A DNA stretch of 64,000 nt, taken from NCBI GenBank assembly GCA_964016885.1, contig OZ024743.1, positions 359,662,001-359,726,000 of the forward strand. The letters run 5' to 3'. This document shows positions 1 to 64,000 of this stretch, one piece after another (positions within the stretch are counted from its first letter, which is position 1; each line of letters starts with the position of its first letter). The notes under the pieces were generated by a model. The model worked only from the letters and a program-made list of their open reading frames with translations. It had not been told where the DNA came from and did no database searches. Source of the stretch: Eledone cirrhosa. Taxonomy: Eukaryota. The position numbers were made by a program, and so were the translations under genes.

Positions 1-222
1 TTGTCACTACTTTAAAACAATAGCTTACGGTCTTCAAAATGCTTTTAATTAAGCATAAAGTGTATTGCAAAATACATTATATATACATCCATATATATAT
101 ATTGCTATTTCAGAGCTCCAATTCTAATTTTTAATTTCTGCCTGACCAACAACCGCTCTGCATAATCAGCTCCTGATTATTTACTAGATTTCTATAAGAA
201 TATAACACCAGTGATCTCGGTA

Positions 223-297
223 GACAGGAGGGGTAGTTGGCCTTGATAAGCTTCAACCAAAGCGAAACAAGACTTGTCGGCTTATCTCCCCTGTTTG
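223..297 (+). ncRNA. Type I hammerhead ribozyme, U3-A8 core variant
   Basis: ggcc TTGATAA(243-249) gctt-caacca-aagc GAAA caag-a-cttg TC ggct. Stem I extends with acaggaggggtag/ttatctcccctgt. Confidence 0.75.
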
Positions 298-540
298 CTG
301 AGATCAAAGTAAGTGAATTTGTCACTACTTTAAAACAATAGCTTACGGTCTTCAAAATGCTTTTAATTAAGCATAAAGTGTATTGCAAAATACATTATAT
401 ATACATCCATATATATATATTGCTATTTCAGAGCTCCAATTCTAATTTTTAATTTCTGCCTGACCAACAACCGCTCTGCATAATCAGCTCCTGATTATTT
501 ACTAGATTTCTATAAGAATATAACACCAGTGATCTCGGTA

Positions 541-615
541 GACAGGAGGGGTAGTTGGCCTTGATAAGCTTCAACCAAAGCGAAACAAGACTTATCGGCT
601 TATCTCCCCTGTTTG
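541..615 (+). ncRNA. Second HHR copy of the 318-bp repeat (GUC changed to AUC, one stem III mismatch)
   Basis: Same motif as 223-297 except cttatc replaces cttgtc. Confidence 0.6.
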
Positions 616-757
616 CTGAGATCAAAGTAAGTGAATTTGTCACTACTTTAAAACAATAGCTTATGGTCTTCAAAATGCTTTTAATTAAGCATAAAGTGTA
701 TTGCAAAATACATTATATATACATCCATATATATATATATATATATAATATAATATA

Positions 758-948
758 TAAGATCAAAAGATGGTTAAATGAGTTCCATGTATTTTATTAT
801 GCGCATTTCAAAAACAAATATCATCATGCAATAACATTTGTGTTTCCATCAGATAAAATAGGAGGACATGATATGAAGGTTAAAAACACTTGTGGATAGT
901 GCAGTTTTAAATCAACATATCTTATACGTTGATTTAAAACTGCACTAT
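758..948 (-). mobile_element. Degenerate copy of the HHR-bearing short PLE-derived family at 50943-51298, ending in a small hairpin
   Basis: 'atcaaaagatggttaa...gcgcatttcaaaaacaaatatcatcatg...cagataaaatagg' matches 50947-51080. Core mutated to CTGATGG. Hairpin atagtgcagttttaaatcaac/gttgatttaaaactgcactat. Confidence 0.7.
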
Positions 949-949
949 G

Positions 950-1082
950 TTGTGAGTTCAATTCTCTGACCGGGAGATGTGTTGTTTCCTTGAGCAAGAC
1001 AATATATCTCACGTTGCTCCAGGTTACTCAGCTGAAAATGAGTACCAGCAATACCTGGAGGTTTAACCCTGCGATGGACTGC
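950..1082 (+). mobile_element. tRNA/CORE-type SINE fragment
   Basis: B-box-like gagttcaattc followed by ccttgagcaagaca...cacgttgctccag, shared with 6378-6697. Confidence 0.6.
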
Positions 1083-1309
1083 CGGTCCACCAAAAATTAG
1101 GTATTAGGATTGGTGCTCTGAAATAGCGATGTAAATGTGAATGTATGTATAGTATATTTGGCAATATACCGTATGTTTAATTAAAAACATATATATATAT
1201 ATATATATATATAAATAATGGCTGACTGAATACGCAATTGTGTTATTTTTCTCAATTTTTTCCTCTTGTCCCTCTCTATTTTTTCTATTTCCTCTTTTAT
1301 TTTCAATTT

Positions 1310-1350
1310 TGTTTTCTGATGAAGGACTATTGTTCGAAATATTAAGATTC
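1310..1350 (+). ncRNA. Minimal type I HHR motif
   Basis: CTGATGA(1316-1322) a ggac-tatt-gttc GAAA tat TA. Stem I is weak. Confidence 0.45.
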
Positions 1351-2000
1351 TTTTTCTATTATTTCTTCGTTGTATTTTGTCGTTTGCCTTGTTATTTCTG
1401 TTTTCCTTTTACAAACACACAAGCGCGCGCGCGCTCGCGCATATATATATATATATATATACATGTTTGTAGATGTGTGTTTGTGTTTATGTAAGCATGC
1501 AATTATATATAGGTACATATGTATACAATTCGTAAACTTTTATATTGTACTTTTTGTTTGATTTTCAATGATGTTTGCTTTCTCATAACAGACATGGTGA
1601 TAGCAACATACTCGATTACTTGTCAAAGGTACGTACACTGATCAATGTCATGGAATGAATGAAGATACTATTGATTTTATTCTGCTTAAAATTCTTTCAT
1701 CATGCCATTCGTTTTTGTTTGTTAAAATAATTTTCTCAATTTTTCAAGTTTTCGGCTGTGATCAAAGTAGCTCAGCTTTTGACATGTGATGCTTTTGATA
1801 ACTGCAAACGAAATACGAGATCTTTGATGTCATGTTTACTCATGTTTTGCAGTAATTATGCCTCACTACTAATCACTGCAAACGATGGACCCAATGGTAA
1901 CACCAGTGTTATAGTTCACGTTGACGTCATCTTACACTAAGTATGCGTTATGAAATATTAAACACATTTCTGACAATTGCCATTTGATAATAGTGGTTTG

Positions 2001-2113
2001 TATGTATGTATGTATGTATGTATGTACGTATGTATGTATGTATGTATGTATGTATGTATGTATGTATGTATGTATGTATGTATGTATGTATGTATGTATG
2101 TATGTATGTATGG
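2001..2113. repeat. (TATG)n microsatellite, 3' flank of the R4/Dong element
   Basis: Direct reading. Confidence 0.95.
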
Positions 2114-2114
2114 A

Positions 2115-5100
2115 TGGTTTTATAATTTCACAATTTTTTTCCCAATAGAGAGAGAGAGTCGGTTTCTTATATAGACGCAATACTCTCTCATTGGAATTTA
2201 CACAACATCAACTAGGTAGATATGTATGTCTGCATGCATGTGTATGGATGTGTATGTTTTGAGTTGTATGTATGCATGTATATATGATTTGTATCTGTAC
2301 ATGTGTATATGCAATTATTAGATGCAACATTTTGGGAATGTTTTACATATTTTTACTTTTCCATTAATGGATTGTACTTGTAATTTCCTAACTAGTTGCA
2401 TTCTTTCTGCTCCTATGAAGCCTAGCTTCTCAAGATTTGTATTGTGGCAGTTACTAACATACCCCAGTGCCTCAATAATGACAGGCATAAATCTGAAGGT
2501 GTAATCAGGGTGGGGTATCTGCAGATTTCTCACCAGTTCTGCATAAATATTCTCCTTTTGGCTAATCTTTGATATAATATTGGCATCTGCTGAGCAGCTA
2601 ATTTCCACTACTGTGCAAGCTTTCTTCTCCCTGTCCCATATCATAATATCTGGTCTGTTATGCCTGAATTTTAATGGGGTTTTTACTGGAACATTCCACC
2701 AGTACTCTTTCATATTATGTACAGGGATGTCTTCCACATTGCTGTAGCTTTTAATGTGTTTATTATCGGGGTTATCTTTTTTACGGATTACGTTGTACAT
2801 TGTTTTGGCCACTACGTCATGCCTCATAGGTAGATAGTACCGTGATGACATCTTTGGACAGCTGCTGATGAGATGGGTGATATCTTCGATGTTAGATCTG
2901 TAGGGTCTGCAATTGTTATCACATCTAGGTGGTTTGCCTATCTCTTTTGTGAACACGTATTTCGTGTTAATTTGCTGTTCTTGGATTGCAAATGCGTATC
3001 CTTCAAAGTGGTAGCCAATATAGCGGTTGTTGGTCCAAGATAGACTACTTTCCTCACCTATATTACTCTCACTCTGTAGCTTCCTGGCAACATATCCATG
3101 CATGATCTTTTGCTGATAAGCCTGCAGTTCTTCCTACATGGATTCACTGCGATACTGCTGAGCGACTTCCCTGGATGTGAGTTTTGATTATCACACAGGG
3201 AATATTTCTCAAGGATGTCCTTTCCAACTCTCATGATTTTATCTGTTTCATGCAGATAGACCTGCTCGAGAGACGGGCTCCTACGCATTCGAGTTTCGTA
3301 GATGTTGTCGGAGGGATATGATGCGACATTCAAATGCTGTCTGGGCTGATGTTAGACCTCTGCTTCCCTGCTTACGTTTCAAGTAAAGGCGGTCTATGTC
3401 ACTGTTGATGTGGAAGTTTCCGGTGTTGTTTAGTATTTTTCGAGTTCCAACATCAACTGCTCGGATTTCGTCTATCGTCCAATTGAGTATTCCAAGCGTT
3501 GGTGTTAGGACAGGCACAGCAAACACATTGTGAGCCACTGTTTTGTTTTGCGCAGAGAGTTCCGATGATCAAATCTTTCTTAATCGGGTGTAGTATTCCC
3601 TGGTTACGCGTTCCCTATTACAGATACCATTATAGGATATGTTCTCATCTATCCCCAGGTATCTGTAGCAGTCCTCATCAGATATCGGTGAAACAGTTAG
3701 GCCTTTGATAACAATGTTTCTAGATTGGGTTGTTGTTTTCCCCGCTTTACAGTCATATATGAGCATTTATCTTGGCCAAACTCCATTCCTATGTCCTTTA
3801 AGTTCGTTGTAACCAGGTCAAGATTTTTCTTCATCCCATCCATGTTCTTGGCATAGAGTTTCAGATCATCCACAAAGAAATTATGGGTTAGGTTCGTATT
3901 TCTGTCCTCCTGCGAGCCAATAATGTATCCTTCACATTTCTTGAGCAGAAAGGAGAAGGCATTTAATGACAGGATGAATAATATCACAGAGAGACTGTCT
4001 CCCAGAAATATACCCCGTGATATTTTATTTTATCAGTGAAAATAGAGTGCTTCCACTCTGTCTTTAACCTTAGGATAGTAGCCCAAGAAGAAGACAGCTT
4101 CTCTATGGCTCCGATAATAATGTCTGATACTTTAGCAAGTTGGAGGGCCTCTAATATCCAAGAGTGAGGAACAGAATGGAAAGCTTTCCTGTAATCCAGC
4201 CAGATTGTAGCCATATTCCTCCTAAGTTGTCGCACCTCCGACATCGCAGTTTTGTTGATTAGGAGTTGTTCAGCACATCTCCAAAACCCCTTTCTTTCCA
4301 GATGCTTGTTAATCTGTGATGATGTTATTATTTTCACAGTGATCTTGGAGGAATAGGTTCAGGCAGGCTGTATACATCTTATAGATCAAGTTCTGGCATG
4401 CAATGGGTCGGTAGTCCTTTGCCAAGTGGGTGTCTTCGTTCTTGGGGACCAGTAATGTTTGTGCTAATGTCAACCATTCTAGTATAAGTGTATCTCCCTT
4501 AAGAACTTGTTGGTAGAGGTCAATAAGATAGCTCCGATAGAATATCAGTTTTTTGTAACAGTAGCCGACATTCATGTCTCTTCCTGGTGTTTTCTTATCT
4601 TGGAGTTTTCCTATCACAATCTCAAGGGTACCCTCACTTATTTCGTACGTTTTTTGTTGTATAGTTCTTTCGGATTTCTCTTAGCCACACTACATCTAGG
4701 TTGAAATTCTTCTTTTCACTCCATATTTTTCCCCAAAAGGAATCTATGTCTTTCTGGGATGGGGCCTCAGTAACACTTATTATTTTGCCCTTCATATCTC
4801 TATAGACTGATGTTTGGTTTAGTCTGAATCTTTTATTAAGCACTTTTCTTTCATCTACCTTCTTCAGGTATCGGCGTTTTTCGCTAACAGCTCTCAATTC
4901 TTGTTTGAGGTGATCAGCTTATATTGAAGAGTTCTGGTTCTACTGTTACCAAACATCGTGTCTATTTTATTTTTCACTTTTTGTTGGTGAGGAGTGCAGT
5001 ATTTTTCTGTTTGTTTGCATGTAAGGAGCATTGTCACATATCCTATGGTTTATCGTAGGTCAGCAAACTTTTTCTATTTTAGTTATATATGATGGTATTC

Positions 5101-6185
5101 TTGGTGGTGTTTTGCTCTTGTTAATATCTCTGCTATCACCAAGATAATGCTTCACTGCCGTTGCTAAGGCATATAAACAGGCGTTGATTTGCCAAAATGT
5201 TGGCGCTCTTATCCGTCGTAAATATTCATCCCCTATTTCGTCAATAAGACGTAATATTTCAATAATTTTTTTATTTATTAAATATTGTTTGTTTTAATAC
5301 GTTCAGCAAGAGAAATGTTTATACATGAATTAATTTCTCTCTGGAAAATATCGTTGGGGGAAATTTTCAATTATTTATACTTTTGATTATTATCATTACC
5401 GATAGTATTTTCCACAACTGTCGAGAAAGATTCGGATGGTACACATGGTGTCAAATTTCTTCGATTATTATTATTATTTCTTCGATTATTATTATTATCG
5501 ATAGCGTTTTCCCCAGCATTTGAGCTCGACTTAGATGGTACACGTGGTGTCAAGTTTATTACAGACATAGTTGTTTCAAGGCATTGTTCGATCTGGCTGC
5601 TAGGAAGTCTCGTAGCATGGCGACCTGTAGCACGTGTTGTTGATCCCATGTTTGTTGTGGGGGACTTACAATTAATAATATTTTTCTTATTTTTACGTTC
5701 AACAAACGTCGATTGTTGGCGTAATTGTTTCGCTGTGAAATAATTTAGCTCTGGATATATTTCGTCCCAGTGTAGCTTCATTATATTCATATAGCCAATG
5801 GAGGGATTGTTTTTTTGCCATTTTATAAAAATTAAATAAATCATCATTAAGTTCGTAACTCCAAGAGAAATGCGATTTATAATTTCGGGTTCTTCTGTAA
5901 CTACAACTGAATAACTTTTGTTTATCTTTCTCGTTTTTCTTCGGTACTCTAATGATGTTTTTGTTGTTGATGTTGTGTTCATCCATGCTGTCTCTAGCAA
6001 ATCCCTGTAAAATGAATTATATATTTAGTCGGATATGTCTACGAATTCGAATAAAAGGCGTCTTCAGTAGATATAGCTAGAAGAATATCCAGTTATTTGT
6101 GGCATTACTGTCGGTGATAGTATTCATCTTAAATTTAATGAATAGTCTCCCACACGAAAATATGCGACTGATCGCCTTGACTGAC

Positions 6186-6190
<5 letters not shown>
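2115..6190 (-). mobile_element. Near full-length, degenerate R4/Dong-clade non-LTR retrotransposon (RT + CCHC + restriction-like endonuclease)
   Basis: Fragmented ORFs: YRPIACQNLIYK; CAEQLLIN..WLDYRKAFHSVPHSW; HNFFVDDLKLY; YRYLG; C..EDITHLISSC; RHDVVAK..NRPDIMIWD..VVEIS..KENIY. N-terminal WSYELN..GYM..W..YP block. Confidence 0.88.
2318..3103 (-). pseudogene. C-terminal zinc knuckle and RLE (PD-D/ExK) endonuclease of the R4/Dong element
   Basis: RHD, RPD, VEIS and K..Y motifs in the 261-aa ORF. The upstream RT is broken by frameshifts. Confidence 0.85.
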
Positions 6191-6219
<29 letters not shown>

Positions 6220-6368
6220 TGTATGTATGTATGTATGTATGTATGTATGTATGTATGTATGTATGTATGTATGTATGTATGTATGTATGTATGTATGTAT
6301 GTATGTTTTTATGTATGTATGTATGTATGTATGTATGTATGTATGTATGTATGTATGTATGTATGTAT
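6191..6368. repeat. (TATG)n microsatellite, 5' flank of the R4/Dong element
   Basis: Direct reading. Confidence 0.95.
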
Positions 6369-6377
6369 CTATGTGAA

Positions 6378-6697
6378 TGCGCATGGCTTTGTGGTTAGGG
6401 TATTCGGCTCGCAATCGTAAGTTCCTGAGTTCGATTCCCCGCGGAGCGTTGTGTTCTTGAGCAAGACACTTTATTTAACGTTGCTCCAGTTCCCTCAGCA
6501 AGTAAACATGAGTTGTACCTGTAAATCGAACGGTCAGCCTTCTCACATTCTGTGTCATAATCAATCTCCCTGAGAATTATGGTAAGGGTACGTATGTCTG
6601 TGGAATGATCAGCTACTTGCACTTTAATATCACGAGCATGCTTGTTCCGTTGATCGGATCAACTGGAATATGCGTCGTCGTAACCGACGGAGAGCCT
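6378..6697 (+). mobile_element. tRNA-derived CORE-type SINE, near full length
   Basis: A-box-like tggctttgtggttagg, B-box gagttcgattcc, core gtgttcttgagcaagacac. Inverted relative at 49620-49905. Confidence 0.75.
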
Positions 6698-7029
6698 TCC
6701 CCTCCATGTATACTTGTATGTATGTATACGCACAAATAATTCTATGTATGAATGATTTTATGTGTTGGGTTGAGAGAGTGAAGAGAAAAAAGACAAGTAT
6801 TTGCAGAACAGTTGGATAGGTTATTTGGACTCGAATAGTGAAAAAACACGAATTTGTCAGAAGCTTTCCGTTCTTACGAAAGATATAATGTATGGAAGCG
6901 TTATGATCTTAGGCCAGAAAATGCAATAGAAAATCAAATAAAATGCTTCCCACTATGTATGGCATTTGTTCCTCGAAGAATTATGTAAATAGAATCAGCT
7001 GACAATATAGCCAAAAATGTCAAATCAAT

Positions 7030-7147
7030 TATGTATATATATATATATAATTATATGTATATATATATATATACATATATATGTATTTATATATAAATAT
7101 ATATGCATACACACATACACACATACACACACACATATATATGTATG

Positions 7148-7205
<58 letters not shown>

Positions 7206-7320
7206 ATACATATATATACATAGATGCATATATACACACATATATTTATATGTACATATATGTATATTATATATACATATATATATATATATGTATATAT
7301 TTATATATATATATTACATA
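7030..7320. repeat. (TA)n/(CA)n compound microsatellite
   Basis: Direct reading. Confidence 0.9.
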
Positions 7321-7967
7321 ACTTGTGTCTAAGATGTCAGCTGGCATCATTTATATTGTTCTTTGACGTAAAAACTGCAATAAATAGAGGAACATCTTCG
7401 GTATTATATCGTTTCCTATATAATTGCTTTTAATTATGCAGATTAAACATTTAGTAAAGCAAATGCCAGCGGCAACAACAGTCGATGAAAGCAGCATAAT
7501 CAACAATATCCACCACCAGTACCAGCACCACCACCGGCACGACGACGACGACGACCACCACCACCACCTGCATAACAATAACAGCAATAACATCAGTAAG
7601 AATGAGAATAACAATAATAATATCGACAAAAACAGTGACTACAGGATGAAAACAGCAAAAAACATACGCACAAAAAATATCATGATATAAAAGGAAATCG
7701 AAAAAAGATAAGAAAAAAGCAATCACACCAAGTTAACGATAAGAAATAGAAGATACGAGCACAACCACTATCTCTGACTTCTTATCATCAATCACAATAG
7801 TAAACGCTACAAGAACAAACAAAACACCGACCAGAAGAAAATTAATTCAACGCTTGAACAAACCAAATTTCAAATTCATTTTCATGACGACTCCCAACTA
7901 CCAATATATATATATATATGAGAGTATTGAAGTTTGCTTGAAGCATTGTGGAATAAGTAAATATCTT

Positions 7968-8328
7968 TAAGTCGTTTGGAAGCCTCGACAATGCAAATGG
8001 GTAAATCTCCGGGTAACAAGATCCGGTGGTGGACGCGTTTCGCACCTGTCCGACAGACAACCTTTTCCCCCACCCCGGAAAAACCCCCAGTTGATGGATG
8101 TGAATCCGAAATATATAGGGACTATTAAATCTCTCCCAAGGTAACTCTCTCTTGTCTTGTTATTTTAATTTTGTCCTTTATACTCTTCCCTTCATTCTAC
8201 ACATCTTACACATCTTGTACACATCACGCATCTCAACGTACACCCACCTACATCTCTCTCTCCACCACCGGATATTGTTACCCGGAGATTTACCCATTTG
8301 CATTGTCGAGGCTTCCAAACGACTTATA
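7968..8328. mobile_element. Short fold-back element with ~65-bp inverted arms and a degenerate HHR
   Basis: taagtcgtttggaagcc...ccggtggtgga is the reverse complement of 8261-8328. Internal ccc..ggat-gtga-atcc GAAA tata TA ggg at ~8085-8120. Confidence 0.65.
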
Positions 8329-9362
8329 AATATGTATATATGTAAAATAAAAATAAATAAATGCACACAAAATACCCTAACACAACGATTTATTGTTCTG
8401 TTCAAAGGATATTTCTTTCAACTGATGAACCCAAGAAATAAAGGATTATTAAAGAATAAATATTTCTAGAAGGTTTCTAACACGTGTTCCGCCTCGTCGT
8501 TGTTTGTTTTATTTCATATCTCTTGAGCTCTTGCGGCTTTAGTGTCTTACTAATATTCTATTGTTTACTTTTCTTCCTTTATAATTATATCAAACATTCG
8601 TGGCATGGTAGCCAAGATTAGTAAAGTTCTTTTTTTCGATGTTATTGTTTAGAAGCAGCTCTATTCTGATAAATTTGACTAGTGTTCAAAAACCCTAAGA
8701 TTATGCATATTCCGTCTTCTGTACCAGGCGTGTTGTAACTAAAACTACATAATGCGTAAATTTTCCCTCTATAATTATATTACAAATGTTTGGCAAGGTA
8801 GTCAAAATATCTAAAGTCTTCATTTTAGATACCTAGCGCTGTTATTATTGTTTGCCCTGAGGTTTTCTCTTATAAATCTGACTTATGATCAAAGACATTC
8901 CACATATGTCGATTTCATCATTTTTATCGGACATAATATAAATAGAACAAAATTATGCTTTATTCTTTTTTAAAGGAAGCATGGTGTGATTTTGAATCAA
9001 TTTGGTTGCTATTTCTTACTGGTCGAACGACAACATAATGAATCATTCGTTGATTCGTCTTAAATATTAGTTTACTAGTGCAGTTGAATTCCCACTGTTG
9101 TTATTGAAGAAACTTTCTCATAATCTAATTATGTTATGGACATTTAGCTATAGAGATAGATAATTGGTTACCTTACTAATGAACTGGACTGTTCTAATCG
9201 CTATTATACTATACTAACTATAGAGAGATGAAGACAAGAAAGTCTAATAAGTGAATAATTAACATATTTCTATTGGAATCACATTGACATGTGGATGATA
9301 AGGTTAGATTTTACTCGTTCAAACAGGGTTGAGCTATACTCTGGACATACACAAATACAGAA

Positions 9363-9492
<130 letters not shown>

Positions 9493-9944
9493 TTGTAAAT
9501 CCATATATACATGTTAGTGTTGTCAGCTCTGAATGAAGTGAGTTATGATTCAAGTCATATATATTTATGGTATATCCAAAATGTCTTTTTCCACCCCTAA
9601 AACAGTTGAGTGGGATTTAACGAAGATTTGCCTTCTATTTCAAGCAAGCTTCTAGTCGATTTCTCCGGCTGCCTTATTTTTCGTTTTTGGTAGCCACTTA
9701 GAAAATAAGTCATCGGCGTTTGCAGCCGAATCATAACTAACTTTACGAAAGGAAAAAAGTACACTTTCTATCGATGCAGACGCATTGATGTTTATACATT
9801 TATGTTAACCTATGTATATATTGTCCAATGGATCCCACTTTATTGAAGAAACTAGGTTGTAATTTTAGGGAGATTTTGGCTGCTGCTATTTCTAGCAAGG
9901 TGAGCAACAGATATAGTTTGTTCAGGTGAAACATGTTAGGTGAT

Positions 9945-10125
9945 TGGTAGTATCAGTAGAGGGTCGGACGCCATGCTTTCCAGCATAGTTACGTCCCTTT
10001 ACGATCTGAGTTCAAATCCCGCCGAGGTTGACTTTGCCTTTCATCCTTACGAGGTCGATAAAATAAAGTACCAGTAATGCACTAGGTAATTGCTGGTCTT
10101 GTGCCTAAAGTAGAAACAATTATTG
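9945..10125 (+). mobile_element. tRNA-derived SINE (family with gcctttcatcc...gtcgataaaataagtaccagt core)
   Basis: B-box gagttcaaatccc and conserved core. Relatives at 24405, 29520, 29730 and 31750 on minus. Confidence 0.75.
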
Positions 10126-11679
10126 ACAACTGTAATTGGCACCATTATAGTGTTTTTGTTTATTAATGTATAACAAATGTTTCAAATAGTCACTGGTGTT
10201 CACGAAACCACATTCAGCATTCATGAGAGGATGAAATTCAGTGATACTGAAGATGTTGAACATATTCACTGTTGCCAGTTAATCCTAGACACTATTTCTA
10301 GTTAATCACGAGTCAAGCAGAAAAATACAACCAGACGAATATGGTATGTGTTCACGGCCTAAATCCTCACATGAATAATCTGTGCACATTGAAAATTGCT
10401 ATCCATATGCATAATGTATAATTACCGTCCGAAGAAAATCGTTTACATAGGCGTTAGAATTAATTTTCTAAACAAAAACAACAAATAAACAAAAAAATGA
10501 CTAAAGACTTGTAAATAATTTACTCAAATAGACTGTACATACACCGCGTTATCATAGGTACCTCATCGCTCTGTCAAAGAAAGGATAGAAATCGATGTCG
10601 TAGTCATTCATGTACTTATTGAATCATAACAGCAAAATTGATCGGAGTATTTTCAGACTTCACTAAGTTTGATATAATTTACATAATCAGTCAGAAATGA
10701 TCACCTTAAGAATTATATATATATATACAAATATTCAATGTATCCACACACACACACCCACCCACGCACCCCACGCACGCACATACACATACACACACAC
10801 TCATATGTATGTTTGCTTATAGATATAGATATTTATGTATATATGTAGAGGCACCAATGGATGCTAAGTAAGATCAAAATCAGTATTTAACATATCGGAA
10901 ATGTCGAAAACGACAAAATATTTTTAACCTTCGTTTCACTTGAACGTTTCCCAGATGGCTAATAGGTTGATCACTTCGTTTTCATGTGGGTGGCTGTCGA
11001 AACCTTCGTTGTTTTTGGACCTTCGCATTTCGTCCGAGGAAGTAGCCTCTTGAGGTGGTATGGCCGATGCAGCCCGTGCCACTGGCTCATGTTCGCACTA
11101 AAGCTTTCTCCAACTTGTCCATTAAGAGCAGCTGAGATATACCACCCAGCCAAAGGTATAGGCTTTCCCCCTCACCTTTTCCTCCCCATTATTCTTTATT
11201 CGCCCCTCTTTTCTTTTCACTCCCTTCCTGTATATTAATATCATTTTTAAAAAATATTTTTATCATTCCATATTTCTGTTCAACAATATTGGTTACATGT
11301 CCACTAGGTGTCACCAGCACACCAATGACTGCAGGCCTTTCATGGATAATAAATAAGGATATTCAATTGTTATAAAATAATTGAATGGCCTGGCTTAGAG
11401 CCATCAACTCTATTTATACATAGGAAAATATATTGCATGGTAACCCAGGAAAAACTCTTTACATTTTTTAATGTCATATTGAAATTATATAAAAAACAAG
11501 TCAAATACAAGTTATGCTACCAAACGGTCAATGTACATTAAGTTGTGTGTTAACTTAGTTTTCGGTTGCTACCAGATTGTTTAATCGAAAATGAAAAATG
11601 TCTTATTTAAAAAAAAGGCCATTTCCCAAACACAAGTATTATATAAACTTCAATATTGGAAATTAATATCTATATATAC

Positions 11680-11874
11680 AGGTGTGTGATGAAAGAACTT
11701 TGATAGACTATATATCTGTATTTTTTACCGTTGGTAAATCAATGAGAAACATTGATTGCCAGATAAATTAATTATGGAGATATAAAAGATACAGAAGCGA
11801 AAACCAATCCACAGTGAGTGTGTATTATTATTATTTCTGGCAATATTATAGCAATATTACACTCCCCAAATGTA

Positions 11875-11878
<4 letters not shown>
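11680..11878 (+). mobile_element. Fragment of the short repeat family also at 52020-52745
   Basis: agaactttgatagac...gatacagaagcgaaaaccaatcc...tttctggcaatattat shared with 52068-52270. Confidence 0.7.
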
Positions 11879-11908
<30 letters not shown>

Positions 11909-11996
11909 GTAATTCCGTCGGAAAAGTCCAGGAAAAAAGAGTGCTCTATGTAGGTAACAGAGCTTAATAGTTATGTAATAAACATATAGTTATGTA

Positions 11997-12038
<42 letters not shown>

Positions 12039-12680
12039 TAGATTTAATAATTAACTGATTAATTTGATTAGACAATTCTGTTGATTGGTTAATTATCTGT
12101 GTTTGTTTAATAACATCTGGTTGAGATCTTTTATTCAGAATGTTTGAGCGGAAATTATAATATTTCCCTTGTTAACACTTTGAATTTACCCGCCAAAAAC
12201 CGGGGTTGCTTCATTTGTTGGAAAAAACACGTGACAACGAAATGTTTGAAGGCTGCCTCCTCTAGCGATCGCATTTAGTTTGTTCACACCAGTTTGAGGC
12301 AGAACGGTATCCCTGTTGATGAAATGAATCCTCTGTTCGATCATGGAAAACCACAAGCTTGCGTGTTACATAAGTTGGATAAATGATTTCGGATTCATGG
12401 AAACATTTCAAACGTATATCGTCTGATTTGTCCAGGTCTGTTTTTTAACCTGTTAGTTCTTCCGTTACTTTGGTATTGTGTGGTTGGGTTTTGCCTACCG
12501 CAATGTTCAATTTGTTAAGCTATTTAAACGTATGTTATTACTCTAAGGACCTACCCTTATTGAGTGCTTTGCTAACTCATTCCTTATTGTAGGTCGACTT
12601 TGCTTTGCCACAGCCAAAGCTTCGATTTTACTAAGCTTCCACTTGTATATATATATATATATATATACATGAATACACAT

Positions 12681-12745
<65 letters not shown>

Positions 12746-12767
12746 TATATATATATATATATATATA

Positions 12768-12905
12768 TAACGGAGGTGTGGTAAGGAACCAGATAGACCA
12801 TAACGCACCACAGTACTCAAAACTTACGGTAGTAGAGTGGGTAATAGTCCAGAAATAGCCATCGAAACGGCTTGAGCTCTGCCGTCAGGGTCAAACATTT
12901 TCCTA
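12768..12905 (+). mobile_element. Short (TA)n-embedded element, family A (copy 1 of 5)
   Basis: aacg.agg..gtggtaaggaacca...cataacgcacca..gtactc..gtagtagagtgggtaatag followed by a GAAAcggc..gccGTC segment. Confidence 0.8.
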
Positions 12906-12926
12906 TATGTATATATATTTATATAT

Positions 12927-14182
12927 ATAAACAACTAAATGTATTAAGTGTATTTAATTGATCAATAATTGTTTCCTAAGGCTAAATGAAAATATTCTAA
13001 TTAAACCAGCTCATCAGGATCTATAAATATTTAAATTAACATTGAAGAAATTACCTTGAATTGTACATCATAAACATCCATAGCATACGGTGTAAAATGG
13101 CATAATGACCTAGGGACGACCTAAGGCTAAGGGGAGATAATTACGCTTAGATTTTGATTAGGTTAGTAATCGAATAGGTTATGGTGACCTAAATAGAAAA
13201 GTATAAGAGTAAAACTAATGATAACATAAAGTAAAAAAGAAAACCAAGGATGAGATAAATTATAGGTTATTAGTGAAGAAGGGTGACAGTTTGGCAACGG
13301 GAATATTAGGAGAGATCAGTAAACCCTATTGAAAATACGCCCTTAGAATTGCATTCAAATCGGATCGAAAGTTGTGTCGTAGAACTATTAGAAAAGTTTA
13401 TGATTACCAGAAGGGATAACCTCATTCTTGGAGTTTATCAAGGCGATATTAGATGTGACAATTTCCAGTGCCTCAGGTTAGAAACGATCACAATATTTCC
13501 GTTTTACACGAATATGGTTTCCCAGAGTTAACTATATCCCATTTAAGGGTGTAGTTTATATTTTTCTTTTTAAATGCCACACAAGTTTAGCTAGAGCAAT
13601 AGTGCATTTTAGTTTCTTGTTCTTAAAAGAGTGGATGTGTGATCTTAAAGCAAATATGTAATTATAACTGTTCTTGTTAGTGGAAATCTCACTATTATAT
13701 ACGACATTGCTTTCTAGACAATGTCCCCTAAGGGGACAAGAGGCAGGAATCCTACAATTGCTGTCCCTTATTATGCGATGGCTATAATTAAGAGTACTAA
13801 ATTCGGTTATATTATCATTCATTAATCGATTAGTCTGCAGACATGATAAATTATTAGTTTCGCTAAATAGTTTATTAATGGTTGTTTCCCTATTAGTGGA
13901 TCCACTATTTGAAATACTGGGGGTGGAGGCTAATTTTGGTATCAAGTTTAACTAGAGTTGCTCGCTTAGGTTCGTATATTTGAATTTTTCTGTTATTATG
14001 GAGTACTAGAAAGTCTTCCACTTTAGGTGTGGTCGAGGTGTACAATTGAAGGTAATTTCCTTAACGTTAATTTAAATAATTATAGAACCTGATGAGCTGG
14101 TTTAATGAGAATGTTCTCATTTAGCCTGACGAAACATATATTGTTCAATTAAATGTACAATTAACAGCTTTAGTTGTTTATA
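12927..14182 (-). mobile_element. 5'-truncated Naiad-type PLE remnant with inverted pLTR arms
   Basis: ORF 13556-13945 SNCRIPASCPLRGHCLESNVVY..YI..HSFKN..ALAKLVW. 12927-13070 is inverted to 14035-14182, and both arms hold an HHR core. Confidence 0.8.
14085..14146 (+). ncRNA. Type I HHR in pLTR arm (inverse copy with core at 13011-13017)
   Basis: gaac CTGATGA(14089-95) long stem II (aatgagaa/ttctcatt) GAAA catata TT gttc. Confidence 0.6.
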
Positions 14183-14210
14183 TATCTATATCTATATCTA
14201 TATATCTATA

Positions 14211-14265
<55 letters not shown>

Positions 14266-14421
14266 TGTAAATAATACAACCAGTCAGTGAGTGGACAGTG
14301 AGTATTGGATCCATTCCAGGTGCTTTACATCATTCGTACCTGCTGACTATCAACTCGCATTGAGCTTAACAAACAGTACCGTTGCTGAGCGTACACCTGT
14401 TTTACCAACTTGTCTGAAATT

Positions 14422-14515
<94 letters not shown>

Positions 14516-14566
14516 CATCAATAAATCAATAAATTATACAATTATCAAAGTTGTGTTCAAATCATT

Positions 14567-14620
14567 TAATAGCTGACAATCGTTTCTTCCAAACTATCGT
14601 TTGGAATCATCAGAGCATTA
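14567..14620 (-). ncRNA. Canonical type I HHR
   Basis: Reverse complement: taatgct CTGATGA ttccaaac-gata-gtttggaa GAAA cgattg TC agctatta. Confidence 0.88.
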
Positions 14621-15257
14621 TCAATGTTTGCACATATAATTCACCTCCTATTCAACTGAACAATAATATAGATACATATAAATTGATGTTGTGAGCAACA
14701 GATTCGTATTTACAGGGTGGGACGGATGCGACATATATTTTACGAGAATTGTACCATAATTGTACAAGCATTCAAGTTCAAATTAAAATCAAAATTAAAT
14801 CAAAATCAAAATCAAAATCAAAAGCACGGGGTGGAATACATGCAACAGTTAAAACAAGGGAACAGTCCAAATATTAAAGAGGCATTGGGGAAGCAGTTTT
14901 GAGAAAGGAAGAGTGCGATAACAATTCTTATGCAGGCGGTGGATGTTGTGACTGCGTAGGTCATATACACGAGAAGGAGACAAGCAAAGCTATTATGCAT
15001 ATATAGAAGAATAAATACTGCAGTTAGAGCAATTGTGTTAATGTATTAGAGTCTATGGTGGGTGTTGGATGTTTATGGTGTTCGAAATCATGTATGTTGA
15101 GAAACATACAGTTTTTGCAGATTTTCCATGACATATGATTTAACTGCTCTGTAAAACAACTGGTGTTCATACAATGAGCTATTTCCCTTACTGGTAATAC
15201 GGTTATTAAGAAATTACTGACCTTCCTGTTTGTGGTTGTTTATAATATATATATAAC

Positions 15258-15351
<94 letters not shown>

Positions 15352-15402
15352 AAAAAAAATAATGAATAAAACAATGAAACAGTTCCTTATATTAAACAAA
15401 AA

Positions 15403-15559
15403 AAGTTCATTATTTAACGATCGTTTCTAGGACATATATGTGTTAGAATTGGTATGCATATTCAACAGATCTATGTACAAAATTATACAAAATTATACAA
15501 ATTATCAAATATAATATACATACCAACACATACATATGCCGTCTTCAGAAATAATGAAA
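15403..15559 (-). ncRNA. HHR with long stem II in the 3' pLTR
   Basis: Reverse complement of 20112-20264; core at 15542-15548. Confidence 0.7.
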
Positions 15560-16129
15560 TATATTTATTGATAATAACAACAATTCAAAATTACAGGTCT
15601 GTTTGGGAACAGAGTTCAAATTGACCAATGAAATACACAAAATATATCAATAAAATACAGTTAGGTGTGTGTATATATGTAAGTAACTTCGTTCACAGAT
15701 ATGCATAAAAATATATGTTAACATGCATACGCATGTCGAAAAAATGTATGTAAATACAACAAATTCAGGGCTAATGTCTCTGTATGTTTATAATCTACAG
15801 ATAAAATACACATACGCATATAAACATATATAGATTCATATATACACACATATATATACACACGCACATTCACACACACACGCGCATATACACATAAACA
15901 TACACATACCCATGAACATACACACACACACTCACACACACACATATATGTATATATTATTATTATAACTATATGGATATTTAGGCACACACATAAACAC
16001 TGCTACATATATTTTTACATCCAAATGCAGAAGTGGGTAAGGGGTTCAGTAATAACTAAGGATGTCAGGGAGCTGCCTATTTAAAAATGTATCTACAAAT
16101 TTAGAAATAAAAAGAAATATATAAAAAAA

Positions 16130-16211
16130 AAATATATATATATAAACAAGTAAAATATACTCATACATAAAATACATACCGATATACATATACATATAAA
16201 TACACATACAC

Positions 16212-16286
<75 letters not shown>

Positions 16287-16446
16287 CACATACACATATA
16301 CACGTACACATACTCATACATACATAAATATACATACACATACATATATAAATACATAGACACACATACAAACACACATATATATATAAATAGATACATA
16401 TATTCACAACTCACATACATATATACACATATATGTACACACACAT

Positions 16447-16495
<49 letters not shown>

Positions 16496-16789
16496 TACAT
16501 ACAGACACATATATATACACACATATATACACACACACATATATATATATATACATACACACACATATATACACATATATATATATACACACACACATAC
16601 ATATACGTATATATACACACACATACACATATCCATGTATGTATATACACATACAATCACACGCTCACACAACTCAGACAATTATGCACACATATATATA
16701 TATACACATACACAGATCCCTACAAATATATATACACATATACGCACGCACGCATACATATATACATACACACATACTTATACATAGAC

Positions 16790-16821
<32 letters not shown>

Positions 16822-16837
16822 GCATATATATACATAC

Positions 16838-16892
<55 letters not shown>

Positions 16893-17010
16893 CAATCATA
16901 GACACTTATTTACATGCGCACATATGTATTTTTATACTCACATATAAACACCCAAACATACATACCTACTTACATACACATACATTCATCCACGCTTACA
17001 AATATAAATA
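16130..17010. repeat. Compound (TA)n/(CA)n/(CATA)n region inside the PLE 3' UTR
   Basis: Direct reading. Confidence 0.85.
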
Positions 17011-17179
17011 ATTATAGGGGGGGGGGGAGGGATTAAAATTATTAGTGGGAAAAAGTAAATATAGGTTTCAAGGAACATAGAATATTAATCTGCATTTAGA
17101 TCATAATATATGTTTACATAGTAGTTTCAGTATTAGGAAATGTAAGAAAGAAGGCAAAATTATGCATTTTAATATAAGT

Positions 17180-18165
<986 letters not shown>

Positions 18166-19401
18166 AATTAATTCCTGTCGCTTATTTAATAGGATATCTT
18201 TAGATTTCATTATTTCAAATAGTTCTTGGGAACATAATCTACATTCATTTCTATTATTTTGATAAGGGGTGGCTCTTTTGAGCACACTCCAGGTCATATC
18301 ATATTCTATATTCTTATTTCTATAACTATTAATTTTTTCTGCTAGAGATGTTGTATTAGCCAGTGCGGCGTTTTTGAAACTATGTTTGTGGGTATTAAAC
18401 CTTACCTTAAAATTGTTAGAAGTAGCTCCTATATATGAGCAAATAGAGTCTTTAGTTTTAACCTTACATTTATAAACTATGTTGTTAACAAGACAATTTC
18501 CTTTTAATGGGCAGTTTGCTTTGTTTCTACAGTTACAACCTTTCGTTAATTCTGTATTTGAGGAGATATTATGGTTAGTTTGATGTATTGGTGGTATACT
18601 TATGGTTTTTTTACATTTATATGCATTATAGGCACTTATATTTTGTTTTATGTTTTGGGTTGTTGAGTATGAGAATTTAACTGTTGACCTATTTAAGATT
18701 TGATGATATTTGTGGTTTGGCGGGAAGTTTTTCTCTAGGATATAAAAAATCTTTTTAGCAATATTATCCTTAATTTGTAAATTAAATGGAGCATTATACC
18801 AAGTAACTCGTCTATTCCGGTTTCTATGTTGTTTATTATTTTTATAGGTTGTATCGTGATGTTTACTCGGAGGATTAATGTTAATGACATCACCACGCAC
18901 ATTTTTAGTTAGATTTATTGATTTAGGTGTTTTATCATGTTTATTAGGAGTTTTATTGTTAACATTTATTAGAGTTGTATGATGAGTAGTTTTTTGAGAG
19001 TTACTATAGTTTATATTAGAGGAGTTGTTGGTATTTTGGGGTATAGTGTGGGTGGCATTTAGGTGTGTACTTTTCATTTGGTGTTTGTTGGTAATATTAG
19101 GTTGTATGTTTATAGTATTTTTAGTAGAAGGTATATATTCTAATCTATTTTTGTGGCCACTTCTATCTAGAGCTTCGTTATAGAAGGTCGCATTTTTATC
19201 AAATACATCTTGGTTAGATGAAAGGTTAGAAATTCTAAGTGATATATTATATGCAAGGTTTTTAAGGATAGATTTAGGGTGATTAGATTGTGAGTGTATG
19301 TAGTGTAAGTTTTGGTTGGGTTTATGGTAAGGTTGGTAGATACCCGTAGCTAAGTCTAAAGTTATATCTAGGAAATTAACTAGTTTTACTTGTGTTTTCA
19401 A

Positions 19402-20032
19402 AAGTAATATGAAGACTATAATAGTCTTTAAGGAAAGTTCTAATAAGCTTTTTGTTTTTTTCTATTTCTGAGAGGCTAAGGTTGTTGGAAAGAAGAAGAC
19501 AGTCATCACGATATAAACCACCTTTAAGGTGGGGGAAAGGAAGCATTTATGTTGAAAAGAAGAAAGAGGCCCACAAGATCAGTAATTTGGGCAGAATCGC
19601 TTGAACCCATAGTATATCAAATAGATTACTATATGTGTTTCTGGTCCAATATTCATTCTGAAATTCAATAAGTGTTAGTCTAGCATGTGTAATAATATTA
19701 ATGTCATCCAAAGTTAAGTTAGATCTATTTTTAGCAAATATCAAAGCTTTGTTCAGGAGTATAGGTGAAATAGAAGAATAGTAATTATCAATATCAAATT
19801 GTAGAAATGAAGCAGAAGATTTACATCTAATATTTTTAAACCAGTTAATTACCTGGGAAGTGTTTTCCCAGAGTGGTAAATTAACACGTTTTCTTATTTG
19901 TGGGATGACTCTATCCAAAATTTTTTTGCTAATTATTCCAATATCAGATTTGGAGGGACATATAAGTCTTATAGAAGGATTTGCGTTAAAGTTTGATGTA
20001 TGATCCTTCAGGTTAAAGTGTGGTCTTTTCAA
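19402..20032 (-). pseudogene. PLE reverse transcriptase core, frameshifted and 5'-truncated
   Basis: LKDHTSNF..PSIRLICPSKSDIGIISKKILD; FLQFDIDNYYSSI; GGLYRDD at ~19502-19522 in another frame. Confidence 0.85.
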
Positions 20033-20111
20033 TGTATTTCATTGGTCAATTTGAACTCTGTTCCCAAACAGACCTGTAATTTTGAATTGTTGTTATTATC
20101 AATAAATATAT

Positions 20112-20264
20112 TTCATTATTTCTGAAGACGGCATATGTATGTGTTGGTATGTATATTATATTTGATAATTTGTATAATTTTGTATAATTTTGTACATAGA
20201 TCTGTTGAATATGCATACCAATTCTAACACATATATGTCCTAGAAACGATCGTTAAATAATGAA
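20112..20264 (+). ncRNA. Type I HHR with ~115-nt stem II insertion
   Basis: ttcattattt CTGAAGA(20122-28)...GAAA(20243-46) cgatcg TT aaataatgaa: perfect 10-bp stem I and palindromic stem III. Confidence 0.75.
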
Positions 20265-20459
20265 CTTTTTTTGTTTAATATAAAGAACTGTTTCATTGTT
20301 TTATTCATTATTTTTTTAACATTTTATCTCTGACTCTGTATTCCGTTTATCTTTCACCGAAAGTGATTTTTGAATGCATCTCTTCTTTCCATGATATCCG
20401 GATTATATTGAGTTCTTCATACGGATTGGACACTACCGTAAACTCTTGGTAGATTTATC

Positions 20460-20573
<114 letters not shown>

Positions 20574-20694
20574 ATTTAAAATGTTGATAAGTGATACACC
20601 AGTTGATATGTGTATGAGGAAAATAAGGAAAAAAGTAGAAAATGCTAATGGGATTTTCTCATAGCATAGAAGCAAAACATTTTTTAAAGGTAAT

Positions 20695-20743
20695 TTATCG
20701 TATCGGTTTCAGCCGATAATTGTTTCGGCTTCTTCATGATAAA
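20695..20743 (-). ncRNA. Degenerate HHR motif
   Basis: Reverse complement: ttatc ATGAAGA agccga..tcggct GAAA ccgata c gataa (C3 changed to A). Confidence 0.4.
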
Positions 20744-20819
20744 AAGTATATAATAAAATTAACGTGTATATTAATTAGAAGAGGGTATTAGAGAACATAG
20801 TTTATATATATATATATAT

Positions 20820-21545
20820 ATTAGAAAGTGAGTTTTTTTTTTACAAAATAATAAAAAAAAAACGAGGTGTCCTACACGAGTGAAAGTATAAGAAAAACGA
20901 TGAAATCGAAAATGTAACTGGAGTCTTTTAAACAAAAAAAATATATTTATTTGGTTCCGTTACCGGTTTCGCAGTTTGAGTGAAGCTTGGTTGGTTGATG
21001 CAGTCACGTGAATAAGCACATCAGCTTTCGCGCCAGTTTGTGTTTGAATTTCTTGTTACTTATAAAAGTGGCTCACGAAGGCTTTTTTTAAATAAATGTA
21101 ATTTGATTGGTTATAAATGAAATTATGACTGTCACATATCAAGTACATTAAAGCTGATGTGCTTGCTTATTCACGTGACTGCATCAACCACCAAACGTCA
21201 CTCATATATGAAAAAGCAATCTGAGCCCCCCCCCCCTTTTTAAGGCAAATATAATAAGAACTTTGTAACGGGAACTGGTGCGATATTTATTATACTTATT
21301 CACATGACAGTCACCAACCAACCAAATTACTTCTCTAAAAACCTAGCATTTCGAGCCACTTTTTTCCATATAAAACAGAAGTAACATTCGAACACCAACC
21401 AGATGTGAGAAAAACCACAAACCTTCCATTTCAATTCTACTTTTGAAAATCACAAGGTCTGAGAAACCGGTAAAGGAACCAAATAAATATATATTTAAAA
21501 AAAAAGACTCTAGTTGCATTTTCGATTTCATCTTTTTTCCTTATA
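20820..21545. mobile_element. Fold-back short element, family B (relative of 52824-53386), with U3-A8 HHR
   Basis: gatgaaatcgaaaatg..accggtttc (20898-20970) inverted at 21462-21535. TTGAAAA(21443-49)..GAAA ccgg TA aagg. Internal inverted pair 20990-21030/21150-21195. Confidence 0.75.
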
Positions 21546-22121
21546 TATACGCATTGTATTGGTTTCCAAAATTATTTAAATTTGTGTTTCCTATTCAACA
21601 ATGCTTCAAGCAAGCTACAAAACTCTGTTTTAACCCTTCTGTTGAGAACTCTATTCGATTTGTGATGTTTTTGCATTCTTGCAAAAATATACACAACTGA
21701 ATTTATTCGCCTGATATAGGGGCTGCCTCCCTTGCCGATCCCCACGTGGAGTCAGCAATAGTCAGTCCTTGTATTAACATTGAACTAAAACCTGTTGAGA
21801 AATGGCTTCCTTGTTCAATCATCTTACCAGAAGCCTGACATTATTTATGTAAGCGGACGGTACTTGATTTAGGAGCCGCAGAAACCCAAATACTGGATTT
21901 TACCAACCTTCCAGGGGTCCGGGTAAATTTTCAATAGCCGAATTACTTGATCGTTTTGTTTTGCTATGCGAATGATTGTTTAACCATCGTCTCAGTGTGT
22001 TTGGCCTTTAACGTTTGTTATAGCTCTGGTTCATCTGAACCATTGAGCACTTGCCTCACATCTCGGAGGTTGTTTTTCGTTATGTCGTGGGCCGAAATGC
22101 GAATCTCGATAATTTATGTTT

Positions 22122-22970
<849 letters not shown>

Positions 22971-24164
22971 ATATATATATATATATATACGCACATTTAT
23001 AAATGTCCAGCTCTGAAACTTATGTAATTCCTGTATTTGGTAAATGGCCTTTTGAATATATGAACACACACAAGCATATATATATATACATTCCATTCTT
23101 AATAGCTATAATGTTTAATTAAACTTCAATGTTTAGGGTCACGACTGAATTGTCTCCACAATATATATAACCAGAAATCAATGCCAACTTTTTAATGAGC
23201 TCCAGCGATAATATAAAATGAAACTAGTGTAGAAATATATATAAATCACAAATAACATTTATTATTTCTTTGTAATATTGTAAAACCGGATCTGTCTGCT
23301 GAATTTACTGACATGATATCCAATGAATAGATTAATATCCGTAAATATCCTGGGAACAGTAACTATTGTTGTTCGTTTCTGTTGTTAGAGTCTCCACGGC
23401 TTTCTTTTTATCTGGTTCTGGAGCGCTCTGGACAGAAAGCCTTAGAATGTGTAGCAGCTGGACTATATTCCCTGAATCACTAGTTGCATGGTTTTTCTGT
23501 TTTTCATCTCATTCAGTCACTCATTCACTGATGAGCAGAATTCTAGATAACGCTCGGTATTTATTTGCTGTTAGGGCTTGCATACCCATGATAAACATCA
23601 CCTGACCATATAATGTACCTGGCAACCTTTGCAGGATACCCACAGCATCTGTCGTGGCAAAAAAAACATGAGCGATGGCTCAGAGTCGTCAATAACATCT
23701 TTTATTGTGACTCTTGTGTTAAGCTATTACAAGTATGAATATCTGGGTAAATGTATAAGGCACCAGCTTAGCTTGCATCTTTTGAATACTATGCACATGA
23801 AATCCTATCCTCGATTTCGGCTAAGCCAATGAAGGATATATTGTTTCGCACATCACCCTAAACGACTGCCATTTGATCTTTTGCCAGTAACTTTTAAGAA
23901 GTTGGATTTAATTCTGTTTTCTTTCCATAAATAGGGTTCATTTTGGTTTGTATATTGATGGTACTTTCTGGTTGCATAACTATCTTGGTAACTACAAGTG
24001 AAAAATATTTATCCTTCACAATTTAAAGATTTCCGCCTCAAACAATTAAAAGATAACACAAGCCATATAATTCCTACGTCTCTGTTAGAAAATTGAGTTG
24101 AATTAGTATCTTAGACGTATTTTCAAATAGTCAGAAAATAACAGAACATATAAGCCCTAGTCTT

Positions 24165-24273
24165 TTTCCGTTTTAAAGGTTTATACGCTGTTTCCGTTTT
24201 AAAGGTTTATACGCTGTTTCCGTTTTAAAGGTTTATACGCTGTTTCCGTTTTAAAGGTTTATACGCTGTTTCC
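24165..24273. repeat. 26-bp perfect tandem repeat, 4 copies
   Basis: tttccgttttaaaggtttatacgctg at 24165, 24191, 24217 and 24243. Confidence 0.95.
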
Positions 24274-24404
24274 TGTAGTAAAAGAATAAAGCCAAGTTAT
24301 TAATTCAATTCAGTTTTCAGATATATATATATATTTTTTTCTTCAACTTTCGTCTGATATGAATGATGAACGTCTTATTCAGACAGACAAAATAATGATG
24401 ATGA

Positions 24405-24620
24405 TAATAATTGTTCCTACTTTAGATCAGCAATTTTTGGGGAGGGGAAATTCGTTTAAATCGACCTCAGTGCATGACTGGTTTTTTATTTTATCGACAC
24501 CGTAAGGATGAAAGGCAAAGTTAACCTCGGCAGGATTTGAACACAGAACGCAAGGGTCCATAACTCTATGCTGCAAAGCATGGTGTCTGACGCTCTGCCA
24601 TACAGCTAATCCATCGTCAT
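24405..24620 (-). mobile_element. tRNA-derived SINE
   Basis: Reverse complement of the 9945 family: ttatcgac..aaggatgaaaggcaaagttaacctcggcaggatttgaac. Confidence 0.75.
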
Positions 24621-24624
24621 CTAA

Positions 24625-27120
24625 TTTAGCTATAAGCTCTCCCTCCTATCTATTTTTCTAAAGCTACTTCTTTGCTAAAGCCTTTCGAAATTATTCTAAT
24701 CTCTATTTTGAGAGACCCTGCCCCCAACCACCTGTTGTTGACGACCCCTTCCCTGTTCACTTTGGGTTAACTAAATTGTTAACTCGGTCCCTACAAATCT
24801 TAGGTACCGGAAACGACATGTTCAGCATCCAGTAACCAGGTCTTAACCTGCGTGTCTTATCTAGGTCGACCATACAGTTCACAAACCTGTGATCTGAATA
24901 GGCGACCGTTTGTAAGTGTGAACAACCTATAAGATGCCATCTATTGACCTAAAAAAGAACCTATCTATATACGATCTAGATGATCCCATGCGGTTCGTTC
25001 AGTTCCACACTGGTGCATTAGGGACATCTAGACGGTACCTGTCAGACAGTTGGAACTGGCTGATCAGGTACGTGTGGCTTTTTCACCTTTTGCTCCTATC
25101 AGTTACAATCATAGCGTGCATCTAAATTGCCCTTCCAGTCCCCTGCCTACAGTAAAGGGCGAGACGTTCCCAGAAAGTCTTCCAAGCGTAAAGAAGTCTT
25201 GCCGTCCGGCCCCACTCGGGGCGTAGACGGCCACCAGTTTAAAGGCACCAACTTCGCTATTGTTCATGTCCAGAACCACCAACTTACCATCCGGATCCCT
25301 GAAATTCGACCTTACCTGGAGATCCATGCCTTTCTTGAATAGCACTGACCGCCCACCTCCCGTTCCCGGGTGACTAAGAGATGCGAAGATCTGATAGTCG
25401 TCGAAAATAGGGGCTAGTGCGCGCGTGTCTATATTTAGTGACCTGAGATCGTTCAGCAGGCGAACCTGCTTCCAGGACAACCTCTGGCCACGAACATGTA
25501 AACATCTTGTTTTTAGCATTGTCATATTGGCAGGCTAAAGAAGAAGAGGAAAGGCTTACTTACCTCTCGGGGGCTTGTGAAGGTCGGTTGTTAGACCTCC
25601 ATGGTTTATAGGCTTTCCTTTGGGAACAACTTTAAAAGTCTTGAAGTGGGTTTTATATCCGGGGTTACCACGTCTCGAAGAAAGCTCTTTCTAATCTCTT
25701 TGTATGCACCGATAACATATGTACCGCCGATACGTCCTGACGTATGTGAAATGTGCCGGTGCCTAATATTCCCTCCCCCCCCTTTTCCATGCCCTAGCCC
25801 TGTCCTATGAGGGCCATCAAATCCTTCTTAATAGCACGGAGGTGTGTGTTTTGTTTTTCTCTCGTGATTGTTGTAGTTGTTTGCGTTTGGAGGATTGTTG
25901 TTGTGGAGGTGGGTTTTTTTGTTGTGGGAGTGTTAGTTGTGAGTGTGGGGAATGTTTGCGGTTTTCTTTTTGTTTTTTTTTGTGTTTTCGTTTTTTGTTT
26001 TATTGGTTTCTTTAGTTGTTCCTCGACTTCGCTACTGGAAGACGAGGTGTCTGCATCTGTATGTGTGTTTTCGTCTATGTGTGTGTTTGTGTCAATGAGT
26101 GTATTTTCGGAGGAGGTGAAATGGGAGAATTTTCCTCGTTTTTCCCTTGGGTTGGTTTTGGTGGTAGTGCTAGTGGTTAGACCGGTGTTGCTGCAGGTGG
26201 TGGCGGTGCTGCGGGTGTCGTTGTTGATGGAGCTTTCCATCTAGGCTCTGGCGTTTGCAGCAACGGAAGCTTTTGGCCCCTTGCATTTTTGAGCCGAGGG
26301 CAGAAGTCTAGCATACGTGTTGCTTCACCACAGACTAAGCAGTGTGGCCGTCTACCCTCCGTGACCAATTTCATTGTGGATCCGTCCAGAAGGTGCATAT
26401 TGTCGGGGATTTTTTTGAGTTCTTCTGGTTTGATTTGAAGAAGAATCTCCAAATCCATCCCGGACAAGTCCTCTCTAGATGCTTTTCCAACGTCTATGAG
26501 TGTACTATCGGTACCCTCGTCGACGACGCACCCCATGTGGGACAGGTACATCACTATGTTGTCCGTTCTACAGGGGGCCAACAAGGCTTAATAGCAGGGG
26601 CCTTGGTTTTGAACAGTACCGAGAAGGCGCCGAACTCCCTTGCGTCGTAATCTATGTCATCTTTGATGCATTTCAATGCAGTTTCGACTTCAGTTTGGGT
26701 GGCGAGTCCCACTTTGAGGGTCTGCATTGAAATACATCTATATTGCAAAGTCCTCATTTACTATTGTCTCGTCCGGGATGGTTAGGTTGGCCCAGGATTT
26801 TTCACGCTTAATCAATTTTCACGCCAACCCCTGCTTAATGTCTGAAATGTTCACCTGAAAAAAGTTTTGAACTTTGCAGCCGCAGCATGGAACGAGCTGC
26901 TGTTCACCTTGTTGCTGGTGGTCATTTTTGGTCTCTCCGTTGTTGTTGGTGTTGTTCTTATCGTTGTTGTCGTTGTTTCTGTTGTTACTCTCATTCATTT
27001 TGTTGGTGCTGCTGTTTTGATTTTTGTTGTTGGCGATACTACCTAATGTGGTGTTGTTCCTAATTGTTGTGGGAGGGATGGTGTTATTCATCTCAACGTT
27101 TGAATCATAGTTACGTTACA
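24625..27120 (-). mobile_element. Tx1/L1-clade LINE remnant: ORF1 with zinc knuckle and APE endonuclease N-terminus
   Basis: EGRRPHCLVCGEATRMLDFCP; Thr/Lys-rich linker; MLKTRCLHVRG..GGGRSVLFK..DPDGKLVVLD..LVAVYAPS; SDH motif at ~24890. Confidence 0.75.
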
Positions 27121-27139
27121 GCTGGCTGAATGTTGGGAG

Positions 27140-28930
27140 CGTGATACGCCCATGTTTGACATTGTTTACAATGAAATCATGTAACAAATGTATAAAAGCA
27201 ATAATAATAAACAACAAAAATACAAACAACAAAATTCCTCAATAGGGAGGAGAACCACCCAGGAGTGACTCAGATACCCCACCAATCTTAATCCAACAAA
27301 CTCTTCGAGAGCACCCGGGAAAAGCACCGTTCTCGTCCTCAAATCAACCAGACAAAGGAAAACTACCTGTCATTTCAGGCCAAAAGAAGGAAGCAGGGTC
27401 TATCTTCACTCTGGACACGGTCGATAGCCGGATCTGTTCCAGACGCGACAACATCTGTTCGACATATGTCTACAAGTCAGTAATGTACGGAGTGGACGAC
27501 TGCGCACAGAAAGGGTCGAGAGTCAATACGTATAGAAATGAGGATAGAGGGCACACTTTACCGATCTATTGTGTGATCTGAAACGGCTTCAAAAGGCGAC
27601 CATTTAGTTTGACCACCGAGCAGATACCGCTGTGCATTATTACAATCCAGACTCTTAAGTTGGGGCCGAAAGCGGCTGCTCTGATGGCAACGTCAAGGTA
27701 TAGATGCTCGGCTCTATCGAAAGCTTTAGATTAATCCAAATTGATCAGAGACCCACTGAAGACAGCTTTACTCTCTAGAATCTCTGTGATATATCGCTTG
27801 AGGAGGAGAACGTCCTGTATGGACCTGGACAGTATTCCGCACGCCTGCACATCCTCTACTAAGCTTTTGACGACAATGCTAAACCTGGTGACATGCACCT
27901 TGGCCAACATCTTCAACTCAGTGTTTAGCAGAGTTATGGGCACAAGTTATCTAAAACGTGAATCTGTTCTCGTCTTTCCTCATAAACGTTATTACGCCCT
28001 GACTCATAGAACTGAAGATTCTCCGAGAAGATCGGAGGCCAAGTCTGGTATATTTACGTAAAATTCTTAGGGCAGACCATCCAAAGCGATTTGCAATTTG
28101 CGCCTCGTACAGTCGGCTAGGTCTTTCAGAATCTCGGCTGCAGTTATCGGCTTTTTGCATCTTTCCACATCAATCGCAGAGAGTTGCTGCAGGCCGTTCA
28201 TGTAGGAACAGAAGTCCACCACCATCTCCGATCCCACACTCTCCCTAATCAGTCGTGCAAAGTGCTGCCGGAATGCTGCACACGTCTGTCTGGACTCGAC
28301 CAGCACTCACTCCTCTCGATCCGTCAATGACCGAATTGTGGTTTCGTTGACACACTGCCTCTCTTCCACTCCTAACCGTCGAACAGCTTTCGTTTCCTCG
28401 TTTCTTAGAACACACGCCTTAACTCTGGCAATACAACATTCGTGCTTCTCTAGCACGCTTGATGTAATGCCACTTCTAATCGCCTCTTCTAATTTAGTTA
28501 GTAACTCTGCCTCCTCTCTATTTTTTTCTATCGTTTCGTCTTTTCTAAAGGCTATGGATTCTACTCTAATCTCTCTCTTAAGAGCACCCTACCACATGTT
28601 GTCAATTATTCTTCCTGTCAATGGTCGCTTAACTGAAGTGCTGACCCAGCGTCTGTTGGTTCTACGCGAATGAAAAGACATGTTAATATTCCAGTAGCAA
28701 CGACCCTGTCTACGTGTTCTATCTAGGTCAACCATGCAGATCACAAAATTATGATCTGAAGAGGATACCATTTGAAAATGTGAACAACCTATACTATCCT
28801 TATCTACTGATCTAAGAGAGAACATATCCATATACGACCTAGATGATCCTATGCGGCTGGTCCAGCCTACAGGCGCATGCTCAGAGTTGACCAAGTCACA
28901 CGGGCCATTCTCGCCACATTTACCCACCCT
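27140..28930 (-). mobile_element. Second Tx1/L1-clade remnant: endonuclease C-terminus, RT and 3' end, internally deleted
   Basis: SRSYMD..SSDH..YWNIN; PITAAEI..LDGLP; PITLLNTELKMLAKV..RSIQD..LINLD; QSKAFDR at ~27715. Confidence 0.75.
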
Positions 28931-29450
28931 TTACCCACTGGGGAGAGGAGCAGAATTTCTCTCTCAACCCTCACCTTCTTTCCAGGTGAAACTTGAAAAG
29001 GTTGATGAGGGATTCGCTGAAGAGAACAGTATCTTCTTCAGTCTTTTCAAACTGGTCTACCACACAGCATCTTTCACTACCACCAACTGACAGAGGAAAA
29101 CTAGCTTCCCTTCCCGACCAAAAGAAGGAAGCAGGGTGATCTTCACTATTGACTTGGTCGATAGCCGGATCCGTACTACTCGCGACAACAGCTGTTCGAC
29201 ATAACTCCACAAGTCAGTAATATACCGACACTGGACGAGTGAGTGGAGAACGGTTTCGTCGCTCTGCGTGCATCTCGGGCAGGTCCGTTTGACAGCATTT
29301 CTATGCCTGTAGAGTTAATCTCGAACCGGTGGTGTCCTCCTGTAGCACTGCCAATTGAGGGATTTCTGGAAGTTATCCAAATATTATGGGGTCTCCTTTC
29401 TTGAGGGAGCCTTATATCCTCTTTGTAACAAAAGATTCTAACACAATGAT
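28931..29450 (-). mobile_element. Additional Tx1-like fragments (3' region paralogous to 27330-27500)
   Basis: ccaaaagaaggaagcagggt..tcttcact..ggtcgatagccggatc occurs at both 27379 and 29118. Confidence 0.6.
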
Positions 29451-29519
29451 TTAAACACATTTAAACAATAAACTTAGCCGAGTTCACAATAGCACGTCTA
29501 CACAATTCAATCAACATTA

Positions 29520-29865
29520 ATAATTGTTTCTACTTTTGACACAATGCCAGCAAATACCCAGTGAATTACTGGTACTTTATTTTATCGACCCGGTAAGGAT
29601 GACAGGTAAAGTTAACCTCGGCGGGATTTGAACTCAGAATAGCAAGGGCTGTAACTCTTTGCTGCAAAGCATGGCGTCAGACCCTCTACCGATACTGCAA
29701 ATCCAGCCATTATCAATTGAATCAACATTAATAATAGTTTCTAAATTGAGGAAAAAGGCCAATAATTTTCAGGGTGGGGAAAGTCGATTAAATCAACATC
29801 AGTGCGTTACTGGTATTTTATTTTATCGACCCCGTTAGCATGAAAGGCAAAGCCAACATTGGCAA
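29520..29865 (-). mobile_element. Two adjacent tRNA-derived SINE copies (one 5'-truncated)
   Basis: actggtact..ttttatcgaccc..gatga.agg.aaag core at ~29570 and ~29810. Confidence 0.7.
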
Positions 29866-31094
29866 TAATAATAGTAGCAAGCCGACCCACTGGAGAGTAA
29901 ATTATAGATTTACAGAAGATATAATTCACCGTTCGATATTTATAAGGGAGCGCCTTTATAAATGTCATCCACTCTCTCTGTGTAGAGCTGTAAAATATTA
30001 TGATGTCAATTGAGTTGACCCTACATTTACAAAGAGTGAACGTCAAAAGAAAGGTTTCCAATCACCCCAACGTTAAAGATCAATCTATGTTTCGATTCTG
30101 CCGTTAGGATCAAACGACATCTTCACCGAATAAATGCGCAATTAGAGAAAATTAACCAGATATTATTCATTAGATGTATGCATGCAGTCATTTTTATGAC
30201 ACACCATCGACATTTTATTCTAATTTAAAATTTTTTCTCGCAGCAAGAAATGGTTTGGTTTGAAAAGTATGGAAGTAATAAAAATTAAATCTAAAGAAAA
30301 AAGGAAATGCTTTCAAACTTTAATCATTCTTCGCTTATTTGAAATTTATCCAATACCGTTTTATTTTGCTATCGCGAATTATTTTGCATGACTCGGAAAT
30401 AAAGTGACATGCTTTCAGTATTCTCGCAGCGGTGAACTATTAGGAGATAGAAATGGTTACATAGTTACTAATCACTGTACAACCACACACAGATGCACAC
30501 ACACACACACACATACAAACACACACAAACACACAGACACACACACACAGACACACACACACGCGCACACACACACACGCATACACACAGATACACACAT
30601 ACACACACACACACAGACCCACACACTCAGAGATAGAACTGTCTCCAGCCTATAAACACTCAATTAAACTGTACTAAATGGTGAGTAACCAAGTGAAGAC
30701 TGAAACAGTATGCCTGCAAAATGAAGCTGACACAGGCTGCGCCCATTTGCCCACTCGCATATTTTGCATCAAATATATATTTACGTATTATATATATACA
30801 TAAATATGTGTTGTAAAATCCACTTTTTCATGCTTGCATGGAGCTTATCCCAGTTTCACGGACGGCAAATAACTAGAAGTACATGACTTGACCTCAGTTC
30901 GTTGAAAGGCTAATCCCCAATTGGGGCTAGTAATCATTTTTAACATAGTAAACTTCACTAATGTGAAACAAGGCGTCTTTCTCAAGAGCAACACGCATCA
31001 GCCCGTCTGGGAATACAACCAATGGCTTTATGATAATGGGTTCAACACCTTGATCAATAAACCAACATATGCTGAACCTCATAGTTCTCTGGGA

Positions 31095-31540
31095 ATAGTT
31101 ACATTAAAGCTCCGACGAGTGGCAACTGACATGGACGACACCAACAAGATTATTAACTATCTTTCCGACAACAACCCTGAGCACCTTTTCGAATTCCATG
31201 TGTCTAACACACTTGGACATGCTTACAAAATCAGAAAACAGTGCAGCTCTAATGCCTTTCGGAAACATTTTTTGACGCTCAGAGTTGCGGAAGTATGGAA
31301 CAAACTATCTGCATCAGTTGTTAGCTGTTAGGACACTGCATCCTTCAAAACTTCCATGCTTCATGAAATTCGCTAACAATACACCTGATATTCCCCCTCC
31401 ATACACACTCACGTCTGTCTGTGTGTATCATGATTCATACACTGTTCACTTTCCTGATTTTTGTACATTATGCCATGTACTATACATGCACCGTTGATGA
31501 GTTGTACTGCACCTGAGCTCTGCACACAATAATTTTCATT
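31095..31540 (+). mobile_element. CR1-clade LINE 3' end
   Basis: TLKLRRVATD..KII..NTLGHAYKI..RKHFLTLRVAEVWNKL, a typical CR1 ORF2 C-terminus. Confidence 0.75.
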
Positions 31541-31749
31541 GTATAGATATGACAGATAAATATCTTTTGAAACAGCGAGCGAGTTTGAGAACAGAAATAG
31601 AAGCTTTCGCCGAATTTTTGACTAAAGAAATGTTAGCCTGATAGTGGGGTTTAGAACCCTCTAAGAAATAGAGAAAGATGACTATTGACTTATATATATC
31701 TATATATATGTATCGAATAAGATTATTGTTTATCTTATTGTTATGTAGT

Positions 31750-31940
31750 AATAATTGTTTATACTTTTGGCATAAAGCGAGTAATTATCCTAATACGTTA
31801 CTGGTACATTATTCTATCGACCGTAAGGTTGAAATGCAAAGTTAACTTTGGCGGGATTTGAACACAGAACGTAAAGTGACGTAACTATGCTGTAAAGCAT
31901 GGCGTCCGAACCTCTACCGATACTGCCAAACCACCGCGTA
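31750..31940 (-). mobile_element. tRNA-derived SINE
   Basis: Same family core as 24405 and 29520. Confidence 0.7.
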
Positions 31941-31946
31941 GTAATA

Positions 31947-32085
31947 ATGGTAGTTAAATCACCATAATTGTTTATTGCATTATATATATTTCTGTTACAT
32001 GTTTATTCCTGTTATAACCATGTAACAGAAATATATATCATGCAGTAAACAATTATAGTGATTTAATCCCGACTTAACTACCATT
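31947..32085. repeat. Imperfect ~140-bp hairpin
   Basis: taaatcaccataattgtttattgcat..tttctgttacatg / catgtaacagaaa..atgcagtaaacaattatagtgattta. Confidence 0.75.
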
Positions 32086-32088
32086 AAT

Positions 32089-32122
<34 letters not shown>

Positions 32123-32127
<5 letters not shown>

Positions 32128-32669
32128 TTAGTTAAGCAAAACAAGACCACAAATTTCACAAGGAAGACATTATTAAAAGATTGTCAACATATTTTAGTTT
32201 GATGTAAGGAATGTAGAGAATAATAATAATAATATTAATAATAATAATGTCCATTTACAATTGTTTCACTACTCCATATAATATTTCTGGATCAGATGAC
32301 TATATATCATAATTGATCGATCTTGTTTAGTTGAAAATAATTAACATATTTAAAAACAGAGCGGCTCATCGGAACTTCAAAGGAATATAAATTAGAATAA
32401 TGAGAGAATGTTACTTAATATGTTGACTATCTTTTAATAATGTCTTCCTTGTGAAATTTGTGGTCTTGTTTTGCTTAACTAATGAATATTTCTAGCTCTG
32501 CGCACCTAACTTCTGCATGAACCCAGCCACCCAGCTGCTTTCTACTGCATATTGCACATTGAGCACATGCCTTTATGCTTTGGCTTCTAACTAATTCACC
32601 AATCTCTCCTCTCATATCTCCTCTCCTATCTCCATCTCTCTCTTTAAGATTGGTTACTCTTGAACTGTG

Positions 32670-32670
<1 letters not shown>
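32123..32670. mobile_element. Fold-back plus tail short element in (TA)n
   Basis: 32123-32192 is the reverse complement of 32417-32489, followed by a ~180-bp tail. Remnant GAAAcaattgTA on minus at ~32255. Confidence 0.7.
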
Positions 32671-32750
<80 letters not shown>

Positions 32751-32754
<4 letters not shown>

Positions 32755-33433
32755 AACGGTCACTTCACTCAGGCAATACTAACTGCGAAAGTCCGAAAGT
32801 TTCTAGTTGATAAAAAAATTAGGATGTTGTAATTCAATCCGGAGCTTTGTAGTTATGTAAGAGTTGTTTCCAGAGGTTCATCCCCGAAACTCTCGAGCCA
32901 CGTATGATCCCTCAAGGACTCAAGTATTGACTACTCTATTCAATATAAAACCATCACTAAGTCCAAGCCATACGCAAGGCGCAATCCGTCGTGTGGACTA
33001 TGTATTGATGAACGAATAAACATTCTAAAGAGATTACGCAATAGCGATTGCCTAAACCCAAGATTTGAATTCTTTACACGTTGTCCACACGCCTGGAAAC
33101 ACCTCTTACATAACTACAAAGCTCCGGATTGAATTACAACAACATCCTAATTTTCTTATCAACTAGAAACTTTCGGACTTTCGCAGTTATCTCCCTTACA
33201 CCTCTCACACGCAATTTAGTATTGCCTAAGTGAAGTGACCGTTTCTGCACATGCACGTTCGTGCCATTATCCTTCCTGTTCCGTATAACCATGTCCATTA
33301 CGAGCTGAGGGCCCGCTAAGGTGAAACAATTGTTCTCGGTATGGTGAACTAACTGTTGTGTAACCACTTCTACCTACCTCGTCCCATGGACTGAGTGCTC
33401 AACCAATACGGATATTACCTTCCAGTTTTCTAC

Positions 33434-33437
<4 letters not shown>
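32751..33437 (+). mobile_element. Naiad-type PLE 3' fragment (GIY-YIG C-terminus) with inverted arm and HHR-bearing tail
   Basis: 32880-33132 reads LSSHV*SLK..YSIQY..SKPY..CGLCIDERINI..LNPRFEFFTRCPH. 32751-32873 is inverted to 33093-33248. Confidence 0.8.
33291..33344 (+). ncRNA. Type I HHR (A9 changed to G)
   Basis: ccattacgag CTGAGGG cc-cgctaa-ggt GAAA caattg TT ctcggtatgg. Confidence 0.6.
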
Positions 33438-33487
<50 letters not shown>

Positions 33488-33763
33488 TATTCAAAATGTT
33501 AATAAATGAAAAATAATCTCATAATCAAAATATATATTTTATTATACATATTTCAAAGGTACAGTGGTGTTTAAGTACGTTTTCATCAGACAAAATATAT
33601 GATTTTATATGACATACCGCTACGGTTTCGATTATTCAATTCCAGTATTGGCAACACTGTTGAGTGCTTCTAATCTATTGTAATATTGTATTCGTTGAGT
33701 AATCAACGAACCATTTTAATCTTTTGTTATATATATATATATATATATATATAAATATATATA

Positions 33764-33897
33764 TAACGAAGGAACTATGGTAAGGAACCAGCTGGACCAT
33801 AACGCACCAGAATACTCTATACTTAGGGTAGTAAAGTGGGTAATAGGAAAAGAGTCAGGACGGAGCTCAGCCGTCGGGGTCCTGACTATTTTCCTAT
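33764..33897 (+). mobile_element. Family A copy 3 with short terminal hairpin
   Basis: aggaaaagagtcaggac..gtcctgactattttcct after the conserved 80-bp segment. Confidence 0.8.
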
Positions 33898-33922
33898 ATA
33901 TATGTATATATATATATATATA

Positions 33923-34590
33923 TACATTATGAAGAGAGAAGAAACATTTAGATATAATTAGTAATAAAATGTATCATACCCAAACTGCTCCTAGATTCCT
34001 CGACTACGTAGTTTCGTGGCATAAACAAAAACAATACATCATAAAGATATAGAGTCCTTGCGAGGTCTGCCGACTTATCAAGAGGATACCCCATTACTCA
34101 TACTTCTCGCCTCCTTCACCACCTCTTCTACGGCTTCGATATAAATACCCCCTCCGCCTCCCTGGTATTTTCTTCGGGGTTATAAGAGGCTTAGCTCTGT
34201 TTCTCGACCGTTATATCGCGTGACTATCTCCCCCTCCGCCTTTTGGGATTCTTTCTCACGTCGTGTAGACGCGTTCTTGAAGCTTGTAAAATGAGGTATC
34301 CTCTTGATAAGTCGGCAGACCTCGCAAGGACTCTATATCTTTATGATGTATTGTTTTTGTTTATGCCACGAAACTACGTAGTCGAGGAATCTAGGAGCAG
34401 TTTGGGTATGATACATTTTATTACTAATTATATCTAAATGTTTCTTCTCTCTTCATAATGTATTTTTAACTCTGATACTGGTTCAGTCTGATTCAACCGG
34501 ATTGGTCTGTCCCAGTCATTCATTGAGCAACAGCGGTAAGGTTGGCACCATTTAACTCACGGTTGGGTGTGGATGCATTCATGTATATGT
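33923..34590 (+). mobile_element. Fold-back plus tail element with ~170-bp near-perfect arms, each holding a U3-A8 HHR
   Basis: 33923-34095 is the reverse complement of 34290-34462; tail 34463-34590. Confidence 0.85.
34299..34388 (+). ncRNA. Type I HHR, U3-A8 variant (inverse copy at 33994-34086)
   Basis: cctc TTGATAA(34304-10) gt-cggca...tgcc-ac GAAA ctacgtag TC gagg. Confidence 0.75.
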
Positions 34591-34617
34591 GAGTGTCCGC
34601 ATGTATCTGTGTGTTTC

Positions 34618-34659
<42 letters not shown>

Positions 34660-34662
<3 letters not shown>

Positions 34663-35038
34663 CTCTGAAATAGCGATGCAGTATAATATTAAATATACAA
34701 TATATACACTCATATTTATACATTGCTATTTCAGAGCCCTAACAAAAATTTCAAATTGTTGCTGGGCTGGTAACCGCTCTGTATGTTAATGAGTTTAAAC
34801 AGCTTATAAACATAATTGGCATTCTTTAGGAATCCAGTTCTACAGCTCACAGCAAAAGCAGAGGGGTATATAACCTTCATAACCGCTAAACAGCGAAAAA
34901 GGCGTTGGTTATTCCCTATTATTTTTCATGAAGTTAGGTACGTGACAATAGTCACTATCTTCATTTCATAGCGAAAGGTCTTCAAAATGTTTTTAAAAAA
35001 TAAACATACAGTATATTATTAAATATAAAATACGTACA

Positions 35039-35043
<5 letters not shown>
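34660..35043 (+). mobile_element. Diverged monomer of the 318-bp HHR family, starting with an inverted arm
   Basis: gctctgaaatagcgatg / cattgctatttcagagc; taacc TTCATAA..cgct-aaac-agcGAAA..TT ggtta; gtcactat..ggtcttcaaaatg. Confidence 0.72.
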
Positions 35044-35085
<42 letters not shown>

Positions 35086-35835
35086 GAAAAATCTTTCGAA
35101 TCGACCTGTTACGTGCATTTCGACCTGAACGAGGTGAAAGCAGCTAGTTGGTCAGTCGTCCTCTCTGTCTCTGATTTCTGACCCATGGATTTTATATTTT
35201 CCTTTGTTATATTTCGAATACCTGATGATATCACATGATTCATACGGAACGCGGTCATTGGAATGATCATAGTATAATAAACTTTTCAAGGATTTACACC
35301 AGTCCAGCCTCCTGTTATTTTATTTATAATAACTAAGTCCGTATTAGCACCACCAACTACACAAACGAAGACGGGTAACTGCACTACGTTCACTACTCTC
35401 CATAATAGTACATCAACATTGACCATACGGAATGACCAATTCTATCCAATGGTGAACCAACAAACCTAAATGAATATATATATATATATATATATAATCA
35501 GTTAAAACAATGGCATTAAGCAGATACCAAGTAAATTAATTTAATAATTTAACCTCTCTATATGTAATTTTTCTTAAAATATTCACCACTTTTCGGGGCT
35601 CGGTGTATAAATAGCACGTTTTCACTTCGTTAATGTAGGATGTGTATATTTATATGCATACATGCAAATACACACATACACACACATATATATATATATG
35701 TGTGTGTCTGTGTGTGGATATATATATATATAAATATGTATGATATATATATATATGCGCGTGATTGTGTGTGCGAGTGTAGATATAGACCAACACCCAC
35801 ACTAACATCACAACCACTACTCCCCCCGCACTCGT

Positions 35836-35975
35836 ACCACCAGCACCACCACCACCACCAGCAGCATCTCCACCATCACCACCAGCAGCACCACCACCAC
35901 CACCACCAGCATCTCCACCACCACCACCAGCACCACCAGCACCACCAGCACCACCAGCACCACCACCACATCCAC
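35836..35975. repeat. (CAC/CAG)n trinucleotide repeat
   Basis: Direct reading. Confidence 0.9.
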
Positions 35976-36420
35976 CTGCAGTTCAAACTCCATATATATA
36001 AATGTATATATAATGCAAAAACGTACACTCACATATATATGCACATATATAGAGGTGCGTCCAAAAAGGCAGCTATTTGAGATAACGTAAAAGAGTGAGA
36101 CACACACTATGCAAATAGCGAAGTATTTCTAATGAAGTGCGCAAAGATAATTTTGTGTACGTATGCCGTGAGGTGAATAATTGTCAGTTCATCAGGACAT
36201 GTATAGTTTTATAATTTATTCATACGTGCATTGTATAGATAATGTCAATATATATACATATATATATATATAATAGACCCGCATTTCATCATTTACGCAT
36301 GGAAATAATAAGAATTTCGCATATAACTGCGAAGTGAATCATGTATGCGATAATTTTTTACCTAAATATTTGAGTGGTTATGGGTGACATGTGTGATTAG
36401 AAATGTTTACACACACACAC

Positions 36421-36456
<36 letters not shown>

Positions 36457-36956
36457 GTATATATATATATGTATATATATATATGTGTGTACATTAAGAA
36501 ATGTGTATATATCACAAATAAATATATTCATATATATACATGCATATACTAAATTTATGCAATCACGATCATACATTAATGCAATTGTGTTGACACTTAA
36601 ATAAAGGCATATATGTATATATGTATATATATATATATGTGTGTATATATATATATTTCGTTTCTGAATTTGTTTAGCAAGATTCTTTATCTGTAAACGT
36701 GTGTTGAAACTTTGGGAGGGTAATGTTGCCAATAAGAAAGACACGCACCGCGTGCTTTCACCTCAATTTATTATAATGAATTTGTAAATTTAGGAATATA
36801 TAAATTTCCGGTTGGTTGGTTGGTTCCACAACCAGATGATTGTTTATATATTGTCAAAGTTCTTTCGTCACACATTCTGTAACCTCTTCAGTGACTGGGG
36901 ATTCTTTTCTTTGTTTTTGTGCCTCTCCTTTGTTCTGTCCTACGCCATCTTGTTTT

Positions 36957-36999
<43 letters not shown>

Positions 37000-37701
37000 A
37001 TAAATATACATGTATATATATACATGTATATATATGGGTGTGTATAATATAATATATGTAAATATATATAAATATATATATATTCATGATGGCTGCCCCT
37101 CGTTATCGAGTATGGCCATTGCACGATATACCATTATTAATAATTATCAATTCTTCTCCTAGAAGAATGCCCTGACAAAGGCTAGGGGTCCTTCACTCCC
37201 AGTAGTTTAACTGAACGATCAGGTGACCAGCCCGACTATTTTCATGTCACCGCGCATACACATACAAATACACCCATGTACATATACAAACATATATGTA
37301 CATGTGTATATACATATTTACACACTTTTGGATGGCCGTTGACTATTATGAGTTCTTCCGCCCTTTGTCAGGTTTTATCTTTGTCTTGCAAGGTGTTCAA
37401 AATCACCCTCCTCACCAAGTAAACTTGGTGGAATTGCCGGTTTATTCGCTGACGACTCGATCATGCGAGAGGTTGTACTGGTTACATGTTACCAGTAGCA
37501 CTCAAGAGTGACCCGACATACATACATGTATATATATACACACACACTCACACACTCACACACACACACACACATATATATATATGTGTATATATTTATA
37601 TATATATATATGTATACATATTTATATATACATATATATATATATATATACATATATACATACATATATATATACTTATATATATACATATATATATGTA
37701 C

Positions 37702-37766
<65 letters not shown>

Positions 37767-37970
37767 CACAAACACTCACCCACACACACACATATATATA
37801 TATATGTGTATATATTCATATATATACTGTATATATATATATACATATATATATATATAGAGAGAGAGAAAATTGAGGTTGGTAATGGCACATGGAATAT
37901 ATAAGAGACAGAATACTTTTTTGTGAAAAAACATATAATTTTATAAGGTAAGGAAATAATAAAGCGTATA

Positions 37971-38020
37971 AAAAATGACCGGTTTCGATGGGTCTGCAAA
38001 AGCCATCTTTTCAAATGTTG
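37971..38020 (-). ncRNA. U3-A8 HHR in the 3' pLTR
   Basis: Reverse complement: aacat TTGAAAA gatgg..ccatc GAAA ccgg TC atttt. Confidence 0.7.
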
Positions 38021-38383
38021 ATTAATATTAAGAAAAATTAATAATACGAAGAGTTAAAATTTGACATTTGAAAATTCAAGTATAAAATTCATTGTGGGAT
38101 TTCATAGTAGTTTTCATCCAGGTAGCAACAACAAGTTGACTGCTGTGTCCCTTTCTGGTAGTGAATGAGAAGTTATTTGGGGTGTGGGTTATTTTATAAA
38201 GGTCAGATTTAGCAATGGCCAACTGGCCAGCTGCTGGTCAGTGAGGGGGTGGAAGCAATATACATATATCTTCCTGTGGTGGGTAGGAGAGTGGAGCGTG
38301 ATAGAAAGGGATTTAGTGCACTTACACCTATATATACACACATACCTTCATCCACACATACATACATATACATATACATACAC

Positions 38384-38420
<37 letters not shown>

Positions 38421-38581
38421 CACACATACATACACACACACATACATATACATACACACATACACACACACACATATATACACATACACACACATATATA
38501 TATACACACACACACACATATATACATACACATACATCCAGATACACACATACATACACACACACACACACACATATATAT

Positions 38582-38631
<50 letters not shown>

Positions 38632-38729
38632 CCACACATACATACACACACACACACATATATATACATACACACATACAAACATACACACACACATATA
38701 TATATATATACATACACACACATATATAT

Positions 38730-38764
<35 letters not shown>

Positions 38765-39223
38765 CACATACGCATACATCCAGATATACACATACATACA
38801 CACACACACACACACACACGCACACAATACATACATCCACATGCACACACATACACACACACACACATATACACATACATACACCCACACACAGAGAAAT
38901 GGCCTCCAAATATATATATATATACATACATACACATATATTTTTTCCATAATATAAGAAGTTGGGACAGTGAAATTAAAATACAAGTCATTCTGATCAC
39001 ATTGAGTTCTTCATGTAGATTGGGCCCCGCAACCGACAGTGGTGAATTCTGTGTGCGCATATATATATAGATATATGTGTGTGCACGTGCAGGGTTTAAC
39101 ATGGAGGTGTTGGTCACACAAAGGCATGGTCTGTCAACGAATAAACCTGATTCTACAGAATTGGTCTCTGGTCTTTAATAGTAGTGATTCCGTGCGTATG
39201 TGTGTTTATATTTTATGACAATT

Positions 39224-40285
39224 CTATTGGGGTGATAACCCGTTTAGTTTTGGTTTAAATTTGTTAAGGAATAGATTTTCTTTGTTTATTCTTTGTTGCT
39301 GTGTGAACGAATCTGAGCACTTGTAGAAGGGGAAGATTTTAAAGTTGGGTAGTGTCATTCCTGCGCAGTTCGCAATATGGCTGCTCAAGGGGATTTTTCT
39401 TGTGTTAGCGTCCCGGATTTGTTGGCGGTGGATGGTCATTCTTTTGCGTAATGAGGTGCCCGTCTGTCCTATGTAGTTGTGTTTGCACCCACCGCAAGTT
39501 ATTGCGTAAATCAAGTTCTCCGAATTGCAGGTGAAATTGTTTTTTACTGTAAATGTTTGGCCATCTTTGAATGTAAATGTTTGTTGCACGTTGAGGCACG
39601 TTGCACAGTTTGTTCTACCACATTTGGTAACTGTAGGGTTGAGGATTGGTTTGGGTATATTTGGTCCAGCGAGAATGCGTTTAAGTGATTTGGGTTGTCT
39701 TTTACTTTTAAGGATCTTGTGTGTTTCTAGAATAGACTTCATTTTTACATCTTTAAGTAGGATGGGGAGGTTTTTGTGTAGGTGATCAAACATTTCGGTA
39801 TTTCTGGGGTTGAAAGTGGATACATATGGCAGGGTGTTGAGTGTGGTTTTCTGTTTTGGATTGTTAAGTTGATGGGGATTTAGGTGTTTTGCCCTGTCTA
39901 TTCCATTGTTGATTATTTCAAGTGGAAAGGCTCTTATGATAAGGGTGTCTTTTAGTTCCTTTAGTCTTTGCTCCCGTTTAGGTGGATCTGATACTATGGT
40001 ACATATACGTTTGGCCAAATTGTAAGGAATGTTAAGTTTTGTATGTTTTGGGTGACTTGATGTGAAAAAGAGGTATTGCTTGGAATCTGTGGGTTTATAA
40101 AATATATCTGTATCTAATTTCCCGTCTATTGCAGAGATGAGAATATCAAAGAAGGCTAATTCCTTAGGATTGGATTCCATTGTGAATTGTATGTTATTAT
40201 CTATGTTGTTTATCATGTTTTTAAACGTAGTGAGTTCATGTCTTCTTGCCATAGGATAAAGCAGTCGTCTAGATATCTTTTCCAA
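39224..40285 (-). CDS. PLE RT thumb, Cys linker and GIY-YIG endonuclease (C-terminal part, after one frameshift)
   Basis: IQFTME..LAFFDILI..TDIFYKPTDSKQYL..SSHPKH; CGRTNCATC; NLIYAITCGGCKHNYIGQTG..RMTIHRQQI..SSHI..E..KPKLN. Confidence 0.9.
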   Translation of the reverse strand: MEKISRRLLYPMARRHELTTFKNMINNIDNNIQFTMESNPKELAFFDILISAIDGKLDTDIFYKPTDSKQYLFFTSSHPKHTKLNIPYNLAKRICTIVSDPPKREQRLKELKDTLIIRAFPLEIINNGIDRAKHLNPHQLNNPKQKTTLNTLPYVSTFNPRNTEMFDHLHKNLPILLKDVKMKSILETHKILKSKRQPKSLKRILAGPNIPKPILNPTVTKCGRTNCATCLNVQQTFTFKDGQTFTVKNNFTCNSENLIYAITCGGCKHNYIGQTGTSLRKRMTIHRQQIRDANTRKIPLSSHIANCAGMTLPNFKIFPFYKCSDSFTQQQRINKENLFLNKFKPKLNGLSPQ

Positions 40286-41490
40286 TTGGCTTTGAGGTGT
40301 GTGTGGAAAGAGTCTCCAAATAAGAGAAGGGACTGACTGTATATTTGTTGTTCATGGAATCCCATGACTAGGTTGGCATATGTGGGTGCTACTTTCGTGC
40401 CCATTGCCGTACCTGATACTTGTCTGTATGTTGAACCATTGAATGTGAAGTAGTTATTTTGTAGGATAAAGCGGAGTCCGTCAGTGATAAAATCTGTGTT
40501 GATGCGTGTCGGTATTTCTGATGGGTGTGTGTTAAGCCAGTATTGGACTGCTGTTATTCCATAGTTGTGGGGTATGTTTGTGTAGAGGTTTATTACGTCA
40601 AAGGAGACAAGAATTGTATTTGCACTTACTGTTTTAGGGAGGTGTTTCAGCATGTCAAGGTCATCTCGTATGTAGCTCTGTATATGTTGTAGAAAGGGTT
40701 TCAGTAGGATGTCCAGAAAGTTGCTAAGTCTGTGGGTTTCACATGTAGGGCCTGCTATAATTGGCCTGAGTTTTAGGTCTTCTGGTGGTGTTAGTTCAAT
40801 GTAATTGTTGGTTGAGGTGTCACATGCATCGTTTATGGGTTTACATTTGTGGAGTTTCGGTAAGCCGTAAAAAGAGCTTGTATTGCATTTGAAGTGGCTT
40901 ATATAGTTAAACTCTTTTGTGGTTAAGCTGCTGCGGTATTTATTCAGTAAGGTCAAAAGGTTCCCCATTGTTTTGGTGTGTTTGTAGTTTTCTGTTTTTT
41001 CATAGTATGTGTTGTTTTCTAAAATGTTAAGTGCGAGGGTCCTATAGTAGTCCGTATTCATAATGACAACAGTACTGCCTTTATCGGCTTCTTTGATAGT
41101 TATCTCAGGGTTGTTTCTAAGTGTGAATAATTCTTCCCATTCGTGTGTAGATAGGTTTGATTTCTAGTGTTTATTTGTAATTTTTTCATAGGGAAAGTTG
41201 GTGATGTGTACGCAGTACGTGTCCAGTGCTTTATTTCTTCCCTTTTGTGGGCAGAAATTGCTTTTATTTCTAACCAGGGATTCGTCTTCAGTGTTGGTGT
41301 CGTTGTGGAAGAATTCCGTTAGTCGCAGCTTTCGGCAGTATTCCATGATGTCATCCTTCATTTCGGGGAAGTTTGGTTTACGTGGTGTAGGTGTAAATTT
41401 CAGGCCCTTACTTAAAATGTTGATTTGTGTGTTGGTTAGAGGTGTCTTTGAGAGGTTGATTATTTTTGGTTTCTCCTGAGGGGGGGCCAT
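40213..41490 (-). pseudogene. PLE reverse transcriptase (one in-frame TAG at 41164, one frameshift near 40240)
   Basis: IINLS..LSKGLKFTPTP; ITIKEADKGSTVVIMN; FYGLPKLHK; LRPIIAG; SFDVINLYTNIPH; GTAMGTKVAPTYANL; WKRYLDDCF. Confidence 0.9.
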
Positions 41491-42725
41491 CGAGTATCCT
41501 GGTATTTCAGGCTTTTCCCTAAAAAAGGAATGTAGTTTTGTGTGTGATTATATTTTGTTGGTCTGTTGCGTGTGGGTCTGTAGCTTGTTGTTTCATGAGG
41601 GTGAATGTGATGGTGGGGGTGGTATGTGTTGTGGTTGTTGATGAGCAAGGGTTCTGTTGTTGGTTCATGTGGTCTGGGTGCGTTATTTCTGTGGTACAGA
41701 GTGTTGAGGTTGGGGGGTTGTCTTTTGTTGGATTGAGGGTGATGTCTGGTGTGGTTGTGGGTAAGTTCTGTTGTGATTTTAAGTGGTCTGGGTGGATTTC
41801 TTCTGAGGAATGTGGTGTCTGTGTTGTGAGTTGGATCTATGTTATTTCGTCGTTGGTTTATGTAGGGGGCATTTCTACGGAAACCTGTGTTGTGGTGGTT
41901 GGGTGTGTTTCTTTTGGTGTAGTTGGCCGTATTTGGTTTGTGTTGGTGGGGGATGTGCCTGTGGTTAGTGTGTGTTGGGTTTGGTGGTGTAAATGTGTCT
42001 GTTGTAGTTCTTGTTATGTTCAAATGCTTTATAAAGGGGTTACCTGTTTGGTGCGTCCTTTTAAAGTCTTCTTCATATTTGAGGAACCAGTTTTCGGATT
42101 TTTCCCACCGTTTAAGGGAAATAATTTCTGCATTCTCGCAGTCCTGTTTCCACGATTTGATTAAATTTTGTAGGGTTGTTCCCTCGGCCTTTTTAGTGCA
42201 TTCTTCCTCTATATTTTTATCAGTATCCTTATACTCTTGCTCGTTTGAGGTGGCCCTTAATTTTAGGAGTTCTATTTCCATGTTTATCCTGTTGAGTGAC
42301 ATTTGTTCGCGGAGTTTTCTTTCTGGTTCAGGTTCGTTTGTAATATGCTTTATTTGGAATTTACGTGGTAAAACTATCGGTGTTGAGTTAATCCATTTTT
42401 GGTAAATTCCAGCTTTGTTGAGGTTTTTTATCATATTCCAGAAAGTGAATTTTCTGGTTTTTAGATGTTTTTTCCAGAGGTGTCCCATTTGGTTTTTGAT
42501 ATGGAGCAATGTCGTTTGTTCTGTGTTGGTATTCATAAGTTTTTCGATGGAGTTGCATACGTTTTGAACGTTTAAATAAATTTGGTTATCAGTCGGTGTG
42601 GTGGTTTGGGGTATATCCTGTTTTTTTGTCAGAATGGTGAGTTTTCCATATATCTCTTTTAGGATTTTCAGGATTTCCTCATTTATATTGGAGTTTGAAG
42701 TTGTGTTGTCTTGTTCCAGTGCCAT
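41460..42725 (-). CDS. PLE ORF1, 421 aa (helical/coiled-coil-like N-half, His/Asn/Thr/Pro-rich C-half), intact
   Basis: Open ATG-to-stop frame directly downstream of the 5' pLTR, overlapping the RT ORF in the -1 frame. Confidence 0.8.
   Translation of the reverse strand: MALEQDNTTSNSNINEEILKILKEIYGKLTILTKKQDIPQTTTPTDNQIYLNVQNVCNSIEKLMNTNTEQTTLLHIKNQMGHLWKKHLKTRKFTFWNMIKNLNKAGIYQKWINSTPIVLPRKFQIKHITNEPEPERKLREQMSLNRINMEIELLKLRATSNEQEYKDTDKNIEEECTKKAEGTTLQNLIKSWKQDCENAEIISLKRWEKSENWFLKYEEDFKRTHQTGNPFIKHLNITRTTTDTFTPPNPTHTNHRHIPHQHKPNTANYTKRNTPNHHNTGFRRNAPYINQRRNNIDPTHNTDTTFLRRNPPRPLKITTELTHNHTRHHPQSNKRQPPNLNTLYHRNNAPRPHEPTTEPLLINNHNTYHPHHHIHPHETTSYRPTRNRPTKYNHTQNYIPFLGKSLKYQDTRWPPLRRNQK
41470..41526 (-). 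promoter_or_regulatory. Putative -1 programmed ribosomal frameshift signal (U UUU UUA plus downstream hairpin)
   Basis: ORF1 codons CCT TTT TTA GGG AAA AGC CTG. The -1 frame is open into MAPPQEKPKIINLS. CCTG..CAGG stem starts 8 nt downstream. Confidence 0.7.
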
Positions 42726-42895
42726 TTTCCGGATTTGCGTAGGTTAGTATATATGAAAAGTGTAATTTTCTACACAAAACGAAGGTTATAGAGAAAATTG
42801 AGGTTGGTAATGGCACATGGAATATATAAGAGACAGAATACTTTTTTGTGAAAAAACATATAATTTTATAAGGTAAGGAAATAATAAAGTGTATA

Positions 42896-42945
42896 AAAAA
42901 TGACCGGTTTCGATGGGTCTGCAAAAGCCATCTTTTCAAATGTTG
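42896..42945 (-). ncRNA. U3-A8 HHR in the 5' pLTR, predicted cut 176 nt upstream of the ORF1 ATG
   Basis: Core at 42933-42939; the C of GUC is at 42902. Confidence 0.7.
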
Positions 42946-43953
42946 ATTAATATTAAGAAAAATTAATAATACGAAGAGTTAAAATTTGACATTTGAAAAT
43001 TCAAGTATAAAATTCATTGTGGGATTTCATAGTAGTTTTCATCTAGGTAGCAACAACAAGTTGACTGCTGTGTCCCTTTCTGGTAGTGAATGAGAAGTTA
43101 TTTGGGGTGTGGGTTATTTTATAAAGGTCAGATTTAGCAATGGCCAACCGGCCAGCTGCTGGTCAGTGAGGGAGTGGAAGCAATATACATACATATATCT
43201 TCCTGTGGTGGGTAGGAGAGTGGAGCGTGATAGAAAGGGATTTAGTGCACTTACACCTATATATACACACATACCTTCATCCACACATACATACATATAC
43301 ATATACATACACATATACATATATATATACATATACACACATACATACACCCACACATACATATACATACACACATACACACACACACACACATATATAC
43401 ACATACACACACATATATATATTTATACACACACACATATATATACATACACATACATCCATATACACACATACATACACACACATATATATATATATAT
43501 ACACATACGCATACATCCAGATATACACATACATACACACACACACACACGCACACACAATACATACATCCACATGCACACACATACACACACACACATA
43601 TACACATACATACACCCACACTAGAGAAATGGCCTCCAAATATATATATATATACATACATACACATATATTTTTTCCATAATATAAGAAGTTGGGACAG
43701 TGAAATTAAAATACAAGTCATTCTGATCACATTGAGTTCTTCATGTAGATTGGGCCCCGCAACCGACAGTGGTGAATTCTGTGTGCGCATATATATATAG
43801 ATATATGTGTGTGCACGTGCAGGGTTTAACATGGATGTGTTGGTCACACAAAGGCATGGTCTGTCAACGAATAAACCTGATTCTACAGAATTGGTCTCTG
43901 GTCTTTAATAGTAGTGATTCCGTGCGTATGTGTGTTTATATTTTATGACAATT

Positions 43954-44436
43954 CTATTGGGGTGATAACCCGTTTAGTTTTGGTTTAAATTTGTTAAGGA
44001 ATAGATTTTCTTTGTTTATTCTTTGTTGCTGTGTGAACGAATCTGAGCACTTGTAGAAGGGGAAGATTTTAAAGTTGGGTAGTGTCATTCCAGCGCAGTT
44101 CGCAATATGGCTGCTCAAGGGGATTTTTCTTGTGTTAGCGTCCCGGATTTGTTGGCGGTGGATGGTCATTCTTTTGCGTAATGAGGTGCCCGTCTGTCCT
44201 ATGTAGTTGTGTTTGCACCCACCGCAAGTTATTGCGTAAATCAAGTTCTCCGAGTTGCAGGTGAAATTGTTTTTTACTGTAAATGTTTGGCCATCTTTGA
44301 ATGTAAATGTTTGTTGCACGTTGAGGCACGTTGCACAGTTTGTTCTACCACATTTGGTAACTGTAGGGTTGAGGATTGGTTTGGGTATATTTGGTCCAGC
44401 GAGAATGCGTTTAAGTGATTTGGGTTGTCTTTTACA
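43954..44436 (-). pseudogene. Duplicated GIY-YIG endonuclease segment in the upstream partial-tandem copy
   Basis: Protein identical to the C-terminal ~160 aa of 39224-40285 from KRQPKSLK onward. Confidence 0.9.
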
Positions 44437-44464
44437 TTTAAGGTAATTTTTCTTAATATTAATC

Positions 44465-44512
44465 AACATTTGAAAAGATGGCTTTTGCAGACCCATCGAA
44501 ACCGGTCATTTT
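44465..44512 (+). ncRNA. U3-A8 HHR in the inverted pLTR
   Basis: TTGAAAA(44470-76) gatgg..ccatc GAAA(44498-44501) ccgg TC. Confidence 0.7.
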
Positions 44513-44654
44513 TTATACCCTTTAATATTTCCTTACCTTATAAAATTATATGTTTTTTCACAAAAAAGTATTCTGTCTCTTATATATTCCATGTGCCATT
44601 ACCAACCTCAATTTTCTCTATAACCTTCGTTTTGTGTAGAAAATTACACTTTTC

Positions 44655-45414
<760 letters not shown>

Positions 45415-45879
45415 CTAATGATATCAGATTTATTTAACTGAATAATACATTGACTTTTCACTGCAACCGTGTGTAAGATGAAGTCATTTGAAGCCAACAT
45501 GTTAATTCCTAAATATTCATATTTTGTTCAATTCTCTACAATTTGTATTTCATTTCCATGCTAATTATATTTCACATATCTCCCTGGTATACAAAAAATC
45601 CCCTTTTATTATTTTTATTCTCTTTTGTTAGATAGATTTCGCGAAAGTGGTAGATGTAATGAATGTTAGTGGCCGTTTAAAGTCTGTGGTCGCTGCATTT
45701 CATATGCATGGCGACGCTTATTTTCGTTTTTGTTTCCTCATGAGCTATGCATACACAAGCGCACACTTACACTCCGAATAACACGTACAAACACTCATGA
45801 CCATATATAAATATATGCAATTGTATATGCCAAAAGAACATACATACATACCCTACACTTCAATCCAGCCGTTGATATA

Positions 45880-46570
45880 CACATCAATCCGCATTTGGTG
45901 CTGGCGACAGGATCTTGAACAGAGCATGCTGGAATACCTGAGCGGACCCTGGTGTCAGATCTTATCTCACAGAGGTGGGCTGAACAAGATTTTTCAAAGT
46001 TCTTTATAACTTCGTGTCAAACTGTTCTCAATCTTTTACGATAGGCAGTCATGGTTTCAAACGAAGAAAGAGGTACGTTGACAGACTTCAGATTGTACTT
46101 CAGTTTGTCCTTATATCGGAGTAGTGACCTGTCCACACTATGCACACCATTCTGGAGCTGACTGTACAACAGTACCTTAGGTGTGGGGTCGTCAGACATC
46201 CGTAGGACATGACCAGTCCATCTGCGTTGGGATTGCATCAGAAATGACTCAATCCCACCAATGTTGCACCTTGTGAACAGCTCGGCATTGGAAGCTGTCA
46301 TACAGTGTTTATACACAGACAGAGCGAAGACAACGTTTGTGGAAGACATCAAGCTTATGTATGTGAGTGCGGTAAAGTCTCCATGACTCTGGGCCATATA
46401 AGAGTGTTGTCAGTACCACTGTACGATAAACTGCAACTTTTGTTTTCAGGGATATACATCTGACACTCCATAGGCGGCGATGTAGTTTGCCAAGAGCATC
46501 AGTTGCCTTGGAGATGCGATTAACAATCTCATCATCCAAGAATGCAAAGAGGTTCACCTTGCTACCACAT
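45880..46570 (-). mobile_element. RTE (BovB-like) LINE 3' fragment
   Basis: DDEIVNRISKA..LWS..ISLKTKVAVYRTVVLTTLLYGPESW..FHKRCLRS; RWTGHVLRMSD..PKVLLYSQL..RYKDKLK. Confidence 0.85.
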
Positions 46571-46768
46571 ATTTCAGATCTTTGCTATCAATATTGAATT
46601 AAATAATCAGAGCAATATACTATAAATTATGTCCATAGAATCATTTGATAAGATATATACTCCATTTCCTCTCCCAATTAGCATAATCAACCACAGAAAA
46701 AAAAAAACAATTAAACCAGGCTATAAGATTAAAAGACACTTATGAAGAAATAATAGATACATAAACGA

Positions 46769-47058
46769 CAGCCACCCATTCGCGATCAACAGCAATAGAA
46801 TATTTACCCAGAATTTCAATAGCACGTGGAAATCGATTAAATATATCGTCAACCATACACAATTAGGTATAAAATTAAAGTTAGAAGAAAAAATGCATAT
46901 ACACATACCAGGATCCTGGTTTGTGGTTATGCATTTTTTCTTCTAACTTTAATTTTATACCTAATTGTGTATGGTTGACGATATATTTAATCGATTTCCA
47001 CGTGCTATTGAAATGCTGGGTAAATATTCTATTGCTGTTGATCGCGAATAGATGGCTG
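46769..47058. repeat. Near-perfect ~290-bp palindrome with no spacer, centred on accaggatcctggt
   Basis: Arms 46769-46913 and 46914-47058 are reverse complements; mirrored ORFs on both strands. Confidence 0.88.
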
Positions 47059-47729
47059 GATTTGGGGGCCTCTGTTGTATATATATGCACTTGTGTGTAC
47101 ATATATATATATACACACCTGTAAGGATTTGTGTGTGTAGATGTGTGTGTGTCTGAGGGGGTAGGTGTGAGTGTATATACAAGGCAACCAACATAAGTCT
47201 TTTTATTTCTAAAATTTCTAAACTTTCTAAGTATTTGACTCTAACCATAATTTTTAGTATTACCACCCCACATTAATTCCTCAATTTGTATGTGTGGATG
47301 TGGGGGTGGGTGTGAGTGTATGTGCAAGTCAACCAACATAAGTCTTTTTATATGTAAATTTTCTAGTATTCTACTCTAACCATAATTTTCAGTAGTACCA
47401 CTCCACATAAATTCCTCAATTTAAGAATGACCTGTAGTATCGAATTTCATACTATAAACCTCAATTGAATATATATCTGACCAGGAATGCTTTTTGTGAA
47501 AATCAGTCATATGGAACTATTGTCATCTTGCCTGACGGTTTGAACTTTACAACACCACCTGCCTCTTTGAGGTCAAATACCAACGCTACTAGCATCTACA
47601 AACTGACCAATGAGAATTAAGACTATTCCTGCTGAAAACATTAAATTATTCCAAACAAGCTGATATGTGCCAAGGCTCTGATACCATCAACACCATAAAC
47701 AAAGAGCTGGCATATCTAAGAACTGACTA

Positions 47730-47785
47730 ACTGCCTGATGAGGTTATAGCCATTCAATGGCTATCATCGAAATATATATAGTAGT
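47730..47785 (+). ncRNA. Canonical type I HHR at the end of a degraded PLE-like fragment
   Basis: actgc CTGATGA(47735-41) ggt-t-atagccatt-c-aatggctat-c-atc GAAA tatata TA gtagt. Confidence 0.85.
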
Positions 47786-47830
47786 AAATAAAGGGTTATG
47801 AGTTCATACAATTGACTTATGTTTCATCAC

Positions 47831-47970
<140 letters not shown>

Positions 47971-48114
47971 TATACACGGGTGTGTATGATTATGTATAGA
48001 AGATTATATTAATAAAAGGAATTCCAACTTTGTCTGATTTACTCGTTTTATTTACAATCCTTTAAAATTATAATGATATATAGTATATATTACACCCGCG
48101 AGTCATGATACAAT

Positions 48115-48250
48115 TTCCAACTCGGCTGTGCATGTCAATTCTGTACATGTACATAATCAGGATAGGTGACAGTGCGCACCCTTGGCAGAGTCTGACTCCC
48201 ACATTGAATGGTTTCAATTTAGTACCATTTGTCAGAAGACAAATACTCGG
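48115..48250 (-). mobile_element. RTE-like RT fragment
   Basis: Reverse complement reads KPFNVGVRLCQGCALSPIL (QG..LSP motif). Confidence 0.55.
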
Positions 48251-48539
48251 ACATTCCCCTTATACATGGTATAAGGGGAACAAGTGTGAGAGATTAATAT
48301 TTGATACTGGTGGTACATAAAACTCAAAACTGCCTTTACTGTTTGGGACGACAGATTAAAAAAAAAGAATATTCTAATATTGATGTCAAATTGTACTCGA
48401 TGGGCTGAAAATACAGGAAGATATAATTACGGACTATCGATGAGGGGGTTGCCGATCCAGTACGCAAATACAAGTTCAGTTTCAAAAAAATTTTCTTATT
48501 TAAGCTTTGGAATATATACCAACCCACTTGAACCAAAGA

Positions 48540-48850
48540 ATGATTGATTTGTGAAGAAAGAACACAGCTCCTTGAAATGGCAACGATATCTGGAACCTTC
48601 AACTCTTAATAAGCTGCCAAGGGATTTACGAGATCTGGTGTGGACATGGATGTTTTCAAGAAACATCGCGACATCCTGCTACCCACGACCTCGGATGAGC
48701 CCACAGCACGCTACGAAGGTAACCTAGGGGCAGCAGCAACGGACTCTCTCTTGCACCAATGGCCAGCCAACACAGGCTGGAGATAGAATGTGTAGCAACA
48801 AGGGTGGCGCCCCAGCATGGCCTCAGCCGGATGGCTGGAACAGGTAAAAG
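48540..48850 (+). mobile_element. CR1/L2-group LINE 3' fragment
   Basis: N.LP.DLRDL..FKK..D..L..SDEP..AAATDSLLHQ-like C-terminus. Confidence 0.5.
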
Positions 48851-49619
48851 AGTTACGATCCATAATATGAACGATTACACAATGGACAAAGAAAATATCC
48901 TTTTAATTACACCCTTGTCGACGAGAAGGTTGCCGATAAAACATATACTCAAAATTAAGGGAAGAGTAAAAATATACATAGATGCCTACAAACGTTCTTC
49001 CGTCTTTATGAACATAATGCATGCATACATGCATACATACATGCATACATGCATACATACATACTTACATAATACATGCCTACATACATACTTACATAAT
49101 ACATGCCTACATACATGGTGGCTGCCAACTCGTTTTGGAGTACGGCCACTACTTTATATCCATGTAGGAGAACCCCTACCGATGCGCTGAACGAGTGTGA
49201 CATTTTAGTCCAGCCAGCGACTTGAAAACTCTGGTACAAACACTACACTTGTGACAATTATTGACACATAGTGCTGGGCCCATGGTACCATGTGACGACA
49301 AGTGCAGAGAGATCTCCAGATATAAAGCAATGCCTGTGCCGTGAAGCTTTTATAGTGAGCAAAGGCACTGCACAAAGCCAGTCCCACTCTCTTAACCAAG
49401 ATGATATTTACCAAAAGGAAGAACAAGTCAACATCATTGGTAACCACCAGGGTTGCAGGTGTTATATCAGAGTTTTCCTTCTCCTAGAATTCTGCCTTGA
49501 CAAAGGCTAAGGGGTCATCTCTCCTACATACATACATACATTCATACATGCATACATGTATACATACATACATGCACACACACATGCACCTAAATACAAA
49601 TACGATGAAGAAATGAACC

Positions 49620-49905
49620 ACTTTCGGTTTCGACGACGACATTTCGCCTGTTTGATCAACGGATCACTCTGCTTGTGAAATTGATGTGTCAGTGGCCGTG
49701 TACTCTTAACAGAATTCTCAGTAAAATTCAGCATGGGACATTGCGTGACACGACTGAGCCTTTGAACTACAGATACACTTCATTATTGCCAGGTGGATGG
49801 CCTGGAGCATCGAGAAATAAAGTTATTCAAGTAAATAAGGCACAGTGAGCAATCGAACTCACTACCATACGATTGTAAGTCGAACACTCTACTAAGCTAC
49901 GCGCT
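49620..49905 (-). mobile_element. CORE-type SINE (relative of 6378-6697)
   Basis: cgacgac..gatcaacgga..atcgaactcac..acgattg..cgaacac reverse-matches 6378-6690. Confidence 0.68.
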
Positions 49906-50896
49906 TTCCCTACATGCATCAATAAATAAATACATACATAAATATATAATGTATGCATACATACATTCATCATTACATACATATATACATTTATGCATAC
50001 ATACATACATACATTCATACATACATACATGATCGCTTACCTGCTTACATGATTGCTTACCTACTTACCTACTTACCTACCTACATACATACGTTTAATT
50101 GCATACCTACACACATGGATGGTTTGCATAAGACTGTAAAAATATCACGAGCAAAACCTATTCTTTCGTTCCTCCCACCTAACCCGCTGTATCTCGTTTT
50201 CTTGACAGATCATCTGCCTTATAATGCATCATGTAAGACATTACTGATGGCTTCAATTATTGATATATACGTTATTTATAGAATAGCAAAATGTGGCATA
50301 CATCGTGTCAGCGGTTGGTTATGAACGATTTAAATTAGCAATCTCGATTTGATTTCCGCTTTCCTCTTTCTTCAAATCACTGATGTTCTTACTGAAGGCA
50401 TGTGAATATACTGAATATTCTAGCTTCCCTCTACTTTTGATGCTCCGTGGGGAAGAAATGATCTCATATGAATTTGAATTAGAGCAGACGATAAGGAATC
50501 CAAATCGAGGCTTTATCCTATTTAATTTATTTTCTTGTGTTTTCTATTTCCTGCAGTGTAGGTTTTGAATTCTATCTCTTCTGCTTATATAAAATTATGA
50601 GAAAAATAACATTTAAAGTAACATTCAGAATCGGAATGATCAACTTGAGAATATTAAAGAGTAGCAAACACACGTATGAAAGATCGGATATTTGGTGTTT
50701 AATAATATTTCTGGGCATAGGATATAATTTGGTGTGATCTAGTTCATCAGGTGTTGGGTTAAGTACCAACGTTTCAAGAAAGATCAATATAGTATTGATC
50801 TGAAGCAATTAAGCAATGACTTCACGAATTGATTGCATGGGAGGGATAAATACATGCTTACACACACACACATACATACTCTGACACACATAAACA

Positions 50897-50942
<46 letters not shown>

Positions 50943-50948
<6 letters not shown>

Positions 50949-51298
50949 CAAAAGATGGTTAAAAGAGTTCCATGTATTTTATTATGCGCATTTCAAAAAC
51001 AAATATCATCATGGGATCATATTTGCGTTCTCATCAGATAAAATAGGGAGACATGATATGAAGCTTAAAAAACACTTGCGAGCAGTGAAGTGTTAAATCA
51101 ACATATATTTATCTGATGAGAACGCAAATATCAGCCCATGATGATATATGTTTTTGAAATGCGCATAATAAAATACATGTAACTCTTTTAACCATCTTTT
51201 GATTTTATATTATTTATACTCAAGTCCTATAAACTGTTGAGTGCTACTTATCCGATATTAGCATTGCTTTATTGTACTACAATAAAACTCACCTCCTA
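50943..51298. mobile_element. Fold-back plus tail element with an HHR on each arm
   Basis: 50943-51045 is inverted to 51106-51209; tail runs to (TA)n at 51299. Confidence 0.82.
51104..51175 (+). ncRNA. Type I HHR (inverse copy with core at 51031-51037)
   Basis: tttat CTGATGA(51113-19) gaac..aatatca..tgatat..gttt GAAA tgcgca TA ataaa. Confidence 0.75.
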
Positions 51299-51339
51299 CA
51301 TATATATATATATGTGTATATATTTATATATTTATATAT

Positions 51340-51601
51340 TTATATTTCCATTAGGTCAGTATTGTGTGTTTGGGTATGGTTATTGTTGTTGTTCCATTCA
51401 TTTTACTGTTCAACTTCGGTTTTCTTAGTTCTACCTCAGTTCCTTCTCTGATTTGCCTACCTGTTGAGTCATTTCTGTGTTTAGATATTATTTTAATCTC
51501 TATGATGTCTATATTACAGTCATGTCTTTGTCTGGCGTGTTTATATATATATATATATAATGTCTATATTACAGTCATGTCTTTGTCTGGCGTGTTTATA
51601 T

Positions 51602-51645
<44 letters not shown>

Positions 51646-52012
51646 GAATACGCCAGACAAAGACATGACTGTAATATAGACATCATAGAGATTAAAATAA
51701 TATCTAAACACAGAAATGACTCAACAGGTAGGCAAATCAGGGAAGGAACTGAGGTAGAACTAAGAAAACCGAAGTTGAACAGTAAAATGAATGGAACAAC
51801 AACAACAACCATACCCAAACACACATACTGACCTAATGGAAATATAAATATATAAATATATACACAAGTACAATAATAACAAACACACATAAACACACAC
51901 TAGTGAACAAAGATAGAATACAAAAACACACAGACTTAAACACGAACACACACACGCAAACGCATGCGCAAACAGAGACAGAGACAAGAATAAATAAATA
52001 AAATACATATGG
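51340..52012. mobile_element. Fold-back element with ~200-bp arms around a (TA)n loop, plus tail
   Basis: 51340-51540 is the reverse complement of 51648-51850; mirrored ORFs 51364..51831 and 51564..51896. Confidence 0.82.
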
Positions 52013-52014
52013 CG

Positions 52015-52745
<731 letters not shown>

Positions 52746-52767
52746 CCCTTGTAAAACAAAATCATCG

Positions 52768-52823
<56 letters not shown>

Positions 52824-52827
<4 letters not shown>

Positions 52828-53386
52828 AAAAAGAGATGAAATCGAAAATGCAACTGAAGTCTTATTTTTTTAAAAAATATATATATTTATTTGGTTCCTT
52901 TACCGGTTTCGCAGTTCTTCTGCTTTTCAAACCAACCAAAAAAAAGCCTTCGTGAGCCTCATTTTTTCAAGTAAAAAGAAATTCAAACACTCATATATGA
53001 AAAAAACAACCTGTGACAACCCCCCCTCTCTTATTTGAAGAACTATTGTAACGCGAACTGGCGCGAAATTTATTATAATTATTGACAAACCAATCAAATT
53101 ATTTCTCGAAAAACCTGGCTTTCGAGCCACTTTTTCCATATAAAACAAGTAACATTTAGAGACCAACCAGATGTGAGAAAAACCACAGACCCTCCATCTC
53201 AACTCACCTTTTGAAAAGCAGAAGAACTGCGAAACCGGTAAAGGAACCAAATAAATATATATATTTAAAAAAAAAAAAAATAAGACTTCAGTTGCATTTT
53301 CGATTTCATCTCTTTTTCTTTATACTTCCACTCGTGTAGGACACCTCGGTTATTTTTCATTTTGTAAAAAAAACCTCACTTTCTAA
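52824..53386. mobile_element. Family B fold-back plus tail element
   Basis: 52824-52930 is inverted to 53211-53322. Tail 53323-53386 is the reverse complement of 20820-20890. Confidence 0.82.
53207..53244 (+). ncRNA. Minimal type I HHR, U3-A8 variant
   Basis: cctt TTGAAAA(53211-17) gcag-aagaa-ctgc GAAA ccgg TA aagg. Confidence 0.78.
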
Positions 53387-53404
53387 TATATATATATATA
53401 TATA

Positions 53405-53738
<334 letters not shown>

Positions 53739-54447
53739 GAATGTTTACGTATGTGTAGTTATAGCCATTGTAATGCTACATTAATGGCAAATACATGCAA
53801 AACATATTAACATGCTAAAAGTAAAATGTATATTAGATATTCATGTCAACCTACAAGTTCAGCTGTTTCCAATGTTATATTGTATGGTTGACGAAGAACA
53901 TGCTATTCTGTTAGAATTATGTGCCATTCATCATGGATGAATGTTATTAAGGAAAAAAATCAACCAAGTTATTGATTTTATATATTAGAGTTGCAGAGTA
54001 TAAACTTTGATAAGGAATAAGTAATTCAAAGGCGAAATCTGCAGGAAAAACAATAAAGTTGTATTGATGCAAGGAGCTAACCAGAAATAATTAAGTTGTG
54101 AGTGAGAAATGATATTAGTTAGATGACCTTCATTTCTCTTTCATAACGTTTTAAAAAAGCTGATTAAGATTTCTTCATCATAGATGTTGAAATCAATAGT
54201 TACCATAATTATCACTATTAGGTAGTTGCTGCTGCTGTTGTTGCTTAGCTTCACGTCAATCCTGTTCGAACAGACTTATGATCAAAGGCTTTGCATTCGT
54301 GAGAATCTCGTTATTTTAGAAGCACCGATGACTACAATTTCTAATGTGTTCTTTCCGTGTTTAAGATGTTAGGGTGTAACTTGAGGAATATTTGATTGCA
54401 ATTCTTAAGAGGTCAAGTGACCACGCAGAAGCTCCCTCATTACTCAT

Positions 54448-54516
<69 letters not shown>

Positions 54517-55737
54517 CACACACACAGACACGCATACCCACACATACACACATACACACATACACACACACATATATATATATACATACACACACAGAGA
54601 CATGCATACCCACACACACACAGACAGACACATATATATATATATACACACACATATTTATGTGTATGTATGTGAGGGTATCTATATTAAATTAGGGACT
54701 GATTGACGCAGTGAGATTACACATGAAAGAATATATCTCTGTAGCCATGCATGTGTTGGCACATAGAAGATATATGTATAACGGCTGGAGTATTCGACAC
54801 GGAAGTACAATGCATATCAAAATAAATATATGGATTTGATTCATCTCTTATGTGTGTTTCAATCGAATGTCATTCAATGTAGTAAGAAAATTGATAAGAA
54901 AAAACAAACTGATATTGCGGAAAGAAATTGTAATTCGTTGAAAAAATACCACGTTACGATTGAAAGAAATTTACAACTCTGTAAAATTGCCTTACGATGA
55001 AGAGATTCTCAGTTAGGCACGTATTCTCGTGACACAAAAGAAAGCCTTTTTTATTCTTAAACAATTCTGCATACAGAGAACAGGCAACATTAAATTTGAA
55101 TCAAAATTAAATATTAAATTCCAGTTGAGATAATGGTTATACAACGTCAGTCAATGTGACTGAAAACATCGTATTGAAAGCATAGTATAAATATATCATT
55201 CTTTTACTTTTTCTACTAGTTTCAATCTCCGGTGCAGTATTGGATACAGATATATTTGATCGTTATTCATTTAGTGAACGGAAAAAAAGATACACATGTT
55301 TAGATTAATGTAAACGTAAGAGAAAGATACAAAGTCATATTTCATTCCGAAATCTTGAAATAGATTGGCCAGGCAATCTTGTAATACATACAAGCTAACG
55401 TATTTGCGATGCATGAAAAAATGTTTAATCAATTAAAATTACAAATACGATGACAAGAAATATCAGGAAAGCATAAGAGAAACAACACCCAGAAAAAAAT
55501 AAATTCAACATTGTTTGAGGTTTGTAATAAATGTTCACATTGATATAAGATCAGATTTCTAATTCTAAAAATATGAGCCGTGAATTCTCAGTAAGACGCT
55601 TAAGTTATTATGTAGTGCTATAATTGTTTGAGTATATCCTTCTTTGTCTACAATAGCACGTTTTTTTTTGTTTCTTGGGCATGGCCCCTTTGCAAGAAAC
55701 GTAAGTACTTCTATGTCTATATAATGTATCTCTTTCT

Positions 55738-56448
<711 letters not shown>

Positions 56449-56830
56449 CATATAAATCTATAATAATAAATGTGAAGACTAAAATCCAAATAGGGCTCGA
56501 TAAGGATAAATATATATCAAATATATAATAACCATAGAGCAAAATATTAACGTAGTGACTCCATTTATTCCATAAATGTGGTTTTGTCTTTGCGTGTAAT
56601 TGTTCTCTCCGCTCCACATAATGACGTATTATCTTCATTTTTTTCCGGTCATTGCCAGGGAACTTCTTCACGAACCAAAGTATCGTCTTCCTGTTTTCCT
56701 TCGATTGCAACGGTTTTCGAAATATTTATTTCTGCGTTTACAGATTGTTTTTTTTTTTATAGTTTCAGAAGATCCTGTTAAGTGTGAAAGCAGCGATTTT
56801 ATGCTTAAACTTTAATCTGTTATTTTAATA

Positions 56831-56887
<57 letters not shown>

Positions 56888-56890
<3 letters not shown>

Positions 56891-57030
56891 AAAAAGTATG
56901 ACCCTGACGGCAGAGCTCAAGCCATTTCGACGGCTATTTCTAGACTATTTGTGGACTATTTCTACTACCCTAAGTATTGAGTACTCTGGTGCGTTATGGT
57001 TCATCTAGTTGCTTACCACAACTCCCTCGT

Positions 57031-57032
<2 letters not shown>
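56888..57032 (-). mobile_element. Family A copy 5
   Basis: Reverse complement matches 12768-12905. Confidence 0.8.
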
Positions 57033-57081
<49 letters not shown>

Positions 57082-57130
57082 AAATAAATAAGTCAAATAT
57101 TTAAAATTTGGCTTCGTTTATTAAACGTGT

Positions 57131-57185
57131 ACTGCTATATATATTTCGGTGTCAGCCATCTTTGGCTGTGACCTCTTCAGGCAGT
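57131..57185 (-). ncRNA. Canonical type I HHR
   Basis: Reverse complement: actgc CTGAAGA ggt-ca-cagcca-aaga-tggctg-ac-acc GAAA tatata TA gcagt. Confidence 0.88.
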
Positions 57186-58294
57186 CCGAATTGGTGTGGT
57201 AGAAACGTGTACACATGTTGTTGAGGTGTTTAACTCCGTGAATAGTCCGATATGCTCAGATCCTGGTTGAGTTATTATTTCTCTGAGGAACTGGAATCAT
57301 ATGAATTCGAACAAACGAATTTCGGCGTCAAAGGACACCCTCTCCTCCCATTGGTCAGTTGTGAGAACATTCCTCAGTCTATAGAAATTTTTGTTGGTGT
57401 TGGTGTTGGTGTTGGTGTTGGTGTTGGTGTCAGCTTTAGTTCGGCTGCTGCTATTTTTAGAAGAATTTGCGTGTGTGTGTTGGCATCTATCCTGCCACCA
57501 TTTCTCGTGGTGGTGGTGGTGGAGGGTGGAGGGTGCCAAGCAGATGAAGAAATAAGAGAAAGTAAAATGGAGAAATAATATAAGGCAATAAAATGAAGAA
57601 AATAAAAAAAGTAAAACAAAAAAAAATAAAAACGTAAAATAAAAATAAAAAAATAAACAAAATATAATAAAATAGTAAAAATGATAAAATAATAAAAGAA
57701 TGAAATAAAATAATAAAATAAAATGCGTGTGTGTTATAACCAATCTCAAAGTTTGAGACATTTGGAAGATATTGACCGAAGTAGAAAGGCTGTGTCAGAA
57801 TCAAGAAGTGCAAAAGATCACAATCTTTATACTATCATGGCGTGGTGCGTTTTAAGAGAAAATGAGACAAGGGTGGAGTGTAAGACACCAGAACCCGAGT
57901 GTTAAAATCCTGAAATGCAGAGGACTACTGTTCCTATTTCGGCATAGAGCACATATGCGTGTATGTCAACTCACATCGTTCCAAGCAAACACGCACAGGC
58001 ACAGGGCCATGTCCCTCTCCTATGCCCACCCGCCACATTATAAACCCGCCCCACACACACCCACATACACTCACGCACACACACACCCACACCCACATGC
58101 ACACGCACACATACACACCCACACACACACATGTAAGTATCTGTGCATGTAAATCTTAAATAACAGTATCTATGTATGGACATATGCATAAGTATGTGTT
58201 GTCACAGGAGCCGATCGAGGCAGGGGTAGAGGTGGTGACTGTGCAGGGGGTGGTTTACCGCGGGCTTGGTGTGGTGGGGCTGCTGTCCTTATAG

Positions 58295-58590
58295 CTAGAG
58301 GGAAGTTCCCATCCCATTGTGTTGTTATTGTCCATATAGCTTGAGGAAGGTCCCGGCCCTGAGGTGTATGCATGTCCCGGAGGAGTCCCTATAGCTTGAG
58401 GAGAATTCCCATCCTAATGTGTTGTTACTGTCCATATAGCTTGAGGAAGGTCCCGGCCTTGAGGTGTCTACATGCTCTGTAGAAGTCCCTATAACCTGAG
58501 GGAAATTCCCATCCCAATGTGCTGTTACCGTCCATATAGCTTGAGGAACGTCCCGGCCCTGAGGTGTCTACATGTCCCGAAGAAGTCAGT
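58295..58590 (-). repeat. ~100-bp tandem repeat, 3 copies, containing the PLE ORF terminus
   Basis: ttcccatcc..gtccatatagcttgaggaa.gtcccggcc.tgaggtgt at 58306, 58405 and 58506. Confidence 0.88.
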
Positions 58591-59166
58591 CCTGAGGTTT
58601 ATTAGGCTGCTTCCACCTCTGAGTATCTCGAGGGGCTCGCTCAGACATAGTTTGCAGATGCCAGATCCCCCTTTATCAGGTGCTACTTTCCTGTTTATGG
58701 ACCAGGCCAGAGAGTACGGGATATTGTCCAACTTGAGCTTCCAGATCAATTCGGAAAGAGCCGTACTTTTCCTTTTGTCCTCCCTATTGAAGGAATGGCG
58801 ATGGTTATACCATCGGTCTTTAAAGCTCGTTGATGTGGCTCCTATGTAAAGGTGTTCAGAGTTGGGGTTTTTTACTCTACATCCGTATATTAAGTTCTTC
58901 CTAAGGGGGCGTAATTCGGGGTTTCTGCAGTTGCAGGAGGTGGTCGACCTCAGCGTTCTTAGTGTGGGGTTCCCATTACGTGTTATATGGTGGTCTTCCC
59001 CCGGGCCCGGTGGAGGGTCCCTGGGTCTATTTGGGTTTCCAGGGTGGGCACTGGGTCCACCCTTCTTTCCCTCCACATGGTTCTGCTGGGTGCTTATATT
59101 GCCAGCTTCTGGATGTGTGTGGTTTTTAAGTCTACCCCTATTGATGCTAGCTATGTGCTGGGCCAC
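58525..59166 (-). CDS. Naiad-type PLE GIY-YIG endonuclease remnant
   Basis: SCNCRNP..NLIYGC..YIGATSTSFKDRWYNHRHSF..STALSELIW..CKLCLSE..IN.R.D..CRH. Confidence 0.8.
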   Translation of the reverse strand: MAQHIASINRGRLKNHTHPEAGNISTQQNHVEGKKGGPSAHPGNPNRPRDPPPGPGEDHHITRNGNPTLRTLRSTTSCNCRNPELRPLRKNLIYGCRVKNPNSEHLYIGATSTSFKDRWYNHRHSFNREDKRKSTALSELIWKLKLDNIPYSLAWSINRKVAPDKGGSGICKLCLSEPLEILRGGSSLINLRTDFFGTCRHLRAGTFLKLYGR

Positions 59167-60925
59167 ATTTCTCTCTCTATATATAGTGAAAAAGTGAAGA
59201 ATAACATGGTGCGCTGCATAAAAGGGTTTTATTTACAGTATTAACACTTGTTTCATTGATCAGGTGAATTTAAAGGCCGCTAATCACTAGAAATTGCGTC
59301 ACTTGACCTTAAATACAGTGTGCGTCTCCGATCAAATCATAGGAATACTGAATGATGTAACACAAGGCACTGGTATTTATAGATACATCAGAGAATCAAG
59401 TAAATGAAAACAATAACACCAATAATAGAAAATAATGAATTGATGAAAAATAAAAAATAAAAATATTAGAAAAATAAAAAAAATAATAAAAAGATAAAAA
59501 ATAAGGTTATTGATAATAGTAGTAGTGGTGATGGTATATGAAGTTATAATTGTTTCTACTGTTGGCACAAGGCCATCAATTATCCCAGTGTAGTAATGAA
59601 GTTATAATGGTGAGTAAGTGGGTATGTAAATTAGTGATGATAGTAATGATAACAATAACATGAGAAGACATATGGTATATGATAGGCAACATTTTGGTGA
59701 GTGGACAGCGTATATTATAGTGTATTGAGTTTATGAATTAGCGAAATAAAAATGCAAAAAAGAAAAAATAGAAAATATATTAAAGGATTAAAATAAACAG
59801 TAAGAGAGATAAAGAACATAAAGAACAAGAGATAGAGAGTAAAGAGTAAGGATTCGAGGACGAGACAAAAGGATAGGAGAATAGATAAATAGAGAATACA
59901 AGTGAAAGGGATAGTGATGATATATAGGTGATTCAGATTGGGTAGATTGACTAATTTATTTTAATGGTGGTGATGCGACTATAGAGAGAACGGGAAAGAA
60001 AGGTTGAGGGATTCCCGATGTTGATTTAATGACCAGTTGAAAAAAAAAAATATATATATATATATATTTTTTTTTTTTGCTGGCCTTGTGTTAAACGTAG
60101 AAACATTATTATAGTTTCAACATTCAATGCAAGACGTTACGTAGTCTTCTACACAATTATCTTAATGGTTTGGGGTTCCGGCTGCGTCTGTGAGAAAACT
60201 AATTTTTTTACTCTGCTTTATCCCACTCAGTTGATAAAACAGATTTACATGAAAATCAAAGATCCACTGGTCACACACTGTTTCAAGCTAACTCTCCCAG
60301 AATTTTGTGTGTGGAATCCTCATCTACACGCACGTTTGTTTCTCGAACAAGCTGTACCATTGTTTCAACAAGTAAAACACTCATCATTCGTCGTTGAAAG
60401 CGATGGAAATCCCACGCAACAATATTACTAAAATAAAGTACCTCATACAATGCAACATCTCTAGGACAAACCGATTATTTTGTGATATTGTAGACGTTAG
60501 TACTGATAGGAAGTAGAGAAATGAAATAGTGAATTCTATAGCATTTTGAAATGGTTAATGCTTGATAACATATTGCTTTTGTTCATGGGAGCTGTGTCAT
60601 CTCTCGTTTCATTAAAGTTTCCACTGGAGACTTTTTCTTAGTTTCTATATTTTTCATAATTTTACATTCACTTTCAATGAATATTACTTTGTTTCAACTT
60701 TCTTGTTTTCTATTTCTATTCGTTTATGGTTCCTTCAGATTTGTTTCCATTATTATTTTCATAAATACACATATTTCAAATAGACATACTTCGAATATAT
60801 GCCATACATATGAATAAACTTGTATCTAATTTCTTAATTTACTTTTTCTTCTTCATCGTTCTATATATATGGATACACATATGCAGATAATGACAAAATG
60901 TAACCCACTCATACACCCACATAGA

Positions 60926-60959
<34 letters not shown>

Positions 60960-61089
60960 CGTTTTTATAATATTTGGATGTATACATACATAGAAGTATG
61001 ATCACAAGTGTAGATTTTAGATATATACTCGTATGTGTGTATATGCATGGTGGTGTTTTTGCATAAGTTATTAGAGAGTGTTTGTTAAG

Positions 61090-61765
<676 letters not shown>

Positions 61766-63114
61766 ATAAATATGTGTTCATTTTGTGTGCGCGTAGTGCA
61801 TATATTATTCATCATATCCTGCATGTTTGCCATGTGAGCGAGCATTGAAATGTGCTATATTGTTTTATACTTGTTGTAATGTACGTCATATATCTTTTCT
61901 AGCTATGATGTATAGGATCAGAAATTTAAGTTAAAAAAGAAAACGCTAAAAACAACAAGAACATTATATGGATGCGATATAATATTCACTTCCGATTCTA
62001 TATAAGTGGAACAATTTGTTTTTAGTTTTGCTTCTTTCTCTTCTAAATCTTATTTATTTTATCTTTTAATATTCTTTTGATTTATAAAACAAAACATAGA
62101 TATTCTCTTCTACATTAATCACAAAATTCAGTATTATTGATTTGTCAAGAAAATTTCAGAACGTTTTATTATTTATTTTTATAAAGAAAGTTTACAAGAG
62201 TTATTCATTTAAATAACTAGAAATTGGAATAATCGGATCAACAAAACAAAAGACATTGTTATGTTTCACTATAAGTTTTAAATTGAATTTATAATACTAC
62301 CACTGTTGAGAATTAATGAAATGTAGTTTTCCCCATTTCAGCGTTTCACTGTCTATAAGTATTCTGAAGAGATCTTTCTGTGTAAGGCTATTGATTTTTA
62401 ATTGATTGCTTCAATCACCTACTATTGAATCAGTAAACAAAAATATGTATGTTATTTCACTATCTTTCAGTTTAAAGACACATTCGTTCTTAATGTTGTT
62501 GTTTAATGTTGTTGTTTAAATTGTTGGCTTGTTTATCTCTTGGTCAATCTAAAAACGTAAAAATCCTAAGTTTTATTTTCATTTCAGAATTAGCGTACCA
62601 ACTACTATATCCTATAAGGTGGTTTCTTACGATTTATTGGATATGTTGTTTATTTTAGGTTGGCGCGTAATGTTTAAAGTGATTTCATGAATTGTCATAG
62701 CAGTATAATCCAATTACTTTTAATTATGGTTTACCTATTTTTTTACCACTGATTTTACCATGTTTTTTCAATTGCGTTACAATATTGGTAAGGTACATTC
62801 AACCAAATCAGTTCTCACTGGAAGATTTAATATGTAGCTTACTGGTAATATTCTAATATTACGTGTTTTTGTTTATGTTTTATTTCACGTTACTCCTTCT
62901 ACTTGGAGTTGCGACCGATAGATAGTATTAGCAATTGGAAAGACAAATGGAAACGTTGTTTCCTCAGTCCGATTTGATGAAAGCAGATTATTCCTTTGTT
63001 TATGTTTTAATTGTACCTTCATTATTGAATCTTATTTTACACTGTTTCACTCGAAATAGTAACTGAAGGTAAAATTGAATTGCATGTGAAACCAAAATTA
63101 GCATCTATCTAGGG

Positions 63115-63292
63115 CGGGTAAAATTCCCGAGATCCATGGACGAGTTCTCTCCAGCGCTCTCTGTCCCTCATTATCGCTGCCATGTCCTGCGTCTCCAAGA
63201 GACCAGTGTCTGTCTTTAGGGCATCAACATACGTTAACCTTCATCTTCCTCTTCCAGTGAGTCCATGTAGGGGCTCCCACAGGAGCATTGAG
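63115..63292 (-). mobile_element. RTE-like LINE 3' end
   Basis: Reverse complement reads LLWEPLHG..GR..LTYVDALKTDTGL..MRDRERWR. Confidence 0.65.
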
Positions 63293-64000
63293 TGCAATGT
63301 CATGCATGCAAATAGCATGCAAATATTAATTCAAGGAAAAAGAGTCAGAAAGTGACAATGAAGAAACGGACGAAATACAGGACAGTCGCTCTTATCAGTC
63401 GATCACTTGATTGGATAATGTCTTTTGTTTGGTCAAGATAGCAATCACTTAAATACATAAAAGCCTTCAAATGTGAGTAATGTACCGACATTAAAATCCC
63501 TTTTCTTTCAATACAGCCTATACAGGCTTATACATCAGACCCAAATGTGTTACCCCAATAAAAGTGTCGACCGCTCATTAGGCTAATGTTTTTATGGATG
63601 TTTTTATGACAGTAGTGGCATTTTTTTTTAAAGATCATATGCCTTCTTTGGAGACAATGTAGACATACTCCCTCATGTGGGGAATTTGGAGCAACAGATA
63701 ATCAATTTTATTATATTTACCTTTTATGAATTATTTCATGGAGTACAGAGAACAATATGCTTGAAAGCATTTTTATAGAAGCATATTTAGAGAATCAATA
63801 ACTTCTGAATTGTTTAAACGAGAGATCGTTAGGTATTGCATATTTAATACACAACAAGTAATTCACGAATAATAAAATGAAGGAATAAATAACGATGATA
63901 ATGGATTTATTTTAGGAAAGACGAAGAATCTTGGTGTTTACTATTAATATAAACTTAAAATAGAAATTGTAATAAATGAAAGTATTTTGGGAAGTATGTT

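Follow-up and report, generated by a model that had tools for sequence, protein, structure and literature searches.

A two-ORF Neptune-type PLE of Eledone cirrhosa whose frames are offset by -1 at a conserved heptamer, U UUU UUA

The element and its first protein

The window analysed here, a 64,000-nucleotide stretch of the Eledone cirrhosa genome, carries on its minus strand a PLE composed of two overlapping ORFs and flanked by pseudo-LTRs (pLTRs), the features of which are summarized in Table 1. The first-pass annotation had proposed an intact 421-aa ORF1 with a U UUU UUA heptamer in X XXY YYZ phase, followed by a -1 frame that is open from the heptamer into the RT N-terminus. Coordinates and frame bear out both proposals: the first T of TTTTTTA immediately precedes ORF1 codon 400 (offset mod 3 = 2), which gives U UUU UUA, and the -1 frame, whose last upstream stop lies at 41550-41548, is open from seven codons before the heptamer and reads FFREKPEIPGYSMAPPQEKPKIINLS into the RT N-terminus.

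Table 1. Features of the element and its surroundings, in positions of the window
Feature	Position	Strand	Remark
ORF1, 421 aa	41463..42725	(-)	ATG at 42725, 421 codons, intact
ORF1 stop TAA	41460..41462	(-)	21 codons past slippery Phe
Slippery heptamer U UUU UUA	41520..41526	(-)	X XXY YYZ phase with ORF1
Overlap of ORF1 and RT frame	41463..41547	(-)	28 codons
ORF1 codon 13 from slippery Phe	41487..41489	(-)	UGG; stop there in many relatives
First AUG of RT frame	41490-41488	(-)	overlaps ORF1 codon-13 UGG
CCUG/CAGG hairpin	41498..41511	(-)	4 bp, chance-level, unconserved
ORF2, -1 frame	39224..41526	(-)	RT, CX4CX2C linker, GIY-YIG endonuclease
3' UTR, internal microsatellite, downstream pLTR	37865..39223	(-)	
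Upstream pLTR	42748..43621	(-)	repeats element's 3' end 37865-38695; self-alignment
5'-truncated upstream copy (EN and 3' end)	43263..44661	(-)	self-alignment
Inverted pLTR piece	44444-44661		self-alignment

The domains of ORF2 were identified through Pfam (RVT_1, E 2.5e-07; GIY-YIG, E 4.3e-06), and copies of the same family (family A) also carry a CxxC between the GIY-like and YIG motifs and two His. The window copy is unable to make a full RT-EN because its ORF2 contains a TAG at 41166-41164, after 120 codons of the -1 frame, and a second frame break near 40230. A PLE-type RT with a C-terminal GIY-YIG, together with pLTRs, places the element among the endonuclease-containing (EN+) PLEs, and the partial tandem and inverted pLTRs form an arrangement typical of PLEs; the single ORF of EN+ PLEs is replaced here by two ORFs that overlap in -1. 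Athena and Coprina (EN-) differ in that GIY-YIG is present here and copies are dispersed over many contigs. Assignment to Neptune was made on the linker (CGRTNCGTC in copies, conforming to the Neptune CX2-5CxxC before the endonuclease) and on the linker-to-EN spacing, judged by eye, all rows of our RT tree being unnamed.

A hammerhead-like variant motif was noted by eye in the upstream pLTR (~42939-42901), where Rfam reported no hammerhead at E<=1 and the fold gave z -0.74; over 37500-46000, Rfam returned solely microsatellite-driven miRNA matches under the gathering score. In runs X1-X3, contig depth in the pLTR region 42684-43085 was ~50-140x that of ORF1, which suggests very many short non-autonomous pLTR copies, and depth dropped from EN to ORF1, as 5' truncation predicts. 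Elsewhere in the window, 18112-20038 (-) and 58525-59232 (-) are 5'-truncated pieces of another type of PLE, whose CxC..CPL linker and C-terminal CxH are consistent with the Hydra clade as given in a supplement legend of PMC8557442, and 2318-3133 (-) and 5371-6024 (-) are fragments resembling an R2/REL-type non-LTR retrotransposon (CCHC, PD..D by eye).

The AlphaFold model of ORF1 (mean pLDDT 80) predicts five long helices in the N-terminal ~235-240 aa, and the protein ends in a basic, low-complexity tail rich in His, Asn, Pro and Thr (K+R 27 vs D+E 8 in 186 aa). No match to the window ORF1 was obtained from Pfam, eight related ORF1s gave nothing above the Pfam cut-off (weak sub-cut-off matches for five of the eight), the fold search of the PDB returned nothing at E<=0.001, its weak rows being generic helical bundles, and the ESM Atlas gave no usable match. 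A profile of the ORF1 core reached 1,078 clusters (50% identity) at E<=0.001. As judged from the model, ORF1 belongs to an unannotated helical family, and because long helices are combined with a basic disordered tail, we infer that it may multimerise and bind RNA as a component of the RNP, which would make it comparable in role, and not in fold, to LINE ORF1p or Gag.

The ends of these proteins were compared in the 107 homologs that have both the core and at least 70 aa of tail, at the protein level only, with codons unseen. Phe-Leu occurs within the last 35 aa in 81 of the 107, and within the preceding 35 aa, taken as control, in 6 of the 107. No ORF1 homolog of 469-2000 aa was present among 7,998 scored candidates, which is weak evidence. 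Two individual proteins deserve mention: P0133, one of the 150 best homologs, ends in RT-like letters by eye, and P0034, a bivalve gene model, holds an ORF1-like piece and RT in one protein.

The heptamer in genomic copies and relatives

A junction search of the 3.0-Gb genome gave 634 candidates, of which 40 were scored and found to be 99-100% identical throughout. T6A is kept in 30/30 of the best family A copies, with a full 421-aa ORF1 in phase in 10 of these 30, and all eight copies picked for intactness combine the 421-aa ORF1 with a -1 ORF2 of 768-770 aa. When the pattern was searched with a free gap of 4-12 nt, 174 matches were obtained; among the 100 listed, 94 were exact, five carried same-length substitutions and one had T5, so that the -1 offset is kept in 99 of the 100, and the fused T7 form of family A had no match in the genome. 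The comparison of genomic copies that the first-pass annotation had proposed thus finds heptamer and offset conserved.

Two sister families, B and C, were found in the same genome with a diverged ORF1 query (P0003), and their RTs share 57% and 56% identity, respectively, with that of family A. The RT N-terminus was recovered in 44 of 50 sister-family loci, and 35 of the 44 carry the in-phase heptamer, the other nine looking decayed. Counts of T6 against T7 copies are 245 vs 8 in family B and 364 vs 5 in family C. The 13 T7 copies (of 622 in both families) lie interspersed with T6 copies, for the most part on long branches, and an intact fusion survives in none of the 13; three from family C group together and may form a small old T7 lineage. 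Between families A, B and C, dN of the ORF1 core is 0.35-0.39 against a dS of 1.7-1.8 or saturated, which points to purifying selection on ORF1.

Foreign relatives comprised 120 loci with an RT alignment, 76 of them with the RT N-terminus, and 56 long-RT rows (own families included) entered a quick tree with long branches flagged. The window clade (11 rows, SH-aLRT 100) holds families A, B and C and elements L089, L133, L134, L137, L140 and L147; L139 and L141, too short for the tree, were added on RT identity of 48-54%, and L198 had too little upstream DNA for its junction to be judged. Within this enlarged clade, eight elements read U UUU UUA and two U UUU UUG, all in phase, and L140, in which the upstream frame is broken, carries A AAA AAC two codons into its open RT frame. 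Seven foreign elements, with RT identity down to 31%, keep an in-phase U6 at the overlap, so that the in-phase heptamer and -1 offset hold in families B and C and beyond this genome. A slippery junction is not universal in these PLEs, because, once the clade and the G GGU UUU group described below are set aside, 22 of the 44 remaining foreign RT rows (e.g. L144-L146, L149-L182) are without one.

It is in this comparison that a simple loss of a base can be judged, namely that the true element is single-ORF and that the T run lost a base in the window copy or its master. The first-pass annotation had itself named a single-frame family with an indel private to this copy as the outcome that would undo its claim. 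While the window copy does have other lesions, and canonical EN+ PLEs are described as single-ORF in passages of PMC8557442, the offset is fixed in three families and in foreign relatives, and the RT N-terminal profile matches none of the 150 best ORF1 homologs, none of which exceeds 541 aa. Copy counts in families A, B and C and in the foreign relatives refute the private indel, and decay is almost certainly not the explanation.

Among 9,358 background codon positions, four carry T6 in phase, corresponding to ~1% per overlap, as against 10 of 10 overlaps examined; with hand-picked sites and related elements, multiplying these chances does not yield a p-value. The overlaps of the ten U6 elements range from 4 to 29 codons, and the six T's are the only invariant positions in a 67-nt anchored comparison. 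What is observed, then, is two ORFs with a -1 offset fixed in hundreds of copies and a heptamer that is kept while its flanks are saturated.

A more distant RT group (~29% identity) presents G GGU UUU/C at the same junction, at the end of a different helical ORF1. It consists of L184, L186, L193, L194, L197, L199, L200, L206 and L208, all from one assembly, and also of L096, L188 and L101, the last with G GAU UUU at its junction. A putative conserved GAC..GC..GC..GUC stem lies 9 nt downstream in this group, with 78.6% of cells paired (reached in 6/500 shuffles) and just two pairs changed on both sides (79/500); for nine elements of one assembly this is only suggestive of a genuine stem. U_UUU_UUA, G_GGU_UUU and A_AAA_AAC are all listed as known -1 sites in the part of PMC5009743 consulted. 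In a separate observation, L089-L132 are animal-type PLEs that lie in contigs binned to several prokaryote genomes, host contamination being the most probable reason.

Frameshifting, its alternatives and its possible stimulus

Taken together, these data lead us to propose, with a probability of roughly 85%, that -1 programmed frameshifting at the conserved U UUU UUA joins ORF1 to RT-GIY-YIG. Most ribosomes would terminate at the ORF1 stop; the minority that slip back one base at the heptamer would yield an ORF1-RT-GIY-YIG fusion of ~1,170 aa. Tandem tRNA slippage would give a product reading F-L-R-E-K, with some F-F, and the trans-frame peptide YIPFLREKPEIPGY would be expected across the shift site. 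The claim of a two-ORF Neptune-type PLE with a -1 offset at a conserved heptamer passes all of the sequence tests proposed for it, save that of the stem discussed below.

Slippage of RNA polymerase or RT on U6 could instead add a base in some RNAs, which would then be read in one frame. Such an origin is compatible with the T7 copies of families B and C (13/622), with an extra base in the T run at 41520 in contig 26 of run X4 (depth 4.86; may be an error), and with RT slippage at U6A reported for HIV (PMC5737442). It is, nevertheless, quite improbable: the G GGU UUU and A AAA AAC sites keep X XXY YYZ phase and are not long homopolymers, phase relative to ORF1 is fixed, and the T7 genomic copies did not expand. 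The extra base in the X4 contig may reflect an error, the copy of another individual, or slippage.

A second alternative, which we likewise regard as very unlikely, is that TTTTTTAG is a 3' splice acceptor, RT-EN being made from spliced RNA that lacks the bulk of ORF1 or in which the RT frame is fused to an exon further upstream. An AG does follow the T run in eight of the ten U6 elements (the G after the site, present in 8/10, also spells a YYYYYYAG acceptor), some PLEs contain introns (PMC8557442, Fig. 1 legend), and gene model P0034 contains both an ORF1-like part and RT. Against this, (i) L089 and L147 read TTTTTTG-T and L140 reads A AAA AAC, with no acceptor AG, and AG is absent from most G GGU UUU sites, (ii) every run consists of exactly six T's and contains no C, and the 14 nt upstream are just 7-21% T, with no pyrimidine tract, (iii) at least 18 of the 81 homologs follow FL with a residue whose codons never begin with G (Y, F, W, P, H, N or L; codons unseen), and (iv) splicing would not require the constant -1 relation of ORF1. 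Contigs of four runs contain no joint at the heptamer, and, the kind of run being unrecorded, this is neutral on splicing.

Independent translation of ORF2 from a LINE-1-like bicistronic RNA, its start being an AUG late in ORF1 that ribosomes reach through leaky scanning or re-initiation, would make the U run incidental. In family A, an AUG of the RT frame does lie 12 codons downstream of the heptamer, 28 nt short of the ORF1 stop, and many database RT proteins begin at M just before the IINLS motif. The first Met, however, falls at codon 155 in family B, 59 in family C, 138 in L089 and 174 in L147, beyond the conserved N-terminal motifs, and the invariant heptamer is left unexplained, which makes an independent start highly improbable.

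With frameshifting as the preferred reading, the nature of its stimulus can be considered. A CCTG..CAGG or CCTGA..TCAGG stem had been put forward in the first-pass annotation. The 4-bp stem does start 8 nt downstream of the heptamer, as claimed, but its role as stimulator did not hold up, the fold being at the level of 200 shuffles (z = -0.03 for 45 nt from +6; z = +1.12 for 80 nt) and unconserved, and the stem was rejected on these grounds. No conserved 3' stem or pseudoknot was detected among the ten U6 elements (z between -1.7 and +2.0; family C unfolded), and a pseudoknot scan was better than shuffles in one of 11 elements, L089, where U UUU UUG is followed by a possible H-type pseudoknot (L089:1202-1290; 0/40 shuffles as good). 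The proposed likeness to the HIV-1 context fared no better, since GGGAA is specific to the family and due to chance beyond U6AG, sister families B and C reading GAC after the heptamer. Because no strong 3' RNA structure is present, the shift rate would be low, and a candidate for the pause favouring the slip is a ribosome waiting at the nearby ORF1 stop.

The position of this stop was compared among ORF1 homologs (P0124-P0271). Of the 75 that reach codon 13 from the slippery Phe, 25 stop there (10 codons after the site), compared with none at codons 5-9, 11 and 12, one at codon 10 and four at codon 14. If the RT frame merely required an aliphatic residue here, Ser, Phe and Leu would serve at codon 13 as well, yet each of them occurs in just one homolog. 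As 22 of the 25 belong to one large subtree, descent contributes, but their tails are unalike; a separate subtree of nine proteins stops at codon 4. At the nucleotide level, family C, L139 and L147 have the codon-13 stop; in families A and B and in L134 the codon is UGG and the stop comes 7-10 codons further on. A disome footprint measures 54-63 nt (PMC12086091, in part), of which the 30-nt spacing is about half, and a ribosome pile-up acting back on the shift site has been proposed for yeast antizyme (passages of PMC5009743). A tentative and, on balance, unlikely extension of our reading is that a large and ancient branch of two-ORF EN+ PLEs, with an undescribed ORF1 family of its own, shifts -1 without RNA structure, by means of a ribosome terminating 30 nt (about one ribosome length) downstream. 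A terminating ribosome parked at the codon-13 stop would stall the next one on U6, and families A and B, with UGG at codon 13 and a stop ~10 codons on, might use a second queue position.

Teaching, annotation and reconstitution alike treat EN+ PLEs as having a single ORF; the clade described here has an unannotated first protein (at least 1,078 clusters at 50% identity), and, to go by its sequences, its RT is most likely made as a minor frameshift fusion. If true, consensus ORFs called from the first Met before the RT motifs miss ~400 N-terminal residues, and an ORF1 partner has to be added to the PLE RNP model. As a young, multi-copy animal family with ~99% identical copies, family A lends itself to a direct test of the claim, and the missing stem together with the fixed stop spacing offers a natural test of -1 stimulation by terminating ribosomes.

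Comparison with known systems

In Athena, ORF1 is separated by a frameshift with a pseudoknot, and Arkhipova et al. are said to have described in 2017 a frameshifted coiled-coil ORF1 in the EN-deficient Athena/Terminon PLEs. With these PLEs, the element here shares a helical ORF1 upstream of a PLE RT and joined to it by a frameshift; it differs in possessing GIY-YIG, in being dispersed and not telomeric, and in showing no pseudoknot.

Canonical EN+ PLEs are called single-ORF in passages of PMC8557442 (Craig et al. 2021) and PMC11167929, in agreement with the first-pass statement that they are usually described so. The Fig. 1 legend of PMC8557442 mentions that ORF1 can be split off by a frameshift with a pseudoknot, leaving the clade unnamed, and Neptune may be drawn in that figure with a frameshifted ORF1. 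With the Neptune clade of the same source our element shares the RT, the CX2-5CxxC linker and the C-terminal GIY-YIG with CCHH, as well as pLTRs, partial tandem, inverted pLTR and microsatellite surroundings, and its linker-to-EN spacing is long by eye, like that of Neptune1_Nv and unlike that of Nematis. It departs from Neptune, which is single-ORF according to the abstract, in a separate 390-440-aa helical ORF1 that overlaps RT in -1.

An extra upstream ORF in EN+ PLEs is also shared with Neptune-like elements bearing an SGNH esterase ORF (passages of PMC3905857 and PMC5408684) and with Fundulus Neptune, which has a short non-overlapping ORF1 (bioRxiv 10.1101/2025.05.22.655539, in part). Unlike these, ORF1 here has no esterase or other Pfam match and overlaps RT at a slippery site, and the portions of the three sources consulted contain no passage on PLE frameshifting. 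Further, the portion of the frameshifting review PMC5009743 examined does not mention Penelope, 'frameshift' is absent from the parts seen of the octopus repeat annotation PMC13282606 and of a 2026 retrozyme preprint, and the part of PMC3846280 covered mentions frameshifts solely as defects. We found no published -1 slippery site in an EN+ PLE in this literature; Repbase/Dfam entries and some figures, which lie outside its coverage, may hold one. The mechanism is classic and known in some PLEs, but we came across no published account of this EN+ clade, of its ORF1 family, of the lack of a stem or of the fixed spacing of the stop.

HIV-1 gag-pol uses the same heptamer in the same phase, with a structural ORF followed by enzymes in -1 (PMC5009743 and PMC12086091, in part). 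The element here is not a virus, has no strong 3' stem-loop and encodes an ORF1 without a Gag-like fold match in the PDB, and the sequence likeness to HIV-1 that is common across the clade consists of U6AG.
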